Shown: piece after piece, positions 1-64,000 of the stretch
Layout of the letters: every line of letters begins with the position of its first letter
Numbering within the stretch: position 1 is the stretch's first letter
Assembly (NCBI GenBank): GCA_963793305.1
Contig: CAWBZV010000009.1
Span: 1 to 64,000 of the forward strand
Source of the DNA: an uncultured Gemmatimonadales bacterium
GTDB lineage: Bacteria; Gemmatimonadota; Gemmatimonadetes; Gemmatimonadales; Gemmatimonadaceae
Direction: 5' to 3'
DNA length: 64,000 bases
The notes under the pieces: model-generated
The model's database searches: none
Seen by the model: only the letters and a program-made list of their open reading frames with translations
What the model was told of the DNA's origin: nothing
Made by a program: the position numbers and the translations under genes

Positions 1-345
1 GCTCGTGAGACTCGGCGTCTCGAGATGACCGATCCCTGGCGGCGTCACGCACGTGGTCGCCAGCTGATCGTAGAGCCAGGCCGCGGTGCGCGAGCCGAGG
101 TTCGAGCCGATGGTCTGGTGCAAGGGCGACAGGACGTGGAGCAGCACGAACACGACGCCGACGATCGTCAGTGGCGCGACCAGTGCCGTGCCATGCTGCA
201 CCGCGCTCACCAGCACGCCCATGGCGATCGCGAACAGGGCAGGGAGTAGCCCGCGCAGCACTAACACCGCCCACCAGGCGATCGCTAAGGCACTATCCGC
301 GCGCGGGAGCGCCGAGAAGAATGTCCAGTGTGGTCGGGTCTTCAC
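1..345 (-). CDS. ABC transporter permease/ATP-binding protein, N-terminal part (runs off window edge)
   Basis: Own translation from GTG 345: MKTRPHWTFFSALPRADSALAIAWWAVLVLRGLLPALFAIAMGVLV...GIGHLETPSLTS; two TM segments; GTGA overlap with AraC stop; open to position 1. Confidence 0.7.
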   Translation of the reverse strand, partial: MKTRPHWTFFSALPRADSALAIAWWAVLVLRGLLPALFAIAMGVLVSAVQHGTALVAPLTIVGVVFVLLHVLSPLHQTIGSNLGSRTAAWLYDQLATTCVTPPGIGHLETPSLTS

Positions 346-1121
346 ACGTACTGGCGTCGGTAGGCTCTGGGACTCACACCGAACTCGGCGCGGAATGTTC
401 GATTGAAATTGGACAAATCGCCGAACCCACTCTCCAACGCGACGTTGCTCACCCGGTCCGACTTGGTCGCCAGTCGCACGGCGGCCAGTCTGAGACGCAT
501 CCGCAAGACGTACTGATGCGGCGTGACTCCGGTGACGCCCTGGAAGACGCGCAGAAAGTGATACGAGCTCAGGTTCGCCTCCTCGGCAAGGCGCCCCAGC
601 GACGTCACGGCCGCAGGTTCAGCGTCGAGCAAACGAACGACACGCGTCACCCGGGATTCGGCGTCAAACGGTGCTGTCGCGCCGGACGTTTGTCGAGAGA
701 CCGCCTGACCGGCCAGCGAAACCGCGATCTCTTCCCACGAGGCGCGGGAAGACCCGGCGAGGGCGGCGTGCACCTGCGATGTGAGCGCAGCGATAGCGCG
801 CACTGGCGGTACCCGGGTCGACGCGGAAAACGGTGCACCGTTGTCGAAGTACGCGGGATCGTACTGAAACGAGATGCAGCGGTCGCCAACCGCATGCTCG
901 TGTCCGCACTCGAAATAGTGCCCGGGGTTGCCCAGGAGCAGCGACCCGGGAGTCATGACGGCGCGTCCAGCGGCGGTACGATATTGAAAGCTGCCCGAGA
1001 TGACGATGGCGATCGTGGCGCACGTGTGCTGCTCCTCGAACCGCGGATCTCGCGGCCCGGCGGTGCACACGATGTCGGTTACACGCCAACCCTGTCCTTC
1101 AGCGACCGCAATTTTCTCCAA
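342..1121 (-). CDS. AraC family transcriptional regulator
   Basis: C-terminal HTH LAEEANLSSYHFLRVF...VALESGFGDLSNFNRTFRAEFGVSPRAYR; cupin-like N-terminus. Confidence 0.93.
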   Translation of the reverse strand: MEKIAVAEGQGWRVTDIVCTAGPRDPRFEEQHTCATIAIVISGSFQYRTAAGRAVMTPGSLLLGNPGHYFECGHEHAVGDRCISFQYDPAYFDNGAPFSASTRVPPVRAIAALTSQVHAALAGSSRASWEEIAVSLAGQAVSRQTSGATAPFDAESRVTRVVRLLDAEPAAVTSLGRLAEEANLSSYHFLRVFQGVTGVTPHQYVLRMRLRLAAVRLATKSDRVSNVALESGFGDLSNFNRTFRAEFGVSPRAYRRQYV

Positions 1122-1154
1122 GATTTGCCTCCGCAGGGTCGCTAAATCTAGTGC

Positions 1155-1568
1155 ATGACGACAGCAGAGCTTTTACTGGCCCGGTGGACCGACATCAGTG
1201 ATCGGCTCCACGCCGTGGCGCGCGAGTTTCCCGCCGACAAATACGAATTCCAGCCGACACCAGACGTGCGATCCTTCGCCGATCAGTTGCGACACGTCGC
1301 ATTCTGGAACGCGTATCTCGCGGCGACGGTGCGAAAGGAGAATCCAGACGGGACGGCGAATTCTCTTCCGGCCAAGAAATATCCGTCCAAGGATGCAATC
1401 GTTCGCGCGCTGAAAGAAACAGACGACGAGGTGCGCTCGGCGCTGTCGAAAGACGGCGCGGCGTCGGCGGACGCGGTCGTGTCATTCATCGAACACACGG
1501 GCGAGCACTATGGTCAGCTCATCATGTACTACCGGCTCAGCGGGCTCGTCCCTCCAGCCTCGCGGTGA
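1155..1568 (+). CDS. DinB family protein
   Basis: PTPDVRSFADQLRHVA and HTGEHYGQL...YRLSGLVPPAS motifs. Confidence 0.88.
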   Translation: MTTAELLLARWTDISDRLHAVAREFPADKYEFQPTPDVRSFADQLRHVAFWNAYLAATVRKENPDGTANSLPAKKYPSKDAIVRALKETDDEVRSALSKDGAASADAVVSFIEHTGEHYGQLIMYYRLSGLVPPASR

Positions 1569-1586
1569 CGGGAACAATTCAGTTCA

Positions 1587-1609
1587 TGCATGTATTAGTA
1601 CGACATGCA
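1587..1609. promoter_or_regulatory. Inverted repeat over the LLM gene start (putative repressor operator)
   Basis: TGCATGT-N9-ACATGCA, includes ATG 1605. Confidence 0.45.
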
Positions 1610-2624
1610 GCTGGGTCTATACACGTTCGCCGACGTCGCGCGCGAATCGCGGCTTCGGGAAGTTGTCGAGGAAGCTGAGCTCGCCGAGCAGGTTGGGCTG
1701 GAGGTGTTTGGGGTGGGCGAGCACCATCGCCCGGATTTCGTGGCGTCCGCGCCCGCGGTCGTGTTGGCGGCGATCGCGGCGCGCACGTCGCGGTTGCGCC
1801 TGACGAGCGCCGTTACCGTCTTGAGCTCGGATGATCCCGTCCGCGTCTTCCAAGAGTTCGCCACGCTCGATCTCCTCTCGGGCGGGCGCGCCGAGATCAT
1901 GGCCGGCCGCGGTTCTTTTACCGAGTCGTTTCCGCTGTTCGGGTACGACCTCGACGACTACGACGCGCTCTTCGCCGAGAAGCTGGATCTTTTGCTGAAG
2001 CTCCGCGCGAGCGAACGCATCACGTGGTCGGGGACGTATCGCGCCCCGATCTCCAATCTCGGCGTCTATCCGCGTCCGATTCAGAACCCGTTGCCCGTCT
2101 GGATCGCCGTCGGTGGCACCCCGCAATCGGTCGTGCGCGCGGGCTCCCTTGGCCTCCCCATGGCGCTGGCGATTATCGGCGGTCCGTGGGAACGCTTCGT
2201 TCCACTCGCCGCGTACTATCGTCGGGCGGGGGGCACGACACTCGGGCTCAACTCGCACGGACACATCGCCGAGACGACGCAACAGGCGATGGACGAGTAC
2301 TACCCAACGTATGCCGCGATGATGACGCGCATCGGTCGCGAGCGCGGGTGGCCGCCGATGACACGCCAGCAGTATGAGGCGATGTGCGCTCCTCAAGGTG
2401 CGCTATTCGTCGGCGATCCCGAGACCGTTGCCGACAAGATCATCCGCCAGCGCGAGGCATTCGGCCATCAACGCTTGCTGCTCTCATTGGCATTCGGTTC
2501 GATGCCGCGCGAGCAAGCGCTCCGCTCGATCGAATTATTCGGGACGCGGGTTGCGCCGATGGTGCATAGAGAAGTAGCGATGACGCCAGTTGCGGCGAGT
2601 GCGCTATCGTCGGAGCATGAATGA
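1605..2624 (+). CDS. LLM class flavin-dependent oxidoreductase (luciferase-like)
   Basis: [50 protein letters not shown]. Confidence 0.93.
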
Positions 2625-2731
2625 GATTCGATTCGTGCTCGCGGTTGCCGGCTGGATAATTGGGGTTGTGCTACGCCTCGCGATCGGCGTGCTGGAAATC
2701 GTCGCGTGGAGCGTGGGTGTGAGCGAACGAC

Positions 2732-3124
2732 CTAGCTTCGAGCCGGTACGCAGCGTGCGACCGCGAAGAGAAGAACGACGCCGACCGCGAGCGTATTGAG
2801 GAGCCGATCCCAGTCATCGGTGTACCCGAAGATCCACGGCGAGATCGTGATCCAGGCGCCGAGCACGCCGATGATCCATCGCGTTGGCGAGAAGCATCGT
2901 CCCCAGGCGAGGCCCGCGATACCGGCGACGATCACGAGGCCGCCGGCCACGGCGTTATTCCAGAGACTGGTATCCCACGCGATCATCCCGAACGCGGCTG
3001 GGGACATAATGAACCACGCACCCGCGGCAACGGCGATCACATTGATCGCTCGAGCGTCAAAGATCGACTGATCTTGGCTGGTCTGACCTTGGCTCGTTAT
3101 CGCTCCAGCGCCTGACGGTCCCAC
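2732..3124 (-). CDS. SPW repeat membrane protein (start uncertain)
   Basis: Two repeats GAWFIMSP...LWNNAVAG and GAWITISPWIFGY...LLNTLAVG. Confidence 0.7.
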   Translation of the reverse strand: MGPSGAGAITSQGQTSQDQSIFDARAINVIAVAAGAWFIMSPAAFGMIAWDTSLWNNAVAGGLVIVAGIAGLAWGRCFSPTRWIIGVLGAWITISPWIFGYTDDWDRLLNTLAVGVVLLFAVARCVPARS

Positions 3125-3999
3125 TTCGCGAGATCCGCCGCGGCCGCGTACGTACTCTGGGCGAACGCAAGAATCGCATCGTCCGGCGACGCGGCCGTGC
3201 GTACGGCTGTATATGGGAGAATAAACTCGCCCAAGCCGGTGTGATAGTAGGCTTGGGCGGGCTCGACCTTACGCTCCGCGTAGCCCGCGGGCTGCGGGTA
3301 CGCATAGGCATAGTACGCCGGTTCCGGCAGCGCGTCGCTCCCAGCCCAGAACCCGCAGCTCGCGCACTCGTGGGAGTAGCCTTCGACCATCACGGAGATC
3401 GGGCAGTTCATGACAGCTCCGGAGTATCGGGGCGCGGTGCGGCCAGAGAATCGGGTCGCCGCGAGATCCATGGCGCCCCAGAACAGGTGCACCGGGCTCG
3501 CCTTGCCGATGAACTGCCCCCGATAGCGCTTCAACACCCGATCACTCTCGGCCAGCACGCGCCAGAACCGGTTCGCGTACTCGGCGTCATACGACTTGTG
3601 CTCGCGATCCTTGGCGAACGGGATCGCCCGCTCGACCTCGACCGGCACGGGATAGAGCTTCACCGGGAGGTCGAGCGCGCGCAGCGTCTCGCGATACTCG
3701 CTGTAGAAGTCGGCGACGGTCCGCGGCGCCAGCGCCATGGTGCGCACGGCGCCGTCGCTCGTTCGAACGATCAGCGTGTGATCGAGAAAATCGAAGTCGA
3801 CCGCGAACGTTCTCGCCCCCTCCGGCATTGGCGAGGTCGTGAGACCACGCGGCGTGAGATACAGCACCACTTGCCACCAATGATTCTCCATCGGCGCCAG
3901 GGCGAGGCGCGTCTTGCCGACGATCTGCATCCACATGTGCAGTGTCTCGCTCGTATCCCGCCACGCGGCGAACGGGAGTTCCGGCCAGGTATCAGTCAT
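3097..3999 (-). CDS. DUF5996-like protein
   Basis: WPELPFAAWRDTSETLHMWMQIVGK, NHWWQV, SPVHLFWGAMDLAATRFSGR, YSHECASCGFW. Confidence 0.85.
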   Translation of the reverse strand: MTDTWPELPFAAWRDTSETLHMWMQIVGKTRLALAPMENHWWQVVLYLTPRGLTTSPMPEGARTFAVDFDFLDHTLIVRTSDGAVRTMALAPRTVADFYSEYRETLRALDLPVKLYPVPVEVERAIPFAKDREHKSYDAEYANRFWRVLAESDRVLKRYRGQFIGKASPVHLFWGAMDLAATRFSGRTAPRYSGAVMNCPISVMVEGYSHECASCGFWAGSDALPEPAYYAYAYPQPAGYAERKVEPAQAYYHTGLGEFILPYTAVRTAASPDDAILAFAQSTYAAAADLAKWDRQALER

Positions 4000-4024
4000 A
4001 CTTGATAATTCTACACGCGGAGTA

Positions 4025-4045
4025 TTGTATACAGCACGTATACAA
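4025..4045. promoter_or_regulatory. Palindromic operator TTGTATAC-N5-GTATACAA (GntR-like)
   Basis: Perfect 8-bp inverted repeat just upstream of the CocE RBS; near-identical copy at 8707-8727. Confidence 0.65.
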
Positions 4046-4055
4046 CGGAGACGGT

Positions 4056-5823
4056 GTGAAACTCCTGGCGATGATGCTGCTGCAGGCCGCGTTCGACTCC
4101 TCGACGGTCAGCATTCCCATGCGCGATGGCGTGCACCTGCACACGCGCATCTTCGTCCCCGCCGGGCAGCACGCCGCGCTGCCGATCATCATGTTCCGCA
4201 CGCCGTACGGTATCGACGAGGCCGACGGGATGTTCAAGAACTACCTCAAGGAGCTGGCCGACGAGGGCTACATCTTCGTCTTCCAGGACATCCGTGGGCG
4301 GTTCGCGTCCGAAGGCCAGTTCGTCATGCTCCGCCCGCCGCGCGACAAGAATGACCCGAAGGCCGTCGATGAGGGCAGCGACACGTACGACACCATCGAC
4401 TGGCTGCTCAAGCATGTCCCGAATAACAGCGGCCGCGTGGGCATGCTCGGCATCTCGTATCCCGGGTGGCTCACCGTGATGGCGATGCTGGATCCGCATC
4501 CCGCGCTCAAAGCTGTGTCGCCGCAAGCGTCTCCCGCCGACATGTTCATCGGCGACGACTTTCACCATGGCGGCGCGTTTCGCTTGAGCTACGGGTTCGA
4601 GTATGCCGAAGCGATGGAGACGGACAAGACCGTCCGGCCGTTCGCGTTCGACCGGTATGACACCTACGACTGGTACTTGAAGCTCGGGGCGCTCAGCAAT
4701 ATTCACGCGACGCTCCCCTCGTGGCGCGATTTTTCGACGCACCCGAACTACGACGCGTTCTGGCAACGTCAGGCCGCCGTCCCTTACATGAACAAGGTCA
4801 CGATTCCAACGCTGAACGTGGCTGGGTGGTGGGACCAAGAAGACTTCTACGGCCCGATCACGATCTACGAGGCGCTCGAGCCGCACGATACGAAGCACCT
4901 GAATTACCTGGTGGTCGGCCCCTGGAATCATGGCGGCTGGGGATTTGGCGACGGTCAGAAGCTCGGCCCCATCGATTTCGGAGGGCCAACGGCGCTCTAC
5001 TTCCGCGAGCACGTGCAGGCGCCGTTCTTCGCGCATTTCCTGAAGGACAAAGGCGCGTTCAACGAACCCAAGGTTCTCGCGTTCGAAGCGGGCGCGAATG
5101 CCTGGAAATCGTACGATCGCTGGCCCGCCGCGAACACCGTCGGCCGTAAGCTGTATCTGGGCGGCGGCGGACGGTTGGGATTCGAGCGGACCGGGGGTGC
5201 TGACAGTGCGTTCGACGCGTACGTGTCCGATCCGTCCCACCCGGTCCCGTATCGTCACCGCCCGATTCCGTCGACGTTCACGGAGCACTCCGGGTGGCCG
5301 ACCTGGTTGTCCGAAGATCAGCGCGTGGCGGATGGCCGCGCCAACGTCCTGACGTATGAGACCGAGCCGCTGGCGGCGGATGTCACGGTGTCGGGCGCGA
5401 TCGCCGCGCACCTCTTCGCGTCGACCTCAGGCACCGACAGCGACTGGATCGTGAAGTTGATCGAACGTCTACCCCGAGAAGTACGATGCCGACCCCAAGA
5501 TGGGCGGCTACGAATTCATGGTCGCGAATGACGTGCTTCGGGGACGCTTTCGAAAGGGATATGGCGATCCGATACCCGCCGTACCGGATCATGTCGACGA
5601 GTACACGGTCGATATGCACACGCAGTGCTATCGATTCCTGAAGGGCCACCGGATCATGGTGCAGATCCAGAGCACGTGGTTCCCGCTGATCGACCGGAAT
5701 CCGCAGAAGTTCGTCCCGAACATTTTTGCCGCGACGGACGCCGACTTCCAGGTCGCCCGCCAGCGGGTGTTCCGCTCGTCCTACGTGGATTTCCCTGTCG
5801 ACACGTCCCGTGTAGTCCAGTAG
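4056..5823 (+). CDS. CocE/NonD (peptidase S15) hydrolase, split by a +1 frameshift near 5464
   Basis: GTG start with GGAG; MRDGVHL, RTPY, QDIRGRFASEG, GISYPG nucleophile, GPWNH; removing one A gives VKLIDVYP joined to ORF 5500-5823 (IQSTWFPLIDRNPQ). Confidence 0.9.
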
Positions 5824-6602
5824 CGCGCCACGGCGAGGCCGATCGCGAGGCTGATCACCGCGACGAGTATGCCCGACTCGCCGACCCAGGTCGTCGCGCC
5901 GGGTCCAGTGGACGCGGGGTCGAAGCCCACCTGGATAATGCCGTTCCACGCGCCGTGGAGCAGCGCCGCGGGCCACACGCTGCCGGACCGAAGTCGCAGG
6001 ACCCCGATCACGTACGCGATACCAATGACGTCGACCAGAAAGATCCCGGCCGAGATCCCCGGATGGGGACCGGCCGCGTACTGGCCGCTCAGGATCAGGG
6101 GAAAGTGCCACAGCGCCCAGATGATGCCGCTGACGAGGAGTGGCTGTGGCACGCCGGCATCGACGAGCCGCGTGAGCATGAAGCCTCGCCACCCGATCTC
6201 CTCGCCCGCGCCCGAGACGACGCCGATGGTGCAGCCGAGGGCTATCGCCCGACCCATGTTCAACAAGAATCCGCCGTGCCCCGGCGATTGGTACCCCACA
6301 AGTCCCGTCGCCCATCCCGTGCCGTACGCGATCGTGCCGACGACGAGCGGAAAGACGACGGCGGCGATCATCGTGCGCAGCGCCTCCGGACCGCCCAGGC
6401 GGAACGATACGTCGCCAAATCCCTCTCTCAGCGACAACCGGGCGACGATCGATGAGATCGCTGGCGTCCACATGAGCAGGAAGATCAGCCACCCGTAGTG
6501 GCCGATGTTGCCGCCCAAGCGCAGCACCACCGTCTCGATGATCCCTGAGACGGGGATCAGCACCGCGAAGTAGATCGCGAGGCCGCGCCGCGCTTGTCCC
6601 AC
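5781..6602 (-). CDS. CPBP family (CAAX/Abi) intramembrane metalloprotease
   Basis: GEEIGWRG, IWALWH, SVWPAALLHGAWN; multiple TM helices. Confidence 0.92.
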   Translation of the reverse strand: MGQARRGLAIYFAVLIPVSGIIETVVLRLGGNIGHYGWLIFLLMWTPAISSIVARLSLREGFGDVSFRLGGPEALRTMIAAVVFPLVVGTIAYGTGWATGLVGYQSPGHGGFLLNMGRAIALGCTIGVVSGAGEEIGWRGFMLTRLVDAGVPQPLLVSGIIWALWHFPLILSGQYAAGPHPGISAGIFLVDVIGIAYVIGVLRLRSGSVWPAALLHGAWNGIIQVGFDPASTGPGATTWVGESGILVAVISLAIGLAVARYWTTRDVSTGKST

Positions 6603-6604
6603 GG

Positions 6605-8716
6605 CTAGCGCAGGCGTGAGGGATCGAACATCGCGTCAGGCAACGCGACATTCGCCTTGATGTTGGAGTAGACCTCGTGGAGCTTCACGAAGCCGTTGTC
6701 GATGTCGACTTTGGCCGCGATCCACCCGCCGGCAAGCGGCCGATAGTCATCGAACGACGCATTGGCCGCGGTGCTGTCGACCAGGTGCAGGAACAGCTGC
6801 CGGTCGGTGTCGATCCAAACCTCCTTGCCCCCCGTGCCGACGACGGTGGCAGGGTGTCCGTTCCAGACGTTGCTCCGGACTTTCGAGAGATCGAATCCTT
6901 CCGATGTGAGCTCGGCGACCGTCCGGTCCACCGGCTGCCGATAGATATCGAACCCGAGCACGAGCAGGAGATTTAGGCTGGCGCTGCGGCGCAGTGCTTC
7001 GCCGGGTTCCTTCACGTACGCGCTGTCGTTCGCGAACACGACAATGCGTCTCTGCTTCGTGTCCGTTGGCGTCGTGCCAATGTCGATGCGCAACCTCCCT
7101 GGCAACTTGGCCTCTTCCCGCCACGTTTCGGACGTCTTCTGGCCGGCGTCCGTCTCTTGCTCGGCCAGCTCCGTGAACGACAGGCTCGAGTACCAGGTCG
7201 ATGCATAGCGATCGTGCATCTTCTGGATGACCGCCACCCCTTCGGGCGACGGGACTCGCGTGAATCTCTCGCTCAGGAACTTGACCGACGCGACACTGCC
7301 TGAGCCGTCAGGCTGGAACGTGACCGTCTGGCCGTCGAGATATGATCGCGACCCATGGTTGGCCTTGAACGCGTCATAGCGATCGTGTTCGAGCGCGGCG
7401 CTACTCGAAAACCACTGCAGCCGGAGCCCGCCCGGTTGCGTCGAGATCACGACATCGCCGAACACCGAGTCGCGGTACGTGCCGGCATAGCGCTCCAGTG
7501 CCAGCGACGCGGGCGCCGCCGTCGAATCCTTCGCTGCCGGGGCCTTGGGTTTACGCGGAGTGAACAGGGGATGGAGCTCGGCGCTCCAGTCGCGATTGCC
7601 GGTACCGAGCCACTCGTCGATCGCCTTGTACATCAAGGCATGGCGGAGCTCGGCGTGGTCGACGTTCTCGAGGATGTAGTAGCCGAGGTGTTTCTCCGGC
7701 ACGATCGCGATGAGTGCGCACATGCCGTCGATGCTGCCGGTGTGCATCGCCACTTCGTAGCCCGCATAATCTTGCAGGAAGAACCCGAAGCCGTACGTGA
7801 AGAAGTGCGGCTTGGAGACTGATAGCGCGGGATAGAGATTGCGGTCCGCGATGATCTCCGGCTTGAAGATCTCGCGGAACACCGAGTCGCTCACCAGCCG
7901 GCGCCCGTTGACCTTCCCGCTGTCGAGCAGGAACTGCACCCACCGCGTCATGTCCGAGATGCTCGAGAACACCGAGCCCGCGGCCTTGACCTGGTCCGTG
8001 CTCTGGAACGGGATCACATGGAGCGTATCGTTCTTATAGTCGTGCGCCGACGTGACATTCGGTTGCCCCACCGTCTCGGCCACCAGCGGGATGGTCTCCT
8101 TCATGCCAAGCGGTTGAAAGATCCGCGTGGTCAGGAACTGCTCCCACGACATGCCCGATGCGGCCGCCACGACATCGCCGGCCACTTGGTACATGATGTT
8201 GTTGTAGCTGAATTTCGTGCGGAGCGGCGACTCGAACGGCATGTAGCGCATGCGTCGCACGATCTCTTGCTCGGACAGGTCGGGGTTGACCCACAGCAGG
8301 TCGCCCGATCCCCCGAGCCCGCTGCGATGGGTCAGGAGATCGCGAATGCGAAGATCCCGGGTGACATAGGGGTCGGACAGCCGAAAGTCCGGGAGGTGAT
8401 CGATGACCCGGTCATCCCAACTGAGTTTCTTTTCGTCGACGAGCATGCCCAGCGCGAAGACCGTCATGGCCTTGGTCGTCGAGCCGATGGCCGAGCGAGT
8501 GTGAATGTCGAACGGCTCGCCCGTCTTGACGTCCCGGACTCCGTACGCTTTCTGGAATACCACGGAGTCGCCCTGGACCACGGCGACGCCGAGACCCGGA
8601 ACGTGCCAGTCGCGGACGCCTTGCGCGACGTACTTGTCGAAATCGGTCGCCGGCTGCGCCGCGGCCGAGGCCCACGCCGTCACGACGGCCAGGAGGGTCA
8701 ACGCTTTTGTACACAT
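6605..8716 (-). CDS. Serine hydrolase (class C beta-lactamase family + DUF3471-like) with extra C-terminal domain
   Basis: Signal peptide; GSTTK (SxxK), LLTHRSG, YNN, HTG; YAGTY; additional ~210 aa domain. Confidence 0.9.
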   Translation of the reverse strand: MCTKALTLLAVVTAWASAAAQPATDFDKYVAQGVRDWHVPGLGVAVVQGDSVVFQKAYGVRDVKTGEPFDIHTRSAIGSTTKAMTVFALGMLVDEKKLSWDDRVIDHLPDFRLSDPYVTRDLRIRDLLTHRSGLGGSGDLLWVNPDLSEQEIVRRMRYMPFESPLRTKFSYNNIMYQVAGDVVAAASGMSWEQFLTTRIFQPLGMKETIPLVAETVGQPNVTSAHDYKNDTLHVIPFQSTDQVKAAGSVFSSISDMTRWVQFLLDSGKVNGRRLVSDSVFREIFKPEIIADRNLYPALSVSKPHFFTYGFGFFLQDYAGYEVAMHTGSIDGMCALIAIVPEKHLGYYILENVDHAELRHALMYKAIDEWLGTGNRDWSAELHPLFTPRKPKAPAAKDSTAAPASLALERYAGTYRDSVFGDVVISTQPGGLRLQWFSSSAALEHDRYDAFKANHGSRSYLDGQTVTFQPDGSGSVASVKFLSERFTRVPSPEGVAVIQKMHDRYASTWYSSLSFTELAEQETDAGQKTSETWREEAKLPGRLRIDIGTTPTDTKQRRIVVFANDSAYVKEPGEALRRSASLNLLLVLGFDIYRQPVDRTVAELTSEGFDLSKVRSNVWNGHPATVVGTGGKEVWIDTDRQLFLHLVDSTAANASFDDYRPLAGGWIAAKVDIDNGFVKLHEVYSNIKANVALPDAMFDPSRLR

Positions 8717-8727
8717 AGTGTATACAA
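8707..8727. promoter_or_regulatory. Palindromic operator TTGTACAC-N5-GTATACAA over the serine hydrolase start codon
   Basis: Same layout as 4025-4045 with one mismatch. Confidence 0.6.
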
Positions 8728-8732
8728 CAATA

Positions 8733-9719
8733 CTAAGAACGCAGCTTGCTCACCAGCCAATCGGTGACAATGCCGATGACATCCGACTCCACGAGCAGCG
8801 GCGTCGGCAACTTGGCGTATCCGCCCGGAAACCCGTCGCTATCCGGCACGAACAGGTGATTCACCCCGGGGATGATCCGCGCCGTCACGTCGGTGTTTCC
8901 CGATGACCGCACGTTGGCGGCGATCTCCGGGTTTTGGTCCGGCGTGGCCTGTTGATCATTGGCGTCGGTCAGGATCAGCACCGCGGGTTTCGCGAGCTGC
9001 TTCTGCTCGACCGTGAAGTCGTGGCTCAGGATGAACGACCACCACGGGTCGCTGGCCGCGATCGAGTCGATCCTGGCCGGGAGTTTCGCCAGCGCCGAGT
9101 CTTTCTGCGTCGCGCTCAGCTTCGCGTCGTGCTTGATCCCATTCGACAACTGATATTCGAGGATGACGCGGAGGGAGCGCGATCCGCCGGCCAGGAGCAC
9201 GACTGCTCGAATCGCCGGTTCTTGGAGCGCGACCATCGGCGCGATCAACGCGCCCTCGCTGTGGCCGACGAGCCCCAGGCGCGTCGTATCGATCTCGCTG
9301 CGCGTTCTCAGAAGCGCCAGGCCGGAGCGCACGTCGTCGCGGAACCCCTCATCGGTCGTTCCCTTGAACTTTCCGCCCGAAGCGCCCACGCCGCGATCAT
9401 CCATGCGCAGGACCGCAATGCCGCGCCGCCCCAGCGAGTCCGCGAGCTGGCGGAACGGCCGGTAGCTCGGCAACTGCGTGCTCATCTCGTCGCGATCCTG
9501 TGGGCCGGATCCGGTGATCGTGACGATCGCCGGTACCGGATGCGCGCGGCTCGCGCCCTTGGGGAGCGTCAATGTGCCCGCGAGTGTGTATCCCCGGTCG
9601 GTCGGCACGGTGACGGTCACCGCGATGTACGGGGCGCCGGCCGGCGGCGAGTAGTCCGGCTTCTTCGGCTGGGAATCGGCGGCTGTCGTGACAGCCACCA
9701 GCAGGCATATTAGATTCAT
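8733..9719 (-). CDS. Secreted alpha/beta hydrolase
   Basis: ITGSGPQDRD, DDRGVGAS, GHSEG, GVNHLF; signal peptide from ATG 9719. Confidence 0.9.
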   Translation of the reverse strand: MNLICLLVAVTTAADSQPKKPDYSPPAGAPYIAVTVTVPTDRGYTLAGTLTLPKGASRAHPVPAIVTITGSGPQDRDEMSTQLPSYRPFRQLADSLGRRGIAVLRMDDRGVGASGGKFKGTTDEGFRDDVRSGLALLRTRSEIDTTRLGLVGHSEGALIAPMVALQEPAIRAVVLLAGGSRSLRVILEYQLSNGIKHDAKLSATQKDSALAKLPARIDSIAASDPWWSFILSHDFTVEQKQLAKPAVLILTDANDQQATPDQNPEIAANVRSSGNTDVTARIIPGVNHLFVPDSDGFPGGYAKLPTPLLVESDVIGIVTDWLVSKLRS

Positions 9720-9752
9720 ATACCAAACAGTATATGACATACCAATCGGTAC
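9717..9752. promoter_or_regulatory. Putative TetR operator(s) between divergent start codons
   Basis: CATATAC-N6-GTATATG (9717-9736) followed by related TACCAATCGGTA. Confidence 0.6.
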
Positions 9753-10352
9753 GGCAACAACCCCTCTCCCGCGCCGCCCGGAAGACCGAGACCCGCGACG
9801 CCATCATCGACGCCGCGGCCTGGCTCTTCGCCCGCCGCGGGATCGAAGCTACGTCGCTGGACGCGATCGCCGCGCGGGTCGGTCTCACCAAAGGGGCCGT
9901 CTACGGCAGCTTCGCCAGCAAGCGCGAGCTTATCGAAGCGGTCGCCAAGGCACACAGCGCGCCGGCGAGCATCCGGCCCTTGCTCCGAGCGGATCTTCCG
10001 TTGGACGAGCGGCTCCGACTGTTCGGGCGAGAGGTCGTCACGCTCCTCCGCGGGGTGACGCGACAGGCCATTCTTGCTCGACTTCGAGTATCAGGTCTAT
10101 GAGAAGCGCAATAAGGCGTGGGGCGATGCCATGCGCTTGAACCAGCGGCGACACCTCGCCGGTCTCGCGCTCGAGTTCGAAGCGGTGAACAAGGAGCGCG
10201 GCGAGACGCCGCCGCTGCCGGCCACGGAATTTTTCGATGCGTTACTCACCGTGAGCCGCGGCATCACACACCAGCTGGCGCTGGATCCCGACGCGATCTC
10301 GGCCGAGACCGTCGCGAAGCTGTTCGCGCAGCTCGGCCTAGTCTGTCCGTAG
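9734..10352 (+). CDS. TetR family regulator, split by a +1 frameshift near 10072
   Basis: TRDAIIDAAAWLFARRGIEATSLDAIAARVGLTKGAVYGSFASKREL; C-terminal half in ORF 10074-10352. Confidence 0.88.
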
Positions 10353-10765
10353 CGCGGTATTCGGATCGTGAGGTACACCCAATGCACGCGGCCGGGGTCC
10401 TTGAGATATGCCGGCGGCCGAAAGAGCAATCGGTCGACGATCGTGAATATCGCGACGTTGGCGCCCAGCCCGAGCCCGAGGGTCAGCACGACGGCCAGCA
10501 CGAATCCAGGTCGTTTGCGCGCGCCTCGTACGGTGTGCCGCACGTCCTGCGCGAACGCTTCGAGCCATGCGACCCCGCGCGCATCGCGGGTGTCGTCCTT
10601 GATCCGTTCGACTCCACCGAATGCACGACGCGCGCGCAACTCGGCCTCGGCTCGCGTCATCCCTTGGCGAACGTACTTCTCGGTCTCGCGCTCCAGGTGA
10701 AAGCGAACCTCGTCGTCGAGCTCCTGCTCGACTTTGGAACGCCGGAACAACGCGCGAAGCCACAT
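10346..10765 (-). pseudogene. Truncated ADOP-type ABC permease (N-terminal ~140 aa only)
   Basis: ELDDEVRFHLE...ARRAFGG...QDVRHTVRGARKRPGF...LTLGLGLGANVAIFTIVD; homology stops and the frame runs into the TetR antisense strand. Confidence 0.8.
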
Positions 10766-11082
10766 CAGGTCATGTCCAACACGAGCCCGACCGCGGCGGT
10801 GAGCTTCGCCCACGCGTCGACTTCCTCGCCGAGCTGCTTTCGGCCGGCCCGTGTCAGCTCGTAGTACTTCGCGCGCCGATTATTGTCGGACGCGCCCCAG
10901 GTGGCCGCGATCCATTTGCGCCGCTCGAGACGGTGCAGAGCAGGGTACAGCGACCCCTGTGGGATCTCGAGTGTCGCGCGCGAGACGTCGTGAATGCGCT
11001 CGGAGATCGCCCAGCCATGAAGGGGCCCAAGCGACAGCGCCTTGAGGATAAGCAGGTCGAGCGTGCCCTGCGGCAGGTTCAC
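10765..11082 (-). CDS. PadR family regulator (acidobacterial type; start uncertain)
   Basis: QGTLDLLILKAL...HGWAI...QGSLYPALHRLE...NNRRAKYYELT; TGATG coupling to the permease. Confidence 0.93.
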   Translation of the reverse strand: MNLPQGTLDLLILKALSLGPLHGWAISERIHDVSRATLEIPQGSLYPALHRLERRKWIAATWGASDNNRRAKYYELTRAGRKQLGEEVDAWAKLTAAVGLVLDMT

Positions 11083-11122
11083 GCAGGGACGAATGCGCTC
11101 TCTCCTGTAGAAGCGCAAGGGG

Positions 11123-12718
11123 TCAGTAATTCCAGGGCGTTGCGTCGGCTCCTGTCGCCTTAATGCTCGCCGCCATCTTCTGGATCATCTCGGCCCACGT
11201 AAATGAATGCCAGCCATGGCCCTTCTCAGGGCGGCCGTAGGTGAAATCGATCTCAGCACCCTTCCGCTGGAGCAGATCCTCGAAATCGTACACAGCGAGA
11301 TTCAGATAGTAGTTGTCCATGTCGCCCGCGAAGAAATGGAGCTTCCCCGCGAGTTTGGGCCCGAGCGTCGACCAATTGCGCTCGGCGTAGTCGCGCAGAT
11401 CAAAGCCGTGATCGCGCATGTACGCCGCCACCGTACGGTCGATCGTGCCGGTACGCTTGTTCCACAGCGGTATCGGATATCCATCGGGGCCGACGGGTCC
11501 ATACACCGCTTCCCAGGCCTCGAGCTGATAGCTCGAACGGCCGTGGCTCCCGAGGACATCCTCGAATCGGCTCAGATCTCGCGCGGTCCACAGGACCTGG
11601 CCGGCCACCGTGCGCTGAAACGGTCGCTCGGCGATCGTGAATTGGCCGGACCGAACCACGAAGGCGTTCGTGTCATCGTAGATGTTCGTTTGCTGATAGT
11701 GCCGGAAGTCGATCGGGTCCGGTTGGAGCACCCATGCCCCGCCGATCGCGTCCGGATGTTGCAGCGCGAGCGCGAGCGTCTGCCACCCGCTGGTCGACGC
11801 TCCCTCGATCTGTCGTCCATACGGTTGCCGAACAATGCGAAAGTGCTCTTCGAGGTATGGCATGACCTCATTGATGATCGCGTCGCCGTACGGACCGTTG
11901 TTGGCCGAGTTCACCGAGTAGGAATCGGGGAAGTACGGCGTCTGTTGTTCCAGCGATATCGCGATAACACGCGGGAAGGCATCGGCAGTCCACGCCTTAT
12001 AGAAGTCGTATCCACTCTCGAGACCCGATGTCTTTCCTATCGTCGCGCCGCGGCGAACCTCTGTCGGGCCGCGCTCTTTGTCCGTCGAATCCGTCTTGAA
12101 GCCGAAGGGCTCTGTCCCATGGCCGAGAGAGTACACGCTCGGATAGTGGGCGTCCGGATGCTCGGCGTAGCCTTTCGGCAGGAGAACGGTGGCGTTGATA
12201 TACACAGGGCGCCCCCAGAACTTCGTGAGCATTGCGCTCTGGATGCGGACGTGTTTGAGCCAGTCGGTATCAGCCGGGCGGGGCGTTCCAGGCATGACGT
12301 GCGTGACGGTGAGATGGATCGGGCCCCGGCCGACGTGCACGCGTTGGACGTCGCTGTACAGGTTGCCGGCCGCGGTATTGAAAAACTCGACCGTGCCGTC
12401 GTTCATGTGCACCCAGATCGTGTGGCCATCCGAACGGTGCACCTGTTCGTAGATGTTCACGACCGCCTGCGCGTAGTAGTCGCCAGGTGGAAGCGCCGAG
12501 AGCGATGCTGGATAGCTGGCGTTCGTGTCGGTGATGACGGCGGTGGGCCCGGTGATATCGGCGCCGAACACCGCCGGTCCGCGCAGCGAGAGCGCCAAGC
12601 GCGGTTCCGGCGTCGAATCTTTCGCAATGAACACGACGAGGCGTCCCGTCAGCGGTCCCGTGTGCGCAGACGCCGCGACGGTCACTTCTATATGAGAGGG
12701 TGGTGGGACGGCGATCAC
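11123..12718 (-). CDS. Putative esterase (alpha/beta hydrolase fold)
   Basis: SYSVNSANNGPYGDA, GASTSGW, PDPIDF, GDMDNYYL. Confidence 0.8.
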   Translation of the reverse strand: MIAVPPPSHIEVTVAASAHTGPLTGRLVVFIAKDSTPEPRLALSLRGPAVFGADITGPTAVITDTNASYPASLSALPPGDYYAQAVVNIYEQVHRSDGHTIWVHMNDGTVEFFNTAAGNLYSDVQRVHVGRGPIHLTVTHVMPGTPRPADTDWLKHVRIQSAMLTKFWGRPVYINATVLLPKGYAEHPDAHYPSVYSLGHGTEPFGFKTDSTDKERGPTEVRRGATIGKTSGLESGYDFYKAWTADAFPRVIAISLEQQTPYFPDSYSVNSANNGPYGDAIINEVMPYLEEHFRIVRQPYGRQIEGASTSGWQTLALALQHPDAIGGAWVLQPDPIDFRHYQQTNIYDDTNAFVVRSGQFTIAERPFQRTVAGQVLWTARDLSRFEDVLGSHGRSSYQLEAWEAVYGPVGPDGYPIPLWNKRTGTIDRTVAAYMRDHGFDLRDYAERNWSTLGPKLAGKLHFFAGDMDNYYLNLAVYDFEDLLQRKGAEIDFTYGRPEKGHGWHSFTWAEMIQKMAASIKATGADATPWNY

Positions 12719-13401
12719 GGCGTCACGCTCTTCGTCACGTGGCCTTCCATATCGAGAAACTGGATGCTCGCGGCGCCGGTCGAGTCGACCGCAAGGCGCA
12801 GGCGCGGGTGCCCCTGCGGATCAGCCAAGCTCACGACGGCACTTTTGCTCGCATCGCGATCGACCGCCACTCGCGTCGCGGCGAGTGGGTGGCCGTTGTT
12901 CTCGGCCCATGCTTTGACGGCCGAGTCCCGGCCGGGGCCGGCGGGCATCGCCCGGAGCGAGTCGCGCTTGGCCAGCATATCGGCGATCGGGATATTGGCT
13001 CGATCCGTGAGAAAGAGGCCCTGGCGCTTCTGCCCATTCTCGTCCGTATAGCGCAGCGTGACGGTCTCGTCTTGCTCATACTGATCGAACGACAGCCCGC
13101 CGTCGGCCGAGTATTTGCCGTCGACCTTGCGGCCGCCGAACGTAAGGCCGCCGTCTTCTTGTCCTTCGTCGTTGAAGAAGATCATCCCGGCGGAATGCGG
13201 GCGACCGGGGTACGGCTTCCCGTGAAAGACCCAACCCGGCGATCGCGCCGCGTCGGAGATGGTCAGGCGCAACTTGCCGTCGGGCTCGACGATGTTGATG
13301 CGCTCGACGGAGATCTCTTGAAAGCGCGTGGGTTCGTTCGCCTTGTGCCAGGCGGCGAAAGCCAGGCCGGCCGTCAGTGCCATCGCGATCTTAGTAATCA
13401 T
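12715..13401 (-). CDS. Hypothetical exported protein
   Basis: Signal-like N-terminus; EISVERINIVEPDGKLRL, FDQYEQD; ATGA coupling to the esterase. Confidence 0.75.
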   Translation of the reverse strand: MITKIAMALTAGLAFAAWHKANEPTRFQEISVERINIVEPDGKLRLTISDAARSPGWVFHGKPYPGRPHSAGMIFFNDEGQEDGGLTFGGRKVDGKYSADGGLSFDQYEQDETVTLRYTDENGQKRQGLFLTDRANIPIADMLAKRDSLRAMPAGPGRDSAVKAWAENNGHPLAATRVAVDRDASKSAVVSLADPQGHPRLRLAVDSTGAASIQFLDMEGHVTKSVTP

Positions 13402-15589
13402 GGGTGTTCTCCAATCGCTCCAGGGGTCGGACCGTGCGCACGCCGGCGCGCGCGGTGGAATCGGCTACTCCTGCTTTGATTGCCGCCAAGGCTGCATCAT
13501 CTGATGGCGGCGTGCCATCGACTCGCCACACGTAGACGTACCGGCCTTCCGGTAGCGCGCGCGTCACCGTCCAACGGTCCCCAGCGCGCGTCGCGGGTAT
13601 TGGGGCCTGTGACATCGTGAGCTCGACCGTCTTCGCTTGCGGCGCGACGAGCGCGAACGTGACGGTCTCGCCCCAATGTGGTTTCAACAGAAACTTGTGG
13701 TCCGGGTCCACGTGCACCCTGGTAATCGCGCCGAGCTCCGACACGTCAGTCGTATCCGCCCGTGTGGTGAGATGCACCGCGCGCCGCTCGACCGCGCCGG
13801 ATGTCGTGAGCTCGATATCGAGCGGCAGATCGAAGACGACGTCGGGCTGTGTCTGCGTGACGATGAGGCGACCGTTCTCGACCTTCGCGTCGACGTCAGG
13901 CACGTACTGACCGGTCAGCCAGGGCATAATGAACGGAGCCATATCGCGCCCGGCGGCATGAGACATGGCAGCGATGAGCTCGGGGTAGCCGTCGGGCCCG
14001 AGGCCGCATCGGCCGATGTACTCGCGCATACTGCGATCGAAGACCGAGTCGCCGAGCACCGCGTTCAACGAGTGAAGGATCCACGAGCCTTTCGTATAGT
14101 GGACGCGGCCGTTGTCGGGGTTCCCGAGGATGCTCTGTTTCCCTTCGAATCGCTTTCCGGCGAAGTACCCAGTGGCGGTTCGTTCCCAGAACGCGCGCTC
14201 GAGATCGGGACCGTACGTCTGCCCGAGCATCGCGGCTTCGGCGTACGTGGCCCAGCCCTCGCGCAAGAAGTTCGAGGCCGGGCCCGATGCATTCATTGTC
14301 CACATGTGCGAGATCTCGTGGGCGTACGCGTACGAAGGCCCGAGGTTCGGGTCATCGAGCAGAATCGCGTGATCGCCGGAGACGGCCGCGTCGTTCATCC
14401 GTACCGCGAAACCGCTCCCGTGCAGCTCGCGGTCTTCGATGGCGGCCTGGTAGTGCGGCGGGTTTGGCGGCTCGCCGAACCGGCTCCGCAGGTAGGCGTA
14501 CTCTCGGCCGGCAATGTCGGCCAGCGTGTCGATCGAGTACGCGAAGGCCGGCGTGAGGAACGTTTCGAACGTGAGATCGCCGACGGTCTTCGTGGCCGGG
14601 TGCCAGTCGCGGTCGTAGATCAGCGCCAACAGGAACTCCGGCCGGATGCTCTGGCCGTGCACAATGCGCATGCCGTTCTCGACACGCACGGTCTGCCGCA
14701 CGGTGGTGGTCAAATAGTACTCGGCTGGTATCGTGGCGGTGACTGATAGCAGCGCCAGGTCATTGCCGCTGTCGTAATTAAAGAACGGGTGCCAGGCGTC
14801 CGTATTGTGCATTGCCCCATGCGCACGGTTTGTATCGCCGCTGTCCGCCGGAATGGTATAGGTCACGACAAGCCGTGAGTGGGTGGCGCGCGGAGCGTGC
14901 ACCCATAACACTCCGCCGCCGAACAGATATTGCGCCGACTGGTTGTCGAGCTCGAGTGACGCGATGCGGGCCGCGTTGTTGAGCCGCACGGCCAGCCCGT
15001 ACGGGCTCCCGACCGCCAGCCCAAGCGTGTCGAGGATCCGACTCTCTTTGCCGGGCACGATAACCACATGTAAGGCCTGTGTCCGGATCTGGTTCAGCGT
15101 ATCGAACGGGATCTGGCGCACGAGCCGCCATGCGTCGCCCGATCGCCGGGCTTCGTACAACCCCGAAAATCGTCGCACGCCATTCGTCTCGTCCCCGCCG
15201 GTCGAGAGCCCATGCCCTTTGCCTTCGTGCACGGTACCCGTGATCAGCACCACGGCCCGGCTCCCGTCGACGGCCAACACGCGCCCGAGTCCCGGCTCGC
15301 GCGTGCTGTGGCCATCGACCGCGCGGTGGACGATCATGCGTCCCACCGGGTCCGGGTACACGCTGTCAAATGCCTCGGCGCTCCCCGTCGCGAAACGGGT
15401 CAACACGAGATGGGTGAGGGAATCAGGTGTCGGCGCACCTACGGTCGCGCTATCGGCGCTTCGCGCTCGATAGCGACAAAAGGCGTCCGCACGCGTGAGA
15501 TCGGCGTGAAAGGGCGCCTTCCACCCCCCATCGCTCTCCGCGCGCAGCGCGTGAGAGCAACCAATCGAGAAGGCGAGGATCCAGAGCAT
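13391..15589 (-). CDS. Secreted M1-like (gluzincin) metallopeptidase with C-terminal CBM48/AMPK-like domain
   Basis: AHEISH...FLREGWATY, YTKGSWIL; C-terminal APQAKTVEL...WTVTRALPEGRYVYVWRVDG. Confidence 0.8.
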   Translation of the reverse strand: MLWILAFSIGCSHALRAESDGGWKAPFHADLTRADAFCRYRARSADSATVGAPTPDSLTHLVLTRFATGSAEAFDSVYPDPVGRMIVHRAVDGHSTREPGLGRVLAVDGSRAVVLITGTVHEGKGHGLSTGGDETNGVRRFSGLYEARRSGDAWRLVRQIPFDTLNQIRTQALHVVIVPGKESRILDTLGLAVGSPYGLAVRLNNAARIASLELDNQSAQYLFGGGVLWVHAPRATHSRLVVTYTIPADSGDTNRAHGAMHNTDAWHPFFNYDSGNDLALLSVTATIPAEYYLTTTVRQTVRVENGMRIVHGQSIRPEFLLALIYDRDWHPATKTVGDLTFETFLTPAFAYSIDTLADIAGREYAYLRSRFGEPPNPPHYQAAIEDRELHGSGFAVRMNDAAVSGDHAILLDDPNLGPSYAYAHEISHMWTMNASGPASNFLREGWATYAEAAMLGQTYGPDLERAFWERTATGYFAGKRFEGKQSILGNPDNGRVHYTKGSWILHSLNAVLGDSVFDRSMREYIGRCGLGPDGYPELIAAMSHAAGRDMAPFIMPWLTGQYVPDVDAKVENGRLIVTQTQPDVVFDLPLDIELTTSGAVERRAVHLTTRADTTDVSELGAITRVHVDPDHKFLLKPHWGETVTFALVAPQAKTVELTMSQAPIPATRAGDRWTVTRALPEGRYVYVWRVDGTPPSDDAALAAIKAGVADSTARAGVRTVRPLERLENTHDY

Positions 15590-15631
15590 CAGAGAGTTCC
15601 GTCTGGCGGAATAATTCCTTCATTATTATCA

Positions 15632-15664
15632 TTTGTCCGGACGAAAGCAATTTGTACGTACCAA
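15632..15664. promoter_or_regulatory. Two GntR/HutC-type operators upstream of SusC
   Basis: TTTGTCCGGACGAA (15632-45) and TTTGTACGTACCAA (15651-64); match 27432-27471. Confidence 0.7.
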
Positions 15665-15686
15665 TCGGGCAGCGAGGAAACGAACC

Positions 15687-18600
15687 ATGAGACTCCGTGC
15701 CGCGTTCGCGCTGGTGTTGCTCGTGCCCGGGATGCTCGCCGGCCAACCTGGCACCGTCACTGGCCGCGTGACCGACGCACGCTCCGGTGATCCAATCGCC
15801 TCGGCGGCCGTGCACGTCGAAGGCACGGCGCTCGTCGTCGAGACCGGCCGGGACGGCCGCTACCGGCTGACGCGCGTGCCGACCGGACAACAGGTGATCA
15901 CGGCGCGCGGCATCGGCTACAAGATGGGTGGGCAAACGGTCACGGTGACGGCAAGCAGCGAGGTGACGGCCGACTTCGTGCTCGTGTACTCGCCCGCCAA
16001 CCTCCAGCAGATCGTCGTCACCGGCACCGCCGGCGACCAAACGCGCGCCGCGCAGGGCGCGGTTATCGCCAGCATCCCGACCGATTCGCTGACCGCCAAA
16101 GCGCCGGTGCAGTCTCTGACCGAAGTGCTGGAGGGCCGAGTCTCCAGCGTCAATGTGCAGGAGGCGTCGGGGACGACCGGCACCGCGCCGCGTATCACCA
16201 TCCGCGGCCCGGCATCGATCTCCCTGTCCGACGCGCCGATCGTGTTCATCGACGGCGTCCGCATGGAGAGCAACCAACGCCAGGACATTGGCCAGCAGGG
16301 TGGCCTCGAAGCGCTCGGCGGCCAAGCCGTGACGGCGCTCAACGATATCTCACCCGAGGACATCGAGAGCATCGAGATCGTCAAAGGTCCCGCCGCGGCG
16401 ACATTGTACGGAGCCGATGCCTCGGCGGGCGTCATTCAGATCATCACCAAGAAAGGCCGGCTCGGCCAGCACCCGTTTCGGCAGAGCGTGAACGCCGAAT
16501 GGGACCAGGTCCAGCCCAACTTCACGCCGTACGCCGTCTACGGCACGTGCAACGCCGCGTTCGTCGGGGCCGGCGGCCCGGCGCTGTGCCAAGGCAAGAC
16601 GGCCGGCGCCGTCATCTCGTACAACCCGCTCGTCGAGAACAACGTCTTCCGCGACGGCAACCTGGGCCAGTTGGCGTGGAGCGGCCAGGGGGGCACGGAC
16701 AACTTCGGCTATTACCTGTCGGCGACGGCGAACAACGAGCAGGGCACGACGCCCAACAACTACCTCCGCCGGCGGACCGCCCGCGGCAACATGCACTGGG
16801 TGATCTTCCCACAGCTGTCCGTCGACGCCACCGCCACCGTGGGGTTGAACGACACCAGAGTGCCACAGGGCGACGATTCGCAGTATGGGTATCTCGCGGA
16901 CGCCGAGTTCCTCACGAGTCCGTTCCTCGCGACCCTCGGGCCGAACCACCAGCCAACCGGCGGCCTGACGTTTCCGCTCGCGGGGTTGGAGGCGGTCAAC
17001 GACGACATCAGAACGATCCGGACCACGCCGACGTTGCAGGTCCAGTACGTACCGTTCCCGTGGTTCAACAACCGGCTGACGGTCGGCGCCGATCTGTCAT
17101 CCACGCACGGGGTGACGTTCTTCCCGCCGAACGACCAGGGATGGTATTCCGGCCAGCAGGCCACCGGCTACATCGAGGATGCCCAGGAACCCATCAACGT
17201 CTATACCATCGACTACCTCGGCAACATTCACACGACGTTCGGCAAGGACGGCTGGATCGCCTCGAATACCTCGTTCGGCAGCCAGTACATCGATCGGGTC
17301 GACAATTACCTCGTCGGAGTCGGCATCGGATTGTCGACGGCCAGCTCCAATCTCGTCTCCTCGGCGGCGTCCACCTCCTCGTTCCAGAATTTCGTGGAGT
17401 CCAAGTCGCTGGGTTTCCTGGCGCAGGAAGAGATCGGCCTCTCGCAGGTGCTGTTCGTCCAGGGCGGTTTCCGCGTCGACCAGAACTCATCGTTCGGTAC
17501 CGCATACGGCGCATTCTTCCTGCCCAAGGTGAGCGGATCGTTCGTGCTGTCGCAGGCGCCCTTCTGGACCTCCATCGCGCCCGTGGTCTCGACGATGCGC
17601 CTGCGTGCCGCGTACGGAGAAACTGGCCGTTCGCCGCAGCCGGGTGCGTCACTCACCACGTACGCGCCGGCCCCGTACATCACGTCCACCGGCTCGACAT
17701 CTCCGGGCTTCGACCTGGGCAGCCCGGGCAATCCCAACCTCAAGCCCGAGCATGGGACGGAATTCGAGGCGGGTATCGACGGTGGGTTTTTCAAGGATCG
17801 CTTCGGCTTCGAGCTCACGTACTTCAACAAGCACACGAACAATCTCCTGCTGCAGAACCCGATCGCTCCCTCCCTCGCTTACAGCATCAACCCTTACGTG
17901 AACGCCGGCGCGGTCGACAACAGCGGACTCGAATTCACCGTCCGCGCCACGCCCGTGGACCAGCGGAACGTGCAGTGGGACGCGGCGTTTACCGGCAACA
18001 CGCTCCGCAACAATCTGGAGAGCTTGGGCGGCCTCACGATCACACAGCAGGCGCTCCTCACGCAGGATATCACGCAGCAGTATACGATCGGCAAGCCGCT
18101 GGCCTCGATCTTCTCCAGCAAGATCCTCAGCACCACCCCGGGCTATGCGTTGGTCACGAACTCGCCGGTCTACGATGGGCCGCAGTTCCCGACCTTCCAG
18201 GGGAACGTCAACACCACGATCACGCTGTTCAAGACCCTGCGTCTCTACGGCAATCTGACCACGCAACGCGGCGGGAAGATCCTGAACGTCACGCAGTGGA
18301 TTCAGGACCTGGTCGGCGTCAGCCGGCAGGTGAACGTGCCGGCGAGTCAGGGCGGATACACCCACGCCGACTCGCTGCGGCGGTTCGGACCATACAAAAC
18401 CGTGTCGGGTCAGACCGTCGGCGGCGTCGAAGACGCCTACGTGCAGCGCACCGATTTCACCCGGCTCGAGGAGCTCTCGGCCACGCTGTTGCTGCCGCCC
18501 AGCCTCGCGCGGTTCGTGCACGGCGCGACCGCGTCACTCACGTTCGGCGGCCGCAACCTCTGGCTCTCGAAAGCGAGCGACTTCCAAGGGTGGGATCCGG

Positions 18601-18731
18601 GGGTGACCGCGCGCAACGCGCCGCTGGGGGTGGCCACGCAGACCAGCGCGCTCAATCAGAATACCAATTACGAGGAGTTCACCGTCCCACAACCGCGGCG
18701 GCTGTTCGCCCGCCTCAACGTCACCTTCTGA
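15687..18731 (+). CDS. SusC/RagA family TonB-dependent outer membrane transporter
   Basis: Carboxypeptidase-regulatory N-domain, QIVVTG, ISPEDIESIEIVKGPAAATLYGADASAGVIQIITK, GNPNLKPE, C-terminal F. Confidence 0.95.
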   Translation: MRLRAAFALVLLVPGMLAGQPGTVTGRVTDARSGDPIASAAVHVEGTALVVETGRDGRYRLTRVPTGQQVITARGIGYKMGGQTVTVTASSEVTADFVLVYSPANLQQIVVTGTAGDQTRAAQGAVIASIPTDSLTAKAPVQSLTEVLEGRVSSVNVQEASGTTGTAPRITIRGPASISLSDAPIVFIDGVRMESNQRQDIGQQGGLEALGGQAVTALNDISPEDIESIEIVKGPAAATLYGADASAGVIQIITKKGRLGQHPFRQSVNAEWDQVQPNFTPYAVYGTCNAAFVGAGGPALCQGKTAGAVISYNPLVENNVFRDGNLGQLAWSGQGGTDNFGYYLSATANNEQGTTPNNYLRRRTARGNMHWVIFPQLSVDATATVGLNDTRVPQGDDSQYGYLADAEFLTSPFLATLGPNHQPTGGLTFPLAGLEAVNDDIRTIRTTPTLQVQYVPFPWFNNRLTVGADLSSTHGVTFFPPNDQGWYSGQQATGYIEDAQEPINVYTIDYLGNIHTTFGKDGWIASNTSFGSQYIDRVDNYLVGVGIGLSTASSNLVSSAASTSSFQNFVESKSLGFLAQEEIGLSQVLFVQGGFRVDQNSSFGTAYGAFFLPKVSGSFVLSQAPFWTSIAPVVSTMRLRAAYGETGRSPQPGASLTTYAPAPYITSTGSTSPGFDLGSPGNPNLKPEHGTEFEAGIDGGFFKDRFGFELTYFNKHTNNLLLQNPIAPSLAYSINPYVNAGAVDNSGLEFTVRATPVDQRNVQWDAAFTGNTLRNNLESLGGLTITQQALLTQDITQQYTIGKPLASIFSSKILSTTPGYALVTNSPVYDGPQFPTFQGNVNTTITLFKTLRLYGNLTTQRGGKILNVTQWIQDLVGVSRQVNVPASQGGYTHADSLRRFGPYKTVSGQTVGGVEDAYVQRTDFTRLEELSATLLLPPSLARFVHGATASLTFGGRNLWLSKASDFQGWDPGVTARNAPLGVATQTSALNQNTNYEEFTVPQPRRLFARLNVTF

Positions 18732-18743
18732 GGGACCAGAGCC

Positions 18744-19970
18744 ATGCGCATGCATTTGGCGATCTCGCTCGCGTCCCTGGCGCTCATGGGATGCGATCTC
18801 AATGTCTCGAACCCGTCCGTCATCGACGCGTCGACCTTCAACCCGAATACCGACGGGTTCACGCTCTCCATGTCGGCGCAGACGAATCTCTTTCAGGGGT
18901 TCCAGGCCGCCGCCCTGAACGGAGGGCTCATCGCCGACGAGCTGTGGACCGGAGCGATCCACCCGCAAACGCTTCACGTCAACAGCCGCAACTTCGTCGG
19001 CACCGACGACATCAATGTCAGCATCTTCGCTACGATGAGCCTGGCGCTCGCGAACAACGTCAACGCCGTGCGGGCGCTGGCCGCCGGCAGCGGCGCGGCG
19101 AGCGACTCGAATTACGCCCGCGTGTCAATGAACGCCGGCTATGCGTTCGAGCTCATGGCCGAGATCATGTGCGCGAGTGACGTGCAGAAAGGGCCGAAGC
19201 TCACCGATACGCAGCTCCTCGACTCGGCGGTCACGCACTTTACGAAAGCGATCACCGTCGGCACCGCAGCCGGGAACACGGCGATCGTCGCGGAATCCCA
19301 AGTGGGATTGGCGCGCACGTACCTGCAGCTGGGCAGCTACGCGAACGCATCATCAACCGCCGGCCAGGTGCCGGCAGGGTTCGTCGCCTACGAGATCAAC
19401 AGCGCCAATGCGGCGTACGTTGGCACGCTGAGCAACATCATGTTCACGACGCAGAGCATTGGCCAGCTGGTCGTGCCGGCATTGTACCGCCATCTCAACG
19501 ACCCGCGCGTCCCCTCGGACAGTAATGGCGCCATCGGGTGTCCCACGACGAGCGGGGTCGCGTGCGTGGTCCAGGCGAAATACAACAGCTACGGCGATCC
19601 TATTCGTCTCGCCTCGGGTCTCGAGGCGCAGTTCATCGCGGCCGAGGCGCAGCTGCACGGCAGCGGCACGACGGGGCCCGCTTTGACCCTGATCGCGAGC
19701 GAGCGGATGGCGGGCAGCCAGCCGCCCTACAGCGGCGCCACGGATACGCTGTCCGTGTTGACGGAGCTGCTCAACCAGCGGGCGCGCGAGTTTTGGATGG
19801 AGGGCAAGAAGCTCGGCGATATCCGCCGCAATCCATCGGTCTCGCTCTCGGCGATTCTGTCGGATCCAGTCGGCGCGCCATTTTTTGGTCCGACCGGCGG
19901 GACGTTCGGGAACGACTTCTGCGCGCCGATTCCCCCGGAGGAAATCAACGCGAACCCCAACCTACAGTGA
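18744..19970 (+). CDS. SusD/RagB family lipoprotein
   Basis: Lipobox LMGC; QRAREFWMEGKKLGDIRR; PIPPEEINANPN. Confidence 0.92.
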   Translation: MRMHLAISLASLALMGCDLNVSNPSVIDASTFNPNTDGFTLSMSAQTNLFQGFQAAALNGGLIADELWTGAIHPQTLHVNSRNFVGTDDINVSIFATMSLALANNVNAVRALAAGSGAASDSNYARVSMNAGYAFELMAEIMCASDVQKGPKLTDTQLLDSAVTHFTKAITVGTAAGNTAIVAESQVGLARTYLQLGSYANASSTAGQVPAGFVAYEINSANAAYVGTLSNIMFTTQSIGQLVVPALYRHLNDPRVPSDSNGAIGCPTTSGVACVVQAKYNSYGDPIRLASGLEAQFIAAEAQLHGSGTTGPALTLIASERMAGSQPPYSGATDTLSVLTELLNQRAREFWMEGKKLGDIRRNPSVSLSAILSDPVGAPFFGPTGGTFGNDFCAPIPPEEINANPNLQ

Positions 19971-20958
19971 CCCGCCGCTCCAGCCAGCGCCCGTAGCGCA
20001 CGATCGCGCCGCTGCCGACGAAGTAGAGGAGGCCGACGAAGAGATAGGCCTCGGTCGAAAATCCGAGCCACTGAGGGTCCTGGGTGGCAAGGCGCGCGGT
20101 ATTGAGGAGATCGAAGAGTCCGATGATCACGATCAGGCTCGTGTCCTGGAAGAAGCCGGCGGCGATGGACACGAACGATGGCACGACGATCCGGAGCGCC
20201 TCGGGGAGGATCACGAGGCGCATCGCCTGACCCCAGGGGAGACCCAACGCGAGCGCGGCTTCGAGTCGTGGCTTGGGCACCATCTGCAGCCCCGAGCGCA
20301 CCGCCTCAGCCAAATACGCCGCCGCAAATAGCGCGATGGCCGCCTGCGCGAGCAGCAGCTTGTCGACCTGAATGCCCGTCGGCAGAGCGAGCGGTAGTAT
20401 GAGTACGGCGAGATACAGCACCGCGACGAGCGGAATCCCGCGCACGACTTCGACGATGCCGGTCGCGACGCCGCGCACGGCTGGTCGTCTCGACCTGCGC
20501 CCGAGCGCGAGGAGAATCGCGATCGGAAACCCCAGCCCGAGCCCGATCGCTGTGAGCATGATCGTGATCGGCAACCCACCCCATTCTTGTGTGGATGCGG
20601 CCGACATGAGCCAGTAGGCCAAGCCGAGCCCTATAGCCCACGCGAGCATCAACGTCCGCCGCCAGAATCGCGGCGTCAGGGTCACGACCACGAGCGCGAG
20701 CAGCACGATCATGGCGGCGCCTGCTCTCCACCGCTCGTTCGTCGGATACAAGCCAAAGACGATGAACCACAGCTTGTGCCCGATGAACGCCCAACACGCG
20801 CCGTGTCCCGCGCGGCAATCGACCGACGTTCCCGTCCAGGTCGCATCAATAAGCGCCCAGCGTACAAATGGGATCGCCAGCGCCAGCAGCGCCGTGACGC
20901 TCACCAGTGTGAGCGCGCCATTGAGCGGCGTCGCGAAGCTACGCCGTAATGCGCGCAT
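19945..20958 (-). CDS. Amino-acid ABC transporter permease (AapM-like)
   Basis: GACWAFI, WGGLPIT, VRGIPL, AYLAEAVRSGLQ, FQDTSL. Confidence 0.9.
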   Translation of the reverse strand: MRALRRSFATPLNGALTLVSVTALLALAIPFVRWALIDATWTGTSVDCRAGHGACWAFIGHKLWFIVFGLYPTNERWRAGAAMIVLLALVVVTLTPRFWRRTLMLAWAIGLGLAYWLMSAASTQEWGGLPITIMLTAIGLGLGFPIAILLALGRRSRRPAVRGVATGIVEVVRGIPLVAVLYLAVLILPLALPTGIQVDKLLLAQAAIALFAAAYLAEAVRSGLQMVPKPRLEAALALGLPWGQAMRLVILPEALRIVVPSFVSIAAGFFQDTSLIVIIGLFDLLNTARLATQDPQWLGFSTEAYLFVGLLYFVGSGAIVRYGRWLERRVTVGWGSR

Positions 20959-21865
20959 TGTACCGGCCAAGCACGTAGGCGACCGACAGGCTGGCGCCCA
21001 AGTAGACGGCGACCATGATGAGCATCGTCTCGACGTTGTGTCCGGTCTGATTCCCGATGGTGTTCAGCACGCTGACGACATCCGGGAATCCGATCGCCAC
21101 CGCGAGGCTCGAGTTCTTGATCAGGCTCACGCAGTTCTGGGCGAGCAGCGGGACCATCGCTCGGAGCGCTTGCGGAATTATCACCAATCGCAGTGCCTGG
21201 AACCTCGACAGTCCCAACGCCTGGGCCGCCTCAGTCTGTCCTCGCGGGACCGCGAGGATCGCTCCGCGCACGACTTCCGAGATATGCGCGGATTGGTGCA
21301 ACACCAGCGCGATGAGCAGCGCGGCCAACTCGGGCGAGAGGGCAATACCGCCCGTGAAGTCGAACCGCGTGTGCCTCGGGATATCGAGCCCGTGCCACGT
21401 CAGGCCAGGGAGAAAGAGCCCGCGGTCCGAGAGGAAGGCCCCGGGCAGCGGCGTCAACGCGTGGTCAGCCGTTGGCAGTCCGTGGAGGAGCGCTGAGAGC
21501 CACAACAATAGAAGGAGCAGCGGCGTGCTCCGGAGGATCTCGACGTATCCTCGCGTGAGCCCGGTCAGCGTGGGGTTGGTCGATAGGCGCGAGATGCCGA
21601 CCACGAAGCCCACGGCGAGAGCCAAGAAGCAGCCGAGGATCGCTACTCGCGCGGTATTCGTGAGGCCAACGAGGATGGCGCGCCCCATCGTGTCCTCTGG
21701 GGTGAAGCGCAGCCAGGCGGTGTCGCCAATGGCGAAGTTCGCGGGTTGAGTGAGAAACTCGAACCCCAGCGTGAGCCCGCGCGCTTCGAGGTTCATCGCG
21801 GCGTTGTGAACGACCCACGCGAGAAGGGCAGCCGCGACCACAAACCCGATCCACCGTTTCGTCAT
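20939..21865 (-). CDS. Amino-acid ABC transporter permease (AapQ-like)
   Basis: LGFEFL, VGLTNT, YVEILRSTPLLL, EVVRGAILAVPRGQTEAA, IKNSSLA. Confidence 0.9.
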   Translation of the reverse strand: MTKRWIGFVVAAALLAWVVHNAAMNLEARGLTLGFEFLTQPANFAIGDTAWLRFTPEDTMGRAILVGLTNTARVAILGCFLALAVGFVVGISRLSTNPTLTGLTRGYVEILRSTPLLLLLLWLSALLHGLPTADHALTPLPGAFLSDRGLFLPGLTWHGLDIPRHTRFDFTGGIALSPELAALLIALVLHQSAHISEVVRGAILAVPRGQTEAAQALGLSRFQALRLVIIPQALRAMVPLLAQNCVSLIKNSSLAVAIGFPDVVSVLNTIGNQTGHNVETMLIMVAVYLGASLSVAYVLGRYNARITA

Positions 21866-22878
21866 CGAAACGGCGGCGAGTAGAGAAGTCCTCCTGCGGT
21901 CCAAAGTTTGTTGGCACCCCGATCCATGCCGAGCGGAGTCTTCGGCCCGAGATCGCGGTCGAAGATGTCAGCATAGTTCCCGATCTTCGCGATGACGTTG
22001 TATGTCCACTTTGGATCGAGCCCATCGCCCGTCGTAGCGCCAGGGTCGACGCCGAGAAACCGCCTCACCTCGGGATCAGCGCTGGTGAGGCCCTGCGCGA
22101 CGTTCGCCTCCGTGAGGCCCAGCTCCTCGGCCTCGACGGGTGCGCGGAACACCCAATTTACGATCTCGAACCATTGGTCATCGCCGGCCCGGACGACGGG
22201 AGCGATGGGTTCTTTGGAGATAAAGTCGGGAAGAACCAGATAGTCCCCGGGATGCTGTAACATCGACCGTGTCGTCGCGAGTCCCGCGAAGTCCTGGGTG
22301 AGTGCGTCACATCGTCCCGCCGCCAACGCGGCGACTGCGCCGCGCATGTCCTCGATGACGACGGGCCGGAACGTGATCCCATTCTTGCGAGCAAAATCCG
22401 CGAGGTTGAGCTCAGTCGTCGTCCCTTGCTGGACACACACGGTGGCGCCATCGAGCCCCGCCGCCTTGGTCACCTTCGACGCCCGAGGGACCAAGAATCC
22501 CTGGCCATCGTAGAGATAGATCGGTCCAAAATGAAACGGTCGCTGCAACGCCCGACTCGACGTTATCGTCGTGCCGTTGGCGAGGATATCGACCTCGCCC
22601 GACAGTATGCCAGAGAATCGTTGTTGTTGAGTATACGGCAGGAACACGGCCTTCGACGGATCGTTGAACAACGCGACCGCCACGGCGCGGCAGAAGTCCA
22701 CGTCGAACCCATGCCACTGTCCGGCGTCATCAGGCGTCGCGAAGCCGGTGCCCGGCGTAATCCCACATTTCACGGTGCCGCGAGCGCGCACGGCCTTGAG
22801 CGTCGATCCGCCGCCCGGCGTGGCGGACCCGTTCGCGCAGGCCGCCAAGAATACGATGACACCCCAGAGAAGCTTCAC
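21862..22878 (-). CDS. Amino-acid ABC transporter substrate-binding lipoprotein (AapJ/BztA-like)
   Basis: Lipobox LAAC; GFDVDFCRAVA, YDGQGF, ISKEPIAP, GNYADIFDRDLG, YSPPFR. Confidence 0.92.
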   Translation of the reverse strand: MKLLWGVIVFLAACANGSATPGGGSTLKAVRARGTVKCGITPGTGFATPDDAGQWHGFDVDFCRAVAVALFNDPSKAVFLPYTQQQRFSGILSGEVDILANGTTITSSRALQRPFHFGPIYLYDGQGFLVPRASKVTKAAGLDGATVCVQQGTTTELNLADFARKNGITFRPVVIEDMRGAVAALAAGRCDALTQDFAGLATTRSMLQHPGDYLVLPDFISKEPIAPVVRAGDDQWFEIVNWVFRAPVEAEELGLTEANVAQGLTSADPEVRRFLGVDPGATTGDGLDPKWTYNVIAKIGNYADIFDRDLGPKTPLGMDRGANKLWTAGGLLYSPPFR

Positions 22879-24023
22879 CCGAGGGCCTGTTCGAGATCCG
22901 CGATGAGATCATCGGGGTCTTCGAGCCCGACGTGAAGCCGCAAATATGGCCCTTCCGTGCTCCACTTCGTCGCCGTGCGGTATGGTCCCGGGTCAACGGG
23001 AATGGCCAAGCTCTCAAAGCCACCGAAGCTGACGCCCATGCGGAATAGTCGCAGCCTGTTCATCACGGTATCAATCGCCCGCGGCTTGAGATGCAGGCCG
23101 AACAACCCGCTCGCACCCCGAAAGTCCCGCTTCCAGACGGCATGCCCCGGATCGTCAGCCAATGCCGGATATCGCACTCGCACAACGTCAGGCCGCGCCC
23201 GCAGCCACTCGGCGACGCGCACCGTGCTTTGAAAATGCCGGTCGAGCCGAACGCCAAGCGTACGCAGCCCGCGCAGGGCGAGGTAGGCGTCGTCCGAGCT
23301 AACGCAGAAGCCAAGCTCCGCGACGGCCGAGCGAATGCAATGATACAGGGCTTCGGTCGTCGTGATGCTCCCCATCATGACGTTGGCATGACCACCGATG
23401 TACTTCGTGACCGCCTGAATCGAGACATCGACCCCGTGCGCGAGGGGGGAGAAGAAGTACGGGCTGGCCCAGGTGTTGTCCTTAAGCACGGTGATCCCGC
23501 GCTCGTGGGCGACTCGGGCGATCGCCGGGACGTCCTGTACCTCGAACGTCATCGACCCTGGCGATTCGAGAAAGACGACCCGCGTGTTGTCGCGGATCAG
23601 CGAGGCAATGTTTTCCCCGATCAGCGGATCATAGTAGGTCGTGGTCACGCCATACCGCGCGAGCGTGCGATCGCAGAACCGGCGCGTCGACGGATACGCC
23701 GTATCGACCATCAACAAGTGATCGCCGCTCGCGAGCATGGCCTGGAGCGCGGCCGTCACCGCGGCGAGCCCGGACGGCAGCAGCATGGCGCGATATCCGC
23801 CTTCCACAGCCGCGATGGCTTGTTCGAGCGCGAACGTGGTCGGCGTGCCGAGCTGACCATAGAGCACGTCGTCGAACCGCCGCGCCGGATTTCGCGACGC
23901 CTCGAAGTCGGCCAGGGTAGGGAACAGGATGGTCGAGAATCGATAGACCGGCGGATTGACGGCGCCATGCCGGTCCTCCGGATCGCCGCCCGCGTGCGCC
24001 AGCAACGTATCGATGTGGGTCAT
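22875..24023 (-). CDS. metC: Cystathionine beta-lyase family PLP enzyme
   Basis: VNPPVYRFST, LESPGSMTFEVQD, DNTWA, TKYIGGH, LRGLRTL, GGFESL, RLHVGLED. Confidence 0.85.
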   Translation of the reverse strand: MTHIDTLLAHAGGDPEDRHGAVNPPVYRFSTILFPTLADFEASRNPARRFDDVLYGQLGTPTTFALEQAIAAVEGGYRAMLLPSGLAAVTAALQAMLASGDHLLMVDTAYPSTRRFCDRTLARYGVTTTYYDPLIGENIASLIRDNTRVVFLESPGSMTFEVQDVPAIARVAHERGITVLKDNTWASPYFFSPLAHGVDVSIQAVTKYIGGHANVMMGSITTTEALYHCIRSAVAELGFCVSSDDAYLALRGLRTLGVRLDRHFQSTVRVAEWLRARPDVVRVRYPALADDPGHAVWKRDFRGASGLFGLHLKPRAIDTVMNRLRLFRMGVSFGGFESLAIPVDPGPYRTATKWSTEGPYLRLHVGLEDPDDLIADLEQALG

Positions 24024-25328
24024 CGGCCTCTCAGCGCATCGAGCGCGCCGCGCGCGTCCGCGGCGCCCGACGCCCCACGCGCGTCGAGGACCGCCGCGTA
24101 GTGCTTCCACGCCCAGATGTTGCGCGGCCGTCGCGTGGTGCGTTCGGCCAGGAGCTCCGTCGCCGTGTCGAGCCGTCGGCCTTTCCAGGCGGCGTCGATG
24201 AGGAGCTGGTCGAAAAGATCGCGCTGCGCATGACTGCCCCCAATGCGCCGAAATTCTCGCCGTACCGGCACGAGCAGGTCGACGACGTCGTCGTACGCGC
24301 CACGCCGGTGCGCCAACACGGCGCGCGCGAGGGGCAGCCCAACATCCGCCATCACCGTGGCCTCGGTGCCGCTTTCGGCCGCGAACTGCTCGCACGATGC
24401 GAGAAATGCATCGGACTCACCGATCGCCGCGAGCGCCATCACATAGTGGAGGTCGGCGAAAACGAGCGAGTGATCCCGATGGTGGCCTCGGGCCCAGTCC
24501 GCCAATTCCCGCCACCGCGTCCCGACATCGACCCCGGCTTGCTCCAGTCGCCACAAGAGCGACACCGCGTTGGTGATATCGAGGTATTCGTCCGTCGACT
24601 GCCGCCGAATCTCCCGATCGTAGAGCTCGAGCACCTGGGCATGCTGTTCGAGGTCCAGGCGAAACAGGCCCTCGTGCCATCGCAGAATGCAACGCGAAGT
24701 TGCCGCATCCCTCCCATTGGTCTCGGAGTCCCGCGATCCAGCCGAGGCCATCGTGCAATCGCCCCTGCATCTCGGCGACATGCGTGACCGCGTGCGCGGC
24801 CCAAATATCCTGGCGATTGAGCTCGATGGCCTTTCGCCCCATCTCCTCGGCCTGCGCATAGTCGCCGGCTTCTTCGAGGCCGTACGCGTAGCACCCCAAT
24901 ACGTAGCCATACCCCGGGACCGAGGCATCCCACGCGGGCAACGCCCGCGCGATGGTGTAGCGCATGCGTTGGCTCTCGCCGAGGTACGAGAGGACAAACT
25001 GCGACACCCGGAGCGCGAGGACGTCGCGCGGGAACTCGGTCAGCAGCACATCCCAATGCCCGGCCGCCTCACGCATCTCTCCGCGCGTCCACGCCTCGAG
25101 CGCCGCGACGTGTAACTGCTCTTGGCGCGACCGCGTGACGACACCCTCCGCGCGCCGGAGCGAAGCGACGGCGAGCGATCGCAGCTCCCGCTTGCTGGCC
25201 ATCATGGACAAATACCCGTCGAGGCAGTGCGCCAGCGCGCAATCGGGATCTGCCCGCAGGTACTCGGCGAGGCGCTCGCGGGTATCGGCGCGTGCACCGA
25301 GGAACGCCTCGATGACGCGCTCGATCAT
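24020..25328 (-). CDS. TTC38-like TPR protein, split by a +1 frameshift near 24686
   Basis: PRDVLAL, WAAHAVTHVAEM, (L)RWH, SLLWRLE, IGGSHAQRDL; ATGA couplings on both sides. Confidence 0.85.
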
Positions 25329-26302
25329 GTGATCCAGTAACGGACGATCGGGTCGCCGGTGTTGACGACTTTGTGCGTCCAGATTAATCCGGCCAGACCC
25401 GCGCCGGGCGATGACACCCGTTCGACCACGTCGCCAAACACGTTCACGATCTCGGCGAGCACCTGGCCAGCCCTGATCGTGTCGCCAATCGCGACCTTGA
25501 GGCGGACGAGCCCGGAGCGCTGCACGCGGACCACCGTTCGACTGCGCGCGGCCAAGCGCGGCCCGTCCTGCACGCGACCATCGATCATGCCGAGGTGCCG
25601 CATGACATTCTCCGCGCCCTCCAGGTGCGTCTGTACGTCCCGCTCGTCGAGCGTCCCGTTCCCCCCGGCCTCGGCCAGGATCGACACGACGCCCAGGCGC
25701 GTGGCCGCGTAGTTCAGGGACCCGGGAAATGGCGGCAGCGCGCTGTCGTCGGTCGACAAGGAGATAAGCCGTGGGGTAAATGCCCGCGCCAGCGCTTCGC
25801 CCTGGGCGTCGAGCTCGCGCTGCCCGGTGAGCGAATACCCGGCGAACGGAAGGAGCTGTTCGCCCAGGTCGCCGGCGTGAAAGTCAATGTGATACTGCGC
25901 GGTGGCGATGACCTCCCGCAAGAGGATATCCGCGAGCATCTCCGAGATCGAGCCGTCCTGACGCCCGGGCGCGATCCGGTTGAGGTTGAGCCCGTCGAGT
26001 GGCGAGGTAAACCCCGTGCGATGCTCGAACATCCGCATGTTCGTCACCGGCACCCCGATTACGGCCCCGCGGAGCCGCTCCGGATCGAGCATGCGGAGCA
26101 ATCGCATGACGGCATCGATCGGCGCGTACTCGGTGGCGTGCACGCCGGCGGTCACGCACAGGACTGGCCCATCCTCGCGGCCGTTGATCAGCACCAGGGG
26201 GATCCGGAGGGGGCCGCTCGCGGTCTCTCCGATCGTCAGCCACCCCTGCGTCTTCGCTCCGCGCTCGGCGGATATATCCCGAACGTGGATCCGCGCGCTC
26301 AT
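25325..26302 (-). CDS. Succinylglutamate desuccinylase/aspartoacylase (AstE/AspA) family deacylase
   Basis: GPVLCVTAGVHATE, NLNR, DFHAG, EAGG, C-terminal biotinyl-like domain. Confidence 0.88.
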   Translation of the reverse strand: MSARIHVRDISAERGAKTQGWLTIGETASGPLRIPLVLINGREDGPVLCVTAGVHATEYAPIDAVMRLLRMLDPERLRGAVIGVPVTNMRMFEHRTGFTSPLDGLNLNRIAPGRQDGSISEMLADILLREVIATAQYHIDFHAGDLGEQLLPFAGYSLTGQRELDAQGEALARAFTPRLISLSTDDSALPPFPGSLNYAATRLGVVSILAEAGGNGTLDERDVQTHLEGAENVMRHLGMIDGRVQDGPRLAARSRTVVRVQRSGLVRLKVAIGDTIRAGQVLAEIVNVFGDVVERVSSPGAGLAGLIWTHKVVNTGDPIVRYWIT

Positions 26303-27414
26303 TGCTGCGCGGCGCGCATCGCCTCGGCCACACGGCGGACGCCCTCGTCGATCTCCTCGTGCGTGGCGTGGCTGAATGCCAGACGGACGTGATGCTTGGG
26401 GCCGGGGTTGGCGAAGAACTTGCTGCCGGCGATGATCGCGACACCGTTCGCCGCCGCGCATGCCGCAACTCTATCCCCATCGGTCCCCGCCGGCAGCGCC
26501 GCCCACACATAGTATCCGCCGTGGGGGCGCACGAACGACGCTTCCGGGAGCTCCCGCTCGATCGCCGCCACCATACGATCGCGATTGGCGCGATAGGTCG
26601 CTTGCACGCGGGTGATATGATCCGGTAGTCGGTCGGCCCCCAAAAACTCGAGAATAATCCGCTGCGTGAGCGGACACGATCCGGCGTCGGTTTTGAGCTG
26701 CGCCATCCGCGCGATCATCGATGGGGCCGCCGCGGCCCAACCGATCCGCAAGCCAGGAGCCATCAACTTGGAGAAGGTGCCGAGTTGGATGACGCTATCC
26801 CCCCCCAGCGCCTTGAGCGACGGCGGCAGGGTTCCCTCGAATCGTACCTCTCTATAGGGGCTGTCTTCGACGATCACGATGCCGTGGCGTTCGGCATAAT
26901 CAATGAGCGCCTGACGGCGCTCGATCGACATCGTAATGCCCGTGGGATTGTGAAAATCGGGCACGTTGTAGATGAATTTCGGCGTCTTGGACAACATGCT
27001 GACGTTGAGCCCCTGATCATCGTGCGGGATCTCGACAAACGTCGCGCCGAAGCTCTTGATGATGGGGATGGCGCTGAAATACGTCGGCGCGGTCACCGCG
27101 ACCGTGTCGCCCTCATCGAGCAGCAGTCGACAGACGAGCTCCAAGGCGTGCTTGGCCCCGTTCGTCACGAGAATGTGCTCGGCCGAAAGCCCCGGGTGCG
27201 TATAACCGGCCATCCACGCCCGCAAATCCGGCAACCCCGCGCGCGGCGCATACTGCAGGGTCTCGGCGCGGTACCGTGTGAGGGCGATGTCCGCCTCGCG
27301 CGTGAGATCGGGGAGCACCCCCGGGAAGGCATGTCCGGAGTCGAATCCGATGGCGCCGGCGGGGACCGATGCCTGTAGAGTCGGCGCCAGGCGCTCGGCG
27401 CGACGGGCGTACAT
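26299..27414 (-). CDS. PLP-dependent aminotransferase class I (LysN-like)
   Basis: PDFHNPTG, EDSPY, GTFSKLMAPGLRIGW; AGGGAGG RBS before ATG 27414. Confidence 0.9.
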   Translation of the reverse strand: MYARRAERLAPTLQASVPAGAIGFDSGHAFPGVLPDLTREADIALTRYRAETLQYAPRAGLPDLRAWMAGYTHPGLSAEHILVTNGAKHALELVCRLLLDEGDTVAVTAPTYFSAIPIIKSFGATFVEIPHDDQGLNVSMLSKTPKFIYNVPDFHNPTGITMSIERRQALIDYAERHGIVIVEDSPYREVRFEGTLPPSLKALGGDSVIQLGTFSKLMAPGLRIGWAAAAPSMIARMAQLKTDAGSCPLTQRIILEFLGADRLPDHITRVQATYRANRDRMVAAIERELPEASFVRPHGGYYVWAALPAGTDGDRVAACAAANGVAIIAGSKFFANPGPKHHVRLAFSHATHEEIDEGVRRVAEAMRAAQQ

Positions 27415-27431
27415 CCCTGGAAGCCTCCCTA

Positions 27432-27471
27432 TTTGTCCGTACAAAATCGGATGCTAATATGTACGGACCTA
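27432..27471. promoter_or_regulatory. Two GntR/HutC-type operators upstream of the aminotransferase operon
   Basis: TTTGTCCGTACAAA (27432-45) and TATGTACGGACCTA (27458-71). Confidence 0.7.
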
Positions 27472-27481
27472 AGCACCGCGG

Positions 27482-28228
27482 TCAAGTCCGAACGAGGCTC
27501 GTCACATACGTAAACCGATCGCCTGGATGGATCGCGCTCGACAGCTCGATCAGGGGGCCCGCTTCCTGGTAATAGCGGCGAATGGCGCGCAGGGCCGGAC
27601 TCCCCGGCTCGGCGCGCAACAGCGCGGCTTGCCGCCGGCCCAGCCGGATCGCCTGGATGCTCTGCTCGACGCGGGCGATCCGAATGCCGTAGACCTGCTC
27701 CAGCATGGCGGAGATCGGGCCCGTGACGTGGCCCAGGCGTTGGCCGATATCCGGAAGCCCGGCATCGACGTACGCCGTCGTCATGCAGATCGGCCGCGGG
27801 TCGTCCGGCACGGTTCTGAGGCTCGTGACCTTGAGCCACGCATGGCCCTCGCGGCACTCGAGCAACCCGGCCAAGGGCGCATCGCAGATGACCCGGCGCT
27901 CCGACAGGGTCTCGATCCGCGTGTTCTCGCCGTATTGCAGGAGGTCGCTGATGGCGTTCGTCGGCTGCCGGTAGCTCACCGGCCGCACCTGCGCGACGAC
28001 CTCGGTCCCGGTCTTTCGCCGGCGAGAGATCAAGCCTGCATCCCTGACCAGGCGCAGCGCCTCCCGCACGGTGGACCGACTCGCCGCGTAATGCGCGCAG
28101 AGCTCCATCTCCGTGGGGAGGAGACCACCCACGGGGTACACGCTCGCCCCGATTTGCGCGACGAGCTCGTCGGCGATCTGCTGATAGCGCGGCAGGTCCG
28201 CGCGCCACGGCTTCCGGGTCGCTTTCAC
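27482..28228 (-). CDS. GntR family regulator with UTRA domain (HutC subfamily)
   Basis: [10 protein letters not shown]...[27 protein letters not shown]-terminus. Confidence 0.93.
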
Positions 28229-28950
28229 GCGAGCATCTTGGACAGAAACTCCTTCGCGCGCGGGGTGCTGGGAGTCGTGAAGAACGATGCCGTGGCAACG
28301 TCCTCGACAATCCGGCCATGATCCATAAACAACACCCGGTCAGCCACCTGGCGCGCAAACCCCATTTCGTGCGTGACCACGATCATCGTCATGCCATCCC
28401 GTGCCAGCACCGCCATGACATCGAGCACCTCGCTGATCATCTCGGGATCGAGCGCCGACGTCGGCTCATCGAACAGCATGGCCACGGGATCCATGGCCAG
28501 TGCACGGGCGATGGCGATCCGTTGCTGCTGTCCGCCGGAGAGGGCCGACGGATACTTGTGCGCATGCGCGGTCAGGCCAACCCGGTCCAGCAAGGCCATC
28601 GTTCGCCCGGTCGCCGTCGCGGCGTCGCGCTTCAGCACGTGCAATTGCGCGAGATTGATATTGTCGAGCACCGTCCGATGCGGAAACAGCTCGAAGCTCT
28701 GAAACACCATGCCGACCCGCGACCGGAGTGTCGACAGGTTCGCGCCCGGGGCTCCGACCGACAGGCCATCGACGAGGATCTCGCCCCCGTCGAACGTCTC
28801 CAGGCGATTGATGCAGCGAATGAGGGTGCTCTTGCCGGCCCCCAATGGGCCGCAGAGCACGACGACGGAACCCGTCGCGATCGTGGCGGTGCAACCATCG
28901 AGAACACGAACATCGCCGTACGACTTCGTGACGTTGCGTATCTCGATCAT
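28225..28950 (-). CDS. Amino-acid ABC transporter ATP-binding protein (GlnQ/AapP-like)
   Basis: [36 protein letters not shown]. Confidence 0.93.
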
Positions 28951-28965
28951 GAGGAAAAATGACGC

Positions 28966-30204
28966 ATGGCGACTGTCAGGGCTAGAGCGGCAACCCTGCT
29001 CCTCCTCCTCTCGCCGAGTCTCGCGAGAGCGCAGGTCGTGCTGGTGCCGAGTCGCGTGTTCGACGCACCCAATGGAACGACGCACGAAGGTTGGGTTGTC
29101 GTCATGCAAGGCGCCCGCATCACGGCGGTGGGCCCACGCTCGAGCGTCGCGACGCCCGCCGGCGCCCGCCAGATCGATCTGCCGGGTACGACGTTGCTCC
29201 CGGGTCTGATCGACGCGCATTCACACCTGTTCCTGCACCCATACACCGAGGCGCCATACGCGGACCAGGTGCTCAAGGAGCCACTCGCGCTGCGCGTGGC
29301 CCGGGCAACCGTGGCGGCCCGGCGAACCCTGATGGCCGGCTTCACCACGCTCCGGGACCTTGGCACCGAAGGGGCAGGCGACGCCGACGTAGGTCTCAAA
29401 CAGGCGATCGAGCAAGGCATCATCCCCGGCCCGCGTCTCCTGATCGCGACGCGGGCCATCGGCGCAACCGGGTCGTACGGACCTCACGGATATGCGTTCG
29501 ACGTTCCGCAGGGCGTCGAGGAGGCCGACGGCGTGGACGGCGTGACGCACGTCGCGCGGGAGCAGATCGGTCGGGGAGCAGACTGGATCAAGATCTACGC
29601 CGACGGCTCCGACGGTCCGACGTTCTCGCTCGACGAAATACGAGCGGCGGTGGACGTTGGCCGACCGGTCGCCGCGCATGCGCGCACCACCGAAGGCGTG
29701 CGTCGCGCCATCATGGCTGGGGTCACCACGATCGAGCACGCCGACCTGGCGACGCCGGAAGAGTTCACGCTCATGGCGCAGCGCGGGATCCCGCTCTGTC
29801 CGACACTGGGCGGGCGCGAGGCGGGCTTCCTGCGGAATGGGTGGAAGAAAGGCGTCGACACGATGCCCGGCGCGATCGCGCGCTATCACCAGACGTTCGC
29901 CGCGGCCCGCGCGGCGGGCGTGACGATCTGCAACGGCAGCGACGTCGGCGCGTTCCCGCACGGCGACAACGCCCACGAGCTGGAGCTCCTCGTCGAGTAC
30001 GGGATGACGCCAACCGAGGCGCTCCAGGCGGCCACGGTCGTCGATGCCAAGGTATTGCACCTGACCGACCGCGGCGCCATCGCGCCCGGTCTGCTCGCCG
30101 ACCTCGTCGCCGTCGACGGCGATCCGACGCGGGACATTCACGCCCTGCGTCATGTCCATCTCGTCGTCAAAGGCGGCGAGATACTCTCCCTCTCGCTCCC
30201 ATGA
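28966..30204 (+). CDS. Amidohydrolase family protein (prolidase-like), exported
   Basis: [35 protein letters not shown]. Confidence 0.9.
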
Positions 30205-32148
30205 TCCTTCCGCTGCTCTTCCTGTTGCAACAACAGCCCATGACGTTCCGAGGACGTCATGTCCTTGCGCTCACTCGGTGGCCTGAGCCTCTCGCCCGAC
30301 GGGCGCTCGATCGCGTACGCGGTGAGCGCCTGGGATCGCAGTGGCGATAAACCGGCGCGCCGCAGCCATGTGTGGCTCGTGTCGAGTGACGGCGGCACGC
30401 CCAAGCAACTCACGTTCGGCGAGCACGGTGAATCGAGCCCGCGATGGTCGCCGGACGGGAAGACCATCGCGTTTGTCGCCGCACGGGGCGAAAAGCCGCA
30501 GATCTGGCTGCTCCCGACTGACGGCGGGGAAGCACACGCGTTGACGCATGCTAAAGAGGGTGTAGAGACCTACAGCTGGTCGCCGGATGGCACGCACATC
30601 GCCTATCTCAGCGCCGACCCAGTCGTGGCTGCCGACGAGCAAGTCTATGAGCAGCCTACAACGCGCTCGCACCTGTGGGTGGCCGCCGTTCCATCTGGCG
30701 AGTCGCGCGAGGTCGCTCACGGTGACTTCACACTGAGCATGCTGGCCATCGAAGGCGAGCCGCAATGGTCGCCGGACGGTACGCGCATCGCCTTCGTCGC
30801 GTCGCCGAGTGGGTTGTTGAGGGATCTGCGTGGGACCGCGTATGTAGCCACTGTAGCGACGGGCACGTTCGAGGCGATCGCGCCGGAGTACCGCTCGGCG
30901 CCGGTCGGGCTCACGCAACCCGTCTGGTCGCCCGATGGCCGCACGCTCGCGTTCACGACGTTCCCGCAGGGGAAACTCCAGGGAGACAGCATCCCGGAAC
31001 CCGTACTCAACGACGGTGACATCGTCCTCTATGATGTCGCCTCGAAACAGTCGCGGACGATCCACGACCCCACGCAGCCGGCGACGCTCACGCAGCTCCG
31101 GTGGTCGCCCGACGGCAAGTCCCTGCTGTTCGTCTCCGCCGACCACGTCTATCAGAACGTCTTCGCTTTCGACGTGGCGTCGAACCACTATCGGCGCGTG
31201 ACGCACGACCAGATAATCGGGAACCTGTCGGTCTCCCGCGATGGCTCCCGCACGGCGTTCGGACTGACGACGCCACTGTCGCCCACCGACATCTACGTGA
31301 GCGACCTCACGTTCGCATCGTCCAAGCGCGTCACGACGCTCAACCCGCAGGTGGCGTCCATGGCGCTTGGCGAGACGGAAGTCGTCACGTACAAGAACGA
31401 CGGGCTCGAGCTCGAGGGCATCTTGATCAAGCCGGTCGGGTATCACCCCGGTCAGCGCTATCCCCTCCTCGTCGAAGCGCACGGCGGCCCCACCGGAGCG
31501 ACGCTCGACGATTTCAAGACCAATCAAGTATGGGCCGGACGTGGATGGGCGGTGTTCATGCCCAACCCCCGCGGGTCCGAGGGCTTCGGCGAGTCCTTCA
31601 TGCGCGCGAACATCAACGATCTGGGCGGCGGGGACTATCGCGACATCATGGCTGGCGTCGATGTATGTATCCGGCGCGGCATCGCCGACTCCACGCGCAT
31701 GGCGTTCGAAGGGTGGAGTTACGGCGGCTACATGACCGCGTGGGTCGTCGGGCACACGGGTCGGTTCAAGGCCGCGCGCATGGGCGCCGGCATGTCCGAT
31801 CTGCTCAGCATGTACGGGACGTCCGAGATCGCCGGATACATCGGACTCTTTGAAGGCGGGCGGCCGAGTGCCGCGACTCAAGAGAAGTACCGTCAGCAGT
31901 CGCCGCTGACATACGCCGATCGCGTCACCACCCCACTGCTCATTCTTCACGGCGCCAGCGACCCCCGCGTGCCTCCGGGTCAGGCGCTCGAGATGTACCG
32001 GGCACTCAAAGACCAGGGTAAACCCGTCGAGCTGGTGCTGTATCCGCGCGAGCAGCACGCGCTCGGCGAGTACGCCCACCAGGTCGATCGCATGCAGCGC
32101 GATTCGGCGTGGATCAGCCGCTATACGCTAAGGAAACAATTACAATGA
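30201..32148 (+). CDS. S9 family peptidase with PD40 propeller; +1 frameshift near 30249
   Basis: [16 protein letters not shown] joins EDVMSLRS after removing one C; WSPDG repeats, HGGP, GWSYGG, D-PRV, EQH. Confidence 0.92.
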
Positions 32149-32152
32149 ACCC

Positions 32153-32647
32153 ATGGATGTACGAGCGGCCTGTCGCGACGATCTCCCGCGGCTGACGGAG
32201 ATCTACAACCATTATGTCCTGACGACGCCGGTCACGTTCGACGTCGAGCCGTACACGGTCGAACGGCGCGTGCCGTGGTTCGAGCAATTCGCGACGACCG
32301 GCCGCTATCGGCTCTTCGTCGCCACCACCGATTCCCGCATTGTCGGCTACGCCGGCACGACGCGATTTCGTCCGAAACCGGCGTATGAGACGACCGTCGA
32401 GTCGACCATCTATTGCAGCCCCGAGTGCGTGGGCCAGGGGGTGGGCAAACTGCTTTATGGCACCCTCTTCGACGCGATCGCCGGCGAGGATGTCCATCGA
32501 GTCGTTGCTGGATACGCTCTGCCCAATCCCGCCACGGCGCGTCTCCATGAACAGTTCGGTTTCCGACCGGTGGGCGTGTTCACGGAGAACGGCCGCAAGT
32601 TCGGCCGTTACTGGGATGTTGCGTGGGTCGAGAAGTCGATACTCTAG
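32153..32647 (+). CDS. GNAT N-acetyltransferase (phosphinothricin AT/YncA-like)
   Basis: EIYNHYV, TFD, GQGVGKLL, LHEQFGF, GRKFGRYWDV. Confidence 0.9.
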   Translation: MDVRAACRDDLPRLTEIYNHYVLTTPVTFDVEPYTVERRVPWFEQFATTGRYRLFVATTDSRIVGYAGTTRFRPKPAYETTVESTIYCSPECVGQGVGKLLYGTLFDAIAGEDVHRVVAGYALPNPATARLHEQFGFRPVGVFTENGRKFGRYWDVAWVEKSIL

Positions 32648-32693
32648 CCCCCCTGCAAACGATCTTCGCGATGCCGGTGTCTGAGCGTTATCT

Positions 32694-33407
32694 ATGCGCC
32701 CTCTCATCGCGGCCCTCACCTGCTTTCAGCAGGCCATCACGCCAGGCGATCACTCCTTGCGCGTGGAACGGATCCATCTCGGAGTCGACACGATCGTTGT
32801 GCTCGCCAAGAAACCGCATGCGGACGAGCAGCTGCTCACCACGCTGGTTCGCCGGGTCGAGCGCGACGGTGACGTTGTGCGCATCGTGCAACGGTACGAG
32901 TCGCCCGATGGCGAGTGGGAGTACGATACCGTCGAGGTGTCGGCCCGAACGCTCGCGTTGCGCCGCAGCGTCGAAGTCGGCGCCACGACGACGCGCACGC
33001 TGCAATTCGATGGCACACGACTCACGGGGACATTCGTGTCAGAGGGCGCGCCGCCGACACCGATCGACGTGAGACCAGGGCCGTTTTTCCCGGAGGCCGC
33101 GACGGAGGCGTTGCTCGCGGCGTATCCAATCGCCGGAGGCTGGGTCGTGTTTCCCGAGATGAGTGCCACGAACCTCGCCGTGAGTCTCGCCAAGCTCAGC
33201 GTCGACAGCACGGCGTCGATCGTCACAGCCGACGGCTGGATCGACTGCTTTGTCGCGCATGGCCTGGGCCAAGAGACGCTCTGGGTCGCGCGCGGCGATG
33301 GCCGGCTCGTGCGCGAGCAATGGATCGAGCGCGACGGGACAGTGATGTGGAAACTGCCCCGTCGCGACGTGCCGTTCCGCCACGAAGGCTACGTGTCCGT
33401 CAAGTAA
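32694..33407 (+). CDS. Hypothetical exported protein
   Basis: Short signal-like N-terminus, beta-rich; fills the gap between genes. Confidence 0.65.
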   Translation: MRPLIAALTCFQQAITPGDHSLRVERIHLGVDTIVVLAKKPHADEQLLTTLVRRVERDGDVVRIVQRYESPDGEWEYDTVEVSARTLALRRSVEVGATTTRTLQFDGTRLTGTFVSEGAPPTPIDVRPGPFFPEAATEALLAAYPIAGGWVVFPEMSATNLAVSLAKLSVDSTASIVTADGWIDCFVAHGLGQETLWVARGDGRLVREQWIERDGTVMWKLPRRDVPFRHEGYVSVK

Positions 33408-34869
33408 CCGAGCACAGCGCCTCGGCCAAGGTTCGCATACCGGCAATGATGCGCGGCGGGTCCACGGCGGCGAACCCCAGCACCAGCCCGGCTTTGGCCG
33501 TCGGACCGTAGTAATAGTGTGATAGCGGCGCGACCTCGATGCCGCGCTCGAGTGCCGCGCGCGCCGCACCGGTGTCGTTCCGAACCGTGTTCAACTCGGC
33601 CGCGACGTGCAGCCCGGTATCGCTGTCACCAAACGTCAAACTATCGCCACAGAACCGAGCCGCAGCGCGGCGCAGCGCGTCATGCCGCTCGGAGTACAGG
33701 TGCCGCATCCGACGAACGTGTCTCGCGTAGTGACCCTCCGTGATGAAATCGGTGAGAACGACCTGATCGAGCGTCTGGGGATGGCAGTCGAACCGGGCGC
33801 GCGCGCCGATGAAGGGATCGACGAGCGACTCCGGCACGATCATGAATCCGAGGCGCAGCGCCGGGAAGATCGTCTTGCTGAATGATCCGACGTAGATGAC
33901 CGTGCCATCGTTGTCGAGTCCGAAGAGCGCTGGCATCGGCCGGCCCTGATAGCGGAACTCCCCGTCGTAATCGTCTTCGATGACCCACGCGCCCGCTCTC
34001 GCGGCCCATCGAAGCAGGGCGAGCCGCCGCGAGAGCGTGAGACAGACGCCGAGGGGGTGCTGGTGCGACGGCGCGACGAACGCGAGTCGCGCGGACGGCG
34101 CCATCCGCTCACCGGCCGCGACATTCAACCCTTGCGCATCGACGGGTACCGGAACGATCGATGCGCCCGCGGACGTGAGCGCGCTGCGCGCGCCGAAGTA
34201 GCCAGGCTCTTCGAGCCACGCCTGATCGCCGTGGTCGAGCAGCATGCGCGCTGCATAGGTGAGCGCGTGCTGCGCGCCGGCCATGATGAGCACTTGGTCC
34301 GGCGAACATTGGATCCCCCGCGTCACCGCGACGTGAGCGGCGATGGCTTCGCGCAACGGCCGATACCCGCCCGGCGTGCCGTAGTCGAGCAGCGTAATCG
34401 ACGTGTTTCGTCGTCGTCGTGCCGCGAGCCGGGCCCACACCGTCACCGGAAAGTGATCGAGCGCCGGGGTGCCGATGCGGAACGGCCGCGGTGCGCCGGC
34501 GACGCGTTCGACGACGCGCGGCGCATCCAGCAGCGCCGTCCCAATGCGGGAGAGCTTCGGCCGCGTTCGTCGTCGGGTCGGGCGATGTGGGTCATCGGGC
34601 AGCGTGCGCGCCACGAACGTGCCGGACGCACCTGCTGAGACAACGCAGCCCTCGGCCTGGAGCTGCCACAACGCGAACACGACGGTGGTTCGCGACACGC
34701 CGAGCTCGTCGGCCAGCGCCCGCGAAGATGGGAGACGTGCGCCGGGGCTCAACGAGCCCGCGAGAATCGCATCGCGGATGCCCGTGTAGATCTGCTGTTG
34801 CAGCGGCGTGTCGCCCTCTTGGTCGACGCGGAAGTACACCGTGGCGGACGAACGAGGATTTCTTCCCAT
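33400..34869 (-). CDS. MocR/PdxR family regulator (GntR HTH + PLP domain)
   Basis: [48 protein letters not shown]. Confidence 0.94.
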
Positions 34870-34966
34870 GGGGGGATCATACCCCACGAACTCCGTAATT
34901 GGTACGACCGAGATCGAACAATTTGGCTCTCCCGGTAAGACCGCCCCGATCTAGCTTGAATCAGAT

Positions 34967-35527
34967 ATGACGCGGTTGTTGTTAATCGAAGACCGGCCAG
35001 GAATTGTCGACGCATTCCGGGCCGAGGGGCTGGTGCTCGTCCGTACATCGGACGACCGCGCAGGCCTGGCCTGCGTGCGTCCCACCGGCTCCGGTCTCCT
35101 GACCGTCGACCTCGCCTTGCCGGGTCACGCCGGCTACCGATGCGTGAACGCCCTGATCGGCGGCACGGCGGACATCCCGATTCTCGCCGTCACCGGATGC
35201 GAACCATCCCTGCATGCAGACGCACTCTCAGCGCGACTGCGAGCCCTGGTGCGCCGCGATCGCGCGATTCGATTGGATCACGTCGCCGGCTGGCCGTCGA
35301 CGCTGGGACTGTCCCCGCGTGAGTTCGATCGACTATTGACCATCGTGAGACGCTGCGGGCGTGTCACGATCGATCCCGACCGGCAATACCTGCTGACCGT
35401 GCGCGCGGCTGGGTTTCTTGTAGCGACCGGCGCCACGTCTGACTCCGCGACGTACTCGGACGCGTGGCATGCGACGCAGGTCGCGATCGCTCGCGACGCA
35501 ACGCTGGAACACAAGGCCATCGCATGA
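34967..35527 (+). CDS. Degenerate OmpR-like response regulator
   Basis: LLLIED, VDLALPG, PILAVT, LSARLRALVRR, LSPREF, LLTVRAAGF; internal segments missing. Confidence 0.6.
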   Translation: MTRLLLIEDRPGIVDAFRAEGLVLVRTSDDRAGLACVRPTGSGLLTVDLALPGHAGYRCVNALIGGTADIPILAVTGCEPSLHADALSARLRALVRRDRAIRLDHVAGWPSTLGLSPREFDRLLTIVRRCGRVTIDPDRQYLLTVRAAGFLVATGATSDSATYSDAWHATQVAIARDATLEHKAIA

Positions 35528-36312
35528 CGAGACAGCAATTCGGGCAGTGGTCGCTTGCCACGGGCATGATCGGGTTCGGCGTTCTCACGGCAATCACAGG
35601 CGACTTCGTCGCTCCGTGGGAAGCGGTGCCCGCATGGGTACCGGCGCGAGCGATCCTCGTGTACGCCTGTTGCGGCGTCATGATCGTGACGGGTGTGGGC
35701 TTGCTGATGTCGCGAACGGCGCCAGCGGCTGCGCGCATCTTGCTCGGCTATCTCATTCTCTGGCTGCTGCTGCTCAAGACCCCGAGTCTGTTCATCGCGC
35801 CACAGGCCGAAGTCAATTGGCTGGGCTGGGGCGAGATCGCCATCATGGTCGCCGGCGCGATGGCGGTCGATGCGAGATACAATGGCGGCCCGGGCAGACG
35901 CATCGCCCGCTATCTCTTCGGCATCGCGCTGCCGCCCATCGGCCTATCCCACTTCGTCTACATGAAGGACGTGAACGGGATGGTCCCAGGTTGGCTGCCG
36001 TATCACTCGGGCTGGGTCGGTCTGACGGGCGCAAGCCATATCGCGGCCGGACTCGGCGTGCTGTTCGGGGTCTACGCTCGCCTCGCCGCGATCCTCGAGG
36101 CCAGCATGATCACGATCTTCACGCTCCTCGTGTGGGTCCCTGGTCTCCCCCACACCTGGACGCCCGTGCTCATCTCCCTCGCGATCGGCAACGGCGCGTG
36201 GGCCGTCGTCGGTGACGCCGACCTCAGTGATCGATCACACCGGGAGTCGGAGCCGGTCCAGCCTCTGCCGCCGCGACGTGGCGATCAAAAATCACCTGCT
36301 GCTCCGGTGTGA
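35524..36312 (+). CDS. DoxX-like membrane protein
   Basis: ATGA coupling; VPAWVP, GLSHF, MVPGWLP, LTGASHIAAG; many TM helices. Confidence 0.75.
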   Translation: MTRQQFGQWSLATGMIGFGVLTAITGDFVAPWEAVPAWVPARAILVYACCGVMIVTGVGLLMSRTAPAAARILLGYLILWLLLLKTPSLFIAPQAEVNWLGWGEIAIMVAGAMAVDARYNGGPGRRIARYLFGIALPPIGLSHFVYMKDVNGMVPGWLPYHSGWVGLTGASHIAAGLGVLFGVYARLAAILEASMITIFTLLVWVPGLPHTWTPVLISLAIGNGAWAVVGDADLSDRSHRESEPVQPLPPRRGDQKSPAAPV

Positions 36313-36610
36313 GCACCCCGCGAATGTCGACGATCTCGCGCTGCACCACGTTCTCCATATCGTCCTGATTGTAGCGCGTCGGACGCCCCATGCTTCGGAG
36401 CTGCGTCCGGTACATCGTGCGGATCGAGTCGATCTGCGCGTGCTGATCGGATGTCTGCCTGATCCCCAGCAAGGGGTTCGGCGCCCGCAATAGCGCGGGC
36501 AGTGGGACCGTCTCGATGACCTCTTTCGGCGGGCCTGCAAAGGGGTTGCAGGCCAGGAGCCCTAAACCCAAGGCGCCGGACACAACGCTGACAAAAGTTC
36601 TCATGCTCAT
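36224..36610 (-). CDS. Lipoprotein, Spy/CpxP (LTXXQ)-like
   Basis: Lipobox LLAC; QTSDQHAQI and VLTPEQ motifs. Confidence 0.6.
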   Translation of the reverse strand: MSMRTFVSVVSGALGLGLLACNPFAGPPKEVIETVPLPALLRAPNPLLGIRQTSDQHAQIDSIRTMYRTQLRSMGRPTRYNQDDMENVVQREIVDIRGVLTPEQQVIFDRHVAAAEAGPAPTPGVIDH

Positions 36611-36631
36611 CAATACACCGTAATATAGAAT

Positions 36632-38053
36632 ATGACGTTTCAGCGCAAGCTGTTGCTCGGGTTCTCACTGATGGCGGTGCCGGCGCTGCTGATCGCGGCA
36701 GAGGCGATCCGGACCAATGGGCTCGAGCGCAACGCGCTGAACGCGCTCGGCGAGAATATGGCGCGGAACCGCTCCTACGGTGAGCTGGAAGCGGCCATGT
36801 CCGACCAAGCCGAGGTCGTGTGGCGCTATCTCACGGGTATGGATTCCACCGGGAAGCGGGAGTTTGCGCTCTCGGACAGCGTAATCGACTATTGGCACGC
36901 GCGATGGATCGCCGATCTCCCGGCCGATGAGCTTGGCCTGGCCGATACCGTCCATCTGATCCGGGTCCAGATCGGCGCCGTGGCCCGGCGCGTGTTCGCC
37001 GAGTACGACGCGGGACATCACCTCGCCGCGTATCAAATGGCGCAGCGGGACCTGCGCGATATCGTGATGCCCGCGCTGTCCGGCGTCAATCGCGAGGTCT
37101 ATCGGCGGACGCGCGAGTCGAGCGTGCGCGGGGCGTACTCCCAGCTCGCCGGCATTATCGGCAGCGAGCGCTGGGCGCTCCTCGGCATCCTGATCCTCTC
37201 GCTCGGCACCGGGCTCGTGGCCTCGTGGCTGATCGCCAACAGTCTGGCGCGGCCTATCCGGGAGTTGAGTCAGGCGATGGCCGTGGTCGGCACGGGGAAT
37301 CTCGACCATCCGATCGCCGCCACATCGAACGATGAGATCGGCGACCTGGCGAAGGCTCTGTCGGCCATGACGTCGACGCTCCGTCAGACGCAGTCCCGAT
37401 TGGTCCACTCCGAGCGCTTGGCATCCATCGGCGAGATGTCCGCCGCGGTCGCGCACGGGTTGCGTAATCCGCTCGCCAGTCTCCGCGCGGCGGCCCAACT
37501 GGGGTCGCGTCACGCCGAGGGTGCCTCGCGGGAGCACTTCGAAGTGATCATAGAAGAAGTCGATCGGCTGGACCGCCGTGTGAGCCATTTACTGAGCTTC
37601 TCGCGGCCCGCCCCATTTCATCCCTCGCCAGAGAGCGTGGCGACGCTGATCGATGACCTCCAACCGACGTTTGCTGAATTACTAAAGGATCATAGCGTCA
37701 CGCTCGAAGTCCACGCGCCAGCTACTTTGCGTCCCGTGCGCGTCGACCCCATGCAGATCGAACAGGCATTACTCGAAATTATTTCAAATGCGCTCGACGC
37801 GATGCCGAACGGGGGTCGACTACGTGTCGCCGCGCACGCGGCGCACGAAGGCGTAGAGATAGAGATTACCGACACGGGCGGCGGCATTCCCCAGAGCATT
37901 ATCGCGTCAGTCTGCGAGCCGTTCTTCACGACGCGCCCAGAGGGGACGGGTCTGGGCCTCGCCATTGCCAAACGCTACGTCGAACAAAATGGCGGTCGCT
38001 TGGGCGTCACGAGCGAGAACGGCGGAACGACGGTCCGCGTCTGGCTGCCATGA
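36632..38053 (+). CDS. Sensor histidine kinase (periplasmic helical domain, HAMP, HisKA, HATPase)
   Basis: Two TMs, DEIGDLA, AHGLRNPL, NALDAM, DTGGG, PFFTT, GTGLGL. Confidence 0.94.
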   Translation: MTFQRKLLLGFSLMAVPALLIAAEAIRTNGLERNALNALGENMARNRSYGELEAAMSDQAEVVWRYLTGMDSTGKREFALSDSVIDYWHARWIADLPADELGLADTVHLIRVQIGAVARRVFAEYDAGHHLAAYQMAQRDLRDIVMPALSGVNREVYRRTRESSVRGAYSQLAGIIGSERWALLGILILSLGTGLVASWLIANSLARPIRELSQAMAVVGTGNLDHPIAATSNDEIGDLAKALSAMTSTLRQTQSRLVHSERLASIGEMSAAVAHGLRNPLASLRAAAQLGSRHAEGASREHFEVIIEEVDRLDRRVSHLLSFSRPAPFHPSPESVATLIDDLQPTFAELLKDHSVTLEVHAPATLRPVRVDPMQIEQALLEIISNALDAMPNGGRLRVAAHAAHEGVEIEITDTGGGIPQSIIASVCEPFFTTRPEGTGLGLAIAKRYVEQNGGRLGVTSENGGTTVRVWLP

Positions 38054-39391
38054 ACGGCTCGACGGTCTTGATCGTTGACGACGAGCGCACACTCGCCCGA
38101 TCGATCAAAGCGTTCTTGACGGAATCCGGCTATAACGCCGAAGTCGCCGGAACGGCCGAGCAGGCGCTGGAGTTGCTCGAGCGACTGCGGCCGGATGTCA
38201 TCTTCCTCGAACGTCCGCCTGCCGGGGATGAGCGGCATCGAGCTGCTGCAGAAGATCCGTGAGTTCGACCCCGCGGTGCCCGTCGTGATCATGACGGCAT
38301 TCGGCACGATCGAGGGCGCGGTCGATGCCGTCAAGCGCGGCGCGTTCGACTATCTCAAGAAGCCCGTCGACCTCGACGAGCTCAAGCTCCTGGCCGACCG
38401 CGCGCGCCAGCACTCGTTGATGCGGCAGGAGCTGTCGTACTATCGCGCGCGCACGGCGCGTGAGGCGCCATTCGCGGGGATCGTCGGCGATTCGCCCGCG
38501 ATGCGCGCGGTGCTCGACCGGGCGCGCCAGGTCGCGGCGCTCGACGACGTGCCGCCGATTCTCATCACCGGCGAGACGGGCACCGGCAAAGGCCTCGTGG
38601 CCCGAAGCATTCACTCCTCCGGCCCCCGCGCCGCCAAGCCATTCATCGAGGTGAACTGCACCGCGCTGCCCGGCACGCTCATGGAGGCCGAGCTGTTCGG
38701 CCATGAGCGCGGCGCGTTTACGGATGCCAAAGAATCCAAGATCGGCTTGTTCGAAGCAGCGGAAGGCGGCTTTTTATTTCTTGACGAGATCGGCAACGTC
38801 GAGCTGTCATTGCAGGGGAAGCTGCTCCGCGCCATCGAAGAGCGCGTGGTGCGCCGCGTCGGTGGCGTGCGCGACCGCAAAGTCGATCTTCGCATTTTGA
38901 CGGCGACGAACCGCGATCTCGAGAAGGAGTCGCAGCAAGGGCGATTTCGCAAAGATCTCTACTTTCGGCTCGCCGTGATCGTGCTCCATCTCCCCGCGTT
39001 GCGTGAGCGCAGTGATGACGTGCTGCTCTTGGCCGAGGAGTTCTTGCGGCGCTTCAGCATCAAATACGGCCGCGAGGTACGGCGTATCGATCCGCCCGCG
39101 AGAGATGCGCTCCTGGCGTATTCCTGGCCAGGAAACGTGCGGGAGCTCAGTCACGTGATCGAGCGCGCCGTCTTATGGAGTCAGGGGCCGGCGCTCGACG
39201 CCGGCTCGTTGTCCTTGATTGAACCGGAGCCGGCTCGGAGCTCGGGATCCGATCTCATTCAGTGGGAGCGCTCGATGATCGAGCAGGCGCTGCGAGAGGC
39301 CGGTGGCAACCAGACCAAGGCCGCGCAGCGCCTGGGGATCAGTCGAGACACACTCCGCTATCGGATCAAGAAGTTCGGTATCGTTGGGTGA
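38050..39391 (+). CDS. Sigma54-dependent (NtrC-family) response regulator, +1 frameshift near 38210
   Basis: LIVDDE; removing one A gives IFLDVRLPG; GETGTGK, ELFGHERGAFTDA, FLDEIG, WPGNVREL, Fis HTH. Confidence 0.93.
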
Positions 39392-39419
39392 AATCACCCA
39401 ATTTGGGGGAAATGCCCCA
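39385..39419. promoter_or_regulatory. Tandem palindromic upstream activator sites
   Basis: TGGGTGAAATCACCCA (39385-400) and TGGGGGAAATGCCCCA (39404-19). Confidence 0.65.
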
Positions 39420-39461
39420 CCCAATGACCTCGTAAGTCGTTATATGGCAATGACTAGCGCG

Positions 39462-39477
39462 CGGCACGCTCAGTGCT
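39462..39477 (+). promoter_or_regulatory. Sigma54 -24/-12 promoter
   Basis: CGGCACG-CTCA-GTGCT; GG 39463-64 and GC 39475-76 separated by 10 nt. Confidence 0.8.
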
Positions 39478-39513
39478 TAGTATAGGGATGTCTACAACGC
39501 ACCTGGAGGGCAT

Positions 39514-39588
39514 ATGACCTGGACGAAGCCTGAGTTCGAAGTGGTCGAAGTGACCATGGAAGTCACCGCGTACGTGGCTCGGCGCTAA
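39514..39588 (+). CDS. pqqA: PqqA-like precursor peptide (24 aa)
   Basis: MTWTKPEFEVVEVTMEVTAYVARR; WxKP leader, E-x-x-x-Y core (EVTAY); GGAGG RBS at 39505. Confidence 0.9.
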   Translation: MTWTKPEFEVVEVTMEVTAYVARR

Positions 39589-39602
39589 CCGCCAGCCGTT
39601 CG

Positions 39603-39646
39603 AGCAAAGGGACCCGCCGCGAGCGACGGGTCCCTTGCTTTTTTTT
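39603..39646 (+). terminator. Intrinsic terminator after pqqA
   Basis: AAGGGACCCG/CGGGTCCCTT stem followed by a T run. Confidence 0.88.
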
Positions 39647-39648
39647 GC

Positions 39649-39759
39649 ATGAAGAAACGCCAGCCTCCGCCAAAAAAGCCGCCGAAGCTGCAGCCGGTGC
39701 GCCGGGTCGTGACCAAGCCGCGTGCGACTTCGGCGAAAGGCGGCCGCCGCGGTAACTAA
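39649..39759 (+). CDS. Possible small basic Pro/Lys/Arg-rich protein (36 aa)
   Basis: MKKRQPPPKKPPKLQPVRRVVTKPRATSAKGGRRGN; stop overlaps the convergent gene stop; no RBS. Confidence 0.35.
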   Translation: MKKRQPPPKKPPKLQPVRRVVTKPRATSAKGGRRGN

Positions 39760-40100
39760 GCCGCGTAGTACGCCTCGATCCCCCAGCGCACGACATCGTC
39801 CGTCAACGACCGCGCCGCACCGACGTCGAGCTTCTCGGCGTCCGCGTCGAGGACGAGTCCCTTGAGTAGCATCAGCACCTTTTCTGGTGGCATGCCTTTG
39901 GCGCGCTCCAGTCCCGCGATGGCGGAGACGGTATCGCGCAATCGGTCGCGCAGGAGCTGTTCGTCGCCGATCAATGCGTCCGTCCAGACGACTCGCTCGC
40001 GCCGTACCCTGTGCTCTTTGGCCTCGCCAATGGCCTGCACCGCGCGATGAAGCAGAACGGACGCTTCGCGCACCAGCGGTGAGCTGACTTCGTCTTGCAC
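39756..40100 (-). CDS. Small helical hypothetical protein
   Basis: GTG with GGAGGTG RBS; GMPPEKVLMLLK...VVRWGIEAYYAA. Confidence 0.75.
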   Translation of the reverse strand: MQDEVSSPLVREASVLLHRAVQAIGEAKEHRVRRERVVWTDALIGDEQLLRDRLRDTVSAIAGLERAKGMPPEKVLMLLKGLVLDADAEKLDVGAARSLTDDVVRWGIEAYYAA

Positions 40101-40152
40101 TGCGTCACCTCCGCCGGAGGGGCTGCCAATATCCCACCCGGCGGTGGTGCGG

Positions 40153-41427
40153 TCAAGGGAAAGGTTGAGGCCGCGGCCACGGCCATGGCCACGGATCGAC
40201 ATGGTCGCCGGCGAGCGCGCGCACGACCGCGCGACGGACCTCGGGGTCGGTCGAGTGGAGGAACTCGCCGAGCGTTTGCTCCGCGTGAGCGCCCGAGTGG
40301 ACGATCGCGCGGATCAACGCTTTCCTGACTTCGGTCGATTGCTCTTGGCGCAGCGCCGCCTCGATGGCCGGCGCGGTCTGCGGGTCCTCGATCTGTGAGA
40401 GCGCCCACGCGGCCTTGAGGCGCACGTCGGCGTCGCCATCCTTGAGCGCGTTCACGAGGCCCGCCGGCGCAGGGTGCGGCTCGATCTGTCCGAGTGCCCA
40501 CGCGGCGGTCCCGCGCACGCGCGCCGTGTGATCGCTGCTCACCGCTTGCCCGAGCGCGGCGCTCGCCGACGCGTCTCCGATCTGGCCAAGTGCCCACGCC
40601 GCGGTTTCTCTCGTTTTGTCATCCGCATCGTCGCGCAGGACCTTCGCGAGTGCGTTCACCGCGCTGTGCGACTCGTGCTGGCCGAGCGCCCACACGATCT
40701 GCTCTCTCACGTCGGCGTCACGCTCCTGCGCCAGCGCGTCCGTCAAGTCGCCGTCGGCATTCTGTGTGTCGAGCTGTCCGAGCGCCCATGCCGCCGCTCT
40801 CCGAACACTCGCGACAGGGTCATGCCGCAGTAACCCAACCAGCGCCGGAACGATCGACACGGAGTCCATATGCCCCACGGCGACCGTGGCTGCCTCTCGG
40901 ACCCGCGCATCGTCATCGTGCAACGTGCCAGCGAGCGAAGCGAGCGCGCGTCCTTCGCCGATGCGCCCGAGCGCCCATGCCGCGTTGGTGCGAACGCCGG
41001 CATCGCGATCTTTGAGCGCGTGAGCCAGCGGGTCGATCGCGTGCTCGGATTCCACCAATCCCAGTCCGTACGCGGCGATCTGCCGCATGCCCACAGCGTT
41101 CGATCCGAGCCGGTCGGTGAGTGCGGTCGCTGCCGCCGGCTCGTCGCTTTTGTCCGTGCGGCCGATCAACCGGACGGACATCTCACGGACACATGGGTCG
41201 TCGCTCGCCAGACTGTCGACGAGCATGTGCACGGCATCAGCGCCGACGTGCTCGATCACCCATTGGTTTGGCTGCGCGCCGAGTGGTGTGACCGGGCCGC
41301 CGGTGCCGGAGCGCCAGCCCCAGTGATCGCCGATGGCGTCCGCGGCGTAGGCGCAGATGGCGGGCGGTGCTCCATGGGCGGCGCCCAGGATCGACGCCAC
41401 GACGGCTAGCTGGTGAAAAATCAGCAT
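40153..41427 (-). CDS. Secreted HEAT-repeat protein
   Basis: Signal peptide from ATG 41427; repeated DxxVRxxAAWALGQ; tail WPWPWPRPQPFP. Confidence 0.88.
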   Translation of the reverse strand: MLIFHQLAVVASILGAAHGAPPAICAYAADAIGDHWGWRSGTGGPVTPLGAQPNQWVIEHVGADAVHMLVDSLASDDPCVREMSVRLIGRTDKSDEPAAATALTDRLGSNAVGMRQIAAYGLGLVESEHAIDPLAHALKDRDAGVRTNAAWALGRIGEGRALASLAGTLHDDDARVREAATVAVGHMDSVSIVPALVGLLRHDPVASVRRAAAWALGQLDTQNADGDLTDALAQERDADVREQIVWALGQHESHSAVNALAKVLRDDADDKTRETAAWALGQIGDASASAALGQAVSSDHTARVRGTAAWALGQIEPHPAPAGLVNALKDGDADVRLKAAWALSQIEDPQTAPAIEAALRQEQSTEVRKALIRAIVHSGAHAEQTLGEFLHSTDPEVRRAVVRALAGDHVDPWPWPWPRPQPFP

Positions 41428-41449
41428 TGGCGGGGTTTTTAAAAAAGGG

Positions 41450-43555
41450 TCAGGGAGTTGGGCGGGGACGTGGCCACGGCATCGGCCAGACGTTGAGATG
41501 GTCACCAGCCAGCGCGCGGACCGCGAGCTCGCGCGTCGCCGGATCCTTCGAGTCCAGCAACCGCTCGACGGCCTCTGGCGAGCGCTCGCCCATCGCGGCG
41601 ATCGCCCGGACCATGTCGCGGCGCAGATCCTCATCGGTCTCGCTCTGCAAGGCCTTCTCGATCGCCGGCTCGGTACTCGGGTCCTTGATGTTGAACAGGG
41701 CCCACGTGGCCATTTTCCGTACGCGTGGTTCCGGGTCTGCCAGCAGCGCGCTGAGCTCTGACGGCGCGTGCTCCAGGTCGCACTGCCCGACCGCCCAGGC
41801 CGCGCTGGCGCGCACCTTCGAGTCGGCATCGTGCAGAGCGGTGACGAACAAGGGGACGCTCATTGACTTGCAGTCGCTCGCCAGCGACCAGGCGGCGGTC
41901 GCGCGGACCGACGGGTCGTGGTCCTCGCGCACGGCGTCGGACAAGGCGGTCGCGACATTGTCGCCTTCCACGCCCTCGAGCGCCCAGGCGGCCATCTCGC
42001 GGACCTCGGCGTCCGAGTCGTGCCGCAGCGCGGTGGCGAGTGCGCTCCGGACCGGGTCTTCGTCGTGGAACTGCTCCAGTCCCCACGCGGCGACTTTGCG
42101 GAGCGACGCGCTCGAATCGGAGCGCAGGATCGAGATCAAGAGCGTCCAACGCCGCGCGCTCGAATCGGCGCCCTGCGTTGGCGCTAAAGCCGTGGTGCGG
42201 GACGGTATGGGAGCTGGCGTTGGTGCCGGCGCTGGCATCGGCACCGGCCGTGGGGCTGGCGTCTCGTCAGCGATCGATGTTCTCGGCTTCACGGCGACCA
42301 CCGGTGGCGCAGGGATCGTCGCGACTTGCGCGGTCCGCGTCAGCGGCCGCGCACTAGCGACCGCCGCGCGCGGTGCGAGAACCGCGATGCCGATGATGGC
42401 GTACAGCGCGCCGAGCGTCCCGACCAATGCCATCGCCCGCAATCGACTCGGCGTCCCACGACGACGCTCCGGATCGAGAATCGCGAGCATGCGCCCTTCG
42501 AAGTCGCGCTTCCGCGCCATCGTGCACGCCACCGCGGGCGCGACCGGTCCACGAATGCTCGTCACGATGTCGAGCAGATGCTGGGCGTAATCGCTCGCCC
42601 GCGCGCCCGACCGGATCGCGAGATCATCGCACGCCCGCTCGCTCTCGGCGCGCAGATGCCGCGCGGCCATCCAGACGAGAGGGTGAAACCAGTACATGAT
42701 GCACGCCAGGCGGCTCAGCAGATGTCCGAACATGTCGCGCCGTTGGATGTGCGCGAGCTCGTGCAGCAGTACCACGCGCCGGCGCTCGTCCGTCCACGAC
42801 ATCGCCTCGGTCGGCAGCACGATCGTCGGGTGACGGAATCCGCACGCGAACGGTACGCGCACGGCGTTCGACACGACCAGCCGCGGTAGCTCTTCCATGT
42901 CGAGCCTGTCCGCGACTTCATGCAGCGCAGCGCGCCAGGCTCCGGCATCGACTTCCGGCGCTGTATATGCGATGCGACGAACGGTCAGCAGTCCGTGCAC
43001 AAGGCGGGCGACCAGCGCCAGTACGCCCAGCGCCCACACGGCGAGCAGCCACCCCGAAAAGCGCGTCGCTGACGCGAACGTGGAGCCCGCCGTCATGGGC
43101 TGTGCCGACGTGGGTTCTGACTGCTTGGATTCTGTCGTCGTGGCCGCCACTGTGGGGATCGGCGACTTCGGCGCTGCGGTCTTCTCGGCGGGGATCGGCG
43201 ACTCCCGGGCTGCGGTCTTCTCGGCGGGGATCAGCGACTCCCGTGCTGCGGTCTTCTCGGCGGGGATCAGCGACTCCGGTGCTGCGGGCGCTGCGGTTTG
43301 CTCGGCCGCGATCGGCGAGTGCACCGCAGTCCGCTCGGTTGCGGTCGCCGCAGGCGCCGCGTAATTCGCGCTGGGCGGAAGCACCGGCACCCGAATCGGT
43401 CGCCATTCGAGCGCAGCGGGAAGCATCACGAGCCCACCGAGCGTGGCAAGCCAGACAAGATGCCGCGCCCCGGCCGAGGCTCGACGGAGCGAGCTCGCGA
43501 CGAGATACGCGACGATGACGAGCAGGGTGATTTTGACTAAGACGATGATCAACAC
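41450..43555 (-). CDS. M56 (BlaR1/MecR1-like) peptidase with C-terminal HEAT repeats
   Basis: SAGARHLVW, VLLHELAHIQRRD, YWFHPLVW, ERACDD; HEAT repeats; tail WPMPWPRPRPTP. Confidence 0.92.
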   Translation of the reverse strand: MLIIVLVKITLLVIVAYLVASSLRRASAGARHLVWLATLGGLVMLPAALEWRPIRVPVLPPSANYAAPAATATERTAVHSPIAAEQTAAPAAPESLIPAEKTAARESLIPAEKTAARESPIPAEKTAAPKSPIPTVAATTTESKQSEPTSAQPMTAGSTFASATRFSGWLLAVWALGVLALVARLVHGLLTVRRIAYTAPEVDAGAWRAALHEVADRLDMEELPRLVVSNAVRVPFACGFRHPTIVLPTEAMSWTDERRRVVLLHELAHIQRRDMFGHLLSRLACIMYWFHPLVWMAARHLRAESERACDDLAIRSGARASDYAQHLLDIVTSIRGPVAPAVACTMARKRDFEGRMLAILDPERRRGTPSRLRAMALVGTLGALYAIIGIAVLAPRAAVASARPLTRTAQVATIPAPPVVAVKPRTSIADETPAPRPVPMPAPAPTPAPIPSRTTALAPTQGADSSARRWTLLISILRSDSSASLRKVAAWGLEQFHDEDPVRSALATALRHDSDAEVREMAAWALEGVEGDNVATALSDAVREDHDPSVRATAAWSLASDCKSMSVPLFVTALHDADSKVRASAAWAVGQCDLEHAPSELSALLADPEPRVRKMATWALFNIKDPSTEPAIEKALQSETDEDLRRDMVRAIAAMGERSPEAVERLLDSKDPATRELAVRALAGDHLNVWPMPWPRPRPTP
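43154..43287. repeat. 36-bp in-frame tandem repeat (about 3.7 copies) in the M56 gene
   Basis: Units GGGGATCRGCGACTYC...GCTGCGGTCTTCTCGGC at 43154, 43190, 43226, 43262; encodes ESLIPAEKTAAR-like units. Confidence 0.93.
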
Positions 43556-43558
43556 GTA

Positions 43559-43933
43559 TTACCTCCCGCCATCACGCGCGCGCCGAATGCGCTCGCGTAT
43601 CGCTTTGACTTCCCGATCGGTCAAATCCGCATCCGTCAACTTGAGCAACGCCGTCACCGCTTGCTCAGCCGACCCGGCAAAGTACGTATCCACGACATGC
43701 TCGAGTGCCGCGTCCCTGGCCCGCTCGGTAGGCTGAGCGGGGAGATAGACGTACCGCGGCCCATCCTCCTTATGGAGAACGAGCTCTTTCTGCGCCAAGA
43801 TTCGCAGAATGGACCGCACGGCCGAGTAAGTCGGCGGATCGGGCAGCTCCGCCATAATGTCCGCCACGGTGGCCTCCCCGCGGCGGTGGACGATATCCAT
43901 GACCTGCCGTTCCCGTCGACTGAGTGCTTGCAT
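43559..43933 (-). CDS. BlaI/MecI/CopY family repressor
   Basis: LSRRERQVMDI, PTYSAVRSILRIL, DGPRYVY, VVDTYFAGS. Confidence 0.93.
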   Translation of the reverse strand: MQALSRRERQVMDIVHRRGEATVADIMAELPDPPTYSAVRSILRILAQKELVLHKEDGPRYVYLPAQPTERARDAALEHVVDTYFAGSAEQAVTALLKLTDADLTDREVKAIRERIRRARDGGR

Positions 43934-43969
43934 AAGTGATGCTGAATTTTCAACAGGCACCCGCTTTTG

Positions 43970-44872
43970 TCAAGCCCTCGCGCGCCGCACCTCGTACGCC
44001 CGTAGATGCAGGTACGCGAGGCTCAACAGGGCAGACTCACCTGTTCCTCGCCGTATGAGGTCGCCAAGGATGTGATCTGCCTCGGTCCTCGATCCGCGCT
44101 CAACGTCGCGCAGCATCGAGGCGGTCAATGTTGATCCTTCAGCGGTGATCGTCCCGCGCACGCGCTCCCGCACCGGGTCCCTCGGCGGATACCCACTCGC
44201 CGTCGCGATCGCGATCGACTCGGCGAGCATGGCGGTCGCAAACGGCGCCCCGCCCGCGGCAACAATGTCGCCGACCGACGCCCGCATGAGACACGTCTCG
44301 GCCGCGAGCGTCGCCAACAAGACCCACTTCTCCCACATCTCGAGCACAATCTGCTCGCTCAACTTCGCCTCGAACGTCGCCCCACTCAGCGCGCTCTCGA
44401 TGGCGAGCACACGCGCCGAGCGACTCCCATCGCGCTCGCCAAACGTTATCGTCTGATTCTGATTGAGGTGCAGGATGCGCCCGGCATCGTCGAGCGTGAG
44501 CGCCGCAATGGCGAGGCCGCCGAGCACGCGCTCCTTCCCGAAGTGCTGATCCAGCGCATCCAGATGACGCATGCCATTGAGGAGCGGCAGAATCGTCGTC
44601 CGCGGACCGACCGCCGGCGCGATCGCCTCCATGGCGCTCTCCAGATCGTACGCCTTGCACGAGAGGAGCACGAGGTCATACGCGCCCGACACCGTGGTTG
44701 GCGGATGCGGCAGCGTCGCATCACCGAACGGGCTCGTGATGACGAGCCCCGTCTCGGCGAGCCGCGCCGCGCGCGCGCTGCGCACGAGAAACGTGACGTC
44801 GCGCTTGGCTTGCAGGAGCCGACCGCCGAAGTATCCGCCGATCGCGCCGGCGCCGAGGACGAGAATGCGCAT
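43970..44872 (-). CDS. panE: 2-dehydropantoate 2-reductase
   Basis: MRILVLGAGAIGGYFG, CKAYDL, LLNGM, MWEKW, SMLRD, TEADHI. Confidence 0.9.
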   Translation of the reverse strand: MRILVLGAGAIGGYFGGRLLQAKRDVTFLVRSARAARLAETGLVITSPFGDATLPHPPTTVSGAYDLVLLSCKAYDLESAMEAIAPAVGPRTTILPLLNGMRHLDALDQHFGKERVLGGLAIAALTLDDAGRILHLNQNQTITFGERDGSRSARVLAIESALSGATFEAKLSEQIVLEMWEKWVLLATLAAETCLMRASVGDIVAAGGAPFATAMLAESIAIATASGYPPRDPVRERVRGTITAEGSTLTASMLRDVERGSRTEADHILGDLIRRGTGESALLSLAYLHLRAYEVRRARA

Positions 44873-44895
44873 GGAATAGAGTATAATTGAACGAG

Positions 44896-45255
44896 ATGAT
44901 TCACGGCTTCTGGCTGGTTGCCCTCGCGGCCTGTGCCACATTGACCGCGGTACTTCTCTTGTGGACCGCGACAGGACTCGCTCCAAAGGGAAAGGGCGTG
45001 AGTCCCTGGCCAGTGATTGGAAAGAGCTTCCTGTGGGGCCCGGTCGCTGGCGTGGTCTTCGCTGGCGCGTGCATCACTGTGGATCACGAAGCGCCAGTCG
45101 GATTCATAGCCACGGGCGCGATCCTCGGATTCGTCGTGGGCCCATGGGTCAGCGCCTTCGCGTGGGCCGACACGCTAAGGGTGTTCCCGCGCCGGCGTAA
45201 AGTGAAGGGCGCCGTCGACTCCTCGCCTCACGACACCAGCGTAGACTCCGAGTAG
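44896..45255 (+). CDS. Hypothetical membrane protein
   Basis: Three hydrophobic segments; TATAAT 8 nt upstream. Confidence 0.55.
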   Translation: MIHGFWLVALAACATLTAVLLLWTATGLAPKGKGVSPWPVIGKSFLWGPVAGVVFAGACITVDHEAPVGFIATGAILGFVVGPWVSAFAWADTLRVFPRRRKVKGAVDSSPHDTSVDSE

Positions 45256-46605
45256 CTCGCGGCTCCACCACCGGTGCGTCTGTCGCCGCGCGGTGAAATC
45301 GGTAAACCAGTAGCGCCAGATCACGCTGCGCACCGCGGTCGGTGGCGCCGACGCGAACGGATTTCGCGCGAACAGCTTGAGCACGCTCGGCTCGGCCATC
45401 ACTAGCCGCGCCTGTGTGGTCACGACCCACGGCGAGTCGTTCCACGGCCCGAGCGAGGCGAACCAGAGGTTCCACTCGAAGCGCGGCTGATATGGCGCAT
45501 AAAGTCCGGGCGGCGCCTTGGGATCCTGGGGCTTGTAACGAAATGGATATGCCACCCACGTCGTGTCATCCCGCGATCCCTGGAACTCGATCTCATACTC
45601 TGCCGTCGTCATGACGGCGAACAAGCCATAGGCGTTCGCCACGCGGAACGGTGCCAGGAGCCGCGCCGGCAGCGCGAACGGCTCCGGCACTGATCGCGCG
45701 AAGAAATCGACGGTCGATGCGTACAGGGTGATGAAGAGTGCGCCGACGCTCACCCACCCAACGCGTCTCGTCGTCGCCGGTGACTCACTCGGGACGTTGA
45801 CGAGAAAGACGCCGAGGGCGAGCACCAGATAATTGAGAAAGGCGTAGTTGGCGGTGGTAATAATCCCGATTTGAAACAGGGTCAGGAAAACCGCCGCGTG
45901 GCGCCGAACCACTCGTGGCGCGAATACGACCCACGGTGCGAGCAGCTCGACGGCGAGAGTCATCACCGTGACGCCCGCTTGGATGACGTGCGGGAGCTGT
46001 TGCTCGTACCACCCGAGCCAGGTGGGCAGGGGATTGTTCTCGTAGTAGTGGTCCATCGCGGTGAGCGTCCGCCACTGCACGTCGCCGCTCAGGATCTTCA
46101 CCAGGCCGGACTCGAAGTAGATCGAGAACCACTCCCACCGAAGCAACCAGACCGCGGCCCGTGGCGGCGGAGCATTGGCGGCGAGTCCGGGCCGGATGCC
46201 GGGCGGCGCAAGCAACACCGCCGCCACGCCCGCCTGCATGAGCATGCCATCCGACTGGTACGATGAGAAATCCTGCAACGCCGCGATGCACGACAGAAAC
46301 GCCAGGGTGCATGCCGCCACCGTCACACGAGGCCAGACGTTGAAGGTCAGCAGCATCGAGGCGATGAGCCCCGACCAAACCAGGACATTCAGCGCGAGAT
46401 CACTGGTGCCAAACCAGAGCAGTGTGGGCGCGGCCCATACGTGCACGATGCCGGGCGCGGCCTCGCGCAGGGAGTCGAGATACAGCCCCGTGGGCAAGAT
46501 CCCGTTCGGTCCGATCAGCCCGTGGATCTGAAAGAGCAGCGAGTAAAAGGCCGAGCCGAATATGAGACCGAGCGCCCGCAGGAATATCCACCGCGGCCAG
46601 ACCAT
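45175..46605 (-). CDS. Lipase maturation factor (LMF) family protein (start uncertain)
   Basis: RWIFLRALG, GLIGPNGILP, YQSDGML, YENNPLP, TANYAFLNYL, NAYGLFA, PYQPRFEWNLWFA. Confidence 0.9.
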   Translation of the reverse strand: MVWPRWIFLRALGLIFGSAFYSLLFQIHGLIGPNGILPTGLYLDSLREAAPGIVHVWAAPTLLWFGTSDLALNVLVWSGLIASMLLTFNVWPRVTVAACTLAFLSCIAALQDFSSYQSDGMLMQAGVAAVLLAPPGIRPGLAANAPPPRAAVWLLRWEWFSIYFESGLVKILSGDVQWRTLTAMDHYYENNPLPTWLGWYEQQLPHVIQAGVTVMTLAVELLAPWVVFAPRVVRRHAAVFLTLFQIGIITTANYAFLNYLVLALGVFLVNVPSESPATTRRVGWVSVGALFITLYASTVDFFARSVPEPFALPARLLAPFRVANAYGLFAVMTTAEYEIEFQGSRDDTTWVAYPFRYKPQDPKAPPGLYAPYQPRFEWNLWFASLGPWNDSPWVVTTQARLVMAEPSVLKLFARNPFASAPPTAVRSVIWRYWFTDFTARRQTHRWWSRELLGVYAGVVRRGVDGALHFTPAREHP

Positions 46606-46631
46606 CTCTGGCGCGGGCGCGGCCAGCGATC

Positions 46632-47576
46632 TCAGGATGGAACGCCTCCATTCAAGATGGTCGCCAACTTCGGCAGGTCGATGTTGCCGCCGGAGATGAC
46701 GCACACGACTCGCTCACCGCGCTTCGCTGAGCGCGCTGCCGCGACTGATGATCCACCGGCGCCTTCGGCGACGATGTGCGCGCGCTCGGCCAACCAGCGC
46801 ACTGATGTCGCGATATCGGCGACGGTACTCACGATCGAGCCGGCGAGCAGCGTCTTGACGAGTGGCCACATGTCCTCGAGCACCGCCTGCCCGCCGATGC
46901 CGTCGACGAAGCTTGGCCGCCGTTCGACGCGGCTGGCGCGGCCCTCGCGCAGCGATGCCGCGAGAGGCGCGGCGGTTTCGACCTCGCAGGCGTAGACGCG
47001 GGCAGACGAGCCGGCGGCGCGCAGGCCGAGCGCGATGCCGCAGGCCAGGCCGCCGCCGCCAAACGGCACGAGCACGGTGTCAACGTCCGGCATGTCCTCG
47101 AGAATCTCGAGCGCGATCGTCGCGTTGCCGGTCATGACGTCGACATTGGCAAATGGGTGAACGAACCGACCATCGAGTCCCGGATACGATCGCTCTTCGA
47201 ACACCTGCCACCAGCGCTCGGGCGACACCTTGATAACGGTGCCGCCGAGTCGCTCGACGGCGCTGGTCTTCGCAACCGGCGCGCTGTCGGGAACGATGGC
47301 GGTGGCTGGAATGCCTTGTGCACGAGCGACCCAGGCCACGCCTTGCGCCATGTTGCCGGCGCTCGCGGTATATGCCGATCGCCACGAGCCCGAGGCGAGC
47401 GCGGCCGCCGCGCCGCGGATCTTGAATGATCCGATCGGTTGCAGCGTCTCCAATTTGAGCGCGAGGCCCTCGACGGTGATCAACGGCGTGCGTATGGCGA
47501 TTCCGCGAAGCGACAAGCGAGTCGTCTCGATCGCATCGAGGGAAAGCGAGGTGGGAAGTGTGACTGTAGTGGGCAC
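46632..47576 (-). CDS. Threonine/serine dehydratase family PLP enzyme
   Basis: KLETLQPIGSFKIRGA, SAGNMAQG, PFGGGGL, ISGGN. Confidence 0.9.
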   Translation of the reverse strand: MPTTVTLPTSLSLDAIETTRLSLRGIAIRTPLITVEGLALKLETLQPIGSFKIRGAAAALASGSWRSAYTASAGNMAQGVAWVARAQGIPATAIVPDSAPVAKTSAVERLGGTVIKVSPERWWQVFEERSYPGLDGRFVHPFANVDVMTGNATIALEILEDMPDVDTVLVPFGGGGLACGIALGLRAAGSSARVYACEVETAAPLAASLREGRASRVERRPSFVDGIGGQAVLEDMWPLVKTLLAGSIVSTVADIATSVRWLAERAHIVAEGAGGSSVAAARSAKRGERVVCVISGGNIDLPKLATILNGGVPS

Positions 47577-47592
47577 GTTTCGTCGGGTTGGT

Positions 47593-48798
47593 ATGCGGCG
47601 ATACCCCATTCTATATCTGGTCGCGCTCGCTCTGTTAGGGGCTTGCGCGAGCGGGCACTCGGCGACCGGGCCATCGGGGACCAGCCTCACGGTCGTGAGC
47701 GGCGACAGTCAGACCGGGACATTCGGCGCGGTACTCGGCGCACCGGTCGTCGTGCACGTTGCGCCAGGGACACCCGTTACATGGCAACCATCGACCGGGT
47801 CCGGCACGATCAGCGCGCCGGCGACGAGCGACTCCAATGGGTTGGTGCACGCGTCATGGACGCTCGGGCCGGAGTTCTTCGGTCAGTCTGTGTTGGTCAC
47901 TGCCAATGGCCAGTCGCTGACCGTTTATGCATGGGGTAATGGGAGTGGAGACCTCGGCGGACGGCAGGTCTTCCCGGCGGACAACGCCTGGAACGCCGAT
48001 ATTTCAAACGCTCCGGTTGACGCCAACTCGCCGACGCTGATCGCGAGCTGCGGCGCTTCGAGCTCGCTGCATCCGGATTTCGGCACGGTCTACAACGGCG
48101 CCCCGAACGGGATTCCCTATGTCGTCGTGCACGGGAATCAACCGCTCGTCCCGGTGAGTTTTCAGTACGCGAGCGAGAGCGACCCTGGACCGTATCCGGT
48201 GCCGCCGAACGCATCAGTCGAGGGTGGCCCGAGCGGCACTGGCGACCGGCATGTGCTCGTGCTGGATGCGGACGCCTGGAAGCTGTACGAGATGTGGGAT
48301 GCCACGCCGGTGGGGAGCGGGAGCTCCTGGACCGCCGGCTCCGGCGCGATCTTCGACCTCTCGTCGGACGCGCTGCGCCCGGCCGGCTGGACATCGGCCG
48401 ATGCCGCCGGGCTCCCGATCCTGCCGGGTCTCGTCTGCTACGACGAAGTCGTCATCCACGGCGCGATCACGCACGCGCTGCGGTTCACCTGTCCAGCGAC
48501 ACGCAAAGGCTACATCGCTCCCGCGCGGCACGAAGCGTCGAGCGACACCAGCTCGGCGCTCCCGCCAATGGGTATGCGCGTGCGACTCAAGGCCATGTCG
48601 CTCGCGTCGTTTCCTCCCCATGTACAGGTGATTCTGCGGGCGCTCCAGCAGTATGGGATGTTCGTGGCTGACAACGGCTCGGCGTTCTACGTGAGTGGCG
48701 CGCCTGATCCTCGATGGAGCGACGACGAATTGCACGCGATGACAGCGCTCCACGGCAGCGACTTCGAGGTCGTGCAGATGGGGCCCGTCACACCGTAG
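47593..48798 (+). CDS. Lipoprotein with Ig-like domain and conserved unknown domain
   Basis: Lipobox LGAC; VVSGDSQTG Ig-like; FPADNAWN, GDRHVLV, WTSADAAGLPI, YGMFVADNGS. Confidence 0.8.
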   Translation: MRRYPILYLVALALLGACASGHSATGPSGTSLTVVSGDSQTGTFGAVLGAPVVVHVAPGTPVTWQPSTGSGTISAPATSDSNGLVHASWTLGPEFFGQSVLVTANGQSLTVYAWGNGSGDLGGRQVFPADNAWNADISNAPVDANSPTLIASCGASSSLHPDFGTVYNGAPNGIPYVVVHGNQPLVPVSFQYASESDPGPYPVPPNASVEGGPSGTGDRHVLVLDADAWKLYEMWDATPVGSGSSWTAGSGAIFDLSSDALRPAGWTSADAAGLPILPGLVCYDEVVIHGAITHALRFTCPATRKGYIAPARHEASSDTSSALPPMGMRVRLKAMSLASFPPHVQVILRALQQYGMFVADNGSAFYVSGAPDPRWSDDELHAMTALHGSDFEVVQMGPVTP

Positions 48799-49432
48799 TG
48801 CCGGCGACGGCGGCGATGCCGGCGAGCGAGAACGTCGTGATGTGCTCGACCATCTCGTCGATCTGCGCTTCGGTGTGTGGCAACGTATCGCCGAAGGCGA
48901 TCGTGCGGAACTTGTCGGGACGACAGAACAAAAATTGCGAGTGGACGCTGATCGCGCAGCGGAGCACCCGTGGGTCATCGTCGGTGGTCGCCAGCAGCTC
49001 GGCCATGAGGCCACGGAGATAGCGCAGCCGCGGCTGGAACCCGTGCTCGACAATCCACTCCGTAGCCGCGGTCGGCTCGGCCATCTCGTGAATCATGAGG
49101 CGGAAGATCCACGAGCCCGGGTCGATGCTGATCAAGAGGCGCACGTGCATGGCGATGTAGTGCCGCAAGCGCTCCTCGGCCGTCGAGCCGGGACGCGCGT
49201 GCATCGTCACGTCGCTGTGCTTCCGCATTTCCTGCACGGCCAGCTCCAGCACCGCCATGTAGAGGCCGAACTTATCGCCGAAGTGATAGTTCACGGCGGC
49301 GAGGTTCGCCCCCGCCGCGCGCGCGATGTCGCGCACGGTCACCTTCGCGAACCCATGCTCGGCGAACATCCGGATGCCCGTGTCGAGCAGCCGCTGGCGC
49401 GTCTCCTGGCCGCGCGGGCTGGAGTCGCTCAC
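48788..49432 (-). CDS. TetR family regulator (CecR/DUF1956-like)
   Basis: TRQRLLDTG, VTVRDIARAAGANLAAVNYHFGDK, HEMAEPT, FSLAGI. Confidence 0.9.
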   Translation of the reverse strand: MSDSSPRGQETRQRLLDTGIRMFAEHGFAKVTVRDIARAAGANLAAVNYHFGDKFGLYMAVLELAVQEMRKHSDVTMHARPGSTAEERLRHYIAMHVRLLISIDPGSWIFRLMIHEMAEPTAATEWIVEHGFQPRLRYLRGLMAELLATTDDDPRVLRCAISVHSQFLFCRPDKFRTIAFGDTLPHTEAQIDEMVEHITTFSLAGIAAVAGTTV

Positions 49433-50550
49433 AGCGTCCGCCGAAAGAGCCGCGTGGCGATGGCCAGCGTGATCACGGTGAAGATCGCCAGGTACACGAG
49501 ATCCCCCCAGATCGCCTCAAACCCGGTGTTCTTGAGCAACAGGCACTTGAACGCGTGCACGCCATAGGTGAACGGATCGACGATGGCGAGGCCCTTCATC
49601 CACGTCGGGAACGCTTGCTGCGGATAGACGGCGCCGCTCGGAAACCAGAGGAGCGTATTGAGGAGGCCGAACATCGCCCGTGGAATGAGCGGGTCGCTCA
49701 TGCGGGCCATCAGCATGAACATCATGCTGACGAGCGCCATGGACGTCATCACGACCACGACGGCAAGTCTCACCAAACGCAAGGGATTAAACGGGTGAGG
49801 AATGCCGGCGATCAGCGACCCGACAGTGATGAGCACGAACCCCGCGATCACCGCCTTGATCGTACCGGAGATATTGAAGCCGAGGATCAGCTCTAGCTTG
49901 CTGATGGGCGTGACGAGGTATCCCTCGTGCAGGCCACGCGATTTGTCGTCGATGTAGATGATCCCGCCGCCGATCATGACCATGACGAAGATGGCCATGA
50001 CGGTGGTGCCGGCGAGGAGATACTGGATGTACGGGACGTACGGGTACACCTCCACGACATCCATCGAGGTCTGGGGCGGCACGCGACTGGCTGGCAGATC
50101 GGTTGCGCTGGAATCGTACGCCTGCACCATACCAGATACGCTTCCCTCGAGCGCACCGCTGGCGAACTGATCGGTGTTGTCTTCGATCAACGCGATCCGC
50201 GGATCGTCCTTGGCGAGCACCCGGCGAGAGTACCCGGGCGGAATCGTCAGGACCGCGCTCAGATGGCCGTTGCGCAGCGCCGTGAGCGCCGAGCCCTGGT
50301 CGTCGTAGGGCACCGCGTCGAAGGTGCGCGCGTTGGCCGCGACGGCGCCGGAGAGCTCGTGGAGCTTGACCGCCGGCACGCCGCGGTCTTGATCGACGAC
50401 ACCCAGCTTGAGGCCTTTGACCTTGCCGCCGAATGCGTAGCCCAGAACCACGAGCTGCACGATCGGCATGATGCAGGACATGACAATGAGCGCGGGGCTC
50501 TTGCTGAACCGCCGCAAGTCGCGCTCGACGAGTGCCCAGATGCGTTGCAT
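49429..50550 (-). CDS. ABC-2 type transporter permease
   Basis: VLGYAFG, GVVDQD, SGAVYP, DPFTY; six TMs. Confidence 0.9.
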   Translation of the reverse strand: MQRIWALVERDLRRFSKSPALIVMSCIMPIVQLVVLGYAFGGKVKGLKLGVVDQDRGVPAVKLHELSGAVAANARTFDAVPYDDQGSALTALRNGHLSAVLTIPPGYSRRVLAKDDPRIALIEDNTDQFASGALEGSVSGMVQAYDSSATDLPASRVPPQTSMDVVEVYPYVPYIQYLLAGTTVMAIFVMVMIGGGIIYIDDKSRGLHEGYLVTPISKLELILGFNISGTIKAVIAGFVLITVGSLIAGIPHPFNPLRLVRLAVVVVMTSMALVSMMFMLMARMSDPLIPRAMFGLLNTLLWFPSGAVYPQQAFPTWMKGLAIVDPFTYGVHAFKCLLLKNTGFEAIWGDLVYLAIFTVITLAIATRLFRRTL

Positions 50551-50551
50551 G

Positions 50552-51542
50552 CTAGCGTCTCATCGTGAACGGGCTATCCGCGGCCGTGGGCGCTTGGAGC
50601 TCATCGCGGAGTTGGCGGCCCGTGAAGTGGAGGAAAACGTCGTCGAGCGTGACGCTCGCGACACCGAGCGTTTGCACCGTCACGCCGTTGGCGTCTGCTG
50701 CTTCCAGTACGCCGCGCGTGGTCTCCGGGGCGTGATGGGTCGTGATGCGGAAGACGTGACCCTCGGTGACCACGTGATCCACACCCGGGATTCGGCCGAG
50801 TCGTGCTTCCCAATCGGCGGGCGCTTTGGCGAACGTCATCTCCAGTGTGTCGGCGCCAGCCACGCTTTCTTTCAGGTTGGTTGGCGTATCGAGCGCCGCG
50901 AGCTTGCCGTGATCGACAATGGCGATACGATCGCAGAGCTTGTCGGCTTCGTCCATGTAGTGTGTCGTGAGCAGAACGGTCAGGTCGCGATCGGCTTTGA
51001 TCTTGCGGAGCATCTCCCAGACTCCGGTGCGCGATACCGGGTCCAGCCCGGTCGTCGGCTCGTCGAGAAAGAAATATCTTGGGCTCATGCACGAGCCCCC
51101 GGGCAATCTCCACGCGGCGCCGCATGCCGCCTGACAGTTTCTTGACCGGTTGGTCGGCCCACTGCGTAAGCTCGACCGCCTCGAGCAGTTCGCCGATCAG
51201 ACGCTTGCGCTTCTCGCGTGCCACGCCGTACAGCTTGGCGAAGATGGTGAGATTCTCCCTCGGCGTCAGTTCCAAATCGCTGGTGAGTGCTTGTGGAATG
51301 ACGCCAATCGCGCGGCGCACATCGTCGGGAGACGTGGTGACATCCGCCCCCGCGATAATTGCCGTGCCTGATGTCGGAGGGATCAGCGTGACCATCATGC
51401 GAATCAACGTCGACTTGCCGGCGCCGTTCGGACCGAGCAGACCGAAGATCTCGCCCGGCTCGACGCTGAACGAGATGTGATCAACGGCCGTGAATGTGCC
51501 GAACGTCTTGGTGATCGCTCGAACGTCGACGGCGGCACTCAT
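50552..51542 (-). CDS. ABC transporter ATP-binding protein (DrrA-like), +1 frameshift near 51073
   Basis: [16 protein letters not shown], then [27 protein letters not shown] in the next frame. Confidence 0.92.
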
Positions 51543-52594
51543 GTGTGGGTGACCCGCGGAGGCAAAAGCACATAGGCGGTCATGCCGACGGCGAGCCGGC
51601 GGTCCTTGTTGTCGACGCGCACCCGAATCTCGAACGTCTTGATGTCGCGCTTGGACCGGCTGACATCACGTTGCGTCGCGAACCCCGCGTCGACGCCGCG
51701 ATAAATAACGACTCCCCGGCGCTCCTCCCCTGACGGAAGCCGGACCATGAGCGAGTCGCCGAGGCGCACGCGATCGATGTACGTCTCTTCAACGTCCCCG
51801 CGGATCCATAGTCCGTCGGGATTGATCAAGGTGACGATCGGCTGCCCCGCCGTGACGACCTCGCCGCTCCGAACGGCCCGAACATCGACAATACCGGCGA
51901 TGGGCGACCGGACCTCTGCATAAGCGAGCCGCACGTCGGCTTTCGCTTGCTGCGCGACCGCCGCGTCGCGCTCTTGTCGCGCCGCGCCGAGCTCGCTGCG
52001 CTTCATCGCGACCTGCTCGGATGCCGCGCGCGCCATCGCCAGGGCGGCGCGCTGAGCCTCGACTTGTTTGTCGGCCGCGTCGGCCCGGGCTTGGGCGACG
52101 TTGTAGGTGTTCTGCTGGGAGTCGAGCTCTTGCTTGGCGACGCCGCCCGTCTTGGCGAGCGCGACATACCGATCGAGCTGAACCTTGGCGTTGGCCAGGT
52201 TGGCCGCCGCTTCGGCTTGCTGGGCGACCGCGGCGGCCAGGAGGGCCTCGGCCTGCGTGATCTGATCGTCCGTCTGCATCTGCTGGAGCCGAAGCGACGC
52301 CTCGCTCTCCTGGACCTTCACCGAGTCCTGGGCGGCGCTGTGTGTGTAGTACGCCTGATCGGCGGCGAGCTCCAATGGGACGAGCTTGGCGACCAGCTGA
52401 TTGGGTGTGACCGAGTCGCCTTGGTTGACGAGCAGTTGGGAGATTTGACCGCCGACCTGAGGGCTCACGATGACGTCGTCAGTCGTCACGACGCCGGTGA
52501 GCACGAGGTCGGTGGATCGCGAGTTGATGACCCACGCAATGATAGCGACGAGGAGGAGCGAGGCAGCCCCGAGCGCGAGACGCTTACGTTTCAT
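51539..52594 (-). CDS. HlyD family periplasmic adaptor
   Basis: N-terminal TM, VSPQVGGQI, coiled coil, VRSPIAG, LAVGM. Confidence 0.92.
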   Translation of the reverse strand: MKRKRLALGAASLLLVAIIAWVINSRSTDLVLTGVVTTDDVIVSPQVGGQISQLLVNQGDSVTPNQLVAKLVPLELAADQAYYTHSAAQDSVKVQESEASLRLQQMQTDDQITQAEALLAAAVAQQAEAAANLANAKVQLDRYVALAKTGGVAKQELDSQQNTYNVAQARADAADKQVEAQRAALAMARAASEQVAMKRSELGAARQERDAAVAQQAKADVRLAYAEVRSPIAGIVDVRAVRSGEVVTAGQPIVTLINPDGLWIRGDVEETYIDRVRLGDSLMVRLPSGEERRGVVIYRGVDAGFATQRDVSRSKRDIKTFEIRVRVDNKDRRLAVGMTAYVLLPPRVTHT

Positions 52595-52677
52595 GGCCTC
52601 AATATAACAAACGACTGTATGAAACGCGAGTTTTACTGTGGCGCTAGCGGTTTCCGTTTGCTATACATCTCATTCGT

Positions 52678-54123
52678 ATGCGGTCACTTGTCCGTATTCA
52701 GCTACTCGCCGCGCTGGTGGGTGCAACGACCGCTCAGGCGCAGCAGTTTGCCTCCGCGGTGGGCGTTGTCGTGGACAGCGTCCACGGTGGGCCGCTCCGC
52801 GGAGCGCTCGTGGTGGTCGAGGGCACCGACGCCGAAGCAACGGTCGATGAGCACGGGCGGTTCCGCATCGATAGTATCCCCCCCGGCGCGCACCAACTCG
52901 GCGTGTTCCATCCGCTGCTGGACTCTCTCGGCGTCGCGGTAGGGACGGGCAAGCTCACGTTCGATAGTGGCTCCGCGACCTCCGTGGTGCTGGCGACGCC
53001 GTCGGTCCCCAGCATCATCGCGCTCTATTGCAGCGAGGACGAGCGCGCCCATGGCGCCGGCGCGATCATTGGGCACGTGATGATCGCGGACAGCGATGAG
53101 CCGGCGACCAATGCGACGGTTCGCTATACCTGGCGGTCGGTCATCCGCGACAAGCCGGTGCTCGAGGCGCACGTGTCTGCCGACGGCGAGTACCGCATCT
53201 GCGGCGTCCCGCTTGGGGCCCGCGGCACGCTACGGGCCGAGCAGGGCGGGCTCGTCACCGGCGACCTGCCGGCCGAGGTGGCGACGAGACCGTTGGCGTT
53301 AGTGGCGCTGCATCTTCCCCGTCCTCGCCAGGCCAACAGCCCGGGCGCGGTCGTCTCGGGTCGCGTGGTCGACGGGCACGGCATACCCGTCACCGGTGTC
53401 GACGTGATCTTCGATTCGTTGACGCGAACACTGACGACGGACAGCGGCGCGTTCACCTTGCGTGGATTGGCGTCAGGTTCACGCGCGGTGCAGTTCCGGA
53501 AGGTCGGGTTCAAGGCCATCGATGTATCCGTCGATTTGTCCATCGCGAAGCCGGCGTCGATGAGCGTGGTCCTCACTCCCGCGCCGCCAGTATTGGCTAC
53601 GGTCGACATCACGGCGACTCGTCAGAAGGCCTTGGATCGCGTCGGATTCACGGGGCGCGAACGATCAGCGGCGGGCGTGTTCCTGACGGCGCGGGATATC
53701 GACCAGCGCAGCCCGGTGACCTTTTCCGATCTGGCACGGACGGTGTCCGGGCTCAAGGTGAGCCTGCGCAATGGACAGAGCGTCGTGACCCAGCCGCTCG
53801 GCGAGTCGTACCGGGGCAATGGGTGTGTCCTCTTCGAGCTGGATGGCGCCGCGTTCAGTGACGAGCCACCGGGCACGATCGACGCGCATATCCAACCAAC
53901 GTCGATTATCGCGATGGAGGTGTATCACCCGGGCGCCGCGCCGCTCCAAATCCTACAGGATGCCACGCCCGGCGATTTCGGCATGCAGCAACCGCCCAAC
54001 AAGACGCAGCAAGCGCAAACGCGTCTGGAGACACCGGGAACGGTGGAGGGCGTGGGGAGCGCCTCGGCCACCTCGTGCACGGTGGTCGTGATCTGGACCA
54101 AGGCGACATCGGGCGGGAATTAA
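52678..54123 (+). CDS. Exported protein: carboxypeptidase-regulatory-like domains + TonB-plug-like domain, no beta-barrel
   Basis: Signal peptide; GVVVDS, GRFRIDS, GRVVD, TTDSGAF; LATVDIT, GFTGRER, IIAMEVY, CTVVVIWTK. Confidence 0.8.
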   Translation: MRSLVRIQLLAALVGATTAQAQQFASAVGVVVDSVHGGPLRGALVVVEGTDAEATVDEHGRFRIDSIPPGAHQLGVFHPLLDSLGVAVGTGKLTFDSGSATSVVLATPSVPSIIALYCSEDERAHGAGAIIGHVMIADSDEPATNATVRYTWRSVIRDKPVLEAHVSADGEYRICGVPLGARGTLRAEQGGLVTGDLPAEVATRPLALVALHLPRPRQANSPGAVVSGRVVDGHGIPVTGVDVIFDSLTRTLTTDSGAFTLRGLASGSRAVQFRKVGFKAIDVSVDLSIAKPASMSVVLTPAPPVLATVDITATRQKALDRVGFTGRERSAAGVFLTARDIDQRSPVTFSDLARTVSGLKVSLRNGQSVVTQPLGESYRGNGCVLFELDGAAFSDEPPGTIDAHIQPTSIIAMEVYHPGAAPLQILQDATPGDFGMQQPPNKTQQAQTRLETPGTVEGVGSASATSCTVVVIWTKATSGGN

Positions 54124-54252
54124 TCGGAGCTTATTAAGCGCGCGCTCATATTACAAACACGCGCACTCGATATGTCGCATTACGGCCGGTGTCTCACAAT
54201 GTGATAACAACCGGCTTGCATCGTGACCCCAACATAGCAAACATTGTGGCCC

Positions 54253-55525
54253 ATGCAGAGCCCGCCAGGTCCCATCACTCGGGGCGAACACCTCGCGTTT
54301 CTCGAGGTGCTCGGGTCCATGCGCGCGAACGACGCGCGGTGGACGCCGACGATGGCGGGCTTTGTCACCGTTCGCCTCGTCGACAAGTGGGCCGAGGCGT
54401 TGCACGGATGGCTGGCCCCGCGGCCGAGTGAAGTCGCGGCGGTGCGCGATGCGATCGACAAGGTCGCGGCCGGCCCGACGCGCAACGCGCTGACCGCGAT
54501 CGTCGATGCGATTACACAGTCCTGGGGGCGCCGACGATCCCAGGTGTCCGCGCGCGTGCTCTCGTATGCGGCCCTCCTGTCGGACGGCCGCGAGTGGGCG
54601 TTGTCGGCCGACATCTATCGGACGTTCCTCTCGCTCGCGTATCGAGACCGAGCGCGATCTCGAGTGCCACGCCTGGCATCGCATCGGCTGGTGCGAGCTG
54701 TGGCTCGGCCACTATCCCGAGGCCGAGACCGCGTTGTCATTGGCGCGCACGCAGTCCGAAGAGCTGGGTGACCGCTACGTGGAGCTCGCCGCCGAGCACG
54801 GACTGGCGCTGCTCGCGCTCCACCGCGGCAACCTTCCGGCCGCCGACGAGCGATTCGCCGCGGTGGTGACCTCGTGCGAGCAGCATCGGGCTCTGGTGCC
54901 GGCGCTGGCGGATGTGCTGGTCCTCGCGCTACACGATCAGGGCGTCGGAGCGATTTATCGTCGCGATTTCGATCGCGCGTTCGTGTTGCTGTCGCGGGCG
55001 TTGGATGAGGCGCGCACGCAGCAGCAGCGCGATCGCGTCCTGCTCGATCTGGCGTTGGGGTTCATGGAGATGGGACTGCTGGACACGGCTCGCCAGGCGT
55101 ACATGATCGTCGAGGTGACCGCGGACGATCCGACGCTGCGCTGGATCGCGTCGCTCAACTTGATGGATCTGGCGACGCGGACCGGCGCCGAGACGGTGTT
55201 CGAGCGTCACCGCCAGGCGGTGTCAAACGAACCGTTGACTCCGCGTCTCGCGGTCAACTACCACATCAATGTCGGCGAGGGGTATCGCCGGTTCGGCCGC
55301 GAACGGCAGGCGCGCCAGGCGTTCGACCGCGCCGTGGTGTTGGCGGAGCGCCACCAGTTGAACCGGGAATTACTGCAGGCCGAGGCCGCGCGAGATGCGG
55401 TTCAGCCACAGGCCACGCCGCAGAAGACGGAGCGAGCCGACGCAATCACGTTGACCGACGCCACGATCCGTGCGCAGCAGGTGATCGAGCACCTGGGCGC
55501 CGAGCTGGCCGGCGCCGGAGTGTGA
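54253..55525 (+). CDS. Tetratricopeptide-repeat protein, +1 frameshift near 54640
   Basis: ORF 54253 (HLAFLEVL, GFVTVRLVD) joins ORF ending 55525; TPR helices HRIGWC..LGHY.EA, GNLPAA, LHDQGV, LLDLAL..MEMG..DTARQAY, GEGYRRFG. Confidence 0.8.
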
Positions 55526-55552
55526 CTCCAGCGCCGCCATTGAGGGGTCGCC

Positions 55553-55726
55553 TCAGCAACCGCCGCTGGTGGCGGCCACGCCGCCGCAGGCGGGATGGAC
55601 CGCGGAAGTGGTCGTGTGGGTGGCCACGTGAGAGGCTGTGGCATCGGCTGGGGCAGTAGCTGAAGTACAGGCAGCGAGTGAAAGAGCAGCAATCGTAGCA
55701 AGCGCGAAGGAAAGACGACGGATCAT
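55553..55726 (-). CDS. Small lipoprotein/peptide precursor (57 aa) with Cys-bracketed C-terminal motif
   Basis: MIRRLSFALATIAALSLAAC-TSATAPADATASHVATHTTTSAVHPA-CGGVAATSGGC; GGAG RBS; lipobox LAAC. Confidence 0.8.
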   Translation of the reverse strand: MIRRLSFALATIAALSLAACTSATAPADATASHVATHTTTSAVHPACGGVAATSGGC

Positions 55727-55745
55727 ACAGGGCTCCAGACAATGG

Positions 55746-55798
55746 GTGAAGGATCTCAACCTTCACTGTGCGACATCGACCAGCCGAGGTCAATGTCG
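55746..55798. promoter_or_regulatory. Two adjacent inverted repeats between the peptide and AraC genes
   Basis: GTGAAGG-N7-CCTTCAC (55746-66); CGACATCGACC-N6-GGTCAATGTCG (55771-98). Confidence 0.5.
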
Positions 55799-55837
55799 TG
55801 CTGGGGCGTCGCGACCGCGTGCGCGGGCGCATTATAA

Positions 55838-56698
55838 ATGCCACATGAGACGCGTTTAAGAATCGTCTCGTTTCTGAGAGAGTTCTTATCCGCGTCGCTG
55901 CGTGTCGCGCTCGGCCCTCGACACGAGTTGCACGCCACGCACTCGGTTGACGAGCTCGACGACACGCTGCGCGTCATGGCCGCCGACATTGCGATCGTCG
56001 ACCCGGAGTTCGCGAGTCAGGCGCTCCTCGAACTGTTAGCGGTTCTCGACAAGCACGTATCAGTGCACGTCGTCAGTTACACGACGGTGTCACCGGCGGC
56101 CATGCGCGCCCAGATGCAGTTCGCGCTGCGCGGGCATCGGCACCTCGTGCTCATGGGATTCGACGACGGGCCGGCGCAGTTCCGCACCTACCTGGAAGAC
56201 CTGCGCGGCGACGCGCTCGGCGAGATTTTGTTGGCGCAGCTCCGCCCCGCGCTGGAGCGCCTGCCGACGCCAGTCTCGCGCGCGATAGAAGAGCTCTTTC
56301 GATCGCCCGCCACGGTCGAGAGCGTTCCAGCGCTCGCCCGGTTAGCCGGCGCACGCCACCGTCGACCCCTGCACGAAGCGTTGGCGCGCGCCGGCTGGCA
56401 GTCCGCCGGGACGCTCATTCGCGCCGCGCGGGTGGTGCGCGCGTACGCCTATCTCACGCAGGGCGACAACCGGGTACGCGACGTAGCCGTCAAGCTGGGT
56501 TACGCGACGTCGCGTGGGTTGGCCAACGAAGTCCGCGCCGTGTCGGGATTGCTGCCCTCGTCGCTCGGCGCCCTCACGCCGCAAGCCTTTCTCGCCCGGG
56601 TCGTCGCGGGCCTCGTGCGGCCGCCCGTCTGGGCGCCTCGGACGCCGGCCAGCAGCCTGCCCCTGGAGCGCGTGGTCCCGGAGCGGTTCGCCGACTGA
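55838..56698 (+). CDS. Receiver-like domain + AraC-type HTH regulator
   Basis: DIAIVDP, VVSYT in N-domain; VPALARLAG, RVVRAYAYL, VRDVAVKLGY in C-domain. Confidence 0.78.
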   Translation: MPHETRLRIVSFLREFLSASLRVALGPRHELHATHSVDELDDTLRVMAADIAIVDPEFASQALLELLAVLDKHVSVHVVSYTTVSPAAMRAQMQFALRGHRHLVLMGFDDGPAQFRTYLEDLRGDALGEILLAQLRPALERLPTPVSRAIEELFRSPATVESVPALARLAGARHRRPLHEALARAGWQSAGTLIRAARVVRAYAYLTQGDNRVRDVAVKLGYATSRGLANEVRAVSGLLPSSLGALTPQAFLARVVAGLVRPPVWAPRTPASSLPLERVVPERFAD

Positions 56699-56722
56699 GG
56701 CCGGTCCACGTATTTTTCCAGT

Positions 56723-58028
56723 ATGACACTCTACGCCAGCCGCATTGCGGCTTTGGGAACCGAAAATGCTTTTCGCGTTGGCGATGACATCGCCCGCGTG
56801 ACGCCGCAGCTTGCCGCGCGCGGCATAAATGTGATCCGACTGAACATTGGCGAGCCGGATTTCGATAGCGCGCCGCACATCAACGATGCGGGATGCGCCG
56901 CGATTCATGCGGGGAAAACCCATTATACCGACCCTCAGGGAATCCCCGGTCTACGCGCCGCGATCGCGGCCCACGTGAAGCGGACCCGCGGCATCGCGGT
57001 CGATCCCGCGCAGGTCATCGTCACGACCGGCGGCAAGCCATCGATCGGCTTCACCATGCAGGCGTATGTCAATCCGGGCGACGAAGTGATCTACCCGAGC
57101 CCGGGGTTTCCTATATACGAGTCGTGGGTGACGTATGTCGGCGCCAAGGCCGTGCCGCTGCCGTTGCGCGAAGATCGAAATTTCATTTTTACCACCGACG
57201 ATCTCGCCGAGCGGATCAGCACGAAGACCAAGGTCATCATCCTCTGCTCGCCGTCTAACCCGACCGGTGGTGTATTCGACAAAGGGGAGCTCGAACAGCT
57301 CGCGAAGTTGATCCGGCGCCGCTGCGGTCCTGAAGTCCGTATTTATTCGGACGAGATCTACGAAGACATCATCTTCGACGGACACACGCACCACAGCATC
57401 GCGTCAGAAGAGGGAATGGCCGAGCGCACGATCATCGCATCGGGCCACTCGAAGGGCTTCGCGATGACGGGTTGGCGACTCGGTTGGGCGGTCTTGCCGA
57501 CGGTCGACGAGGCGCAGGTCTTCAAGCAGCTGACGATCAACACGGTGTCGTGCGTTCCGCCCTTCATCCAAGAGGCGGGCCGCGTTGCGCTCGAGAGTCC
57601 GCTCTCCCCGCCGGTGGTGAAGAACATGGTGACGGCGTTCCAGGACCGGCGCGACAAGGTGGTGGCGGCGTTCAACCGGATCCCGGGGATCCAGTGTCAG
57701 TCGCCGAAGGGTGCGTTTTACCTCTTCCCGAACGTCGGGGGTCTCTGCCGTCGCTTCGGGCTCATTGACGACGAGGGCCGCGCCACGCCCACCGCCGAGC
57801 GTTTCGGTACGCCGGCGCGGGCTCTCCAGGCTTTCCTCCTGGAGCGCTACGGCGTCGCCACCATGGATCGTCACTCGTTCGGCCGCATTGGCGCGGATGG
57901 CCAGCATTTCCTCCGCGTCTCGATCGCCGCGAGCCTGGAGCGCCTTCTGGAGGCAACGGATCGCATTGCGCGCGCGGCGAAGGACACGGAGGGCTTCGCC
58001 GAGTTCGCCACGTCGATTAAATTAGTTC

Positions 58029-58036
<8 letters not shown>
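56723..58036 (+). CDS. Aminotransferase class I/II (aspartate aminotransferase-like)
   Basis: [38 protein letters not shown]. Confidence 0.93.
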
Positions 58037-59217
<1,181 letters not shown>

Positions 59218-59237
<20 letters not shown>

Positions 59238-60400
59238 ACAGCACGGCGAACACGACGAGGATCACCGCCGCGAAGCCGGCGGGAATAAGCCAAATGGTGT
59301 GCCAGTCGTGACCCGTGGGTGTCGTGAACGCCTGCACAATGTTTCCCGATAGCCACCCGCCGATAAACAGCCCGGCGCCTTGGGTGATCAAGGCCAGAAA
59401 CCCCTGCGCCGCTGCCCGTATCTGAATATCGGCTCGCTGGTCGACATAGATCTGCCCGGTCACGAAAAAGAAGTCATAGCAGACGCCGTGCAGCAGGATG
59501 CCGGCGTACAACATCCACACGAGCGGCCCGGTGTTGCCGTATGCGAAGAACGCATATCGCAGCGCCCAGGCGGCCATGCCGATCAAGAGGATGCGCTTGA
59601 CGCCGAGCCGGACGAGGAGCACCGGCAGGAGCAGCATGAAGCCGAGCTCGGACATCTGCCCGAAGCTCATTTTGCTCGCGGGTTCGCTGAGGCCGATCTC
59701 GTTCAGATAGAGGTTCGTGAACGCGTAATAGAACTGCAGCGGGATGCAGAGCAGAAACGACCCGACGATGAACGTGGCGAACGACCGATCGCCCAGCAGC
59801 TTGAGCGCATCGACCCCGAGGAACATCCCGGATGCGAAGCGCCTTGCCGGCCGCGTGCGGCGGCGTGTGCGGCAACAGGAACGAGTAGAGTCCGAGGACG
59901 ATCGATGCGCCCGCCGCGATCTCGAGCGGCACAACGGTGGGCTCCACGTGCAGCCGGCCCACGAGAAGCCCGGCGACGATCCAGCCGATCGTGCCCAGTG
60001 CGCGGACCGCGGGGAACTCTCGCGCCGGCTCTTGCATGTGGTCGAATGACAGGGAGTTGGTGAGCGCCAGCGTCGGCATGTAGCAGAGCGCGTAGGCGAC
60101 GAGCAGCGGGTAGAACGCGCCGAACGTGACGGCGCGCGACGCGGCGTACATCAAGAGCCCGCCGGCAAGATGGAGCACGGCCAGCGCCCGCTCCGTCGCC
60201 AGGAAGCGGTCGGCGATCATCCCGACGAAGAACGGCGAGATCATCGCGGCGAGCGCCGTCGCGCCGTACGCGAGACCGATCTGGGTGCCCGAGAACTTGA
60301 GGGTCTGGCCCAGATACGTGCCCATGGTCACGAACCAGGCGCCCCAGACGAAGTACTGCAAGAACATCATGGCCGAGAGCTTCACGCGGACGTTGCTCAT
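59218..60400 (-). CDS. Nucleoside:H+ symporter (NupG/XapB-like MFS), +1 frameshift near 59821
   Basis: [31 protein letters not shown]; then [23 protein letters not shown]. Confidence 0.92.
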
Positions 60401-60421
60401 GGGGCCATAAGATGCGCCGAA

Positions 60422-61108
60422 TCAGACCAGCCGGGAATCTCTCCGGTCGGTCGCGGCGCGGGTGGGCACAATAGACGCCGGCGTGGTCCGGCTGACGAGG
60501 TGTGGCGCTTGGCGCACGAACGTTTGCTCGACGAGCTGCGACGTGATGAACGCTGCGGCGTCGATGCGCGAGATCGGGCTCGCCCGCACGGGGGCCTCGA
60601 GGACAGCGGCGTACGAGCCGGTATGCGGTCCGGCGGTCAGGCGCGCCGGACGCACGATGGTCCAGTCGAGCGGGCTCTCGCGCACGGCGGCCTCGCGCTC
60701 GCGGGCGTCGCGGCGGGCCCCGTGGCCAAGCACGGACCGGAAAAATCCGCCGGCCCCCTGGGCGTCGTGCTCATGGAGCGCCGCGTCGCTCACGTAGATG
60801 AGCCGCGCGGTGCCCGCATGCGTCATCGCGCGGATCACGACGCGGGTCCCGTAGAGCAACGGCACGGGCGAGCGATCCGCGGTTGGCCGGTTGGCGACGG
60901 CCCAGATGACCGCGTCCTGATCGTGCATCGCACGGTCGACGGCGCGCGCATCGTGCACGCTGCCGCCGAAGATCCGAATGGCAGGATCACCGGTAAGCAG
61001 TGGAGCGGGATGCCGGGTGTATGCGGTAACCGTGCAGTCGGCCGCGAGCGCTCTGGTCAGGAGCGCGCGGCCGAGGCGCCCGGAGGCGCCAAGGACGAGC
61101 ACTTTCAT
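60422..61108 (-). CDS. NAD(P)H-binding oxidoreductase (flavin reductase-like)
   Basis: VLGASGRLG, LDWTIVRPARL, ISRIDAA. Confidence 0.88.
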   Translation of the reverse strand: MKVLVLGASGRLGRALLTRALAADCTVTAYTRHPAPLLTGDPAIRIFGGSVHDARAVDRAMHDQDAVIWAVANRPTADRSPVPLLYGTRVVIRAMTHAGTARLIYVSDAALHEHDAQGAGGFFRSVLGHGARRDAREREAAVRESPLDWTIVRPARLTAGPHTGSYAAVLEAPVRASPISRIDAAAFITSQLVEQTFVRQAPHLVSRTTPASIVPTRAATDRRDSRLV

Positions 61109-61157
61109 TGGATCAAGAGTGGCACGCAGGACAACGTGCCACCCGGTCAGCCGAGTA

Positions 61158-61424
61158 TCAACTCTGTTTCAGCTCAACTGTTCGATCGAGCGCGCCTTCC
61201 AGATAGACGCGCGTGAGCCCGCCGGCCCAATACGAGACATCTGTTCGGTTGGGTTGGATCGTCTCGCGCGCCGACGTGAGGACGGGGCCGCCGTCGTCTG
61301 GCTCAAATTCCAGCCACGCCTCCCAGCGGCCAATGTCGTCTTCCTTGCCGCAAACACGCGGGTAATACGCCACGCCGTCGCGCGAGACGATCGACTCGTT
61401 GAATCGAACAAACACCTCGGCCAT
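61158..61424 (-). CDS. Conserved hypothetical protein
   Basis: GRWEAWLEF, RETIQPNR, YWAGGLTRVYLEGALDR. Confidence 0.7.
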   Translation of the reverse strand: MAEVFVRFNESIVSRDGVAYYPRVCGKEDDIGRWEAWLEFEPDDGGPVLTSARETIQPNRTDVSYWAGGLTRVYLEGALDRTVELKQS

Positions 61425-61457
61425 CGGGAGAGGAGACTCGCAACCCCCGCGCCATCC

Positions 61458-62168
61458 CTAGAAAGAAACCTGGAGATCCGACGTAAAGAGCCGATCTGTG
61501 GTGCGAAATCCCGGTGGCGGCAGGTTCGCGTAGTGGATGGCGTAGCCGATCTTGATCGCGAAGTGCCTCGAGAGCGGAGCGACCAGATCCGTCTCGGAGT
61601 TGATGCGGAAATCCTTCTCGTGCTCGAGATCCGGCAGGCCTTCAACGAATTGTTGAAAGTAGGCGTCCTTGGCGAAAGCAAACTTGTACGTGATCGCTCC
61701 ACGCGCGTCGGCGTGCTGATCCATCGAGTCCGGCAGCAGCTTCTGCTCGGTGTACGCGAAACCAGCGTCGAGCTCGAGCGAATGCCGTTTCGGGAGGATC
61801 GGCGTGAACGCGAAGCCGCCGCCTTCCTGGAAGTCGTAGTCGATGCCGGCGAACGTGTTGCGCGCGAACCCCGCCAGCGCGTAGAGGCCGACGGTCTTGG
61901 TGAACGAGTACTGGTCGCGGACGCCAGCCGTCCAGATGTTGGTCTGCACGACGTTCTTGTTCTGCCCGTACACGACCGTAAAGGTTTGATCGATCCGATT
62001 GACGGGACTCGTTCGGAGCGTCAACTGATCCGCGAAGTTGATGGTCGACACCTGCGTATTGCCAGATGTGGCCACGTAGCCCAGGTCGCCGTGAAACACG
62101 ACGAAATGGGTCGTATCCTGCGCCGTGATGGCGGTGGGGATCAGGACGAGGAGGGCGAGTGCTCTCAC
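61458..62168 (-). CDS. DUF481/YdiY family outer-membrane beta-barrel
   Basis: GTG with GTGA overlap; signal peptide; LGYVATSGNT; C-terminal LQVSF. Confidence 0.82.
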   Translation of the reverse strand: MRALALLVLIPTAITAQDTTHFVVFHGDLGYVATSGNTQVSTINFADQLTLRTSPVNRIDQTFTVVYGQNKNVVQTNIWTAGVRDQYSFTKTVGLYALAGFARNTFAGIDYDFQEGGGFAFTPILPKRHSLELDAGFAYTEQKLLPDSMDQHADARGAITYKFAFAKDAYFQQFVEGLPDLEHEKDFRINSETDLVAPLSRHFAIKIGYAIHYANLPPPGFRTTDRLFTSDLQVSF

Positions 62169-62680
62169 AGGGCTTTCACCATCAGGTAGTCGGTTTGCAT
62201 TTCGTTGCCGAGTCGAAAGGGAATGAGACCTGCATCGGTAAACCCGATTTTTCGATAGAACGCGATAGCCCGGGGATTCTGATCCCACACCGTGAGCCAT
62301 ACGGTTCTGGCGCCACGCTCGGCCGCGGCTGCGCAGGTTGCGGTCATGAGGCGCTGGGCGACGCCAAGACCGTGCCACGCGCGGTCGACGTAAAAGCGTT
62401 TGATTTCGAGCGCGTGAGCGTCACCGACGGCGGGCGGGACGATCTCGTGTGTCACTTGGGCGTACCCAATCAGGTCCAGCGCTTGCGCGACGAGGATGTA
62501 CCCGCTCGGGTCTTCGATCTCCGCGCGCTGCACCTCCGGGGAAAACGCGCTGGCCAGGTGCATGGCCATGTTCTCCGCGGTATTGAACGCCGCGTAGGTC
62601 TCCCGAAAGGTCTTGGCGCCGAGCGTCGCCAGCGCTGCCGCGTCGTCCGCGACGGCGTATCGGATGGTCGCCTCGAGCAT
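62165..62680 (-). CDS. GNAT N-acetyltransferase (PaiA-like)
   Basis: TFRETY, EIKRFYV, HGLGVAQRLM, WLTVWDQNPRAIAFYRKIGF. Confidence 0.9.
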   Translation of the reverse strand: MLEATIRYAVADDAAALATLGAKTFRETYAAFNTAENMAMHLASAFSPEVQRAEIEDPSGYILVAQALDLIGYAQVTHEIVPPAVGDAHALEIKRFYVDRAWHGLGVAQRLMTATCAAAAERGARTVWLTVWDQNPRAIAFYRKIGFTDAGLIPFRLGNEMQTDYLMVKAL

Positions 62681-62720
62681 GGGCTCGAAACTACGTCCGG
62701 TGGCGGTTCGTCTGCAGGGT

Positions 62721-63761
62721 ATGCAAGTCCTCGAGCAGACCCCGACGCTGGTCGTCTGTCACCAGAGCGCGAGCTATATGCGTGGGTTCGGGCTCCTCTT
62801 CGCGGGACTTGGCGCCGGAGCGCTCGTGCTCGTGACGCATGCCGACGCCTGGCACACGAGCGGATCGCCTTGGGTCGCCTACGTCGTCGGCATCGGGTTC
62901 GTGATCGCGGGTCTCCTGTTATTCTGCAAGGCCGAGGATGACCGGATCGTGCTCGATGGCGCGGCGCATGTCGCGCGGATCATACGCCGAGGGATGTGGC
63001 GGCAGTCGACGACCGAGGTACCGTTCGCCAAGATCCAGGATGTCGCGCTGGAAGTCACGGCGATGCGCAACTCGGGGAACGAGAGCGGGAACCGCCTGAC
63101 CTGGCGTCCCGTCTTCGTGTGCGAGAACAATAGCCGCGTGCCGTGGACTCCGATGTCGACGAGCGACCGGATCTCGCAAGCGCGCGCGGTCGCCGCGGCG
63201 CGGGCCATAGGCGGGTGGAATGCGCTGCCGGTGGAGGGCTCCCCCGCGTTGGCGCGCGCCGTGACGGCGGTCACGAACATCGGGTGTCTCTACGCGTTCT
63301 GCGCCGTGTTCTTCGGGTTTCTGCTCCTGCTGATGGGGGTTCAGGTCGCGCCGCTGGCCACCTGGGTGCCGACGTCGGCGACCGTGGTGGCGTCTGGTGT
63401 CGGCACCGTGCAGAGGAGCAACGGCGGCGCGTCGTACCAGCCGACGGTGTCGTATCGGTACACGGTGGGCGGCACGCCGTACATCTCGAACCGCGTCTCG
63501 GTGATCACGGAGTCAGCGAGCAGAAAGTGGGCGCAGTCCGTCGTCGACCGCTATCCGCAGGGCGCCTCGGTCACGGCATGGTATGATCCGAAGCATCCGG
63601 GGAGCGCGATTATCGACCACCACGTGGCGAGGATTCCCCTCATCATGATGGGCATCGGGCTCGCGGTCGTGCTGCTGATGGTCATGGCGATCAAGCGCGC
63701 CCAGGCCCAAAGCCAAGCCGCGCTCGCGGGTGGCGACGTCCCGGTGGTCCCCGCGCGCTAG
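62721..63761 (+). CDS. Membrane protein with DUF3592-like domain
   Basis: WVPTSATVV, YQPTVSYRYTVGG, VTAWYDPKHPGSAII. Confidence 0.78.
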   Translation: MQVLEQTPTLVVCHQSASYMRGFGLLFAGLGAGALVLVTHADAWHTSGSPWVAYVVGIGFVIAGLLLFCKAEDDRIVLDGAAHVARIIRRGMWRQSTTEVPFAKIQDVALEVTAMRNSGNESGNRLTWRPVFVCENNSRVPWTPMSTSDRISQARAVAAARAIGGWNALPVEGSPALARAVTAVTNIGCLYAFCAVFFGFLLLLMGVQVAPLATWVPTSATVVASGVGTVQRSNGGASYQPTVSYRYTVGGTPYISNRVSVITESASRKWAQSVVDRYPQGASVTAWYDPKHPGSAIIDHHVARIPLIMMGIGLAVVLLMVMAIKRAQAQSQAALAGGDVPVVPAR

Positions 63762-63813
63762 GACCGCTTGCGAGCGTCCTTGCGAGGCCGGTTGCTAGCC
63801 GTATGTTCCCTGT

Positions 63814-64000
63814 ATGACCCGCACCGGCGCCAACCTGCTGGTGGTCGATGACGAGCCGGCGATCGCCCGGTCGCTGTCGTTGCTGTTTACGCGCCGCGGG
63901 CACCGGGTGATTGTGGCCCCGGGAGGTAACGCTGCCCTCGAAGTGATGTCGCAGACGCACGTCGACTGCGTCGTGCTGGACTACCGGTTGCCGGATATTC
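63814..64000 (+). CDS. Response regulator receiver protein, partial
   Basis: Own translation MTRTGANLLVVDDEPAIAR...DCVVLDYRLPDI, open to window end. Confidence 0.88.
   Translation, partial: MTRTGANLLVVDDEPAIARSLSLLFTRRGHRVIVAPGGNAALEVMSQTHVDCVVLDYRLPDI

What the first reader, a model, noticed from the sequence alone, without database searches (positions are those of the whole stretch)
54253..56698. Candidate undescribed peptide-signalling module: TPR protein + small lipopeptide precursor + receiver/AraC regulator
Seen: a ~420-aa cytoplasmic all-TPR protein with no evident HTH ends 27 bp from the stop of a convergent 57-aa gene. That gene has an RBS, a lipobox signal, a low-complexity T/A/H spacer and a distinct C-terminal motif, and is divergent from a receiver-like AraC regulator. 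Known: Firmicute RRNPP systems (Rap-Phr, NprR-NprX, PlcR-PapR) pair a TPR receptor with a short exported pre-peptide whose C-terminal part is the signal, and Rap proteins act on response regulators. Inference: this is an analogous quorum-sensing-like circuit in a diderm lineage, with a lipoprotein precursor and the AraC protein as output.
Basis: partly seen in the sequence, partly recalled or inferred. Interest (0 to 1): 0.88.

Follow-up and report, generated by a model that had tools for sequence, protein, structure and literature searches.

The report
Swappable peptide-signal cassette in Gemmatimonadota
A double-membrane soil bacterium and its relatives carry a three-gene unit (a tiny exported lipopeptide with a variable tip, a repeat protein that changes together with that tip, and a gene regulator with a matching DNA site) that looks like a peptide messaging system of a kind described in Gram-positive bacteria.

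Summary
The TPR frameshift is one extra base (54643) that near-identical strains lack. The layout TPR→ ←lipopeptide, REC-AraC→ recurs in 87 of 100 Gemmatimonadota loci examined (peptide in 92; control 9 of 800).

New here:
(1) The peptide's C-terminal tip and the TPR's distal two thirds form one swap block. Against a close relative the flanks are 95-96% identical and the block 67-70%, with dS up 5-10-fold. Each TPR allele has its own tip.
(2) Tip similarity tracks TPR residues ~150-270; receiver-domain similarity tracks the TPR N-terminus (a weaker signal).
(3) Tail cysteines come in pairs or not at all (67/0/34), and four peptides repeat the tip in tandem.
(4) A 21-bp-period direct repeat abuts the peptide promoter in 66 of 89 loci. 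It varies with the AraC recognition helices and also precedes some TPR genes, which suggests a feedback loop.

The receiver lacks the acidic pair and the lysine, so it is probably not phosphorylated. Best reading: a Rap-Phr-like peptide circuit in a diderm phylum, with ancestry from Rap unproven. Release, re-import and action between cells are inferred, not shown. Eight paper searches found no description.

The parts
54253..55525 (+). Cytoplasmic all-helical TPR protein (~423 aa), candidate peptide receptor; one extra base at 54643 breaks the frame in this assembly
54253..54703 (+). Conserved N-terminal part of the TPR gene (codons 1-150); its similarity tracks the receiver domain of the AraC partner (inferred output face)
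54704..55585 (.). Swap block: distal TPR repeats, the 27-bp gap and the last ~10 codons of the peptide, ~70% identical between otherwise 95-96% identical loci
55553..55726 (-). 57-aa lipoprotein propeptide: signal peptide (55670-55726), lipobox Cys20, post-Cys T-A-P motif, spacer, tip
55556..55588 (-). Variable tip, Cys47 to Cys57 (predicted disulfide loop of 9 residues); candidate mature signal
55733..55736 (-). Ribosome binding site GGAG of the peptide gene
   Evidence: such a site in 80 of 89 loci
55765..55793 (-). Predicted promoter of the peptide gene (-35 TTGACC 55793-55788, 17-bp spacer, -10 CACAGT 55770-55765), placed by its geometry in related loci; the consensus scan did not list it
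   Evidence: negative
55797..55829 (-). Direct repeat with 21-bp period (10 of 12 match) next to the -35 and 9 bp before the AraC start; predicted binding site of the AraC protein; a clade-specific variant of the family site
55838..56698 (+). Atypical receiver domain + AraC HTH regulator (286 aa); predicted output and autoregulator
54139..54168 (+). Weak 21-bp-period repeat upstream of the TPR gene (8 of 9 match, read by eye); possible second AraC site
   Evidence: family-level support
54194..54204 (.). Palindrome TCACA-N-TGTGA upstream of the TPR gene, kept in all 14 aligned clade loci; role unexplained

Best explanation
A Rap-Phr-like peptide signalling circuit adapted to a two-membrane envelope. 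Steps: (1) The small gene makes a prolipoprotein that is exported, lipidated at Cys20 and, in two thirds of cases, closed into a disulfide loop at the tip (anatomy shown; processing inferred). (2) A protease frees the C-terminal tip, which spreads and is taken up again, probably by the Opp transporter present in the genome (inferred). (3) In the cytoplasm the tip binds the middle repeats (about residues 150-270) of its own TPR allele (inferred from co-variation and joint swapping). (4) The TPR N-terminal helices contact the atypical receiver domain of the AraC protein and set its activity without phosphorylation (inferred; the weakest link). (5) AraC binds the 21-bp-period repeat and activates the peptide gene, and in many loci the TPR gene and a few secreted or surface proteins, while covering its own start: an autoinduction loop (site shown; binding inferred). 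I favour TPR as inhibitor relieved by the peptide (about 60:40 over co-activator), by analogy with Rap. The tail-to-tail layout lets one recombination event replace receptor pocket and signal together, giving strain-specific dialects.
For: Module conserved in 87 of 100 loci (control). Swap block: window vs L059 nucleotide identity 95% (TPR codons 1-150), 70% (TPR 151-end), 67% (last 9 peptide codons plus stop), 96% (rest of peptide). dS is 0.15 outside and 0.75-1.45 inside the block. The same pattern is seen in L282 vs L283 and L279 vs L059, and in a laid contig whose middle 644 bases are replaced. L058, L059 and L277 share the block (97-100%) and the tip. Partial Mantel over 83 loci: tip vs TPR 151-260 r=0.218 (p=0.001), tip vs TPR 1-150 r=0.006; the peak is at 181-240. 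In 33 disjoint pairs: tip vs TPR 151-385 rho 0.52 (p=0.002), vs N-part rho 0.02. REC vs TPR 1-150 r=0.251, vs 261-385 r=-0.175. Tail Cys two/one/none = 67/0/34; tandem tip repeats in 4 of 101, like duplicated Phr pheromones (PMC11343458, PMC5199041). Period-21 repeat in 66 of 89 promoters (other periods 14 or fewer; shuffled 2.25); half-site varies with the AraC recognition helices; own site also before own TPR gene in 8 of 69 (shuffled 0). A motif-only search hit a site directly before a TPR-family gene. Complete oppABCDF. Rap and NprR align over most of the model (Z 19.6-21.5). A natural ECF-sigma-TPR fusion exists.
Against: All support is comparative; kin are not independent and the loci were the best-scoring hits. 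The signal-peptide region also tracks TPR 151-385 in the 33 pairs (rho 0.44), so physical linkage explains part of the co-variation. HTH vs TPR 261-385 also gives r=0.252 with no physical reason, so the REC vs N-terminus signal could be a rate artefact. Disulfide loops form outside the cytoplasm while the TPR is cytoplasmic, and looped peptides of 8-13 residues may be poor Opp substrates (recalled). No protease or outer-membrane route was identified; the test of the post-Cys motif as a surface signal was inconclusive. 13 of 22 paralogs in this genome have no convergent peptide. No AraC-TPR fusion was found (weak search). The window's clade lacks the family consensus site and no regulon was found for its variant.
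Confidence: 0.66

Rival explanations
1. Same three parts and same receptor-tip pairing, but cell-autonomous: the lipopeptide stays in the periplasm and its clipped tip reports envelope state (protease activity, redox, leakiness or Opp load) back to the cell that made it.
For: A lipid anchor tethers the precursor; the disulfide loop fits the periplasm; Opp collects from the periplasm; no outer-membrane route was found (inconclusive).
Against: Strain-specific alleles with old, jointly swapped receptor-tip blocks are expected under social diversifying selection, not for a private sensor. Extra predicted target genes are mostly secreted or surface proteins: SH3 proteins in two families, a type IV pilin, an operon with peptidoglycan-binding and amidase genes.
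Confidence: 0.16
2. The lipopeptide is a surface kin tag or contact-dependent effector delivered between touching cells, and the TPR is its cognate recogniser or immunity-like partner that reports to AraC.
For: Variable C-terminus swapped together with a cognate partner is also the pattern of polymorphic toxin-immunity pairs (recalled). The post-Cys T/S-x-P motif is shared with 43 of 221 larger lipoproteins (null 1.9%), some with Ig-like or SusD-like domains. One partner type is fused to a cupredoxin domain.
Against: Tips are 8-13 residues, Gly/Ser/Asn-rich and mostly uncharged, with no toxin-like size or domain. Tandem tip repeats and an autoregulatory site fit a pheromone better.
Confidence: 0.08
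3. The signal is cut from the lipoprotein signal peptide, as for enterococcal sex pheromones (recalled), and the tail is a by-product.
For: The precursor is a lipoprotein; signal-region similarity also correlates with the TPR.
Against: Signal peptides are identical or nearly so among alleles whose TPR blocks differ by 30%; the tail, not the leader, is duplicated and carries paired Cys; the swap boundary falls inside the tail.
Confidence: 0.03
4. The peptide gene is only an AraC target that hitch-hikes next to the TPR gene; TPR and AraC form a two-protein switch sensing something else.
For: TPR-AraC pairs without a peptide exist (L005, L021, L109, L110); linkage alone yields some co-variation.
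Against: The tip tracks TPR 151-270, 500-900 bp away, more than the nearer C-terminal part. Peptides stay with TPR paralogs that have no AraC neighbour. All 9 small motif-bearing lipobox ORFs in this genome lie beside a TPR paralog.
Confidence: 0.07

Closest known systems
Rap-Phr (RRNPPA family) of Bacillus, its phages and plasmids, e.g. RapC/RapF-ComA, Rap105, RappLS20
   Same: HTH-less TPR protein of ~400 aa, adjacent short exported propeptide with C-terminal candidate signal, tandem signal duplications, many paralogs per genome, a response-regulator-type or XRE-type partner, Opp in the genome; Rap chains align over most of the model (PMC11343458, PMC5199041, PMC10075063 passages).
   Different: Diderm host; lipoprotein (SPase II) precursor; disulfide-looped tip in two thirds; tail-to-tail genes forming a swap block; dedicated atypical REC-AraC partner with its own site in the peptide promoter; no sequence similarity to Rap105 detected; LGN/Pins rank above Rap by fold.
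NprR-NprX, PlcR-PapR, Rgg-SHP, AimR-AimP
   Same: Cytoplasmic TPR receptor plus small peptide gene, autoinduction, allelic pherotypes (the last two recalled).
   Different: These carry their own HTH; here DNA binding is on a separate AraC protein (one ECF-sigma-TPR fusion found). No such family model was hit in NCBIfam or Pfam.
Enterococcal sex pheromones (cCF10/PrgX, cAD1/TraA; recalled)
   Same: Peptide signal derived from a lipoprotein precursor and read by a TPR-type receptor.
   Different: There the signal comes from the signal peptide of a large unlinked lipoprotein; here variation, duplication and swapping all point to the C-terminal tail of a tiny linked one.
agrBDC and comQXP hypervariable cassettes (recalled)
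   Same: Signal gene and receptor specificity region lie side by side in one divergent block with conserved flanks.
   Different: Those use membrane histidine kinases and modifying enzymes; none is encoded here.

Membership tests
RRNPP/RRNPPA (criteria of PMC10075063 section 15) | TPR receptor of 250-500 aa | tested here: met
   418-424 aa in 11 complete close relatives; TPR Pfam hits; helical repeat model
RRNPP/RRNPPA | Receptor is cytoplasmic | tested here: met
   No signal or transmembrane segment by hydropathy; no SignalP run was available
RRNPP/RRNPPA | Adjacent propeptide of 10-100 aa within -60 to 400 bp | tested here: met
   Median 44 aa (38-88), median stop-to-stop distance 25.5 bp, 92 of 100 loci; orientation is convergent
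RRNPP/RRNPPA | Propeptide carries a Sec export signal | tested here: met
   Basic N-region, hydrophobic core and lipobox by my own pattern rule; lipoprotein type, which the paper's text does not mention (0 occurrences of 'lipoprotein')
RRNPP/RRNPPA | Mature signal is a C-terminal stretch, processed outside and re-imported by Opp | not testable with these tools
   Indirect only: tip variability and tandem repeats; oppABCDF present
RRNPP/RRNPPA | Peptide binds the concave TPR face | not testable with these tools
   Needs a binding assay; co-variation maps to residues ~150-270
RRNPP/RRNPPA | Gram-positive (Bacillota) host | tested here: not met
   Named homologs are Gemmatimonadaceae/Gemmatimonadales; genome has TonB receptors, a Pal/OmpA-type lipoprotein and YfiO-type lipoprotein
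Rap subfamily | Homology to Rap (N-terminal three-helix bundle + 7 TPRs) | tested here: inconclusive
   Fold match Z 20.4-21.5 to four Rap chains but below LGN/Pins; RapJ E=5e-4 below LGN; profile vs Rap105 probability 1.2%
Rap subfamily | Conserved Asn anchoring the peptide backbone (Asn220 in Rap105, PMC11343458) | tested here: inconclusive
   Conserved Asn at 193 (128 of 148), 302 (96), 370 (84) and Asp at 265 (137); no residue-level superposition was available
Canonical response regulator | Acidic pair after beta1, Asp at beta3, Thr/Ser at beta4, Lys after beta5 | tested here: not met
   Asp55 in 83 of 85 and Thr/Ser82 in 70 of 85, but no acidic pair and Asp-Asp in place of Lys; atypical receiver
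AraC/XylS family | C-terminal double HTH; direct-repeat site next to -35 | tested here: met
   HTH_18 in 85 of 85; AdpA best solved relative; period-21 repeat; that AraC sites are such repeats is recalled
Enterococcal lipoprotein-signal pheromones | Signal lies in the signal peptide | tested here: not met
   Leader near-constant across divergent receptor alleles, tail variable and duplicated

The most novel reading that the evidence does not exclude
Gemmatimonadota evolved, independently of Firmicutes, a true cell-to-cell peptide quorum-sensing language: disulfide-looped pheromones cut from tiny surface lipoproteins, crossing both membranes to a cytoplasmic TPR switch that controls a phosphorylation-independent receiver-AraC regulator, with new dialects made by single recombination events that swap receptor pocket and signal together; AraC-less paralogs reuse the switch on XRE or ECF regulators and mobile elements.
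Probability: 0.42. Interest if true: 0.93.

Novelty: new variant of a known kind. Interest (0 to 1): 0.83.

Why it matters
Intracellular peptide-receptor signalling is described as a Gram-positive trait (PMC10075063, introduction passage). A version spread over two large families of a common, mostly uncultured diderm soil phylum would extend it across the envelope divide. It raises a testable question: how does a peptide leave and re-enter a two-membrane cell? The cassette gives a natural library of matched receptor-tip alleles and a predicted promoter and operator, so the circuit can be rebuilt in a laboratory strain and could supply orthogonal peptide-responsive switches. The operator also gives a first handle on what these bacteria do as a group.

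Tried and rejected
Complex prediction of intact TPR (alignment A3) with its 38-aa mature peptide gave no answer (score 0.02); it is not used either way. No relatives in viral contigs, phage records or plasmid records. No longer, fused AraC forms (weak search). Profile comparison with Rap105 found nothing. NCBIfam named no family above its cut-off for any part. ESM Atlas gave Gemmatimonadota TPR clusters for the receptor, plus one unnamed Bacteroidota group at 0.95 that I did not follow, and nothing at 0.9 or above for the peptide. The post-Cys T/S-x-P motif as a surface-export signal: 40 motif and 40 non-motif lipoproteins scanned; Ig-like, carboxypeptidase-regulatory or SusD-like domains in 6 vs 4, classic periplasmic types mostly in the non-motif set, 24 of 40 motif proteins without a family: inconclusive. 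The sigma-70 scan did not list the promoter I propose. A matrix for the window clade's site found only the site itself as a credible hit (one of four training rows was one base out of register). A TGTCAGAA-type pattern was found in only 4 of 61 family genomes. An apparent lipobox ORF upstream of the TPR (53925-54080) is antisense to the upstream gene and was rejected. Earlier scan notes by sequence and by place: none.
Full report
1. Observation. The window is contig C9:1-64000 of a 5.72-Mb genome (92% complete). Named homologs place it in Gemmatimonadaceae. The three genes are as described: TPR 54253-55525 (+), a 57-aa lipobox gene 55553-55726 (-) ending 27 bp from the TPR stop, and a 286-aa regulator 55838-56698 (+). 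The TPR frame breaks at one extra base, 54643. Contigs of runs X1 (2981 letters, 19 differences), X2 (1095 letters, 4 differences) and X16 lack that base. X1 and X2 are one study and may include the source sample. The 11 complete close relatives have open frames (L280 and L281 are cut by contig ends). So the break is an assembly error or a private mutation, and the gene is intact in the population.

2. A gene family, not a one-off. This genome has 22 TPR paralog loci. Eleven have a small lipobox ORF within 800 bp, against 3.8% of 5000 random places, and all 9 small lipobox ORFs with a post-Cys [PA]-T-[AS]-P type motif lie beside a paralog. Nine of 22 have it in the convergent position. Five of the six strong REC-AraC paralogs adjoin a TPR paralog. 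In the phylum 143 of 301 genomes had a TPR match at E<=0.001 (45 of 69 in the own family, 73 of 125 in the second family; only five candidates were scored per genome, and many matches outside these families are weak). I fetched 103 loci from other genomes, chosen as the best-scoring matches; 3 were dropped because the contig ends within 400 bp of the TPR stop. Of 100, 92 have a convergent lipopeptide, 89 a downstream AraC gene and 87 both. By group the peptide counts are 43 of 47, 10 of 13, 36 of 36 and 3 of 4. With a profile, 94 of 100 have an AraC-family gene nearby. The same peptide caller fired at 9 of 800 ordinary long ORFs, 3 of them TPR paralogs. These tallies include one locus (L032) from unpublished genome G157; it was left out of the alignments, co-variation and motif counts. 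G057 and G182 enter only the phylum and class tallies. A profile search found 463 clusters at E<=1e-30. None was found on viral contigs, phages or plasmids.

3. The peptide. Across 101 peptides the median length is 44 aa (the counts below leave out L032). A post-Cys T/S-x-P type motif is present in 95. Extra cysteines in the tail number two in 67, one in none and zero in 34, with 6-11 residues between them in 65 of 67, which points to a disulfide loop (inference). Four peptides repeat the tip in tandem, up to six times. Window vs L059 shows 7 synonymous and 4 non-synonymous codon changes, 3 of the 4 in the tip. Tandem pheromone duplication is a known trait of Phr propeptides (PMC11343458, abstract and passages; PMC5199041, passages).

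4. Receptor pocket and tip move together. Against L059, nucleotide identity is 95% over TPR codons 1-150, 70% over the rest of the TPR, 52% in the gap, 67% over the last nine peptide codons plus stop, then 96% for the rest of the peptide and 89% for AraC. dS rises from 0.15 to 0.75 and 1.45 while dN stays below dS, so this is an old divergent block exchanged or kept by balancing selection, not a burst of point changes. L282 vs L283 and L279 vs L059 show the same. A contig in run X16 matches both flanks with 647 other letters between. L058, L059 and L277 share both block and tip. The other complete clade loci each carry a different tip. The tail-to-tail layout is what makes a single swap possible (inference).

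5. Co-variation. Over 83 loci, partial Mantel correlation of tip similarity was 0.218 with TPR 151-260 (p=0.001), 0.089 with 261-385 and 0.006 with 1-150; the signal region went most with 1-150 (0.223). A sliding window peaks at 181-240. In 33 disjoint pairs the tip followed TPR 151-385 (rho 0.52, p=0.002) and not the N-part (0.02). The signal region also followed 151-385 (0.44), so linkage contributes. The receiver domain followed TPR 1-150 (0.251) and not 261-385 (-0.175). The HTH followed 261-385 (0.252) for no evident reason, so rate effects can make such signals. Permutation p-values overstate because kin are not independent.

6. Structures. The intact TPR (L059) folds with pLDDT 95 into 20 helices. 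Best fold matches are LGN/Pins (Z 24.9, 24.1), then among others RappLS20 (Z 21.5, 320 aligned, rmsd 7.1, model 31-371), Rap105, RapH, RapI (20.4-20.6) and NprR (19.6) (one search agrees). This is a generic TPR superhelix of Rap-like size. A profile comparison with Rap105 found nothing, and profile searches of solved structures rank LGN first among natural proteins. The regulator has a receiver fold and an AraC HTH. It keeps Asp55 (83 of 85) and Thr/Ser82 (70 of 85) but lacks the acidic pair and the lysine, so allosteric control by a protein partner is more likely than phosphorylation (inference; the canonical residue set is recalled).

7. A predicted feedback loop. Upstream of the peptide start, 66 of 89 loci have a direct repeat of period 21 (at least 9 of 12 matches); other periods gave 14 or fewer and shuffles 2.25. 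A matrix found the site in 70 of 89, median position -113, directly before a -35/-10-like pair. Half-site sequence changes in step with the AraC recognition helices (by inspection, confounded by kinship). The locus's own site also stands before its own TPR gene in 8 of 69 cases (shuffles 0), and a motif-only search landed before a TPR-family gene. In ten genomes the pattern occurred 1-5 times, reversed controls 0-1. Extra sites precede SH3-domain secreted proteins in two families, a type IV pilin, an operon with peptidoglycan-binding and amidase genes, a lipoprotein and a dipeptidase; several other sites had no clear target. The window's clade does not match the family matrix (19 of 89 loci do not). 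It has its own period-21 repeat (10 of 12) at 55829-55797, kept in the clade while the promoter spacer varies, and its recognition helices differ too.

8. Import and export. The genome has a complete oppABCDF operon with a POT transporter and a second SBP_bac_5 locus. No processing protease or outer-membrane route was identified. The post-Cys motif also occurs in 43 of 221 larger lipoproteins (null 1.9%), but its link to surface exposure was inconclusive.

9. Modularity. Four AraC-less paralog loci have an XRE/Cro HTH gene nearby, one of them near a D5-type primase. One peptide-less TPR-AraC pair sits before lasso-peptide-type genes. One protein cluster fuses an ECF sigma factor to the TPR (3 of 5 members 644-656 aa). 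This resembles Rap proteins changing targets (PMC5199041, abstract).

10. Mechanism and rivals. Most likely (0.66) the tip is released, re-imported and bound by its cognate TPR, which controls the REC-AraC protein through its N-terminal helices; AraC activates the peptide gene and a small regulon. Shown: anatomy, conservation, joint swapping, paired cysteines, the repeat. Inferred: processing, transport, both protein contacts, DNA binding, sign of regulation, action between cells. Rivals: private envelope sensing (0.16), contact tag or effector (0.08), hitch-hiking peptide (0.07), signal-peptide-derived pheromone (0.03).

11. Literature and earlier notes. Eight full-text searches (listings and abstract starts only) returned Gram-positive RRNPP work and nothing on this module; 'Gemmatimonad' with 'RRNPP' gave 0 papers. 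The library lacks most subscription papers, and I read no supplements; the RRNPP_detector tables could list non-Firmicute candidates. I read passages and section 15 of PMC10075063, the abstract and passages of PMC11343458 and passages of PMC5199041. Two earlier AI notes of this scan on other genomes reach the same reading; they are repeats, not support. What I recall without a call: enterococcal pheromone origin, agr and com cassettes, AraC site geometry, receiver residues, Opp size limits.

12. Verdict. A real, widespread and apparently undescribed module. It works like Rap-Phr by several independent sequence signatures, but membership of RRNPP is not met on host and is unproven on ancestry. 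New variant of a known kind; interest 0.83.

Noticed in passing
L143:5842-6273 (G000 C3:1332841-1333272), also L065, L066: The convergent partner of one TPR paralog is a 144-aa lipoprotein with the same leader and a Cys-Gly-rich-Cys segment followed by a cupredoxin-like domain.
   Followed up: partly
G000 C10:148-149k, C11:134k, C12:38k, C3:1532k, C5:1500k; P0050, P0066, P0089, P0160: A subset of TPR paralogs has an N-terminal extension with a C-x-G-P-x-x-H-x-W...D-A-A-x-C-C-N motif, possibly metal-binding; no Pfam match.
   Followed up: partly
L145:5137-8605 (G000 C5:653-657k): A peptide-less TPR-AraC pair lies directly before PqqD, transglutaminase-like and asparagine-synthase genes (lasso-peptide type cluster).
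   Followed up: no
G000 C5:675121, C5:1615850, C2:12530, C1:17726, C2:865358, C5:1270700, C2:797613, C3:931655 and others: About a dozen period-21 TGTCAGAA-type sites genome-wide, perhaps the regulon of the stand-alone REC-AraC paralog at C4:145103; one precedes a peptide-TPR pair in tandem orientation.
   Followed up: partly
L132, L133, L136, L139: AraC-less TPR paralogs have small XRE/Cro HTH genes nearby; L133 also lies near a D5-type primase, suggesting an integrated element. L137 lies near a VirD4-type gene.
   Followed up: no
genome-wide, e.g. window 47593-48795: 43 of 221 larger lipoproteins carry a T/S-x-P motif just after the lipobox Cys (null 1.9%); possibly a phylum-specific lipoprotein sorting signal.
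   Followed up: partly
window 54194-54204: Palindrome TCACA-N-TGTGA before the TPR gene, kept in all 14 aligned clade loci; possibly a site for another regulator.
   Followed up: no
window 50552-51542 and 59218-60400: An ABC ATPase gene and a nucleoside MFS gene also appear split over two frames; several TPR paralogs are split too, so the assembly may hold indel errors.
   Followed up: no
P0059 (cluster with P0170, P0172): ECF sigma factor fused to the N-terminus of a TPR family member (644-656 aa in 3 of 5 cluster members).
   Followed up: partly
L150:9066-9914 (G000 C2:175k): A more distant stand-alone REC-AraC homolog lies upstream of the opp operon; similar distant homologs occur in most genomes of the order.
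   Followed up: no
ESM Atlas, rank 18: A group of unnamed ~350-aa clusters, commonest Bacteroidota, scores 0.95 by features against the TPR; might be a sister system.
   Followed up: no

Follow-up and report, generated by a model that had tools for sequence, protein, structure and literature searches.

In the agr system of Staphylococcus the signal is a thiolactone made by AgrB and the receptor is a membrane histidine kinase, and in the enterococcal cCF10 and cAD1 systems the signal derives from the signal peptide by cleavage. RRNPP-type peptide signalling is presented as a Firmicute trait in the cited sections of two sources (PMC10075063, PMC9765709). In the first of them, the signature as set out in its cited part has five points: a pro-peptide of 10-100 aa, a Sec signal, a receptor of 250-500 aa, TPRs and adjacent genes (PMC10075063). 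SPII precursors represent 211 of 2,734 in RRNPPA according to the cited part of the second (PMC9765709), and a conserved groove Asn of RRNPP receptors binds the peptide backbone, as stated in excerpts of two further papers (PMC4794775, PMC11343458). The main text of a 2025 structural phylogeny of RRNPPA contains, by term search, neither "Gemmatimonad" nor "Gram-negative" (PMC12700828). A plant-CLE-like peptide reported from a Gemmatimonadetes bacterium, as given in the cited part of PMC8618561, was considered and set aside, being unrelated in sequence to the peptide studied here.

Here we analysed a small lipoprotein gene and its surroundings in a window of 64,000 nucleotides, this term denoting the whole stretch of DNA under study. 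Its best reading is, in our opinion, a Rap-Phr-like peptide signalling cassette in Gemmatimonadaceae and not a RiPP locus. All five points of the RRNPP signature were found, that is, a precursor of 57 aa, much like its relatives in length, a predicted Sec signal, a receptor of 427 aa (in the relatives G001 and G004), Pfam TPRs and gene adjacency (69/74 loci), bearing in mind that SPII export counts for this signature only at the "relaxed" level in the part of the source cited (PMC10075063). No description of the cassette was found in the literature searched, the coverage of which leaves out most subscription journals and bioRxiv supplements.

The lipopeptide gene and its cassette

The pro-peptide gene is on the minus strand at positions 55553..55726, with its ATG at 55726 and its stop at 55555-55553, and a GGAG Shine-Dalgarno-like site (55733..55736, minus strand) is located 6 nt upstream of the ATG. 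Words of this type precede the peptide gene in 62 of 66 loci, as counted with a loose pattern and without a control. In the ORF reading, the frame on the plus strand across 55553-55726 is interrupted by stops. Orthologues are in the same position in G001, G003, G004 and G005, and they are 93% identical in G001 and 88% in G004. Compared to G001, seven codons differ synonymously and four non-synonymously, three of these four within the ring. Since the orthologues keep the frame and the changes relative to G001 are mainly synonymous, the ORF is more than a chance one, and it is confirmed as a real gene on the minus strand.

Three parts can be distinguished in the product. The first is a Sec/SPII signal peptide (55667..55726, minus strand) with a basic N-region, a hydrophobic core and the lipobox L-A-A-C20, Cys20 being encoded at 55669-55667; the lipobox Ala-Cys pair is invariant in all the 27 aligned peptides. 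The second is a linker (55589..55666, minus strand) with a conserved C-x(3)-T-x-P start, in which Pro26 is invariant and Thr24 nearly so in the same 27 peptides, followed by a variable low-complexity spacer. The third is the Cys47-Cys57 ring (55556..55588, minus strand), a candidate mature signal in view of the paired-cysteine rule, the modelled interface and the allele switching reported below. The linker DNA is 99% identical to that of G001 and the ring is divergent. An earlier note on this DNA had described a 57-aa lipoprotein with a lipobox Cys, a 38-aa mature part and exactly two more Cys that flank the last 11 residues, with HPA just before them. This description was entirely borne out, the Cys being residues 20, 47 and 57.

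The same note had remarked that the 5' half of the gene has many T/A-ending codons, unlike the neighbouring genes. In fact, G or C occupies the third position in 11 of 29 codons of the 5' half and in 23 of 28 codons of the 3' half, the figure for three neighbouring genes being 79-85%. Across the 69 members of the family, third-position GC is 76% in the signal part and 77% in the mature part, hence the codon bias is specific to this lineage and is no family trait. We considered T/A-ending codons and the HPA motif as possible family signals and rejected both, given the even third-position GC and the presence of HPA in only 2 of the 50 two-Cys peptides.

Searches with the lipopeptide against Pfam and NCBIfam gave only lipobox matches below the cut-off, and its best matches in the ESM Atlas (0.85) are unnamed proteins, to be taken as leads only. 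A sigma-70-like site at 55750-55722 was set aside as it overlaps the start codon. Two contigs of related strains from RNA libraries (X15, 55497-55707; X16, 55479-55707) were discounted as a proof of expression, since contigs do not prove transcription and may derive from DNA. Long lipoproteins encoded at many loci of the source genome (G000) often begin with C-x(3-4)-T-x-P after the lipobox, a start that is perhaps a lineage-specific sorting signal.

The lipopeptide gene is the middle one of three, between a convergent TPR gene and a divergent gene for a receiver-AraC regulator. TPR protein matches were found in 79 of 151 genomes of the family, a tally that includes four unpublished genomes, and profile matches in 82 of 201 genomes of the phylum (three unpublished ones included), mostly in two families of one order. 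For the locus counts we fetched 80 TPR loci and dropped six (three from unpublished genomes, three from repeat genomes), so that 74 published genomes were represented by one locus each. A convergent lipopeptide was present at 69 of the 74 loci, 27 of the counted peptides having seeded the peptide profile, and a divergent AraC gene at 66 of these 69, the other three having none within the locus. As for the five loci without a convergent peptide, one is at a contig edge, two have an upstream peptide on the same strand and two have none at all. A profile search of 1.84 billion representatives returned 603 receptor clusters (50% identity, E up to 1e-30), counted irrespective of host.

The source genome encodes 22 TPR paralogues. 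Eleven of them adjoin a peptide gene, which is convergent in 10 cases and upstream in one, and no two of these peptides have the same tail; the other 11 have no peptide hit. Six adjoin an AraC gene and 16 do not. Eleven of the 12 short peptide hits are within 170 bp of a TPR gene.

Several loci deserve mention on their own account. In most of the sampled family genomes (L140-L154) a small receiver gene follows the core cassette, and in 13 of 21 regions rho is downstream of the cassette. At L049:4236-5600 (G000 C5 near 654.6 kb) a TPR-AraC pair without a peptide hit precedes genes for PqqD, Transglut_core3 and GATase, a combination that characterises lasso-peptide clusters, and these genes are a candidate target of the signalling system. 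At L042:3342-3965 (G000 C3 near 1.333 Mb) one TPR paralogue converges with the gene of a longer lipoprotein, in which an internal Gly-rich loop with two Cys precedes a weak cupredoxin-like domain, either a real fusion or the result of a frameshift. An orphan ring peptide at L058:2799-2930 (G000 C3:753798-753929) is 34 kb from any TPR gene of the family and adjoins an OmpR-type response regulator. In the window, the genes at 48788-52594 (TetR/CecR-type regulator, ABC-2 permease, ATPase and HlyD protein) form an ordinary efflux operon outside the conserved neighbours of the cassette.

Paired cysteines, candidate receptor and co-switching

Beyond the lipobox Cys, exactly two Cys were counted in 50 of the 69 peptides, none in 19 and an odd number in none. 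With cysteines placed at random, about 33 odd counts would be expected (at least 16 in each of 20,000 draws), with the caution that related peptides are not independent. In two-Cys members the ring cysteines are spaced by 6-11 residues around a variable interior rich in Gly, Ser and Thr, and the residue before the ring is also variable (Asp in 15 of 50). The tails are short and nearly free of aromatic or cationic residues. The ring is optional, 19 of the 69 peptides being linear; Cys-free members (L054, L102, L110, L120, L134) often have tandem tail repeats, like duplicated Phr pheromones. Thus, of the C-terminal motif that the earlier note proposed to look for in homologues, the two-Cys Gly/Ser/Thr-rich loop is conserved, and neither the exact ring sequence nor HPA is.

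The source genome has Lgt and LspA genes, a DsbA-like gene and a VKOR gene side by side, and genes for two family-5 peptide-binding proteins. Given this gene content, lipidation, disulfide formation and uptake are possible. The alternatives offered earlier for the peptide, a disulfide-cyclised signal or a RiPP core, had different outcomes. The former gains support from the cysteines being either paired or absent in the 69 peptides, from the DsbA-like and VKOR genes and from a ring that co-varies with the TPR protein and is modelled in it, the disulfide itself being a prediction. The latter is disfavoured: neither a RiPP maturase or other modifying enzyme nor an RRE was found in the 17 window ORFs scanned (47.2-63.8 kb) or among the scanned conserved neighbours of 20 related loci.

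The candidate receptor is a cytoplasmic TPR protein of about 425 aa, encoded on the plus strand at 54253..55525, the stop of which is separated by 27 nt from that of the peptide gene. Pfam TPR_2 and TPR_12 are above the cut-off, and no HTH match was obtained in Pfam and NCBIfam scans. An extra base at 54643 breaks the frame in the source assembly. The gene is intact in G001, G004 and G005 (an ORF of 427 aa in G001 and G004), and the extra base is absent from the near-identical contigs X1 and X2 and from the related X16; the public contig X1 spans the whole stretch with 15 differing letters in 2601. A true inactivation is therefore disfavoured, and the extra base is most likely an assembly error. 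Frameshifts also affect, in the window, an ABC ATPase (50601-51542, split near 51.1 kb) and a nucleoside:H+ symporter of the MFS (59218-60400, near 59.9 kb), and several TPR paralogues are split in the same way, so that the source assembly seems to carry indel errors.

The model of the G001 copy is an all-helical superhelix (pLDDT 91). Its best fold neighbour is LGN (Z 24.9, rmsd 4.0, 292 aligned), followed by Pins and then by Rap of pLS20 (Z 21.7, rmsd 7.4, 320 aligned), the last match covering model residues 32-371 and thus including the N-terminus. RapI, RapH and NprR are further neighbours among many generic TPRs, the hits of the Rap-Phr (RRNPP) kind being entries 6t3h, 4i1a, 3q15 and 8rte. 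By sequence, the protein resembles LGN (E 1e-11), RapJ (E 8.7e-5) and NprR (E 0.004-0.005). Some TPR paralogues in the same genus (L047, L050, L056, L057) have an N-terminal extension with the Cys/His motif C-x-G-P-x-x-H-x-W...CC-x-G, possibly a metal-binding one.

Compared to G001 and G004, a specificity block including the TPR repeats, the intergenic spacer and the peptide ring (54701..55588) is swapped, as delimited by a drop in DNA identity. Precisely, identity is 96% in the N-terminal part of the TPR gene, 70% in the repeats, 52% in the spacer and 72% in the ring, and it is 90-99% in the linker and signal and 89-96% in the AraC gene. The constant flanks around the block are hence the output end of the receptor and the export signal. 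We then considered 37 convergent cassettes of six congeneric genomes, from which we obtained 18 pairs (3 genomes x 6 loci) with the N-terminal part of the TPR gene at least 94% identical. In the nine pairs with the same tail the TPR repeat part was at least 94.4% identical, and in the nine pairs with different tails it was at most 81.5% identical. The tail was switched at four of the six loci, and in seven of the nine switched pairs the signal peptide remained 90-98% identical while the C-terminal tail differed. Contig X16, from an unrelated run, has yet another allele, in which 647 letters are replaced in the middle of the TPR gene and the ring is changed as well. Co-switching could in part be hitch-hiking, pocket and ring being adjacent, and the 18 pairs represent only 6 loci. 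Due to the tail-to-tail gene order, which puts the pocket beside the ring, one recombination would swap signal specificity.

We also modelled the complex between the TPR piece of the window and peptide residues 28-57. The three scores were 0.69, 0.51 and 0.69 and the best of three controls was 0.02, to be read against a mark reached by 116 of 157 solved pairs and by 2 of 215 mismatched ones, which is approximate in this case as our own alignments were used. The runs share at least 56% of contacts; the partner has a pLDDT of at least 45 and the fold of the peptide itself is uncertain. In these models ring residues 48-56 dock in the TPR groove, and the confident contacts are made by the ring interior and not by its Cys, with TPR residues Arg131, Asn172, Asp130 and Asp135. 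Arg131 and Asn172 are invariant in 28 of 28 rows. Since solved TPR-peptide complexes exist, the pass may reflect likeness only. Alleles do not clearly differ more often at the modelled contact positions than elsewhere (13/32 vs 50/165 for G001; 9/32 vs 59/165 for G005).

The receiver-AraC regulator and candidate operator boxes

The third gene (55838..56698, plus strand), divergent from the peptide gene, encodes a receiver-like domain and an AraC HTH, with Pfam HTH_18 below the cut-off and AdpA matched at E 4e-11. The N-terminal half has five beta-alpha units. A canonical response regulator has a phospho-acceptor Asp, a Thr, an acidic pocket and a Lys. In 16 sequences, Asp55 is invariant and Thr82 nearly so, there is no acidic pair after strand 1 and the position of the Lys varies; the domain is possibly a pseudo-receiver. 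A Foldseek search with the model gave nothing at E 0.001, the weak rows being AraC HTHs and receiver proteins. Among 61 genomes of the class, the AraC profile matched nothing at 1e-30 in families f4, f6, f7, f8, f9 and f13.

AraC proteins typically have tandem half-sites spaced by two turns. In the region separating the peptide gene from the AraC gene, a tandem box with a TTTT-NN-GACA core and a spacing of 20-21 bp was found at 56 of 66 loci (54 at 21 bp), the matrix having been trained on these same intergenic regions and 20 shuffled sets having given 0-2. The same matrix gave 25 strand-hits upstream of the TPR gene in 65 untrained regions, 20 of them at 21-22 bp. The window locus, with its clade, is an exception: the region from the peptide gene to the AraC gene has no tandem box, and its place is taken by an 11-bp inverted repeat (55771..55798), with one mismatch in the window and the pairing base in X1, X2 and X16. 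Two weak half-sites of the family box (PWM 9.1 and 6.3) are located upstream of the TPR gene (54172..54203, minus strand), 17 bp apart and not 21. A genome-wide scan returned 11 pairs of boxes, none of them within 30 kb of a TPR paralogue on the contigs holding one.

Signalling model, alternatives and known systems

We give a probability of roughly two in three to the reading in which the lipopeptide is the pro-peptide of a three-gene signalling cassette working like Bacillus Rap-Phr, through export, ring formation, release, re-import, TPR binding, AraC control and feedback. Precisely, the precursor would leave via Sec, receive its lipid at Cys20 and be processed by LspA, as suggested by the lipobox and by the enzymes present, and Cys47 and Cys57 would be oxidised outside the cytoplasm into a protease-resistant ring, as the paired-cysteine rule suggests. 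A general protease may free the C-terminal tail, which would probably be re-imported via an Opp/Dpp transporter, and the tail would bind the groove of the convergent TPR protein, with which it is observed to co-vary. The TPR protein, having no DNA-binding domain, would control the receiver-AraC protein by contact via its N-terminal helical domain, in agreement with linkage and analogy; as for the sign of control, our guess is that the TPR protein inhibits and the peptide relieves. Finally, the AraC protein would bind tandem boxes 21 bp apart, such as those seen in relatives, in the promoters of the peptide and TPR genes, so that the cassette would regulate itself by feedback.

Linkage, co-switching, the complex model, the groove Asn, the Rap fold neighbours and the tandem boxes support this reading. 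Against it weigh the barriers on the way from export to a receptor in the cytoplasm, namely a lipid anchor and two membranes, and the lack of a protease or importer in the conserved surroundings of 20 related loci. No cut site is evident, as the position preceding the ring varies, and a disulfide is probably reduced in the cytoplasm. Also to be counted against it are LGN and Pins, which outrank Rap by sequence and fold, the missing tandem box of the window, the 11 of 22 TPR paralogues without a peptide and the 16 that do not adjoin an AraC gene.

In an unlikely variant, receptor and ligand are the same and there is no free diffusion, the lipidated peptide being passed on by outer-membrane vesicles or contact, or else taken back by the cell from its own periplasm to report on the envelope or on redox state. 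The invariant lipobox (27/27), the missing conserved cut site and linked protease, and a C-x(3)-T-x-P start that also opens ordinary long lipoproteins and may be a general sorting signal would all agree with it. However, the anchor must still be lost before the cytoplasmic groove is reached, and allele switching between near-identical genomes, together with 11 tails in one genome, fits cell discrimination better than self-sensing. The uptake problem disappears, with no re-import at all, if it is precursor still awaiting export that binds the cytoplasmic TPR protein, as a readout of Sec/Lgt capacity. Although the 19 linear tails and an interface at residues 48-56, not at the Cys, are compatible with such an export monitor, the strict pairing of Cys (no odd count in 69) implies that an exported form with oxidised Cys is under selection, and swappable alleles would be needless, which makes it quite improbable. 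We think even less of a reading in which the peptide is antimicrobial or RiPP-like and the TPR protein confers the cognate immunity: toxin-immunity pairs co-switch too and some small lipoproteins, for instance colicin lysis proteins, show a weak likeness (0.83, a lead only), but no maturase is nearby, the tails are short, Gly/Ser/Thr-rich and almost without aromatic or cationic residues, and the link to a regulator with operator-like boxes is fixed. An ordinary small structural lipoprotein with incidental neighbours, as lipobox-level matches below the cut-off might suggest, can practically be dismissed in view of the linkage at 69/74 loci, the 11 co-duplications in one genome and the co-switching.

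Returning to the Rap-Phr-like reading, a lipoprotein with a ring co-varying with the binding region of a receptor suggests that a Gram-negative group uses peptide signals of a type so far described in Gram-positive bacteria. We lean, with less assurance than for the cassette itself, towards a broader view in which Gemmatimonadota would have a multi-channel, cytoplasmically sensed peptide quorum sensing: tethered disulfide rings would be released, cross two membranes and switch TPR-AraC pairs, an exchangeable pocket-plus-ring module would generate new dialects by single recombination, and up to 11 channels would exist per genome. If true, a version of this signalling across a Gram-negative phylum would widen the search space for cell-to-cell peptide signalling. 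The proposed ligand, receptor, regulator and operator are all named and therefore testable with synthetic peptides and an E. coli reporter, with no need of host culture. Specificity controls are already available in the natural swapped alleles, which may also serve synthetic biology as orthogonal channels.

As for the known systems, agr shares with the cassette a small cyclic signal, predicted as such in the latter, and a hypervariable block that joins the signal and the sensing part of the receptor and sets the specificity groups, but neither AgrB nor a membrane sensor is part of the cassette. The enterococcal cCF10/cAD1 signals with PrgX likewise have a lipoprotein precursor and a cytoplasmic TPR-like receptor; in contrast, the signal peptide of the cassette is constant in most switched pairs and it is the C-terminal tail that changes. 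LGN and Pins, the best sequence and fold match, are peptide-binding superhelices, but they are eukaryotic polarity scaffolds and indicate a generic peptide-binding TPR fold only. Since the LGN match (1e-11) is stronger than that of RapJ (8.7e-5), we do not claim common descent with RRNPP, and the cassette, which by analogy would work like Rap-Phr, is not filed as an RRNPP member.

The closest likeness is with Rap-Phr of Bacillus, plasmid pLS20 and phages. In both cases a small pro-peptide with a Sec signal is beside a TPR receptor of 250-500 aa with a conserved groove Asn; paralogues are many, with orphans among them, and the signal, a candidate one in the cassette, is C-terminal and sometimes repeated. 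The TPR protein of the cassette, with no HTH match and an all-helical N-terminus in the model, may also share the N-terminal helical domain of Rap. Rap proteins bind or dephosphorylate a response regulator, and the corresponding observation for the cassette is the linkage to the receiver-AraC gene. The cassette differs from Rap-Phr in its diderm host, in the lipobox present in all the 69 peptides, in the disulfide-type ring predicted in 50 of them, and in its tail-to-tail genes with a dedicated receiver-AraC partner and tandem boxes.
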